A stretch of 13,330 bases of DNA. It comes from a virus (lineage: Duplodnaviria > Heunggongvirae > Uroviricota > Caudoviricetes). The position numbers and the translations under genes were made by a program. Every line of letters starts with the position of its first letter. The first letter of the stretch is position 1. The notes beneath the pieces are model-generated. The model was not told the DNA's origin and searched no databases. It worked only from the letters and a program-made list of their open reading frames with translations. Positions 1 to 13,330 of the stretch are shown here, in pieces. Location of the stretch: positions 1 to 13,330 of the IMG/VR virus record IMGVR_UViG_2547132278_000017. The stretch is one strand, 5' to 3'.

Positions 1-483
1 TCAATATTCCAGACAGACTCGCGGTTCATTTAAGCATCCATGCCCGCCCTGAACTCCGGGCACACCGTAAGTAAAATCAGCCACCCACAGCTGGTCAGGT
101 CGTTCTGCCACGAACTGACGGTTTACGCGGTCGCCTGCGGCAACGGCTTTCCGGCTGATGGTCGTACGGACCTTTTTACCCCGGAGAACACCGGCAAGTC
201 CCATAACCGCCATGAGACGTGCCACAGTGCATCTGGCCACTCTGATACCTTCCCGTAACAACTGACGCCAGACTTTACGCACACCGTATACCTTGTGATT
301 TTCATCGTATACGCGCTGTATCTCTTTCTTCAGCCAGTCATCGCGCTGCGCACGGGCACTGCGTTTATCCGGATGATGTCGCTGTTGCTGACAGTGGTAA
401 TACGTTGACGGGGCAATATGCAGTTCGCTGCATAGCGGTCCGACCCCGTACTGCTCACGCAGCTTATCCAGCAGTGGCATCAT
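1..483 (-). pseudogene. IS629 transposase OrfB, truncated to 160 aa (DDE catalytic domain lost)
   Basis: The ORF reads ...RPDQLWVADFTY, the start of the DDE domain in IS3-family OrfB, then diverges into GVPGVQGGHGCLNEPRVCLEY and stops at 1-3. IS3-family OrfB is normally about 290-300 aa, so the second Asp and the Glu of the catalytic triad are absent. Confidence 0.7.
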
Positions 484-806
484 TTTTTCCAGAGGCGGTC
501 GAACTCCGCCTTCGCAAAATAAGCGGAAGCCTGGCGAAGGATATCGTTACTGCGGCGCAGTTCACGATTTTCACGTTCCAGCTCTTTCAGACGCTGACGT
601 TCAGCGGTGGTGAGCCCTCCATCACCGCCCCCGGTATCCCGCTCATGCTGGCGAACCCAGACACGCAGAGTCTCCGGCGTACAGCCAATCTTTGGAGCAA
701 TGGAACAAATTGTCGCCCATTGTGAGTCATATTCGCTCTGACTTTCCAGAACCATACGGACTGCCCGTTGACGGACTTCGGGGGAAAAACGAGTATTTTT
801 AGTCAT
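480..806 (-). CDS. IS629 transposase OrfA (108 aa, helix-turn-helix plus leucine-zipper region)
   Basis: The 108-aa [26 protein letters not shown]...[29 protein letters not shown] matches my recollection of IS629/IS1203 OrfA. It lies about 55 bp inside the IS terminus, and its stop overlaps the next ORF. Confidence 0.9.
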
Positions 807-860
807 CCTGTTTACCTCTTTCTCAGGAAGTTTAGTCTCCAGGATTCCCGGGGCGGTTCA

Positions 861-1418
861 GCTCAACCCCATATAGTTGTAACACTTGAGCCAAACCCTT
901 GGGCCGCTTTTTACTTTGATATTAACATTGCTAATACAGGGAACGCACCTGCCTATAATGTTGAGGTTGTGTTTGATCCTCCACTAGTAAATGCGGAGCA
1001 TAGAGAAAAAAGTGAGATTCCGTTTAGTAAGGTAAGCGTGTTAAAAAATGGGCAATCACTTACCAGCAATCTCTGTAAGTATGAACAAATCAAAGATCAA
1101 ATTTATAATATTAATATAAGCTGGGCAAGCAAACCTAAATCAAACGATAGAGAAACAAATGAATATGTGTATGACATGGCGACATTTGAAGGAATAAGTT
1201 ATCTAGGAGCGAGAAGCCCATTGACGCAAATTGCAGAACAAATTAAAGGTATAAGAGAGGATTGGAAACCTATTGCACAAGGAGCTAAAAAAGTAAAAGC
1301 AGACGTATATACTTCAAGCGATAGAAACGAAGAACGCACGTATCTGCAAGAGCAACACGATTTGGCAATAAAAAGGAGAGATGAGAAAAGAGAAAAAAGA
1401 TTAGAGTCTGGTGAATAA
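861..1418 (+). pseudogene. 3' fragment (185 codons) of an unknown AT-rich gene interrupted by the IS629 insertion
   Basis: The reading frame is open from the first base after the IS terminus (861) to the stop at 1418. There is no in-frame ATG with a ribosome-binding site until very late (MATFEG...), so the N-terminal part must lie beyond the IS. The C-terminus is lysine/glutamate-rich. No recognisable motif. Confidence 0.5.
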
Positions 1419-1466
1419 TTTTAAAGGGAGTGGGTAACTAACCCACTCGTAACTATAAACCTGTAA

Positions 1467-2291
1467 TTAATCACTTATTTTTGACAACAGATAATTACTG
1501 AACGCACTGCAAGTGACTAACATAAATTTAGCTTCAGCTAAGGTAGGATTTACATCTTCTTCTGTTAGCGCATGACGTATTCCACCCTGATCACTTGTAT
1601 AACCATAGAGCTGACTAAAAGCGCCTTTCATTGCAGAGTGTATATATCCTTTTTCCTCTATAGCTTTAAGACAAGCCCCCAAGGTTCCTTTATCATTGCC
1701 CGTGATTTTCCTGCATAAAGATTCAATTGCAGAGATAGACTCTTTAATCGAGTTTCTGTAGTCTGGCTGCTCTCTATCCGTCATTAGTTGTAACGCCCTT
1801 TCGAAATGGCTACGCGATGAATCAGTGCCATTATCAACTGCGTTCTGAACACTTTCAATTTCGTTATCATTTGAAATAGGAGTAATACAACCATTTATTA
1901 TGGTATAACCAACGCCATGCTTTTTAAAGATGGAATTGAGATGCTTCGATAGATTAATATATGAATTAGTTCTCTCAATGATGAACTCAATTAAATCATA
2001 TACCAAATACCATGCTTCCCCATATATATAATCTCGGATAGCAGTCAGCAACGTCTTATCACTTTTGTATCCACTTTCATAACGAGGAATATTATCCGCA
2101 GGTTGATTTAGATAATATATCCACACAGACTGCGCACATTTTGTTGCTGTAGCAGTTTGACGATTGTTAGTCCAAAGGAAAAGATATAAGCAATTCCACA
2201 ATGCCATGCGTGTATCAGAATTAAGATCATTCAGCTGGACATGCTCTCTAACGTCAACATGACCATACCTCACAGAAAATGGCTTTATCAT
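1467..2291 (-). CDS. Hypothetical 274-aa protein; possible AbiJ/HEPN-like abortive-infection-type C-terminal domain (tentative)
   Basis: Long ORF in an AT-rich segment with a Shine-Dalgarno-like AGGGGA 4-6 nt before the ATG at 2291. The C-terminal region ...SIKESISAIESLCRKITG...SAMKGAFSQLYGYTSDQGGIRHALTEEDV...AKFMLVTCSAFSNYL resembles, from memory only, HEPN-type domains of AbiJ-like proteins. Not verified by any search. Confidence 0.6.
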   Translation of the reverse strand: MIKPFSVRYGHVDVREHVQLNDLNSDTRMALWNCLYLFLWTNNRQTATATKCAQSVWIYYLNQPADNIPRYESGYKSDKTLLTAIRDYIYGEAWYLVYDLIEFIIERTNSYINLSKHLNSIFKKHGVGYTIINGCITPISNDNEIESVQNAVDNGTDSSRSHFERALQLMTDREQPDYRNSIKESISAIESLCRKITGNDKGTLGACLKAIEEKGYIHSAMKGAFSQLYGYTSDQGGIRHALTEEDVNPTLAEAKFMLVTCSAFSNYLLSKISD

Positions 2292-2825
2292 TCTTCCCCT
2301 GCCTGATTGTTATGTTCGTTTAAATTATGCAGTCTAAGTTTGATACAATCATATATTAAGCAATAGAATCCATAAAGCCCCGTTGGTGGTAAGACAACAA
2401 GCGGAGCCTCTTGCGACTTCATCAGGGTTATGTCAGTTAGTGAGGCTTATCAGGATGACCATGTACCCAAGGGGAGCGAGGCCGAACCGCTGGCAGAGCT
2501 TGCATATGGTCTGCAAGTACCGTGACCACCATAAACCTGTTTATCCCCTGCGGCGTCTCGCGACGGCGACAGAATGGGGGCATCGGGCTAAAATGCGCTG
2601 CACTAAAAGTTTTGGGATTGTTTAGAGACGGTGGCTACGTCATAGCTTTCAAGTTGAGTCAGTACGTGTTTGACGCTTGGAACGACACGCCGCTATGAGT
2701 TAACATCCCAATTACCACTATCAACCACAGCGGCTTTTTCAAGGGACATAACAGAGCATTTCTTACAGGCAAAAGAGACAGATTTAATCGTCTAACTAAC
2801 TGTATTGTAAGGAATTTAGTAACTT

Positions 2826-2848
2826 GGTGCGAAGGCCGGACTCAAACA
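2826..2848 (-). other. attR-like site: degenerate copy of a tRNA 3' end (T-arm/acceptor/CCA) marking the satellite's left boundary
   Basis: Minus-strand sequence TGTTTGAGTCCGGCCTTCGCACC(A) closely matches the 3' end of tRNA-Leu (leuX-type ...GGTTCGAGTCCGGCCTTCGGCACCA) with one substitution and one missing G. P4-type integrases integrate into tRNA 3' ends, and the int gene is at the opposite end in the compatible orientation. Confidence 0.55.
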
Positions 2849-3044
2849 TCAAAATAAGTTAATGATAAAAAACAAATAATAAAACACAACAATGAAATAT
2901 GCCCCCTTTTGTGCCCCCACTGTTTTTCTGACCAATCTATTTTCAGCCCATCAATAAATCGGAAAGTTAAATCATTTTTAATCAGTAAGTTTGGATCCGT
3001 AGCTCGGATCCAAACCAGTGCATCTTTTATCCACATAAAAAATT

Positions 3045-3340
3045 TTTTTTCGAAAGAACTGTTCACACTGTTCACCTTTCTGTTTTCTCCTTTTATTTCA
3101 GAGTGATAGGTGGTGAATAATGGGTGAAGGGTGAACATTCGATTCTTCACCTCCGGCATTCTGCCGATGTGACTCATACCGGTGATTAATCCTCCGCACT
3201 GAAATCACTCAGGAAGAAAAAAGTTTTTTTTGATTTGATTGTTCACACTGTTCACCTTTCGTTTTTCTCTTTTAATTTCAGTGTGATAACGGGTGAATAT
3301 ACGGTGAAGGGTGAACAGTGGATTGTTCACCTTCGGGGGA
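3045..3340. repeat. crr-like cis replication region: two direct repeats of about 115-120 bp (spaced 180 bp) each carrying several TGTTCACC-type iterons
   Basis: ctgttcacactgttcacctttc...tttcag(a/t)gtgata...ggtgaa...ggtgaagggtgaaca...ttcacc occurs at 3059-3160 and again at 3239-3340. The octamer TGTTCACC/GGTGAACA is the type I iteron bound by P4 alpha protein. The position immediately downstream of alpha matches P4 crr. Confidence 0.7.
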
Positions 3341-3350
3341 TATCTGGATA

Positions 3351-3374
3351 AAAAAAGACCGGCAGATGCCGGTC
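3351..3374 (-). terminator. Rho-independent terminator of the alpha operon
   Basis: On the minus strand, directly after the alpha stop: stem GACCGGC, loop AUCU, stem GCCGGUC, followed by six U then AU. Confidence 0.6.
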
Positions 3375-3381
3375 AGGTGGG

Positions 3382-5715
3382 TCAGGCTGTTGTAGGGTCG
3401 TCACATTTTGGCAGCCAGTCGCCGTAGCTTTCCTCTTTCAGCGTCAGGTTGGTCTGTATCCCCTGTTTGGTATGGCGCTTCTCGTAATTCAGCCCGTATT
3501 CCTTCAGCATCACCGGCAGCCCCAGCCCGAACATTTTCAGACTGAGTACATTCCGGTAGCCGTTTGCCTCCATGTAGGCCAGATAGGCGTGATAGAGGTA
3601 TTTACGGTAATTACGCGGGATGATACTGGCGTTCCCCATATACATGCCGCTGGTCTGCGGCAGGGTTTCCAGATAGCCGATAAAATCAAACGTCGGGTCG
3701 GCATCCCGTTTGATGTTCAGCGCCTCGTCTGAGTTCTGCTGGGACTGAAGCAGTGACCGGGCGAGCATCGGGTCGCTGAACTTCTGCATCAGGTGACGCA
3801 CGATGACCGCCAGCTCGCGGGTGATTTTGTCCTTAAGCTGCGGGTCGCGCTCCTGCGGGGCTATCTGTTCCGGGAAGTGAATAATCACCCGCCGGCGTGA
3901 CACGCCGCCGCTGCGGTCGGTGAAGCGCATCGGGTTATTGTTCACGGCCAGAATCACCGCCGGGATGTGCGTGGAGTACGCATCCCGGTATTTCGGGTCA
4001 ACGGACACCGCATCGCCGCCGGTGATGGCCTTGAGTCCGGCTCCGTCGCCGCTCCATTTTTCCTGGTCCGGCAGGCGTATCAGTGAGAAGCCAGTTAACG
4101 CGGCACGTTCACGCGGGGATTCCAGCGTCTCAATGGTGGCCGACGTGGCGTTATCCTCCCCGGCCAGCAGGGTGGCTATTTCGGCCATGATACTTTTGCC
4201 GCTGCCGCCGGGACCGGTCACCTCCAGAAAGAGCTGCCAGTCATAGCGGTTTGCCAGCACCATAAACAGTGCGGCCAGAATCACGTCGCGTTTTTCCGCA
4301 CGGCCACCGGCGGCACGGTCAAGCCAGCGCCAGAACGCGGGGGCGTGGGTTTCCAGCGTTTCCCCTTCCACCGGCGGGGTGAAATCCACATCGCACAGGG
4401 TGCGCATCCAGTGTGACGGACTGTGCGGGTGGAACGTGCCGTTCTGCGTGTCGAGCACGCCGTTACGAAAGCCAATCAGGCGGCGGGAGGGGGCTTCCTG
4501 CTGCGGAATAATCAGCTTCAGGGTGTCCACCACGGAGGCCACCTTCCCGGAGGAGAACGGCGCGCGCAGACGCTGAAACAGCCCGGCCACATCCCGGGCA
4601 AAGTCCTGTGGCGGCAGCACCTTCCAGACACCATTTTCATAGCGGGACAGAAGCTGGCCGTTGGCATCGACCGCGAGCGCCTCGCCGTAATGCTCATAGA
4701 TACGCATGGCCTTTTCGCTGGTACTCATGGCGGAAAACTCCGCTTCGCTCATGGTGTCGAACGGGCTTTCAGCCGGGGGCCGGATGGCATCATAAATGGC
4801 CTTACGGGTGGCTTCCCCGCCGTACTGCGTGAAGGCATCATTCCAGTCACCGAAGACCGGCGGCAGGGCAACAACACCTTCACACGCATCTGCGGCTGCG
4901 GCGGCTTTTTTCTGGCCGTCACCGCTGAGGTCACGGTCAGCAGCAAGGACAATCTGACAGGCCGGATGCTTCTGCCGGGCAAGGCTGGCCAGAGAAAGGA
5001 GATTCACGGAAGAAAGCGCCACCATCACCGTTTCACCGGTCAGGTGATGCACGGTAAGTGCGGTCGCGTATCCCTCCGCTATCCACAGACGTTTTCCGGC
5101 CTGATTCTGTCCTTCAAGGATGTGACAGGTGCCCCTGACCTGCCCGCCTTTCAGGGTGCGCTTACGGCCGTCAGCACTGATTAACTGAAGGTTAACCAGT
5201 TCGCCGCTGTCGTCATACAGTGGCACCACAAGGTCACCGGCGCGCCAGCTCACGCCACCGGCTCTGTGTGTGCCGGTCAGCATCCGGCATTCCCGGCCGG
5301 GAAAGCCCTTGCGGGTCAGGTAGGCGTTACCGGTTCCGGGACGGGTTTTCGCCATCAGGGTTTGTGCCAGTGCGGCGGCGTTCTTCCGGGCAGCGTCTGT
5401 TTCAGCACCGGCGGCAGCCGTCACTGCCGGGTCAGCCGGGGGCAGGCTGCCGGTCACGGCAGCCACCTTTGCGGCCGCATCGGACGGGGAAACACCAAAC
5501 ACCTTTTCAACCAGTTTCAGGCCGTCACCGGCACCGCACTGATTGCAGTACCAGGTGCCGCGCCCCTCCCTGTCATCAAAACGGAAGCGGTCACTCCCGC
5601 CACAGACCGGACAGGGCTGATGACGGTTCTTCAGCACCTGAATCCCCAGCGCCGGGAGAATACGCGGCCAGTGGCCGAGTGCATGGCTGACGGTGGCGGT
5701 TACGTTCATTTTCAT
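3382..5715 (-). CDS. alpha: P4-type alpha protein: bifunctional DNA primase / SF3 helicase / origin-binding protein (777 aa)
   Basis: N-terminal zinc-binding motif CPVCGG...YCNQCG, Walker A GPGGSGKS in the helicase region, AAGGAGA ribosome-binding site 8 nt before the ATG. The length of 777 aa equals P4 alpha. Iterons recognised by alpha are present at crr and ori. Confidence 0.95.
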   Translation of the reverse strand: MKMNVTATVSHALGHWPRILPALGIQVLKNRHQPCPVCGGSDRFRFDDREGRGTWYCNQCGAGDGLKLVEKVFGVSPSDAAAKVAAVTGSLPPADPAVTAAAGAETDAARKNAAALAQTLMAKTRPGTGNAYLTRKGFPGRECRMLTGTHRAGGVSWRAGDLVVPLYDDSGELVNLQLISADGRKRTLKGGQVRGTCHILEGQNQAGKRLWIAEGYATALTVHHLTGETVMVALSSVNLLSLASLARQKHPACQIVLAADRDLSGDGQKKAAAAADACEGVVALPPVFGDWNDAFTQYGGEATRKAIYDAIRPPAESPFDTMSEAEFSAMSTSEKAMRIYEHYGEALAVDANGQLLSRYENGVWKVLPPQDFARDVAGLFQRLRAPFSSGKVASVVDTLKLIIPQQEAPSRRLIGFRNGVLDTQNGTFHPHSPSHWMRTLCDVDFTPPVEGETLETHAPAFWRWLDRAAGGRAEKRDVILAALFMVLANRYDWQLFLEVTGPGGSGKSIMAEIATLLAGEDNATSATIETLESPRERAALTGFSLIRLPDQEKWSGDGAGLKAITGGDAVSVDPKYRDAYSTHIPAVILAVNNNPMRFTDRSGGVSRRRVIIHFPEQIAPQERDPQLKDKITRELAVIVRHLMQKFSDPMLARSLLQSQQNSDEALNIKRDADPTFDFIGYLETLPQTSGMYMGNASIIPRNYRKYLYHAYLAYMEANGYRNVLSLKMFGLGLPVMLKEYGLNYEKRHTKQGIQTNLTLKEESYGDWLPKCDDPTTA

Positions 5716-5729
5716 GGTGTTGTTCTCCT

Positions 5730-6050
5730 TCAGTGCAGTACCGGCGCTTTTATGTGACGGGCACAGAGTTCATCCATCACAACCAGCCCGAGAAAGGACA
5801 GCGACGGCGCGGCCTTCAGGGGGCCGGATTCCATTAAATCTTCCAGCAGGGCACAGGCTATCTGACGCCCTTTTTCCTCACCGTGCTGGCGCAGATAAAA
5901 GCCTTCCAGCTCAGCGGCGATGGCCGCCTCCAGTGACTCAAGGGTGAGATGCGGGTAGCGGTGCTGACGTTCGCACACGGTCAGCCAGGCACAGGCGACA
6001 GCGCGACGGTAAAGGGCAGCGCGTAAGACGGGCGGTAAGGGTGTTTTCAT
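5730..6050 (-). CDS. cnr: Cnr-like copy-number regulator (106 aa), immediately upstream of alpha
   Basis: Position and size match the P4 cnr gene preceding alpha in the left operon. Assignment rests on synteny and length, not on a motif. Confidence 0.7.
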
Positions 6051-6185
6051 TTGTTTTCCTCCCTGTGACAGATGACTGCATTCCGTGCCGGTTGCATTAA
6101 CTGATAAGGCATATCTGCGTCTCCTGAAGACGTGCGTATCCCTGCGCGAATACGCACATTTAATTTTTCGGGTGTCGTTTTTTAA

Positions 6186-6641
6186 TTACAGATAATTGCG
6201 GTAACTGTTATCCGGGGTGGTTTCCGGGTCAGGCTCCGTGCGGGGAATTTCCCGCCATTCCCGCGCCACCGGTGCTGCCCGGCTGACCGGAACAGTGTCC
6301 TGCGGGTAAATATCCAGATATTTTTCCCGCCATTTCTGTAATTCCGGGTCTCCGGCCATTTCTTTCAGTACCGCATGCCGGTTTACGGGGCTGCGTTTAA
6401 ACAGGTCAGGACGGTCACAGGTAAATTCCCGCAGAAAACGCCCCAGCGGGATGTCTGTGGTGCGTCCGTCAGCGAGGATACGCACAAGGATACTGAATTT
6501 ACGGCGGTACGGGTTCCAGACAATGTCCGGGCAGCGGTACGGCATTTCCCACGGAATACCGTCTTCCAGAATGCCGACCACGGCCACATCGGGAAAACCG
6601 GCAGAACGGTAAATCTCACCGGGCTGGGGAAAATCAAACAT
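6186..6641 (-). CDS. P4 orf151-like protein (151 aa), function unknown
   Basis: 151 codons in the position of P4 orf151 between eps and cnr. The start overlaps the stop of the upstream gene by 8 nt (operon coupling). Confidence 0.8.
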   Translation of the reverse strand: MFDFPQPGEIYRSAGFPDVAVVGILEDGIPWEMPYRCPDIVWNPYRRKFSILVRILADGRTTDIPLGRFLREFTCDRPDLFKRSPVNRHAVLKEMAGDPELQKWREKYLDIYPQDTVPVSRAAPVAREWREIPRTEPDPETTPDNSYRNYL

Positions 6642-6921
6642 GCGTCCTGTCTCCCCGGTCTTTCTGCTGGGCGAGAAAATCGCGGCACAGGCCTTTGGCT
6701 TTCAGCTCATTCAGCACAAAATCAATATCTTCATTCAGGTAGCTGAAAATATGCGGAATGTAGAGCTGATGCAGGCCGGAGAGTTCACGGTGAATCAAAT
6801 CACCCCCAACAAACCGGGATACGGCGCTGGCGCGGTTGAGCTTATGGTAAGCCTCAATGCTGAGGTGTTCACGGGCGTCATGACGTGCTGAGACGGTCTG
6901 AGGGGCTTTTTTATTACGCAC
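6634..6921 (-). CDS. eps: Epsilon-like protein (95 aa, GTG start), predicted helper-prophage derepressor
   Basis: The tracked 177-aa ORF has no ribosome-binding site at its ATG. An internal GTG at 6921 is preceded by GGAGGT with a 5-nt spacer and gives a 95-aa product in the P4 eps position (upstream of orf151, downstream of the immunity region). Start choice is an inference. Confidence 0.6.
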
Positions 6922-7189
6922 GGGACACCTCCACCACCGGCAGACGGGCAGCAAGGGAGAGCACATAGTCTCGGACAAGGGAACGGCGGGCACTGCGTTC
7001 ATCACCGGCGACGGTGCGAAGCATACAGATACGGGGATGACGGTCTGCACGACGGACAGCCGCAAACACAAAGACAAATTCAGGGTGTGAGGGGGTAAGG
7101 GTTGTAGCCATAAGGCAGCCTCCTTCGAGTAGCAAATAACTGCTATCGCCGGAGTTTCCACGCTCAATGGCGATAGCCCAGACGGGGGT

Positions 7190-7265
7190 GGAAATACCGG
7201 CCTCGAAGAATACCGGCCAGCCCGGAGGCTGCCCCGCCTGAGCTACCATTGACTCTGCGGCATAA
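7190..7265 (-). ncRNA. cI: Candidate CI-like immunity RNA region (seqB) with complementary seqA-like (about 7385-7400) and seqC-like (7113-7133) targets
   Basis: The plus-strand segment 7113-7133 (aggcagcctccttcgagtagc) is complementary to two blocks within 7199-7233 (ggcctcgaag...ggaggctgcc), split by about 15 nt. A second copy of the ccttcgag core sits at 7391-7399, just downstream of the putative early promoter. The arrangement mirrors P4 seqA/seqB/seqC, but boundaries are not defined. Confidence 0.35.
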
Positions 7266-7444
7266 TGAGCGGACGCGGGCAGGATGCACGGAATGCCATC
7301 TGCACGACTGACCACACACCACACCATAATCTGGCGCTCTGTGGCGTTGATTGCGACACAAAAAAAGACGCATGGCGCGTCATATGTCGCCTTCGAGTTA
7401 CACGGGTTTCCACGCCCGGCTGCCGATTTTGCGACAGCGGAAAA

Positions 7445-7474
7445 ACTATATCCGCAAATGCCGGAAAAAGGCAA
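7445..7474 (-). promoter_or_regulatory. Candidate P_LE-like early promoter (-35 TTGCCT, 18-nt spacer, -10 TATAGT) for the leftward immunity/replication operon
   Basis: Minus-strand hexamers at 7474-7469 and 7450-7445, between the vis stop and the seqA-like element. Confidence 0.35.
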
Positions 7475-7509
7475 GCCAGAAAAAGGGAGTTTTTGCAGAG
7501 CGGGCATCA

Positions 7510-7776
7510 TCATGCGTCGTACCCCCGTTTGCGTCCGGCAATGCGCCCGGCCATCCATGCGGTGACTTCAGAGTGCAGCCAGGCCACATTTTTACCGCCA
7601 AGACTCACCTGTGGCGGAAATTCCCCCTTACGGATGAGTTCATAGATGGTCGAGCGTGACAGGCCGCACAGGTGCATCACTTCCGGCAGACGTAAAAAAC
7701 GCTCCTGCGTGATGTCCGGCAGCGGCATCAGTGGCGTCACAGGGGCGGGAGACGGGGAAGAAAAAACAGCTTGCAT
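7510..7776 (-). CDS. vis: AlpA/Vis-family transcriptional regulator and excision factor (88 aa; alternative internal start would give 72 aa)
   Basis: AlpA-family helix-turn-helix signature ...[47 protein letters not shown].... GAGGT ribosome-binding site 6 nt before the ATG at 7776. Position upstream of the early operon matches P4 vis. Confidence 0.8.
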
Positions 7777-7878
7777 CGGGCTACCTCGTTAATGTCCATA
7801 CAGCACCGGATAAGTCCGTCCGGCTTCGGGTAGCGCTTTATTTTGTGAATATTTTCAGCAGACGCAACAGGGGGAATT

Positions 7879-7896
7879 TGTTCCGGCAGCCTTACA
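7879..7896 (-). promoter_or_regulatory. TGT-N12-ACA dyad, candidate Delta/Ogr-responsive late promoter (P_LL-like) driving vis leftward
   Basis: tgt tccggcagcctt aca. Centred about 55 bp upstream of a plausible leftward transcription start, which would itself be about 55 nt before the vis start. The pattern alone is expected by chance a few times in 13 kb, so position is the main support. Confidence 0.3.
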
Positions 7897-8054
7897 ATGG
7901 CTGTGTGTTTTTTATCCATCCGGACTGGAAGGGTCTCAAAGGGTTCTGAAGGACCTGGAATTTTTCATAGTGAAATGCAAATTGTTTTTTCTTATTTATT
8001 TCAGTGAATTAATAAAAATAAACAGTAATAAACAGCATAAAAAGCCCATCAACG

Positions 8055-8160
8055 GGTGAACAGTGGTGAACAGACGGTGAACAGTCATTACTGCGATTGT
8101 TCACCCTTTAACTTACTGTATTACTTATCTTTTTTCTTAAGGTGAACAGAGGTGAACAGT
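8055..8160. repeat. ori-like cluster of six type I iterons (GGTGAACAG/TGTTCACC) with an AT-rich spacer
   Basis: Iterons at 8056-8063, 8065-8073, 8076-8084 (direct), 8098-8105 (inverted), 8141-8149 and 8151-8159 (direct). The AT-rich stretch 8107-8140 lies between them, and an AT-rich region sits upstream (7960-8050). Six iterons about 4.8 kb from crr fits what I recall of P4 ori. Confidence 0.65.
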
Positions 8161-8237
8161 AAAATATAAAAAAACAAACAGTAAGCCGGTTTTTCCTGCG
8201 ACCTTTTCCTGGCTTGCCGGTCTGAGGATGAGTCTCC

Positions 8238-8255
8238 TGTGTCAGGGCTGGCACA
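8238..8255 (+). promoter_or_regulatory. TGT-N12-ACA dyad, candidate Delta/Ogr-activated late promoter (Psid-like) for sid-delta-psu
   Basis: tgt gtcagggctggc aca, centred about 55 bp upstream of a predicted start near 8300, followed by a GAGGAG ribosome-binding site and the sid ATG at 8328. Confidence 0.4.
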
Positions 8256-8327
8256 TCTGCAATGCGTCGTGTTGTTGTCCGGTGTACGTCACAATTTTCT
8301 CAACCTGAAGTGACGAGGAGCCGGAAA

Positions 8328-9062
8328 ATGTCTGACAACACCATCCCTGAATATCTGCAACCCGCGCTGGCACAACTGGAAAAGGCCAGAGCCGCCCACC
8401 TTGAGAACGCCCGCCTGATGGATGAGACCGTCACGGCCATTGAACGGGCAGAGCAGGAAAAAAATGCGCTGGCGCAGGCCGACGGAAACGACGCTGACGA
8501 CTGGCGCACGGCCTTTCGTGCAGCCGGTGGTGTCCTGAGCGACGAGCTGAAACAGCGCCACATTGAGCGCGTGGCACGCCGGGAGCTGGTACAGGAATAT
8601 GACAATCTGGCCGTGGTGCTGAATTTCGAACGTGAACGCCTGAAAGGGGCGTGTGACAGCACGGCCACCGCCTACCGGAAGGCACATCATCACCTGCTGA
8701 GTCTGTATGCAGAGCATGAGCTGGAACACGCCCTGAATGAAACCTGTGAGGCGCTTGTCCGGGCAATGCATCTGAGCATTCTGGTACAGGAAAATCCGCT
8801 CGCCAACACCACCGGGCATCAGGGCTACGTCGCACCCGATAAAGCTGTCATGCAGCAGGTGAAATCATCGCTGGAACAGAAAATAAAACAGATGCAAATC
8901 AGCCTCACCGGCGAGCCGGTTCTCCGGCTGACCGGACTGTCAGCGGCAACACTCCCACACATGGATTATGAGGTGGCAGGCACACCGGCACAGCGCAAGG
9001 TGTGGCAGGACAAAATAGACCAGCAGGGAGCAGTGCTTAAGGCCAGAGGACTGCTGTCATGA
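8328..9062 (+). CDS. sid: Sid, external scaffold / capsid size determination protein (244 aa)
   Basis: Start MSDNTIPEY with GAGGAG 7 nt upstream. 244 aa equals P4 Sid. Helical, Ala/Glu/Leu-rich composition. First gene of the rightward late operon, stop overlapping the delta start (ATGA). Confidence 0.9.
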   Translation: MSDNTIPEYLQPALAQLEKARAAHLENARLMDETVTAIERAEQEKNALAQADGNDADDWRTAFRAAGGVLSDELKQRHIERVARRELVQEYDNLAVVLNFERERLKGACDSTATAYRKAHHHLLSLYAEHELEHALNETCEALVRAMHLSILVQENPLANTTGHQGYVAPDKAVMQQVKSSLEQKIKQMQISLTGEPVLRLTGLSAATLPHMDYEVAGTPAQRKVWQDKIDQQGAVLKARGLLS

Positions 9063-9559
9063 TTTACTGCCCGTCGTGTGGACATGTTGCTCACACCCGT
9101 CGCGCACATTTCATGGACGATGGCACCAAGATAATGATTGCACAGTGCCGGAATATTTATTGCTCTGCGACATTTGAAGCGAGTGAAAGCTTTTTCTCTG
9201 ACTGTAAAGATTCAGGAATGGAATACATTTCAGGCAAACAGAGATACCGCGATTCACTGACGTCAGCCTCCGGTAGCATGAAACGCCCGAAAAGAATGCT
9301 TGTTACCGGATATTGTTGTCGGAGATGTAAAGGCCTTGCACTGTCAAGAACATCGCGGCGTCTGTCTCAGGAAGTCACCGAGCGTTTTTATGTGTGCACG
9401 GATCCGGGCTGTGGTCTGGTGTTTAAAACGCTTCAGACCATCAACCGTTTCATTGTCCGCCCGGTCACGCCGGACGAACTGGCAGAACGCCTGCATGAAA
9501 AACAGGAACTGCCGCCAGTACGCTTAAAAACACAATCATATTCGCTGCGTCTGGAATGA
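9059..9559 (+). CDS. delta: Delta, late transcription activator with two tandem Ogr-type zinc fingers (166 aa)
   Basis: Two Cys4 modules (CPSCG...C...YC and CRRCKG...C...C). 166 aa equals P4 Delta. Confidence 0.9.
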   Translation: MIYCPSCGHVAHTRRAHFMDDGTKIMIAQCRNIYCSATFEASESFFSDCKDSGMEYISGKQRYRDSLTSASGSMKRPKRMLVTGYCCRRCKGLALSRTSRRLSQEVTERFYVCTDPGCGLVFKTLQTINRFIVRPVTPDELAERLHEKQELPPVRLKTQSYSLRLE

Positions 9560-9632
9560 GGGCTGCCGGTTAACACCGGCCGTCGCCGCACACCGTATTT
9601 TTATTCTTCAGCATGATGAGAAAGAGATAACG

Positions 9633-10205
9633 ATGGAAAGCACAGCCTTACAGCAGGCCTTTGACACCTGTCAGAATAACAAAGCAGCATGGCTGCAACG
9701 CAAAAATGAGCTGGCAGCGGCCGAACAGGAATATCTGCGGCTTCTGTCAGGAGAAGGCAGAAATGTCAGCCGCCTGGACGAATTACGCAATATTATCGAA
9801 GTCAGAAAATGGCAGGTGAATCAGGCCGCCGGTCGTTATATTCGTTCGCATGAAGCCGTTCAGCACATCAGCATCCGCGACCGGCTGAATGATTTTATGC
9901 AGCAGCACGGCACAGTACTGGCGGCCGCACTGGCACCGGAGCTGATGGGCTACAGTGAGCTGACGGCCATTGCCCGAAACTGTGCCATACAGCGTGCCAC
10001 AGATGCCCTGCGTGAAGCCCTTCTGTCCTGGCTTGCGAAGGGTGAAAAAATTAATTATTCCGCACAGGATAGCGACATTTTAACGACCATCGGATTCAGG
10101 CCTGACGTGGCTTCGGTGGATGACAGCCGTGAAAAATTCACCCCTGCGCAGAACATGATTTTTTCGCGTAAAAGTGCGCAACTGGCATCACGTCAGTCAG
10201 TGTAA
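9633..10205 (+). CDS. psu: Psu, polarity suppression / capsid decoration protein (190 aa)
   Basis: 190 aa equals P4 Psu. Last gene of the late operon, followed by a terminator-like hairpin and the cos site. Confidence 0.9.
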   Translation: MESTALQQAFDTCQNNKAAWLQRKNELAAAEQEYLRLLSGEGRNVSRLDELRNIIEVRKWQVNQAAGRYIRSHEAVQHISIRDRLNDFMQQHGTVLAAALAPELMGYSELTAIARNCAIQRATDALREALLSWLAKGEKINYSAQDSDILTTIGFRPDVASVDDSREKFTPAQNMIFSRKSAQLASRQSV

Positions 10206-10241
10206 AATTCCCCGAAAATCCGCCCGTTTTTACTGAAAAAA

Positions 10242-10270
10242 GCCATGCATCGATAAGGTGCATGGCTTTG
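10242..10270 (+). terminator. Candidate terminator after psu
   Basis: Hairpin GCCATGCA / TGCATGGC (10242-10266) followed by TTTG...TTTT. The U-tract is interrupted, so confidence is modest. Confidence 0.4.
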
Positions 10271-10369
10271 CATGCGTTTTCCTGCCTCATTTTCTGCAAA
10301 CCGCGCCATTCCCGGCGCGGTCTGAGCGTGTCAGTGCAACTGCATTAAAACCGCCCCGCAAAGCGGGCG

Positions 10370-10388
10370 GGCGAGGCGGGGAAAGCAC
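10370..10388. other. cos site: 19-nt cohesive-end sequence GGCGAGGCGGGGAAAGCAC of P2/P4-type phages
   Basis: Exact match to the cohesive-end sequence as I recall it, embedded in a GC-rich dyad (ccgccccgcaaagcgggcgg) between psu and the cargo operon, as in P4. Confidence 0.8.
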
Positions 10389-10633
10389 TGCGCGCCAATA
10401 GCAATGATGCACATTTATTTTCGAACCCTGAGTACATCATAGATGTATGCAGATAAACGATTATGGATCAGTGGCAAATGCATAGAGTAGGTTTGATGCT
10501 CTTACGAGGCATGCAGGTGAACAATACCAACACATAATATATTGAACCTACCCAAAAAAATGAGTAGGCATACTTGTTAAAAGTATATTTCTGATCAATG
10601 ATATAAAAATAAGCACTTTAGGCGAAAGAGAAC

Positions 10634-11575
10634 ATGAAGTTAAATTATTTTACTTACACAATAACCGACAATAGAAATCAAAAAGTTTATTTTGATAACA
10701 TTTCAGATATTATCAAAAATTTTTGTTTGCATAGAAAAAAATCTCTTTTTGAGAAAAACAAAGGGTTAAAAAGACTGTACCTAGCCATGCCCACCTCATT
10801 TGATGGCATATACTATTTGACCACGCCAGCAATTACTACAGCATTTAAAGCTGTAGATAGAGCAACTGGTGTAGTAAATGATTTGGCTTCTGTACTTGGT
10901 AAAGATAGTCTAGAGAAAGTTACTTACTTTTTTATTGACCCTAAACATTCAATAATCGGAGTAACCGAGGGTAAAGGTAATGCTGACATTGATGATTTGC
11001 AATTCTTCATTAACGAAATAATTAATCAAGATTTTCAATCACATATTTATACCTTCGAGCTTTGCACATTAAAAATAGAAATCAAATCTACATCGGCTAC
11101 AAAATTCAAACTCATCACTGAAGCACGAGTGAAGTTAAATAATGATTCTGTTGGGGATGTAATAAATGGATTGTTTGGCAAGGCCCCATCAGACAATATG
11201 GAAGTGCAAATTATCGTAAAAAGAAAAAATAGAAAAGAGAATGTGAAAGATTATATACAACCATTACTCTCAAGTTTATCTTCATCTGAAGATAAAGAGT
11301 ATGCAGAAATTTATTTCAGAGCCAAGGCAGATGAATTTCAATCAAATGTAAAAGAGTTTATTTTAGATAAGAATCAGAATATTTTTGATATAATAAACCC
11401 TCATCTCAAAGTAAAGATTGAAGATCAAATACTTGAAAAAAGATACAAAAACCAAGTTGTGATAAGTGAATTGAGTACATACGCACAAAATTTTACTGGA
11501 CGCATACATTCAGGTATTATTGATCCAGTGTGGAATGATCTAAAAACAGAAAGTTACCACAAAGCAAAAAGTTGA
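10634..11575 (+). CDS. Cargo protein A: 313-aa soluble protein of unknown function, AT-rich, candidate sensor or enzymatic component of a two-gene defence system
   Basis: Uninterrupted 313-codon ORF in an AT-rich island (roughly 25-30% GC by eye against about 55-60% for the backbone). No P-loop, HxH or other motif I can recognise. Its stop at 11573-11575 abuts the ribosome-binding site and start of the next gene. Confidence 0.8.
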   Translation: MKLNYFTYTITDNRNQKVYFDNISDIIKNFCLHRKKSLFEKNKGLKRLYLAMPTSFDGIYYLTTPAITTAFKAVDRATGVVNDLASVLGKDSLEKVTYFFIDPKHSIIGVTEGKGNADIDDLQFFINEIINQDFQSHIYTFELCTLKIEIKSTSATKFKLITEARVKLNNDSVGDVINGLFGKAPSDNMEVQIIVKRKNRKENVKDYIQPLLSSLSSSEDKEYAEIYFRAKADEFQSNVKEFILDKNQNIFDIINPHLKVKIEDQILEKRYKNQVVISELSTYAQNFTGRIHSGIIDPVWNDLKTESYHKAKS

Positions 11576-11583
11576 GGATGACA

Positions 11584-12039
11584 ATGCTTACTAACCAAGC
11601 AATAGTAAAAATTAATATAGCCACATGGGGTGTAAGCATTCTTACTGCTGTTATTTTTACTCTCATTGCGGTGTTTTGTGAAAACCAATACATAGAGATA
11701 GAACCTGAAGGTATAATTGGCATCGCTACACTATTAGGTACTTTTAGTTTCACAATGACAGGATTCATTGCTGCAATTGGTGCTTATATCATATCAGTGT
11801 CTGATAAAACTTCTTTTCTAAAGTGGCGACAGCAAGGATATATAAATATCTTCTACCATCTATATGGGCAGAGCATTGTTTTTTTATTGGTCACATTTTT
11901 ATTATGCATGGTGGCTATCATAATGCCATTTAATGTTGCATTGACAATTTTGAAATGTGGTTTATACATTCTCATCCTTAATATTATTCACATCATATTA
12001 ATAACTGTAATTACACTCGGTCAAATGCAGAAAAAATAA
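11584..12039 (+). CDS. Cargo protein B: 151-aa integral membrane protein with four predicted transmembrane helices, candidate membrane effector
   Basis: ATG at 11584 preceded by GAGGA with a 5-nt spacer (the tracked ORF starts at an unlikely TTG at 11572). Hydrophobic stretches at about residues 12-31, 44-72, 97-116 and 120-145, with a basic C-terminus (QMQKK). Translationally coupled to cargo A. Confidence 0.75.
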   Translation: MLTNQAIVKINIATWGVSILTAVIFTLIAVFCENQYIEIEPEGIIGIATLLGTFSFTMTGFIAAIGAYIISVSDKTSFLKWRQQGYINIFYHLYGQSIVFLLVTFLLCMVAIIMPFNVALTILKCGLYILILNIIHIILITVITLGQMQKK

Positions 12040-12061
12040 GTTAGCTTTTGACCGGTATTTC

Positions 12062-13330
12062 TTACTTTTTAACTTTAAGCATATTTGCAAACTCATATGG
12101 AGTGACTTGAGAATGCTTACTTATATCTAAATAATCCGCCCACCATTGAACCATAAGACGCCGCTCATCTAGATGTTCAGAAGTATGAATATAAGCTGCA
12201 CGAACATTATTGCGCTCTGAATGGCTCAGTTGGCGTTCTATAGCATCATCACTCCATAATCCTGACTCACCCAACGCACCACGTGCCATCGTCCTAAACC
12301 CATGCCCGCAGACTTCGGTTTTTGTGTCATATCCCATCGCACGCAATGCGCTATTCACTGTGTTTTCACTCATAACCTTAGTGGCGTCATGATCCCCCGG
12401 GAAAAGCACCTCTTTATCACCACTAATCTGCTTTAACTGGTCTAACAAATTCATCGCCTGACGACTCAGCGGAACGATATGCTCCTCTTTCATCTTCATA
12501 CCACGATACGAATAACGCACTCCCTTAATTTCTTTTCGTTTTGCAGGTATGCGCCATAGAGATTTATCGAAGTCGAATTCATCCCAACGCGCAAAACGCA
12601 ACTCACTGGAACGCACAAAAGTTAGTAAGGAAAGCTCAACCGCGATCCGTGTCATTACACGGCCACGATATGCAGCAAGACGTGCAAGAAACTCAGGGAA
12701 CCGGCTAGAGGGTAAAGCTGGGTAATGTCGCGCTTTGGTTGTCGATAGAGCACCAGCCATATCACTGGCTGGATTTGAGTCGATGTAATCGTTCTGTACT
12801 GCATAACGCATGATAGCCGTGACACGCTGCTGAAGTCGCTGCGCGACGTCATGCTTACCACTTGCATCAACTTTTTTAATCGGGGCTAACAGGTGGCTAG
12901 TCTTGAGCTGACGAATGTCGGACGAACCAATGTGAGGGAAGATATAAAGCTCAAGATAGCGAAGAACGCGCGAGCGATGGTCTTCACTCCAGCGTTTGTT
13001 ACTGGCGTGCCATTCACGAGCAATGGTTTCGAATGTATATGCCCCCGAATTCTCGGCCTGAGCTTCTTTCTGTTCGGCTTTTGGGTCAATGCCCTGCACT
13101 AGCAGTTTTTTAGCTTCATCGCGCTTTGCTCTTGCCTGAGCAAGCGTCACAGTAGGCCAAACACCAAAAGCGAGGCGATCCTCTTTTTTGTCTGAGGGGC
13201 GTCTGTATTTCATGCGCCAGTATTTTGACCCCTTAGGCGAAATCTCGAGATACAAACCGCCGCCGTCGGCCATTTTGTAGGTTTTTTCTTTTGGCTTTGC
13301 GGTCTCGACCTGTCTGGCTGTGAGCTTCAT
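12062..13330 (-). CDS. int: P4-type tyrosine integrase (422 aa); start codon at the window edge
   Basis: N-terminal arm-type domain (MKLTARQVETAKPKEKTYKMADGGGLYLEISPKGSKYWRMKYR...), C-terminal catalytic residues (HGFRTMARG, ...VRAAYIHT). The ATG occupies 13328-13330, so the true start could lie further upstream outside the window. Convergent with the cargo operon, separated by 22 bp. Confidence 0.88.
   Translation of the reverse strand: MKLTARQVETAKPKEKTYKMADGGGLYLEISPKGSKYWRMKYRRPSDKKEDRLAFGVWPTVTLAQARAKRDEAKKLLVQGIDPKAEQKEAQAENSGAYTFETIAREWHASNKRWSEDHRSRVLRYLELYIFPHIGSSDIRQLKTSHLLAPIKKVDASGKHDVAQRLQQRVTAIMRYAVQNDYIDSNPASDMAGALSTTKARHYPALPSSRFPEFLARLAAYRGRVMTRIAVELSLLTFVRSSELRFARWDEFDFDKSLWRIPAKRKEIKGVRYSYRGMKMKEEHIVPLSRQAMNLLDQLKQISGDKEVLFPGDHDATKVMSENTVNSALRAMGYDTKTEVCGHGFRTMARGALGESGLWSDDAIERQLSHSERNNVRAAYIHTSEHLDERRLMVQWWADYLDISKHSQVTPYEFANMLKVKK

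Follow-up and report, generated by a model that had tools for sequence, protein, structure and literature searches.

The gene on the minus strand at 1467-2291 of the window (the whole stretch of 13,330 nucleotides of viral DNA that was analysed) encodes a stand-alone two-domain AbiJ-type protein of 274 aa, made up of an AbiJ_NTD4 domain at the N-terminus and a domain with a predicted HEPN fold at the C-terminus. We consider that the protein probably acts as a stand-alone AbiJ-type abortive-infection factor, whose RNase-like HEPN domain would be held by the N-terminal domain until a phage cue arrives. A preliminary description of the window had read the C-terminal region as HEPN-type and AbiJ-like, and this interpretation proved to be essentially right, given the AbiJ_NTD4 profile match and the HEPN helix layout of the predicted model. 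The family is already catalogued as a phage-defence candidate (PADLOC PDC-S32); to this we add the HEPN fold, a variant motif shared across the family together with its register, the standing as a single-gene candidate and, tentatively, a likeness of the N-terminal domain to the death fold.

The gene and its two domains

We first analysed the gene itself, which had been described as a 274-aa reading frame in a strongly AT-rich segment. Both points held: the GC content is 0.35-0.39 over positions 801-2400, as compared with 0.53-0.66 in most of the satellite that lies to the right, and the listing of open reading frames gives a complete coding sequence with an ATG start. A Shine-Dalgarno-like AGGGGAAG (2293-2300, minus strand), as read from the sequence, ends one base before the ATG, while a scan of the upstream region returned no significant promoter, without enrichment relative to shuffled sequences. 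Since the N-terminus fits the consensus of the family, MxxFSQRxG, and none of the invariant family residues is missing in the alignment, the gene is intact. The protein is identical to RefSeq WP_000594911.1, labelled "AbiJ-NTD4 domain-containing protein" in E. coli genomes, and shares 100% identity with a protein cluster of 590 member sequences. When one genome per species was scanned, homologues with 36-78% identity were found in at least 586 species representatives, indicating that 1467-2291 is far more than a chance open reading frame. In E. coli, the gene is horizontally acquired.

Profile searches carried the AbiJ part of the earlier assignment, as AbiJ_NTD4 was matched above its cut-off, and did not carry the rest, as no HEPN or Abi_C model matched the 274-aa protein. 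The AbiJ_NTD4 match (PF18863; E 5.8e-27; 95.5 bits against a gathering score of 34 bits) places residues 4-153, encoded at 1833-2282 on the minus strand, on profile positions 2-151 of 152, and the same profile was matched in all 51 aligned homologues. This domain, composed of five helices, a beta-hairpin and a final helix, is presumed to be the sensor or regulatory domain. In PADLOC, the PDC-S32 models PDLC04997 (E 5.6e-104) and PDLC04996 (E 1e-86) covered residues 3-272, and they were the only models to match at E <= 1, so that the AbiJ system model was not among the matches. The PDC set comprises 145 PADLOC candidate families, chosen since their members were found inside loci of the BREX, DISARM or type I R-M systems, and the PDC-S32 entry, to which our protein belongs by a full-length HMM match and by its identity with WP_000594911.1, gives no mechanism. 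Searches of PHROGs yielded no match for the protein itself, and sequence searches of the PDB, with the single protein and with a profile, gave no meaningful match. PDC-S32 is nowhere mentioned in the literature searched, which contains no experimental report on the family; in the same literature, AbiJ-NTD4 appeared just in the 2013 HEPN survey and the 2026 SadR paper.

The closest described architecture is that of STM4504/CBY_0614 (NF046078), the 2013 prototype of an AbiJ-NTD4 domain joined to an AbiJ HEPN domain, with a similar length (a 281-position profile). Its collinear similarity to our protein is weak, spanning residues 116-198 at 15.8 bits, far below the cut-off of 150 bits, and the two therefore belong to separate families. 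The single-protein abortive-infection system AbiJ (Abi-859) of Lactococcus lactis, whose divergent HEPN domain was found mainly by structure, is likewise built from a variable N-terminal domain and a HEPN domain, whereas no sequence match between the two is detectable through the PADLOC models. Escape mutations from L. lactis AbiJ fall in the phage ssDNA-annealing protein.

The HEPN assignment was then addressed with the predicted model. The C-terminal helical bundle (residues 157-273; 1473-1823, minus strand) comprises helix H1 at 157-170, H2 at 178-197, an insert at 204-214, H3 at 219-229, a short helix at 238-243 and H4 at 251-273. This order fits the canonical HEPN topology, a four-helix up-and-down bundle with an insert between helices 2 and 3 (PMC3710099), and the predicted model thus shows the C-terminal domain to have the HEPN fold. 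Model confidence is lowest in the motif loop at 230-240 (pLDDT <50). A Pfam scan with the C-terminal 125 residues alone gave no HEPN or Abi_C match at E <= 10, and Foldseek with the whole predicted model found nothing; of 51 homologues, 11 matched DUF4145, a HEPN family, with a best E of 0.0086, and 3 matched Abi_C with a best E of 0.23. A helix-2 acidic residue has a role in HEPN domains (PMC3710099), and the alignment indeed places the invariant E184 and E190 inside the predicted helix 178-197. They lie in a near-invariant helix-2 block, P176-D-Y-R-N-S-I-K-E-S-I-S-A-x-E190 (1722-1766, minus strand), which, judging from the alignment and the helix assignment, likely provides the acidic residue of helix 2 and contributes to the active-site or substrate surface.

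The N-terminal "sensor" domain, previously linked to no fold, may be death-fold-like. The tentative likeness is to the pyrin domains of NLRP5, AIM2, MNDA, NLRP6, NLRP7 and NLRP4F, to the DEDs of FADD, caspase-8 and PEA-15, and to the CARDs of NLRC4 and Dark. Such a domain would suggest activation by assembly, and we can envisage a one-polypeptide "death-fold + HEPN" effector, in which a pyrin-like six-helix bundle would drive trigger-dependent homotypic assembly of HEPN domains with the Arg moved beside the catalytic His. Although we hold this specific scheme to be distinctly unlikely, it would, if true, provide a bacterial counterpart of signalling by cooperative assembly together with a new variant of the HEPN RNase site.

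A variant HEPN motif and its register

We next compared the motif region with that of Abi_C. The canonical Rx4-6H spacing had been described as not obvious, with R and H adjacent in GGIRHA. These letters are residues 236-241, and the adjacency extends to the whole family. In an alignment of 131 family members from many phyla, H162, N180, K183, E184, S187, E190, G237, R239 and H240 are invariant (131/131), and D177, R179, H218 and Y229 are each kept in 130; D234 is found in 125 and S233 in 113 of the 131. Positions 243-246 are occupied by L/T, E/D, E/D and S/P/D, respectively, with no conserved His in the 131 sequences. Since R239 and H240 are adjacent and no conserved His follows at 243-246, the canonical Rx4-6H motif is missing throughout the family. 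Even plasmid and phage relatives at 23-34% identity retain the R-H pair, within the local pattern [S/N]-[D/N/S]-x-x-G-x-R-H. Alignment and profile probing identify S233-D-Q-G-G-I-R239-H240 (1572-1595, minus strand) as the putative variant catalytic motif, the counterpart of R-N-x-x-G-x-A-H in Abi_C.

The register was set by scoring designed variants against Pfam Abi_C (PF14355), for which the gathering score is 24 bits. Residues 150-274 of the wild-type protein gave no match. The S233R+D234N variant scored 17.7 bits, with residues 231-269 aligned on profile positions 44-82, and the further exchange R239A raised the score to 19.4 bits, while H240A gave no match. As a second case, an Arthrobacter plasmid relative scored 15.7 bits as the wild type, 19.5 bits with S226R+S227N and 21.1 bits with S226R+S227N+R232A, and the match was lost with H233A. 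The scores thus suggest that H240 corresponds to the catalytic His, D234 to the polar residue after the Arg and G237 to the motif Gly, whereas S233 would stand at the motif-Arg position and the invariant R239 would take the place of the Ala preceding the His. We also considered the opposite register, in which R239 is the canonical motif Arg and its downstream His has been lost. A His placed at +6, either as H240N+E245H or as E245H alone, gave no Abi_C match, whereas the S233R/D234N register did, and this reading was rejected. As all of the scores remained below 24 bits, the C-terminal domain is Abi_C-like and not a formal member of Abi_C; the R-N-x(3-5)-H motif of that family is replaced by a pattern in which H240 and the polar D234 are kept and the Arg position is Ser. 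The combination of a kept His and a replaced Arg also accounts for the failure of Abi_C and HEPN sequence models to detect the family. A scan of viral contigs for Abi_C members, using back-translated RNEYGDAH, returned one false match in a tape-measure-like reading frame.

A precedent for the function of this motif is SadR, an Abi_C protein of Staphylococcus aureus with the motif RNEYGDAH, in which R225A, N226A and H232A each abolish the ssRNA RNase activity and phage defence (PMC13590631). [quoted passage not shown] In contrast, SadR carries R-N-x5-H with an essential Arg where our protein has S-D-x-G-G-I-R-H, its N-terminal domain is different, and our protein falls below the Abi_C threshold. 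Just 3 of the 2,815 Abi_C proteins in the SadR study carry an AbiJ-NTD4 domain (PMC13590631). In HEPN domains of the AbiV/AF0298 type, the motif His is lost and the Arg is kept, whereas our probe suggests the reverse; furthermore, AbiV works with an RNA antitoxin, and none is evident for the 274-aa protein.

Based on the AbiJ model of Anantharaman et al. and the SadR precedent, we propose the following course of events. In the uninfected cell, the N-terminal domain would hold the HEPN domain in check. Once a cue derived from the phage acts on the N-terminal domain, the HEPN domains would be released or would assemble, probably into dimers like those of other HEPN RNases, and the active domain would cleave RNA, leading to a stop of translation and to aborted infection or cell stasis. 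In catalysis, H240 may serve as the general base, the invariant R239, possibly together with R179, may substitute for the canonical motif Arg (Ser here) by providing a positive charge, and D234 with the helix-2 residues E184 and E190 may complete the site. Because the motif Arg is Ser and the equivalent R225A variant of SadR is inactive, the predicted activity hangs on a putative compensation by R239. The C-terminal domain could instead be a non-catalytic HEPN domain that binds RNA or nucleotides, as do MtlR and the HEPN domains with which nucleotidyltransferases bind their substrates, and the protein would then be a regulator or sensor. We regard this as unlikely: a His at the catalytic position in 131 of 131 sequences with an invariant Arg beside it, and a polar cluster of R179, N180, K183, E184, E190, H162 and H218 that is typical of an active site, speak for catalysis, other active-site arrangements have been proposed for AbiV and AF0298 (PMC3710099), AbiV is reported to be an rRNA-degrading RNase, and the family is found in a mobile, defence-like context rather than in a metabolic operon. 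A family that keeps the catalytic His and replaces the supposedly essential Arg in at least 586 species amounts to a natural test of the flexibility of the HEPN RNase site.

Family distribution and neighbouring genes

The family is widespread and patchy across phyla, with relatives in Proteobacteria, Bacteroidota, Planctomycetota, Acidobacteriota, Cyanobacteria, Chloroflexota and Clostridia and in one archaeal MAG, and its members reside on mobile islands, on plasmids (24 records) and in a few phages. One of the phage relatives is gp056 of the Rhizobium phage RHEph01 (L097:454-951), a 165-aa protein that retains the beta-hairpin region and the HEPN half with an S-N-x-x-G-x-R-H motif; as RHEph01 is a lytic Autographiviridae phage, gp056 raises the question of whether such proteins serve phages as decoys, as weapons or in anti-defence.

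Conserved neighbours were searched for by clustering the four genes on either side in 80 loci. As a result, a conserved operon partner was rejected, since the largest cluster occurred in 7 loci at varying positions; the loci share no partner gene, and this is a single-gene family. Among 137 immediate neighbours, we found 5 HTH genes, 3 DNA methylases, MADS mad3 (5) and mad8 (3) and a few SMC/ABC or AbiEii-like ATPases, while the majority were unrelated. Recognisable defence genes are thus a minority of the immediate neighbours in the 80 loci, which counts against the abortive-infection reading.

The Klebsiella and Enterobacter homologues (loci L085-L092; 60% identity; 6001-6831) present a different setting, in which the gene in every case lies 38 bp downstream of a co-oriented tyrosine integrase of ~430 aa and is followed by a resolvase and then by proteins of 610 aa and about 1,580-1,590 aa without recorded Pfam matches. 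The left chromosomal flanks differ among these loci, which occupy different chromosomal sites, and together with the integrase and resolvase this is the signature of cargo of an integrative element. The loci look like an uncharacterised integrative element, maybe with further defence cargo; no tRNA was found there, and the integrase is unrelated to anything in the window. The placement immediately after the element's integrase, with a resolvase on the other side, the plasmid relatives beside recombinases and the toxin MazF, and the ability of SadR to restrict plasmid uptake as well (PMC13590631) would all suit a toxin or addiction-type module that mainly stabilises its mobile island or excludes competitors, rather than a dedicated anti-phage system. 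Such a role appears quite improbable to us, as the gene has no conserved antitoxin partner and is kept at >=99% identity in E. coli where the island has lost its integrase, and integrase-proximal cargo slots are typical for defence genes; it would in any case be compatible with anti-phage activity.

In the window, the gene converges with the DUF8453 gene (858-1418, plus strand), and the description of the latter as interrupted by an IS was accurate. The DUF8453 product, annotated in RefSeq as DUF8453 domain-containing or hypothetical, matches the phage family phrog_11802, which has no assigned function (E 4.3e-79), at profile positions 49-228 of 230, so that ~48 N-terminal residues are missing and the 5' end is truncated; in all of the E. 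coli loci examined, this end is replaced by IS sequence. In the window, the insertion is an IS3-family element (1-857, minus strand), with orfA at 480-806, orfB running off the left end and, at 409-525, the ALIL frameshift pseudoknot (Rfam, 120 bits). At the same junction, IS30 or IS600 remnants are present in other E. coli strains, which marks the left side of the DUF8453 gene as an IS hotspot. The 48-nt gap between the convergent stop codons contains a G+C-rich 8-bp hairpin (about 1428-1448; RNA fold -19.3 kcal/mol, z = -3.4 against shuffles), possibly a terminator shared by both genes, which a strict terminator scan did not call because of its poor T-run.

This arrangement, with the genes 48 bp apart, a hairpin shared between their stops and co-occurrence in all E. 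coli loci examined, would allow a two-gene system that is now disabled by the IS3 truncation of the DUF8453/phrog_11802 partner. We judge this to be a very remote prospect: the DUF8453 neighbour has no homologue in 88 of 88 other family loci, the 60%-identity homologues adjoin different genes, PADLOC models the family as a single gene, and the convergent orientation of the two genes precludes co-transcription.

The leuX locus and the satellite

Finally, the window was placed at the leuX (tRNA-Leu CAA) locus by megablast against complete E. coli genomes. In L002, a genome without the satellite, tRNA-Leu is followed after 533 bp by the AbiJ-NTD4 gene and then by the DUF8453 gene, an IS3 element, other remnants and the fec operon, while the genomes L001 and L003 carry a P4-like element (integrase, hotspot, psu, delta, sid, primase) between the tRNA and the AbiJ-NTD4 gene. 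Positions 2292-2830 of the window are identical to L002, where an intact tRNA-Leu(CAA) follows directly, and base-by-base comparison shows that the homology ends inside the 3' end of the tRNA. The attR marker is accordingly the remnant of this 3' end, TGGTGC-GAAGGCCGGACTC with a 1-nt deletion (2825-2843, minus strand), as supported by the comparison with L002, the repeat in L001 and the tRNA call in L002; the attR copy reads TGGTGC-GAAGG as against TGGTGCCGAAGG. In L001, which shares the same junction, the satellite is flanked by an exact repeat of 14 nt, and just these 14 nt repeat the attL side exactly.

The flank identical to L002 and the tRNA remnant establish that the AbiJ-NTD4 gene, 534 bp to the left of attR with the satellite to the right, lies outside attR and is no satellite cargo. 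The earlier view of a defence candidate adjacent to, and outside, the satellite is hence supported, given the full-length PDC-S32 match. The gene is present in 468 of 5,426 complete E. coli genomes (8.6%), always on the chromosome and with >=99% identity in 467. We suggest that it may be part of an older, AT-rich island remnant linked to leuX, and that the P4-like satellite would have inserted later between the gene and tRNA-Leu.

The satellite carries genes of its own that bear on defence. Its hotspot between psu and int contains two genes within 10634-12039 (plus strand), of which the first is AT-rich and RexA-like (Pfam RexA, E 5e-11, residues 1-232) and the second codes for a RexB-like membrane protein (PADLOC RexB, E 6.2e-6), so that the window includes a second, separate abortive-infection candidate. 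The AbiJ-NTD4 candidate and the RexAB-like cargo at leuX illustrate the accumulation of defence genes at a single tRNA site. The immunity region of the satellite encodes a C4 antisense RNA (7166-7253, minus strand; 76.7 bits) and the Hfq-binding RNA isrK (7361-7438, minus strand; 71.3 bits), as detected with Rfam and as expected in a P4-like element. Just inside attR, an AT-rich reading frame of 111 aa (2842-3177, minus strand) gave no Pfam, PADLOC or NCBIfam match; in strain F2_81, RefSeq calls a 225-bp part of it "integrase", an annotation that looks doubtful.

Follow-up and report, generated by a model that had tools for sequence, protein, structure and literature searches.

P4-like satellites

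A large share of E. coli genomes contain P4-like elements. phiR73 and other heteroimmune relatives of P4 combine the P4 backbone with other accessory cargo and with immunity sites unlike those of P4. The retronphage phiR73 has a retron and inserts at selC, while the element described here occupies leuX and carries predicted RexAB-like cargo.

The P4-like family has been defined in the SatelliteFinder work of de Sousa and Rocha (PMC10085698), with seven core components: int, psu, delta, sid, alpA/vis, the eps/ash region, and alpha. The slot between psu and int is a published defence hotspot of P4 (PMC9122126, Rousset et al. 2022).

Identity and extent of the element

The window, meaning the whole 13,330-nt stretch of viral DNA analyzed here (IMG/VR record IMGVR_UViG_2547132278_000017), very probably contains, at 2825-13330, an integrated P4-like satellite of Type A in the SatelliteFinder scheme, which appears to be functional and to lie in the 3' end of the tRNA-Leu gene leuX of an E. 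coli-type chromosome. A sequence-only reading had proposed a near-complete P4-like satellite and suggested alignment to the P4 reference genome. That alignment (BLASTN against NC_001609) bears the proposal out, with three matching blocks. Positions 2825-10369 are collinear with P4 4078-11624 at 98.1% identity over 7548 columns, running from the attP core to the right cos end; 10370-10398 correspond to P4 1-29, entering the left cos end; and 12123-13330 correspond to P4 2707-3914, the int region, at 89.5%. All seven core components are present, intact, and in P4 order, and all genes are open across the element. Between the att core and int, only two cargo genes are found besides the P4 backbone. 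The whole element lies inside the window save for ∼180 nt at the right end, which we take to be the int promoter, arm sites, and the tRNA-proximal att core.

The backbone genes are as follows.

3382-5715, minus strand: alpha, primase-helicase and origin-binding replication protein, 777 aa; 771/777 residues identical to P4
5730-6050, minus strand: cnr, copy-number regulator, 106 aa; 106/106 identical to P4
6186-6641, minus strand: orf151, 151 aa, no assigned function; 151/151 identical to P4
6634-6921, minus strand: eps (epsilon), helper-prophage derepression, 95 aa, GTG start; 95/95 identical to P4
7510-7776, minus strand: vis (orf88), AlpA-family regulator and excisionase, 88 aa; 87/88 identical to P4
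8328-9062, plus strand: sid, capsid size-determination scaffold, 244 aa; 241/244 identical to P4
9059-9559, plus strand: delta, Ogr/Delta-type late-gene activator, 166 aa; 163/166 identical to P4
9633-10205, plus strand: psu, capsid decoration protein and Rho inhibitor, 190 aa; 189/190 identical to P4
12062-13330, minus strand: int, P4-family tyrosine integrase, 422 aa, complete

The seven protein lengths quoted beforehand (alpha, cnr, orf151, eps, sid, delta, and psu) are all exact, with 98-100% amino acid identity to P4 (NC_001609/X51522), and the length of vis as well as the gene order likewise match that phage. Vis contains a Phage_AlpA domain (E = 7e-21), and sid, delta, and psu form a capsid-hijacking module of three contiguous plus-strand genes. 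The integrase contains Arm-DNA-bind_3, Phage_int_M, and Phage_integrase domains, and its start codon is formed by the final three bases of the window. Unlike the rest of the backbone, Int differs appreciably from its P4 counterpart, being 89% identical (391/439 alignment columns) and 422 rather than 439 aa long, with a different C-terminal end. The unit length also differs, at ∼10.67 kb compared with 11.62 kb in P4.

Replication, termination, and packaging sites

The cis-acting sites follow P4 for crr, the type-1 iterons, and the cos cohesive end but not for the type-2 repeats of ori, which have diverged.

3037-3336, plus strand: crr (cis replication region), two 120-bp direct repeats with ten type-1 iterons
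3350-3374, minus strand: t-alpha, terminator of the alpha operon, identical to P4 4604-4628
7832-8554, plus strand: ori region, with six P4-identical type-1 iterons at 8055-8158
10290-10398, plus strand: cos packaging site, with the 19-nt cohesive end at 10370-10388

The two crr repeats (3037-3156 and 3217-3336) show no mismatches to P4 4291-4410 and 4471-4590, and the 16 type-1 iterons, ten in crr and six in ori, are all without mismatch to P4. Each of the three type-2 repeats at 7922-7951 differs from P4 at 4-6 of 10 positions. The cohesive end, GGCGAGGCGGGGAAAGCAC, is identical to that of P4, as are 80 of 80 nt to the left of the cos cut. Homology to P4 stops near 10398, just past cos, so that the P2-type cos adjoins the accessory hotspot.

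Attachment sites and integration

The left boundary of the element is defined by the following features.

2825-2843, no strand assigned: distal att core, TGGTGCGAAGGCCGGACTC, 19 nt, a copy of the leuX 3' end minus one C
2897-2920, minus strand: two 12-nt attP arm-type repeats, with no mismatches to P4 4151-4174

A tRNA-type att fragment had been noted here and is present; its start lies at 2825 rather than at 2826, and it comprises 19 of 20 nt, lacking one C that both leuX and the attP core of P4 possess, so that it differs from the other att copy. On the left, the core is bordered by sequence of the E. coli C attB, and on the right by sequence of the P4 attP arm, the alpha-side arm being the same as in P4. 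The arm-type repeats are presumed to be Int arm-binding sites on the basis of the P4 annotation. A four-way alignment of the distal att of the window, the empty attB of E. coli C, the tRNA-proximal att of a relative, and the P4 attP displays the classic attL/attB/attR/attP pattern. Joining the left flank to the body of leuX yields an empty site shared by 219 complete E. coli genomes, that of strain C among them.

No tRNA gene was detected within the window by ARAGORN, as the window stops at the int start codon. The tRNA gene and second att core predicted past 13330 are seen in three relatives, near-identical prophages of E. coli genomes, where tRNA-Leu is located 164 nt past the start codon of int; in one of these, Int and both Rex-like proteins match those of the window exactly. 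The right flank itself falls outside the window, and the proximal core and tRNA are known from the genomes of the relatives. The proposed boundaries of the element are supported by the four-site alignment and the empty sites, with the right end taken from relatives.

The 19-nt distal core recurs among related prophages, having been seen in 21 of 22 public contigs as well as in each of the three genomes inspected, and it stands beside at least five unrelated left flanks. Among the matches listed for the empty sites, a 400-nt query aligns over 401 nt at 99.8% identity, which corresponds to an intact 20-nt core. Among E. coli lysogens with this left flank, only two independent complete genomes share the exact left junction of the window. 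A scan of GTDB species representatives for the core joined to the alpha-side arm gave 0 hits. Since the 19-nt core recurs beside unrelated flanks while the listed empty sites keep 20 nt, the one-base-short core could be a feature of the attP borne by the P4-like lineage rather than a sign of decay, a suggestion that we consider possible but rather doubtful. A lineage-wide 19-nt distal core is of modest specialist interest.

Immunity region

The immunity region lies between eps and vis and comprises overlapping coding and RNA elements.

6914-7513, minus strand: eta, 199 aa, ATG start, open; the reading frame spans the CI RNA region
6914-7111, minus strand: kil, nested in eta, 65 aa, ATG start, open, with a GGAGG site upstream
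7114-7170, minus strand: seqC, second target, complementary to seqB
7166-7253, minus strand: CI immunity RNA (Rfam C4, RF01695; 76.7 bits against a gathering score of 45)
7182-7218, minus strand: seqB, inside the CI RNA
7361-7438, minus strand: left-operon leader (Rfam isrK, RF01394; 71.3 bits)
7384-7420, minus strand: seqA target site, inside the left-operon leader, complementary to seqB

Domain matches in the eta/kil region are Phage_ASH, in the eta frame next to eps, and an Icd-like domain. Relative to P4, seqA, seqB, and seqC bear compensatory changes, and three-way covariation of these sites is seen across loci. Cognate duplexes have predicted energies of -33 to -40 kcal/mol (among them -33.3 and -36.9), compared with -22 to -24 kcal/mol for cross duplexes. 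As the changes from P4 are matched among the three pairing sites, the element is probably heteroimmune to that phage. Matched alleles of the immunity sites are of modest specialist interest.

Accessory cargo

The cargo (10634-12039) sits between cos and int, so that the earlier suggestion that it is carried on the element rather than on the chromosome proper is upheld. It occupies the psu-int slot in place of gop-beta-cII (P4 30-2706), which is swapped for a 1.7-kb cassette of 32% GC.

10634-11575, plus strand: cargo gene 1, RexA family, 313 aa; Pfam RexA PF15969, 43.1 bits against a cut-off of 25
11584-12039, plus strand: cargo gene 2, RexB-like membrane protein, 151 aa, about four hydrophobic helices; PADLOC RexB, E = 5.5e-6 (weak)

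Judged by sequence, the cargo is a pair of RexA-family and RexB-like proteins. Membership of RexAB is assigned from profile HMMs, because neither cargo protein shows significant similarity to lambda RexA or RexB in pairwise BLASTP. The PF15969 match spans profile positions 1-229 of 235, and the hydropathy profile of the second protein resembles that of lambda RexB (151 compared with 144 aa). Searches of the RexA-like protein against PDB sequences returned no chain at an E-value of 1 or better, no PADLOC model matches this protein, and NCBIfam holds no family for either of the two cargo proteins. A consensus scan for promoters and terminators in the cargo region gave no excess over the shuffled expectation.

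As in lambda, the cassette is a two-gene operon on a temperate mobile element, in which a soluble RexA-family protein of ∼300 aa comes first and a membrane protein of ∼150 aa with four hydrophobic segments second; the RexB-like gene begins 8 nt past the RexA-like stop codon. In contrast with lambda, the RexA-like protein extends for ∼80 additional C-terminal residues past the Pfam match, the cargo has no linkage to a repressor gene, and the final paper reports no robust defence phenotype for the cassette (PMC9122126).

The two proteins are identical to WP_000775192.1 (RexA-like) and WP_000957222.1 (RexB-like) of E. coli 504237, and the same accessions are entered as 'RexA + hypothetical' in supplementary Table S1 of PMC9122126. 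Table S2B of that study includes a cloned 'RexAB-like' construct, pFR86, from E. marmotae E1118, whose insert differs from the window by one base over the ∼145 nt compared downstream of cos; the cassette of the window appears to be the one cloned and tested by Rousset et al. 2022. The table places it among the additional tested systems and not among the validated ones (PMC9122126), and moderate protection against P1vir is reported only in the preprint. By analogy with lambda RexAB, the RexA-like protein may act as a sensor and the RexB-like protein as a membrane effector of abortive infection, a putative role with weak experimental support.

The cargo is uncommon, being carried by 20 of 5,426 complete E. 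coli genomes, and numerous complete genomes of this species carry the same 10.5-kb element, with identities of 98% or above. The prophage of E. coli 504237 (NZ_CP025862) is 98.9% identical to the window over 2825-13330 and encodes identical Int, RexA-like, and RexB-like proteins. It differs in its immunity region, with 17 of 199 Eta residues changed, and in its left neighbor, which is another integrase island there and the native leuX flank here.

Proposed life cycle

Extrapolating from P4 biology, lysogeny would be maintained by the CI RNA, whose seqB is predicted to bring about premature termination by pairing with two sites of the left-operon leader, seqA and seqC. Int would recombine the att copies, with Vis added for excision, and Alpha would replicate the resulting circle from ori and crr. 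Eps would derepress a resident P2-type helper, Delta would switch on the helper late genes, and Sid together with Psu would reshape the capsid of the helper into the small form. The P2-type cos would then be cut by the helper terminase and a genome of ∼10.67 kb packaged. Mobilization of the element is thus expected to depend on a helper, as it does in P4; no helper phage is visible within the 13 kb of the window.

Alternative interpretations

The missing base in the distal core raises the question of whether the element is a grounded, domesticated P4-like remnant that has lost excision through a damaged core, its genes being retained for host benefit, such as the defence cargo and Psu. The one-base deletion relative to leuX and the P4 attP would fit such a history, as would the fact that the deleted core is never seen in an empty site, the matches listed among the 219 showing the intact 20 nt. 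The circular attP form (int-side arm, core, and alpha-side arm) likewise had no matches in a scan of IMG/VR. However, every gene is open and 98-100% identical to functional P4, and the replication and packaging sites tested are all identical to P4. The variety of left flanks beside the 19-nt core fits an element that is still moving rather than one dead copy, and the same cassette is also present in E. marmotae. A remnant is very improbable.

leuX commonly hosts islands, and integrase-bearing islands lie in tandem at this gene in E. coli 504237 and in one further relative. The DNA could in principle belong to another such island, of the KpLE2 type or a pathogenicity island, that shares no more with P4 than an integrase of its family and a handful of similar genes. 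This reading is refuted by a 7.5-kb stretch, reaching from the att core as far as cos, that is collinear with P4 at 98.1%, and by the full set of seven satellite core genes, and the interval from the att core to int holds nothing extra but the two cargo genes; a non-satellite island was rejected as exceedingly unlikely. The very high identity to the P4 reference might instead suggest a chimeric assembly, or P4 DNA in the free state, as phage or plasmid. Yet attP is exactly the point at which the gene order is permuted, the core is bordered on its left by the leuX flank native to E. coli C, and the same junction is found in two independent complete genomes. Given the permuted order and the native flank of attB, a free copy, whether phage or plasmid, was also rejected, and the chance that the DNA is anything of this kind rather than a prophage is negligible. 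An integrated P4-like satellite is the reading retained.

Implications

Both element and cargo have been catalogued before; this is a real but ordinary copy of a P4 satellite, which adds nothing new on satellites as such. Its recognition fixes the annotation of ∼80% of the window and places the cargo operon in the published psu-int hotspot of a P4-like satellite, and this location suggests that the cargo would be horizontally mobile with a P2-type helper. If the short core is indeed a lineage feature of attP, strand exchange by P4-family Int would fall within the final six bases of leuX (TGGTGC, the GCACCA end of the tRNA) and not on the T-loop side of the 20-bp core, because excision would otherwise leave the leuX acceptor stem shortened. 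Together with the combinatorial alleles of seqA, seqB, and seqC, such a feature would provide a finer view of how integration and immunity specificity diversify in P4-like satellites.

Relationship to P4 and gene content

P4 is the best match to the whole window among phage records by megablast. BLASTN against the P4 reference genome (NC_001609) gave three blocks, all of them collinear: window 2825-10369 matches P4 4078-11624 with 98.1% identity over 7548 columns and four gap openings, window 10370-10398 matches P4 1-29, and window 12123-13330 matches P4 2707-3914 with 89.5% identity. The P4 annotation places the attP core at 4078-4097 and the cos cut at 11624/1. Since the block ends fall at these two sites, the window corresponds to a P4 genome opened at attP, the permutation of a prophage, in which the alpha side of att comes first, then cos, and int last. 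The P4 layout proposed by the sequence-only reading is thereby borne out over 7.5 kb, from att core to cos, and the seven protein lengths that it gave, from alpha at 777 aa to psu at 190 aa, are all exact.

Backbone proteins of the window, with residues identical to P4
alpha, 777 aa: 771/777
cnr, 106 aa: 106/106
orf151, 151 aa: 151/151
eps, 95 aa, GTG start: 95/95
sid, 244 aa: 241/244
delta, 166 aa: 163/166
psu, 190 aa: 189/190
vis/orf88, intact, absent from the earlier list: 87/88
eta (199 aa) with nested kil (65 aa), absent from the earlier list: both open

P4 30-2706, which carries gop, beta, and cII, is missing, and 1.7 kb of unrelated DNA stands in its place. P4 homology restarts within int, 61 nt from its 3' end, leaving 12062-12122 outside the match, so that the C-terminal tail is unlike that of P4 Int. 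The swapped hotspot segment thus has its right edge within int and gives a different, shorter tail; the catalytic region, upstream of this edge, aligns with P4 Int. The whole int gene is inside the window, with the last three bases serving as its start codon; its length is 422 aa and not the 439 aa of P4.

A 111-aa ORF at 2842-3177 (-) overlaps the crr repeats and is identical to P4p05. RefSeq labels it 'integrase' in some genomes and 'hypothetical protein' in others, and it has no match in Pfam or PADLOC. It is probably not a real gene.

Cis-acting sites

The cis-acting sites were located by projection through the P4 alignment. The two 120-bp crr repeats with their ten iterons, the six type-1 iterons of ori, the alpha terminator, and two attP arm repeats match P4 without a mismatch. 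Identity to P4 also extends over the 19-nt cohesive end of cos, GGCGAGGCGGGGAAAGCAC (10370-10388), and the 80 nt on its left side, with homology on the right ending near 10398. The ori type-2 repeats have diverged: each of the three (7922-7951) has 4-6 of its 10 positions changed relative to P4 while keeping the 10-nt rhythm. Across 7922-7961, approximately four 10-nt units, GGACTGGAAG GGTCTCAAAG GGTTCTGAAG GACCTGGAAT, replace the P4 set CCACTTAAAG TCATTTAAAG CCACTTAAAG.

Boundaries and the leuX site

The 13.3-kb window has matches in E. coli chromosomes, and the same element is present in three complete E. coli genomes with 98.3-98.9% identity. In all three, a tRNA-Leu gene starts 164 nt past the int start codon and is followed by ahr, yjgR, and lptG, the leuX neighborhood; no tRNA gene was found inside the window. 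The window and strain 504237 (NZ_CP025862) encode identical Int, RexA-like, and RexB-like proteins. For the empty site, a 400-nt query was built by fusing the left flank, as far as the core, with the body of leuX. At least 80% of this query is covered in 219 complete E. coli genomes, and the top matches among those listed are full length (401 nt, 99.8% identity), corresponding to an intact 20-nt core. E. coli C, the classical host of P4, is one of the carriers of the empty site.

When the distal att of the window is aligned with the empty site of E. coli C, the att next to the tRNA in strain 504237, and P4 attP, the four sequences display the textbook attL/attB/attR/attP pattern. Together with the empty-site matches, this sets the left boundary at 2825, one base before the start of 2826 given by the sequence-only reading. 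On the right, the boundary is expected near 13513, beyond the window, with a core TGGTGCCGAAGGCCGGACTC before tRNA-Leu. The resulting unit of ∼10.67 kb is 92% the length of P4.

The flank to the left of the satellite has features of its own. Just outside the element, 1467-2291 (-) encodes a 274-aa AbiJ_NTD4-domain protein with a very strong PADLOC match to the candidate defense family PDC-S32 (E = 5.6e-104), and an ORF at 846-1418 (+) is convergent with it. The AbiJ_NTD4-domain gene is a native neighbor of leuX in E. coli C, and thus a candidate defense gene adjoins the satellite attachment site. Window 1-∼865 is an IS3-family insertion sequence fragment, cut by the window start, which resembles IS629. 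It carries an orfA/orfB frameshift signal, the Rfam ALIL pseudoknot (409-525, -, 120 bits), and shares 97-100% identity with copies found in Stx-converting phages and in phage 21. In two other strains, at L002 (2561-3811) and L003 (6412-7536), another island with an integrase, either intact or decayed, lies in tandem directly left of the distal att, which shows serial occupation of leuX.

The 19-nt core and the state of the element

The distal att core at 2825-2843 reads TGGTGCGAAGGCCGGACTC; it is 19 nt long and lacks one C present in leuX and in P4 attP. This imperfect att repeat makes it possible that the element is a grounded remnant, a reading opposed by the intact genes and by the occurrence of this core form in different contexts. 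All three inspected E. coli prophages have the 19-nt core, as do 21 of the 22 IMG/VR and metagenome contigs having a core with the P4 alpha-side arm, a single contig (L023) having the 20-nt form. Because the 19-nt core is the common state, the missing C was not taken as decay. At least five unrelated classes of sequence make up the left flanks of these copies, indicating that the variant follows the satellite side rather than any single chromosomal context. Most simply, the lineage would have the 19-nt form in its own attP, with strand exchange on the left side of the absent base; a scan of IMG/VR for the circular attP form gave no match. If the 19-nt core is element-borne, the position of the Int crossover is constrained.

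The P4 gene set and cis sites are intact in sequence. The collinearity with P4 rules out a leuX island of non-satellite type, and the junctions rule out a free P4 molecule. P4-like satellites are defined by seven components (PMC10085698), each of which was found here, making this a Type A element. The element is a near-identical relative of P4 with catalogued hotspot cargo and is already known, with near-identical copies present in many sequenced genomes.

Immunity region

Differences from P4 cluster at 7100-7500 and 7900-8100. The first patch holds the following RNA features.

7166-7253 (-): CI immunity RNA (Rfam C4 family), 76.7 bits, above the gathering score
7361-7438: leader element isrK (Rfam), 71.3 bits, above the gathering score
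7114-7170, 7182-7218, 7384-7420 (-): RNA pairing sites

Pairing of seqB, in the CI RNA, with seqA and seqC, in the leader, is reportedly established P4 biology from the Ghisotti and Deho laboratories. All three change jointly relative to P4 in the 7100-7500 patch. Predicted cognate duplexes have energies of -33.3 and -36.9 kcal/mol in the window and -36.9 and -40.3 kcal/mol in P4, while the predicted cross duplexes between window and P4 are weaker, at -22.5 to -24.3 kcal/mol. The loci fetched (L001, L003, L005, L007, L008, L011, L017, L020, and L022, besides the window) display six allele combinations of two variable blocks, and each seqA/seqC block has an exact reverse complement in seqB. Based on the weak cross duplexes and the matched alleles, the element is probably heteroimmune to P4. 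The allele sequences point to a combinatorial set of immunity specificities among P4-like elements.

Cargo in the defense hotspot

The cargo consists of two co-oriented genes between cos and int, with 31.9% GC compared with 55% for the backbone.

10634-11575 (+): RexA-like gene, 313 aa
11584-12039 (+): RexB-like gene, 151 aa, beginning 8 nt past the stop codon of the first

Both genes lie inside the element, in agreement with the earlier proposal that the cargo is carried on a satellite. The first product matches nearly the whole Pfam RexA profile (43.1 bits against a cut-off of 25); no PDB chain matched it at an E-value ≤1. The second has a weak PADLOC RexB match (E = 5.5e-6) and resembles lambda RexB in its approximately four hydrophobic segments. 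Pairwise comparison of the cargo proteins with lambda RexA and RexB gave no significant similarity; the RexA-like protein is a distant member of its family.

The psu-int slot adjoining cos is a published P4 defense hotspot, and supplementary Table S1 of that study lists 'RexA + hypothetical' as WP_000775192 and WP_000957222 (PMC9122126), both identical to the cargo proteins of the window. A 'RexAB-like' cassette cloned from E. marmotae, pFR86, appears in Table S2B of the same study (PMC9122126); in the DNA stretch compared, ∼145 nt of insert downstream of cos, pFR86 differs from the window by one base. The preprint of the study reported moderate protection against P1vir; in the final paper, the cassette is not one of the validated systems (PMC9122126). 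The cassette is rare, occurring in 20 of 5,426 complete E. coli genomes and chromosomal in every case.

Proposed life cycle and significance

By extension from P4 biology, Int and Vis would carry out site-specific recombination at leuX, and alpha would replicate the element from ori and crr. Eps would derepress a P2-type helper, Delta would activate the helper late genes, Sid and Psu would shift capsid assembly to the small size, and the helper terminase would package the element at cos. Premature termination by the CI RNA would maintain lysogeny. By analogy, the RexAB-like pair may act as a sensor and a membrane effector that abort infection by competing phages. The value of the analysis lies in the annotation of the window and in placing the cargo on a mobile satellite.

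Follow-up and report, generated by a model that had tools for sequence, protein, structure and literature searches.

A P4-like satellite prophage at leuX whose attR core is one nucleotide shorter than the end of the tRNA gene

The stretch of DNA analysed here, hereafter called the window, consists of 13,330 nt of a caudovirus record (Caudoviricetes; IMG/VR record IMGVR_UViG_2547132278_000017, positions 1 to 13,330) and contains a P4-like satellite prophage, over which the reference phage P4 (X51522 / NC_001609) can be aligned from 2825 to 13330 with 96.9% identity wherever aligned (Table 1). The satellite comprises the alpha primase, the sid/delta/psu genes, a tyrosine integrase of the P4 type, and a region corresponding to the P4 CI immunity RNA together with its target region. 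Between psu and int, the genes found in reference P4 are replaced by an AT-rich block (GC about 0.30-0.34) encoding a RexAB-like pair, which represents a candidate satellite-borne abortive-infection system. Parts of the window are matched by thousands of E. coli genomes and, among the best matches listed, those restricted to the P4-like part (H3, H5-H15) end at 2824-2826.

Table 1. Coordinates of the features recognized in the window and around the attachment site.
Feature	Position	Strand	Remarks
Native leuX-downstream flank, B' side	866..2824		Contiguous with unoccupied leuX in 621 E. coli genomes
Hypothetical gene, PHROG 11802, function not assigned	768-1418	+	Adjoins the AbiJ-NTD4 gene
AbiJ-NTD4 gene	1467-2291	-	PADLOC candidate system PDC-S32, 6e-104
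P4-like satellite prophage	2825..13330, as far as the window reaches	-	attL and leuX beyond 13330
attR core GAGTCCGGCCTTCGCACCA	2825..2843	-	20-bp P4 attP/leuX core without one G
P arm of attR, element side	2844..3036	-	100% identity to the P4 attP left arm
TGTTT, P-arm bases	2844..2848	-	Same as P4 attP; T-loop resemblance partial (tRNA, GGTTC)
Two adjoining 12-nt attP arm sequence repeats, GTGGGGGCACAA and AAGGGGGCATAT	2897..2920	-	X51522 annotation mapped by alignment
P4 crr, cis replication region, 2 x 120-bp repeat	3037..3336	-	Adjoins attR; part of the satellite, not of att
alpha primase ORF, 777 aa	3382-5715		
Immunity RNA region	about 7166-7451	-	Rfam: C4 antisense RNA 76.7 bits, isrK 71.3, c4-a1b1 46.7
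RexAB-like cargo pair, between psu and int	10634-12039	+	RexA-like, Pfam PF15969, 5e-11; RexB-like, PADLOC, 6e-6
P4-type tyrosine integrase	12062-13330	-	Domains Arm-DNA-bind_3, Phage_int_M, Phage_integrase

The left limit of the flank that precedes the satellite is approximate (about 860) and was set at the point where the homology to insertion sequences ends. From position 1 to about 865, the window consists of a piece of an IS3-family element, made of orfA and the start of orfB, which is IS629-like according to its matches in Stx phages and which abuts the leuX flank. An ALIL frameshift pseudoknot is located within this piece at 409-525 (Rfam, 120 bits), and other strains exhibit different IS debris at the same point of contact with the flank.

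At the left end of the satellite, the minus strand carries a short fragment of a tRNA gene. An earlier reading, made from the sequence only, had located this fragment at 2826-2848, where the plus strand reads ggtgcgaaggccggactcaaaca and its reverse complement TGTTTGAGTCCGGCCTTCGCACC, and had recognized in it the 3' end of a tRNA-Leu gene. The sequence reads as described, and the gene can now be named as leuX, with the anticodon CAA; the site is real but the true core extends from 2825 to 2843, the terminal A at 2825 having been omitted and the five bases 2844-2848 having been added. The core spans the 3' strand of the T stem, the 3' strand of the acceptor stem, the discriminator and the CCA. 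Compared with the 20-bp core common to P4 attP and to the 3' end of leuX, it agrees at 19 of the 20 positions, the sole change being the loss of one G, without substitutions. The annotated P4 attP core is GAGTCCGGCCTTCGGCACCA (X05947, X51522), and the 3' end of the leuX tRNA-Leu(CAA) reads ...GGTTCGAGTCCGGCCTTCGGCACCA / ...GCCGGTTCGAGTCCGGCCTTCGGCACCA (locus L001 18602-18686), which equals the core of the window except for one G. The 19-mer GAGTCCGGCCTTCGCACCA occurs a single time in the window, on the minus strand at 2825-2843, and 200 dinucleotide-preserving shuffles of the window gave no match to it, 2 mismatches being permitted. A search performed with the 20-mer and allowing mismatches alone misses the site, because the difference consists of an indel. 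At 2825-2843 the tRNA finders report no complete cloverleaf, and over the whole window ARAGORN identifies 0 tRNA genes and an Rfam scan gives no tRNA match up to an E-value of 1, so that the copy is a fragment rather than a functional tRNA gene.

The anatomy of the junction was resolved by a three-way alignment of the window, the left arm of P4 attP and the sequence located downstream of leuX in E. coli C. When read on the tRNA strand, positions 3360..2844 of the window match the P4 attP left arm without a difference (about 540 nt to the right of the core), and the sequence from 2824 downwards is that which occurs right after leuX in E. coli C, the junction falling exactly at 2824/2825. The bases TGTTT (2848-2844), previously taken for a degenerate T loop, belong to the P4 arm. 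The heptamer GGGGGCA, at 2900-2906 and 2912-2918, lies within the two 12-nt arm repeats, which are presumed to be arm-type Int binding sites. The element-side P arm, with its arm-type repeats, is contiguous with the P4 genes. A 111-aa ORF (2842-3177, minus strand) covers the P arm of attR, its TGA stop codon straddling the junction between arm and core. In some RefSeq records (WP_077250636) this ORF is labelled 'integrase'; it gave no Pfam or PHROG match, and the name is probably an annotation artefact.

The empty site was searched for in 5426 complete E. coli genomes using as query a chimera of leuX (85 nt) and window 2824..2400, which was recovered with 100% identity and coverage in 621 of them, including E. 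coli C, ATCC 11775 and S88. The host-side arm B' of the window is thus the very sequence that follows an unoccupied leuX. In E. coli C, leuX is directly followed by the AbiJ-NTD4 gene, the hypothetical gene, IS debris and then fimH, without any integrase. Since the AT-rich genes to the left of the site directly follow leuX in this strain, they belong to the host flank and not to the satellite, and correspond to a small integrase-less island remnant. The sequence-only reading had attributed these genes either to the flank or to a neighbouring island, and had suggested the comparison with an empty site, which turned out as anticipated.

The window ends at the ATG of int, and attL and leuX are therefore visible in relatives only. 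In E. coli 5735, E47, 504237 and KMi029, leuX lies 164 nt past the start of int, on the same strand, with ahr and yjgR coming next. Over its last 431 nt, which include the 5' end of int, the window is 100% identical to E. coli 5735, and at the locus in that strain the element is spanned by a single direct repeat, the core pair, whose copies lie 10,635 nt apart. A full tRNA gene adjoining int, predicted from the window alone, is accordingly found in the four closest E. coli relatives, and these relatives show neither an int devoid of a neighbouring tRNA nor an element delimited by other repeats, the two situations named beforehand as incompatible with the assignment. The alignment with P4 over 2825..13330 also agrees with the proposal that the fragment lies on the strand of int, at the far end of the element. 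Because int adjoins attL, the site in the window is attR (POB') by the lambda convention. In E. coli TOK-001 (NZ_AP018395.1 4597853-4598010; H62), the junction at the int-proximal arm is 1 nt shorter than elsewhere and no tRNA-Leu is annotated under it; this site is either a junction inside a tandem array or an attL with a single-G core.

With a probability of about 0.93, a P4-like satellite prophage was inserted by its tyrosine integrase at the 3' end of the leuX tRNA-Leu(CAA) gene, minus-strand positions 2825-2843 being the core of its attR (POB'), and the single G of this core is not a product of decay. The attR boundary proposed for the satellite from the sequence therefore holds, with the P4 arm on one side and the leuX-downstream sequence on the other.

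The single-G core is widely distributed. The five E. coli loci compared, i.e., the window and all 4 fetched relatives, share the form CTTCG-CACCA at attR, whereas the tRNA copy (attL) always displays GG (CTTCGGCACCA), the tRNA of the window itself lying beyond 13330. Four types of downstream flank occur among these loci: the native one, two different second-integrase islands, and one located after a tandem TTCGCACC expansion. In E. coli KMi029 (L005 about 3975-4018), two further tandem copies of TTCGCACC come after the attR core GAGTCCGGCCTTCGCACC and form a local 8-nt expansion on the crossover side of the core. Exact-pattern scans of IMG/VR yielded 36 single-G stretches versus 1 GG stretch without tRNA sequence in front of it. 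In a scan of one genome per species, at least 120 single-G stretches were found, nearly all of them in Enterobacterales and in many genera (among the matches listed, Erwinia, Pantoea, Serratia, Yersinia, Pectobacterium, Proteus, Providencia, Photorhabdus, Xenorhabdus, Salmonella, Kosakonia and others). Upstream of these stretches the arms vary widely, and the downstream flanks mostly consist of native terminator-like sequences, the flank being at some loci the int-proximal arm of a second element. The junctions of tandem arrays are mostly single-G too. At the distal end of leuX islands, a single-G core is hence the rule, to which the attP of reference P4, with GG, and the IMG/VR element L010 are exceptions. 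Both states even coexist within one arm lineage (L010 vs L030; L168 vs L138), so that now and then the exchange, or a conversion, must take place on the opposite side of the indel. In addition, the acceptor 3' strand of a full-length tRNA-Leu(CAA) from Pantoea eucrina (L101 2010-2093) is single-G, and a longer displaced fragment from Salmonella enterica subsp. arizonae (L054 about 546-602), which extends from the anticodon arm to the 3' end, is single-G as well. These two sequences may be scars of an exchange that occurred on the 'wrong' side of the indel.

The copy differs by 1 nt from both the tRNA and the reference P4 attP, and such a difference could result from decay after integration, the G having been mutated away in a prophage that became locked in and lost its excision, in a process of domestication. 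Indels in the recombinase core can block recombination by lambda-type integrases, a fact that counts in favour of decay, and the Islander work names such fragments 'damaged' (PMC4383910). Decay is nevertheless improbable: the identical deletion occurs in the window and in 4/4 fetched E. coli relatives in front of four different downstream flanks, single-G outnumbers GG 36 to 1 in IMG/VR, the at least 120 stretches found nearly all in Enterobacterales are attached to unrelated island arms, and the rest of the element is intact, being 97-100% identical to P4. It is implausible that the same nucleotide of a GG dinucleotide was lost several times independently, and the recurrence observed across unrelated islands is too high for post-integration decay, which was rejected. 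For this reason 'degenerate', as the copy had been called, is the wrong word for what is a single conserved 1-nt deletion and not random decay.

The assignment of the copy to the left neighbour, as one end of an older, AbiJ-NTD4-bearing island at leuX, deserves mention since leuX is an island hotspot, other strains harbor a second integrase island directly to the left of the core, and the left region is AT-rich with IS debris. Its probability is nevertheless very low, as the left sequence abuts an intact leuX in 621 genomes with no extra core copy, and the copy therefore occurs only where the P4-like element is present; moreover, the sequence preceding the core on its 5' side coincides with the P4 arm at each base, and the left region contains no integrase. 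A chance match, or what is left of a tRNA gene that was duplicated or pseudogenised independently of mobile DNA, might be envisaged in view of the shortness of the tRNA resemblance (19-23 nt), but its probability is negligible. The shuffles gave zero matches, ARAGORN and Rfam found no tRNA body, and the breakpoints are exactly those of P4 on one side and of the leuX-downstream homology on the other; the empty-site matches and the three-way alignment refute this interpretation.

As to the way in which the satellite would have reached leuX as a P4-type element, natural P4-type attP sites are predicted to carry the single-G core. Integration would have joined the body of the tRNA to the int-proximal arm, to give an attL (B-left + P-right) with an intact tRNA just outside the window. 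At the opposite end, the core copy brought in by the element became fused to what had been the sequence downstream of leuX, to give attR (P-left + B-right). The blocks shared by attL and attR consist of the 6-bp GCACCA to the right of the indel and of the 14-bp GAGTCCGGCCTTCG to the left. Since the tRNA exhibits GG and attR a single G, strand exchange would occur 3' of the indel, within the last 6 bp GCACCA common to both sites, and the tRNA would keep its GG and attR its single G through cycles of integration and excision. These comparisons would place the crossover in the terminal 6 bp of the gene, or in a still shorter stretch. A single-G core in the natural attP of this integrase family would be the parsimonious reading of the sequences, and the element may be competent for excision. 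The mostly single-G state of the tandem-array junctions agrees with the prediction of this model. A crossover in the T loop or in the 14-bp block, combined with a GG attP, was also considered and rejected, as it predicts a GG attR or a single-G tRNA, the opposite of what is observed. The 6-bp identity block counts against the model, being at the low end for the overlap regions of tyrosine recombinases. So do the GG of the reference P4 attP and the rare converse cases, such as the single-G tRNA-Leu of Pantoea eucrina and the arm lineages that contain both forms.

An attP reconstructed from the P arm and the core of the window and the P' arm of 5735 gave a partial, int-side match only in the plasmid collection, matched reference P4 (GG) only among the phage records, and gave no match with at least 80% coverage in the 5426 E. 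coli genomes. A metagenome scan for P-core-P' junctions retrieved 5 of them (4 single-G, 1 GG), all in contigs of 17-349 kb, which probably are tandem arrays. Searches of E. coli genomes, plasmids, phage records and metagenomes thus yielded no free, circular single-G attP.

The 20-bp core of P4 attP and attR at leuX is, presumably, that reported by Pierson & Kahn 1987. The element of the window resembles phage P4 at leuX by its target tRNA, its core, its identical P arm with two arm repeats and an adjoining crr, its gene order (alpha ... int) and the position of int beside the tRNA. It differs from P4 by a core of 19 bp instead of 20, with one G fewer, and by its int and its psu-int cargo, the RexAB-like pair occurring in place of the P4 genes; compared with the window, the attP/int record X05947 shows about 90% identity over the stretches covered. 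Other islands of leuX, e.g., KpLE2 of K-12 and PAI II of the uropathogenic strain 536, occupy the same hotspot; they have P4-family integrases, and their short direct repeats stem from the 3' end of leuX. The tandem stacking of islands at leuX finds its counterpart in the second islands of the relatives; however, KpLE2 and PAI II are large cargo islands, whereas the element of the window is a satellite of about 10.6 kb with a P4 module for replication, immunity and capsid size. For some integrase subfamilies, the sublocation within the tRNA gene is reportedly asymmetric, at its 3' end. The GG of the tRNA and the single G of attR, from which the crossover is here placed on comparative data, would similarly put it at the 3' end of the gene.

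A full-text literature search found the single-G core string in no paper and the GG string once, in PMC6177240, where the P4 attachment core GAGTCCGGCCTTCGGCACCA is quoted. The deletion as such has, on the other hand, been encountered before: the Islander work (Hudson, Lau & Williams 2015, PMC4383910) describes displaced tDNA fragments in which a small deletion lies about 3 bp upstream of the discriminator; it classes 148 of 3919 islands as 'with damage' and, in its passage on damage, cites Williams 2003 (J Bacteriol 185:1059). In the window, the G is missing from ...CTTCGGC-A-CCA, and as the discriminator of leuX is the A of this sequence, the lost G fits the Islander description, i.e., a deletion located about 3 bp upstream of the discriminator in a displaced 3' fragment, the regenerated tRNA being intact.

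It is tempting, though still doubtful, to regard the single-G core as the functional, selected state of the natural attP of the P4 family rather than as 'damage', a state that would confine the exchange to GCACCA and disfavour attR, with its single G, as a target of newcomers. Should this be true, incoming islands would always stack beside an intact tRNA, the GG found in the core of the laboratory reference P4 would represent a derived, atypical form, and an occasional exchange in the 14-bp block would lead to damaged leuX genes such as that of Pantoea eucrina.

The feature itself is a standard attR of a P4-like satellite at leuX and, as such, is already known, as is the small deletion upstream of the discriminator, which is recorded in the Islander literature (PMC4383910); the current understanding of tRNA-targeted integration remains unchanged. 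The left boundary of the satellite is now fixed at 2824/2825, and the AbiJ-NTD4 gene (PDC-S32) and its neighbour therefore belong to the host flank of leuX, the RexAB-like pair to the satellite, a distinction useful for cataloguing the defence genes that travel with P4-like satellites. The conserved single-G core offers a practical marker, as searches for exact repeats of the 20-bp reference core miss most of the natural attR sites.

Follow-up and report, generated by a model that had tools for sequence, protein, structure and literature searches.

A divergent two-gene module, probably of the RexAB type, in the psu/cos-int hotspot of a P4-like satellite

The two genes between the cos site and the integrase gene of a P4-like satellite from Escherichia coli very likely form a divergent RexAB-type module, carried as cargo of the psu/cos-int defence hotspot and acting by Rex-type abortive infection. 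What the analysis shows directly is that both proteins belong to these families, that the first has a predicted RexA fold, that the pair is conserved and that it sits in the hotspot. The pair is already known, having been catalogued, cloned and challenged with phages, and it is not a new family. The analysed stretch, called the window here, is the 13,330-nucleotide IMG/VR record IMGVR_UViG_2547132278_000017; the upstream and downstream cargo genes are called A and B, respectively, and the coordinates of all features are collected in Table 1.

Table 1. Features of the satellite window, with positions counted from its first nucleotide
Feature	Position	Strand	Basis or remark
ORF in the region downstream of alpha	969-1418	+	
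ORF in the region downstream of alpha	1467-2291	-	
ORF in the region downstream of alpha	2842-3177	-	
alpha primase-helicase	3382-5715	-	
sid	8262-9062		
delta	9059-9559		
psu (polarity suppression protein), left conserved border of the hotspot	9633-10205	+	Pfam PF07455 Psu, E 3.9e-88
19-nt cos core of P2/P4-type elements, GGCGAGGCGGGGAAAGCAC	10370-10388		read directly in the sequence
Variable AT-rich cargo region between cos and int	10396-12061	+	composition profile, GC 0.319
rexA-like gene A, 313 aa, predicted soluble two-domain protein, WP_000775192.1	10634-11575	+	
GAGGA ribosome-binding site of gene B, overlapping the gene A stop codon	11574-11578	+	sequence read
rexB-like gene B, 151 aa, predicted four-helix inner-membrane protein, WP_000957222.1	11584-12039	+	
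P4-type tyrosine integrase, right conserved border of the hotspot	12062-13330	-	Pfam Arm-DNA-bind_3, Phage_int_M, Phage_integrase

The cargo slot and its genes

The element carries alpha, sid, delta and psu, and its variable genes lie between psu/cos and int. The 19-nt core GGCGAGGCGGGGAAAGCAC at positions 10370-10388 is the cohesive-end sequence. A constant stretch, ...GGGCGGGCGAGGCGGGGAAAGCACTGCGCGC, is also found 5′ of the variable cargo in the inserts that were cloned by Rousset et al. The integrase gene and gene B are convergent with 22 bp between them, and in the source genome the satellite adjoins a tRNA-Leu gene by ahr/yjgR, with the tRNA-Leu located beyond int. The earlier note had described the two genes as strongly AT-rich and tightly coupled cargo of this hotspot, and each of these points agrees with the window: there are exactly two ORFs between cos and int, both on the same strand; the cargo has a GC content of 0.31-0.32 (A 0.307, B 0.322) versus 0.47-0.61 for the backbone (psu 0.525, int 0.475, alpha 0.611); and the gene A stop codon (11573-11575), the GAGGA (11574-11578) and the ATG of gene B (11584) follow each other closely.

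In particular, the junction reads AAAAGT TGA GGATGACA ATG, which leaves an 8-bp gap between the genes, and the rexA-like gene lies adjacent to and upstream of the rexB-like gene. An in-frame TTG at position 11572 overlaps the gene A stop codon, and translation from this TTG would lengthen protein B by 4 residues to 155 aa. RefSeq records also differ in the start of gene B, with one record placing it four codons upstream (a 462-bp CDS) and another using the ATG (456 bp). The ATG at 11584 is favoured as the start of B because of the conserved N-terminus MLTN and the spacing from GAGGA. The probability of a 313-codon open frame occurring by chance at the local composition is about 3e-12, and the longest open frame in 2000 shuffles had 180 codons, compared with 317 observed; further, the conservation of the pair across genera argues that both A and B are real genes. 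We infer that they are co-transcribed. A promoter scan of the + strand from cos to the start of A did not find a consensus sigma-70 site, and the same scan did not find a terminator after B; the published clone of the pair (pFR86, see below) relied on the native upstream region of A.

The earlier note had also judged that the satellite looks intact and would be mobilisable. It is apparently intact, but this assumption is weakened by insertion sequences at the alpha side. An IS3-family transposase gene with a programmed frameshift occupies positions 1-806 of the window on the minus strand and abuts the cargo downstream of alpha; its orfA spans 480-806 and its orfB runs past the start of the window. 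In the source genome, an IS66/ISEc47 element and another IS3 fragment follow beyond it. As a result of these insertions, the alpha-side end of the satellite and its attR may be disrupted, so that the element may not be intact or mobilisable.

Between the IS3 element and alpha, a second AT-rich cargo region (window 807-3300, GC 0.39) looks like a second variable slot that is rich in defence or toxin-antitoxin genes. For example, its 274-aa protein (1467-2291, minus strand) matches the PADLOC candidate PDC-S32 (E 5.6e-104) and Pfam AbiJ_NTD4, and its neighbours are a phrog_11802 protein and a 111-aa ORF without matches. The same position downstream of alpha holds a second integrase in E. coli GmM062, a 231-aa protein with ScoMcrA-like HNH genes in Klebsiella satellites, and TacA/acetyltransferase and ParE/Phd pairs in Pectobacterium satellites.

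Relationship of the two proteins to RexA and RexB

As judged by profile comparison and a predicted structure, protein A is a RexA-family protein. It matches Pfam PF15969 (RexA) with 43.1 bits, compared with a gathering cutoff of 25 (E 5e-11), and the alignment pairs residues 1-232 of A with positions 1-229 of the 235-position model, which Pfam describes as "intracellular sensor of lambda phage, Abi component". The 24 database homologues of A, all named "hypothetical", range in identity from 96% down to 36% and originate from Salmonella, Lelliottia, Klebsiella, Serratia, Pectobacterium, marine Alteromonadales and metagenomes; PF15969 is present in all of them except the N-terminally short P0005 and P0011. 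Moreover, a profile built from 18 members of the A family (alignment A1) aligned to lambda RexA over about 180 columns in hhalign (82.7% probability, E 9.5e-6). In this register, lambda residues R219 and K221 correspond to R229 and K231 of A, which are conserved in 17 and 18 of the 18 A1 members, respectively. The R219/K221 double mutant of lambda RexA loses both DNA binding and T4rII exclusion.

An AlphaFold2 model of A, built on A1, has a pLDDT of 72.3 and a pTM of 0.70, with low confidence at residues 151-245, the region of the dimerisation domain. The only significant Foldseek match to this model was lambda RexA (8TWQ; E 3.3e-10, probability 1.0), the next match having an E of 0.29, and the predicted model accordingly shows the two-domain RexA fold of 8TWQ, distantly similar to RdgC. 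Searching the PDB by sequence, whether with A or with its family profile, did not return a match, so that Pfam, hhalign and the fold comparison were needed to establish the link to RexA. A PADLOC scan of A matched no family at E <= 1, its RexA model included, which means that the system would not be called RexAB by this tool. Scans of A and B with NCBIfam and PHROGs yielded nothing useful, and a tblastn search with A did not find a match in 50,697 phage records. Readings of A as a nucleotidyltransferase, a nuclease or a P-loop protein were rejected because such families were absent from every scan.

Seven small Acinetobacter plasmids encode more distant homologues, with 24-25% identity to A at about 90% coverage, which are annotated as hypothetical. 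On the one plasmid that was inspected (Acinetobacter pittii plasmid p2_100004; homologue at L011, 3001-3939), an IS256-like element lies directly 3′ of the gene, where a rexB-like gene would be expected.

Protein B has four hydrophobic segments (approximately 10-32, 44-72, 89-113 and 120-146), and its AlphaFold2 model contains four long helices (4-31, 41-72, 86-113 and 116-149; pLDDT 81.6). With 151 aa and four predicted helices, it resembles the RexB norm, which is an inner-membrane protein of about 145 aa with four transmembrane (TM) segments. The PADLOC RexB model (PDLC02340) matches B with an E of 5.5e-6 and also matches 5 of 11 close homologues of B (best E 7e-9). Pfam assigned no family to B at E <= 1, leaving PF15968 (RexB) without a direct match; a BLASTP comparison of B with lambda RexB was insignificant (E 0.13), as were the hhalign comparisons of a shallow B-family profile (A2) with lambda RexB and with the lambda RexB family (A3). 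These insignificant alignments nonetheless keep one register, defined by TM2, a K-x-R/W-x-x-G-Y loop and a histidine in TM4.

The significant match to lambda RexB came only with a deeper alignment. An exhaustive hmmsearch of 1.84 billion representatives, seeded with A2, returned 51 proteins at E <= 0.001, and 39 of these make up alignment A4, of which 14 individually match PF15968. A comparison of A4 with the lambda RexB family (A3) in hhalign gave a probability of 98.05% and an E of 1.4e-13 across 132 columns, pairing residues 18-151 of B with residues 12-143 of RexB. We accept B as a distant RexB by transitive homology through these profiles, with the caveat that A4 includes members that are themselves PF15968-like. 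A Foldseek search with the B model against viral predicted structures (BFVD) gave no significant match, with lambda RexB outside the best 50; this result carries no weight in either direction because four-helix membrane bundles are poorly discriminated. Separately, the B-family profile (positions 18-63) matches 11 separate stretches of a 1,561-aa protein (P0067; E 1.2e-19). This may reflect a membrane protein of repetitive build, or hydrophobic repeats may have produced a compositional artefact.

The earlier note had proposed that a soluble protein followed by a four-helix membrane protein is an architecture of the abortive-infection type, which fits the four hydrophobic segments, the four predicted helices and the homology to RexA and RexB; its statement that the 313-aa protein could not be placed in a family, or was new, gives way to the above-cutoff Pfam match and the 8TWQ fold. 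It is scarcely credible that the locus is a novel defence system made from a new, unclassifiable protein family: the missing NCBIfam, PHROGs and sequence-only PDB matches and the "hypothetical" label of both genes in nearly all RefSeq records (see below) are what such a family would show, but this reading is refuted by the Pfam RexA match and the fold match, by the profile homology of B to RexB, and by prior publication of the pair as RexAB-like.

A small multi-pass membrane protein with a soluble partner is also the architecture of a toxin-antitoxin or addiction module, or of a holin-like cassette, that would stabilise the satellite with the membrane protein as toxin and the soluble protein as regulator; moreover, RexB-type proteins are growth-inhibitory when RexA is over-expressed (PMC12894663). 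We nevertheless consider this highly improbable, because homology puts the two proteins in the RexA and RexB families, known toxin-antitoxin or holin families had no match in Pfam, NCBIfam or PADLOC, and E. coli MG1655 maintained the native-promoter clone for plaque assays.

Distribution, prior testing and proposed mechanism of the pair

The A-then-B order is kept in the same slot of P4-like satellites from Pectobacterium and Klebsiella, and also in a metagenomic P4-like element with integrase, primase and Ogr/Delta genes. In the Klebsiella loci (L005-L007), the rexB-like ORF at 10939-11406 (155 aa from a TTG, or MLTN... from the ATG) is missing from the gene calls, leaving an apparent 489-bp gap. 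Overall, the satellite-borne clade occurs in P4-like elements of Escherichia, Salmonella, Klebsiella, Serratia, Pectobacterium and Lelliottia. Recurrence of the pair in the same slot, a point raised in the earlier note, is thus seen in the Klebsiella and Pectobacterium satellites, but a pair in Colwellia asteriadis (L003, 10001-11460) lies outside any satellite. This pair (RexA-like protein 39% identical; RexB-like protein of 159 aa, 44% identical) stands by itself, flanked by a TonB-dependent receptor gene and lysS/prfB, with no integrase or phage gene within 10 kb, indicating that the module is not strictly confined to satellites.

Within E. coli, the full locus is present in 20 of 5,426 complete genomes, including a 100% DNA match in E. 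coli TW10722. Both genes are called hypothetical in 19 of these 20 RefSeq records, and one recent record names WP_000775192.1 a "RexA family antiphage protein". As the PADLOC RexA and Pfam RexB models miss the pair, automated defence finders probably under-count this clade; where standard pipelines fail, annotation models could benefit from the intermediate sequences that connect B with RexB.

Working from 5,251 E. coli loci, Rousset et al. (2022, Cell Host Microbe 30:740, PMC9122126) defined the psu-int hotspot; they listed P4-hotspot system 22, "RexA | RexB", with 69 occurrences (Table S1B), and the TW10722 pair, WP_000775192 and WP_000957222, is present in their Table S1A. Their "RexAB-like" plasmid pFR86 carries the pair, cloned from Escherichia marmotae E1118 together with its native upstream region. 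The first protein of pFR86 is 100% identical to A and the second differs from B at residue 40 only (E40 here, K there), and the first 399 bases of the insert align to window positions 10117-10515 with 13 mismatches. The pair is therefore not uncharacterised, contrary to the earlier note, since it was published as system 22 and pFR86 (PMC9122126, Tables S1B and S2B). Searched for in the literature, the protein accessions turned up in supplementary tables only and in no paper text, and a 2026 preprint on P2/P4 hotspots does not mention Rex.

The phage challenge envisaged in the earlier note (a native-promoter clone, a phage panel and efficiency of plating) had also largely been carried out by Rousset et al., and it revealed no robust or reproducible protection. 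In particular, pFR86 is listed under "additional tested systems" (Table S2B) and is absent from Table S2A, the list of the seven P4 systems with "robust and reproducible resistance" (PMC9122126). The panel in MG1655 consisted of lambda, T4, P1, 186cIts, CLB_P2, LF82_P8, AL505_P2 and T7, and the panel in E. coli C consisted of P2 and four P2-like phages, against which only the TIR-NLR system protected; these were wild-type phages, with T4rII mutants absent. The preprint of the same study reported moderate protection against P1vir by a distant RexAB analogue of the hotspot, either pFR86 or the unrelated "RexA + 4TM" clone pFR81, and this claim was dropped in the final paper (PMC9122126).

The negative panel bears on a further alternative, in which the pair is RexAB-related and has its main role outside defence, in the life cycle of the satellite or its helper or in host physiology. 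Lambda offers precedents for such a role, in that its RexA biases the CI/Cro switch and its RexB keeps ClpXP/ClpAP from degrading lambda O and antitoxins (PMC11077077). However, the pair occupies a slot where most of the tested cargo is defensive, no cI/cro-type switch adjoins it, and the Colwellia pair stands alone between housekeeping genes; further, lambda Rex is nearly free of phenotype against wild-type phages, so that a negative panel is expected from a true Rex system. A mainly non-defensive role is thus rather unlikely, and the homology evidence, together with the genomic slot, makes it and the two alternatives considered above less likely than a RexAB-type defence module.

How such a RexAB-type module would act can be proposed by analogy with lambda RexAB and with RexABpp of Pseudomonas putida, from which dimerisation, DNA binding, an interaction of A with B, membrane damage and any anti-phage phenotype are likewise inferred. 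The cytoplasmic RexA-like protein A, which is probably dimeric, with a clamp-like fold for DNA binding that is related to RdgC, would serve as both sensor and activator upon an infection cue. It would then activate the effector, the RexB-like four-helix inner-membrane protein B, which would collapse the potential or the integrity of the membrane; the infected cell would stop growing and the infection would abort. The weak published phenotype is compatible with a Rex mechanism, because lambda Rex spares wild-type T4 and the panel contained no rII mutants. It is possible, though doubtful, that the satellite RexAB clade has a range of triggers or targets that the panel missed, or that it acts on the helper-satellite relationship instead of in classical defence; candidates for missed targets would be rII-type mutants, T-even or T5-like phages, and phages that compete with the helper. 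Either case would explain a widely conserved module without a robust phenotype.

For 70 years it has been asked how Rex systems sense infection. If a sensitive phage is found, a compact, repressor-independent, satellite-borne RexAB clade could be a cleaner experimental system for studying Rex. As a discovery, the locus carries little weight, because the identical pair has been catalogued as RexAB-like, cloned and challenged with phages; with the exact pair tested and no robust phenotype obtained, its biology is known in kind and unproven for this clade.

Comparison with known Rex systems

The closest known relative is system 22 as cloned in pFR86, which shares the psu-cos-cargo-int slot and the upstream region and differs in its host strain (TW10722 here) and in one residue of B.

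Lambda shares the gene order, with rexB 15 bp downstream of rexA and a similarly short gap here. Lambda RexA and its homologues homodimerise and bind DNA non-specifically, and lambda RexB is a four-TM inner-membrane protein; the two proteins interact, together exclude T4 rII mutants and, when co-expressed, cause energetic defects (PMC11077077), whereas wild-type T4 is not excluded. The identity between lambda RexA and A is about 14-20%, A extends about 34 aa further at its C-terminus, and there is no conserved glycine in the A family at the position aligned to the lambda hinge residue G140. B has four predicted TM helices like lambda RexB but lacks direct recognition by Pfam RexB. Moreover, lambda rex lies downstream of cI under PRM, whereas the pair here lies in a strongly AT-rich satellite hotspot and, unlike lambda rex, adjoins no cI-type repressor gene of a prophage immunity region.

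RexABpp of P. putida (PP_5643/PP_5644) is comparable to the pair here, in that it combines a remote RexA homologue, recognisable by profile or structure only, with a four-TM partner; the likeness is drawn from its published description. Rosendahl et al. (2026, PMC12894663) reported that RexABpp binds DNA and permeabilises the membrane in a RexB-dependent manner, and that over-expression of its RexA makes cells stop growing, take up dye and leak cytoplasmic enzymes, again depending on RexB. It differs in its host and in its context, a prophage near a CI-like repressor, and homology to lambda RexB, which B shows through profiles, is not detectable for its RexB.

The Rex-like gp30/gp31 system of mycobacteriophage Sbash, located in an actinobacteriophage prophage, has a RexA homologue that dimerises and binds DNA (PMC11077077), and among the structural neighbours of B in BFVD a 165-aa Sbash protein ranks second, without statistical significance.
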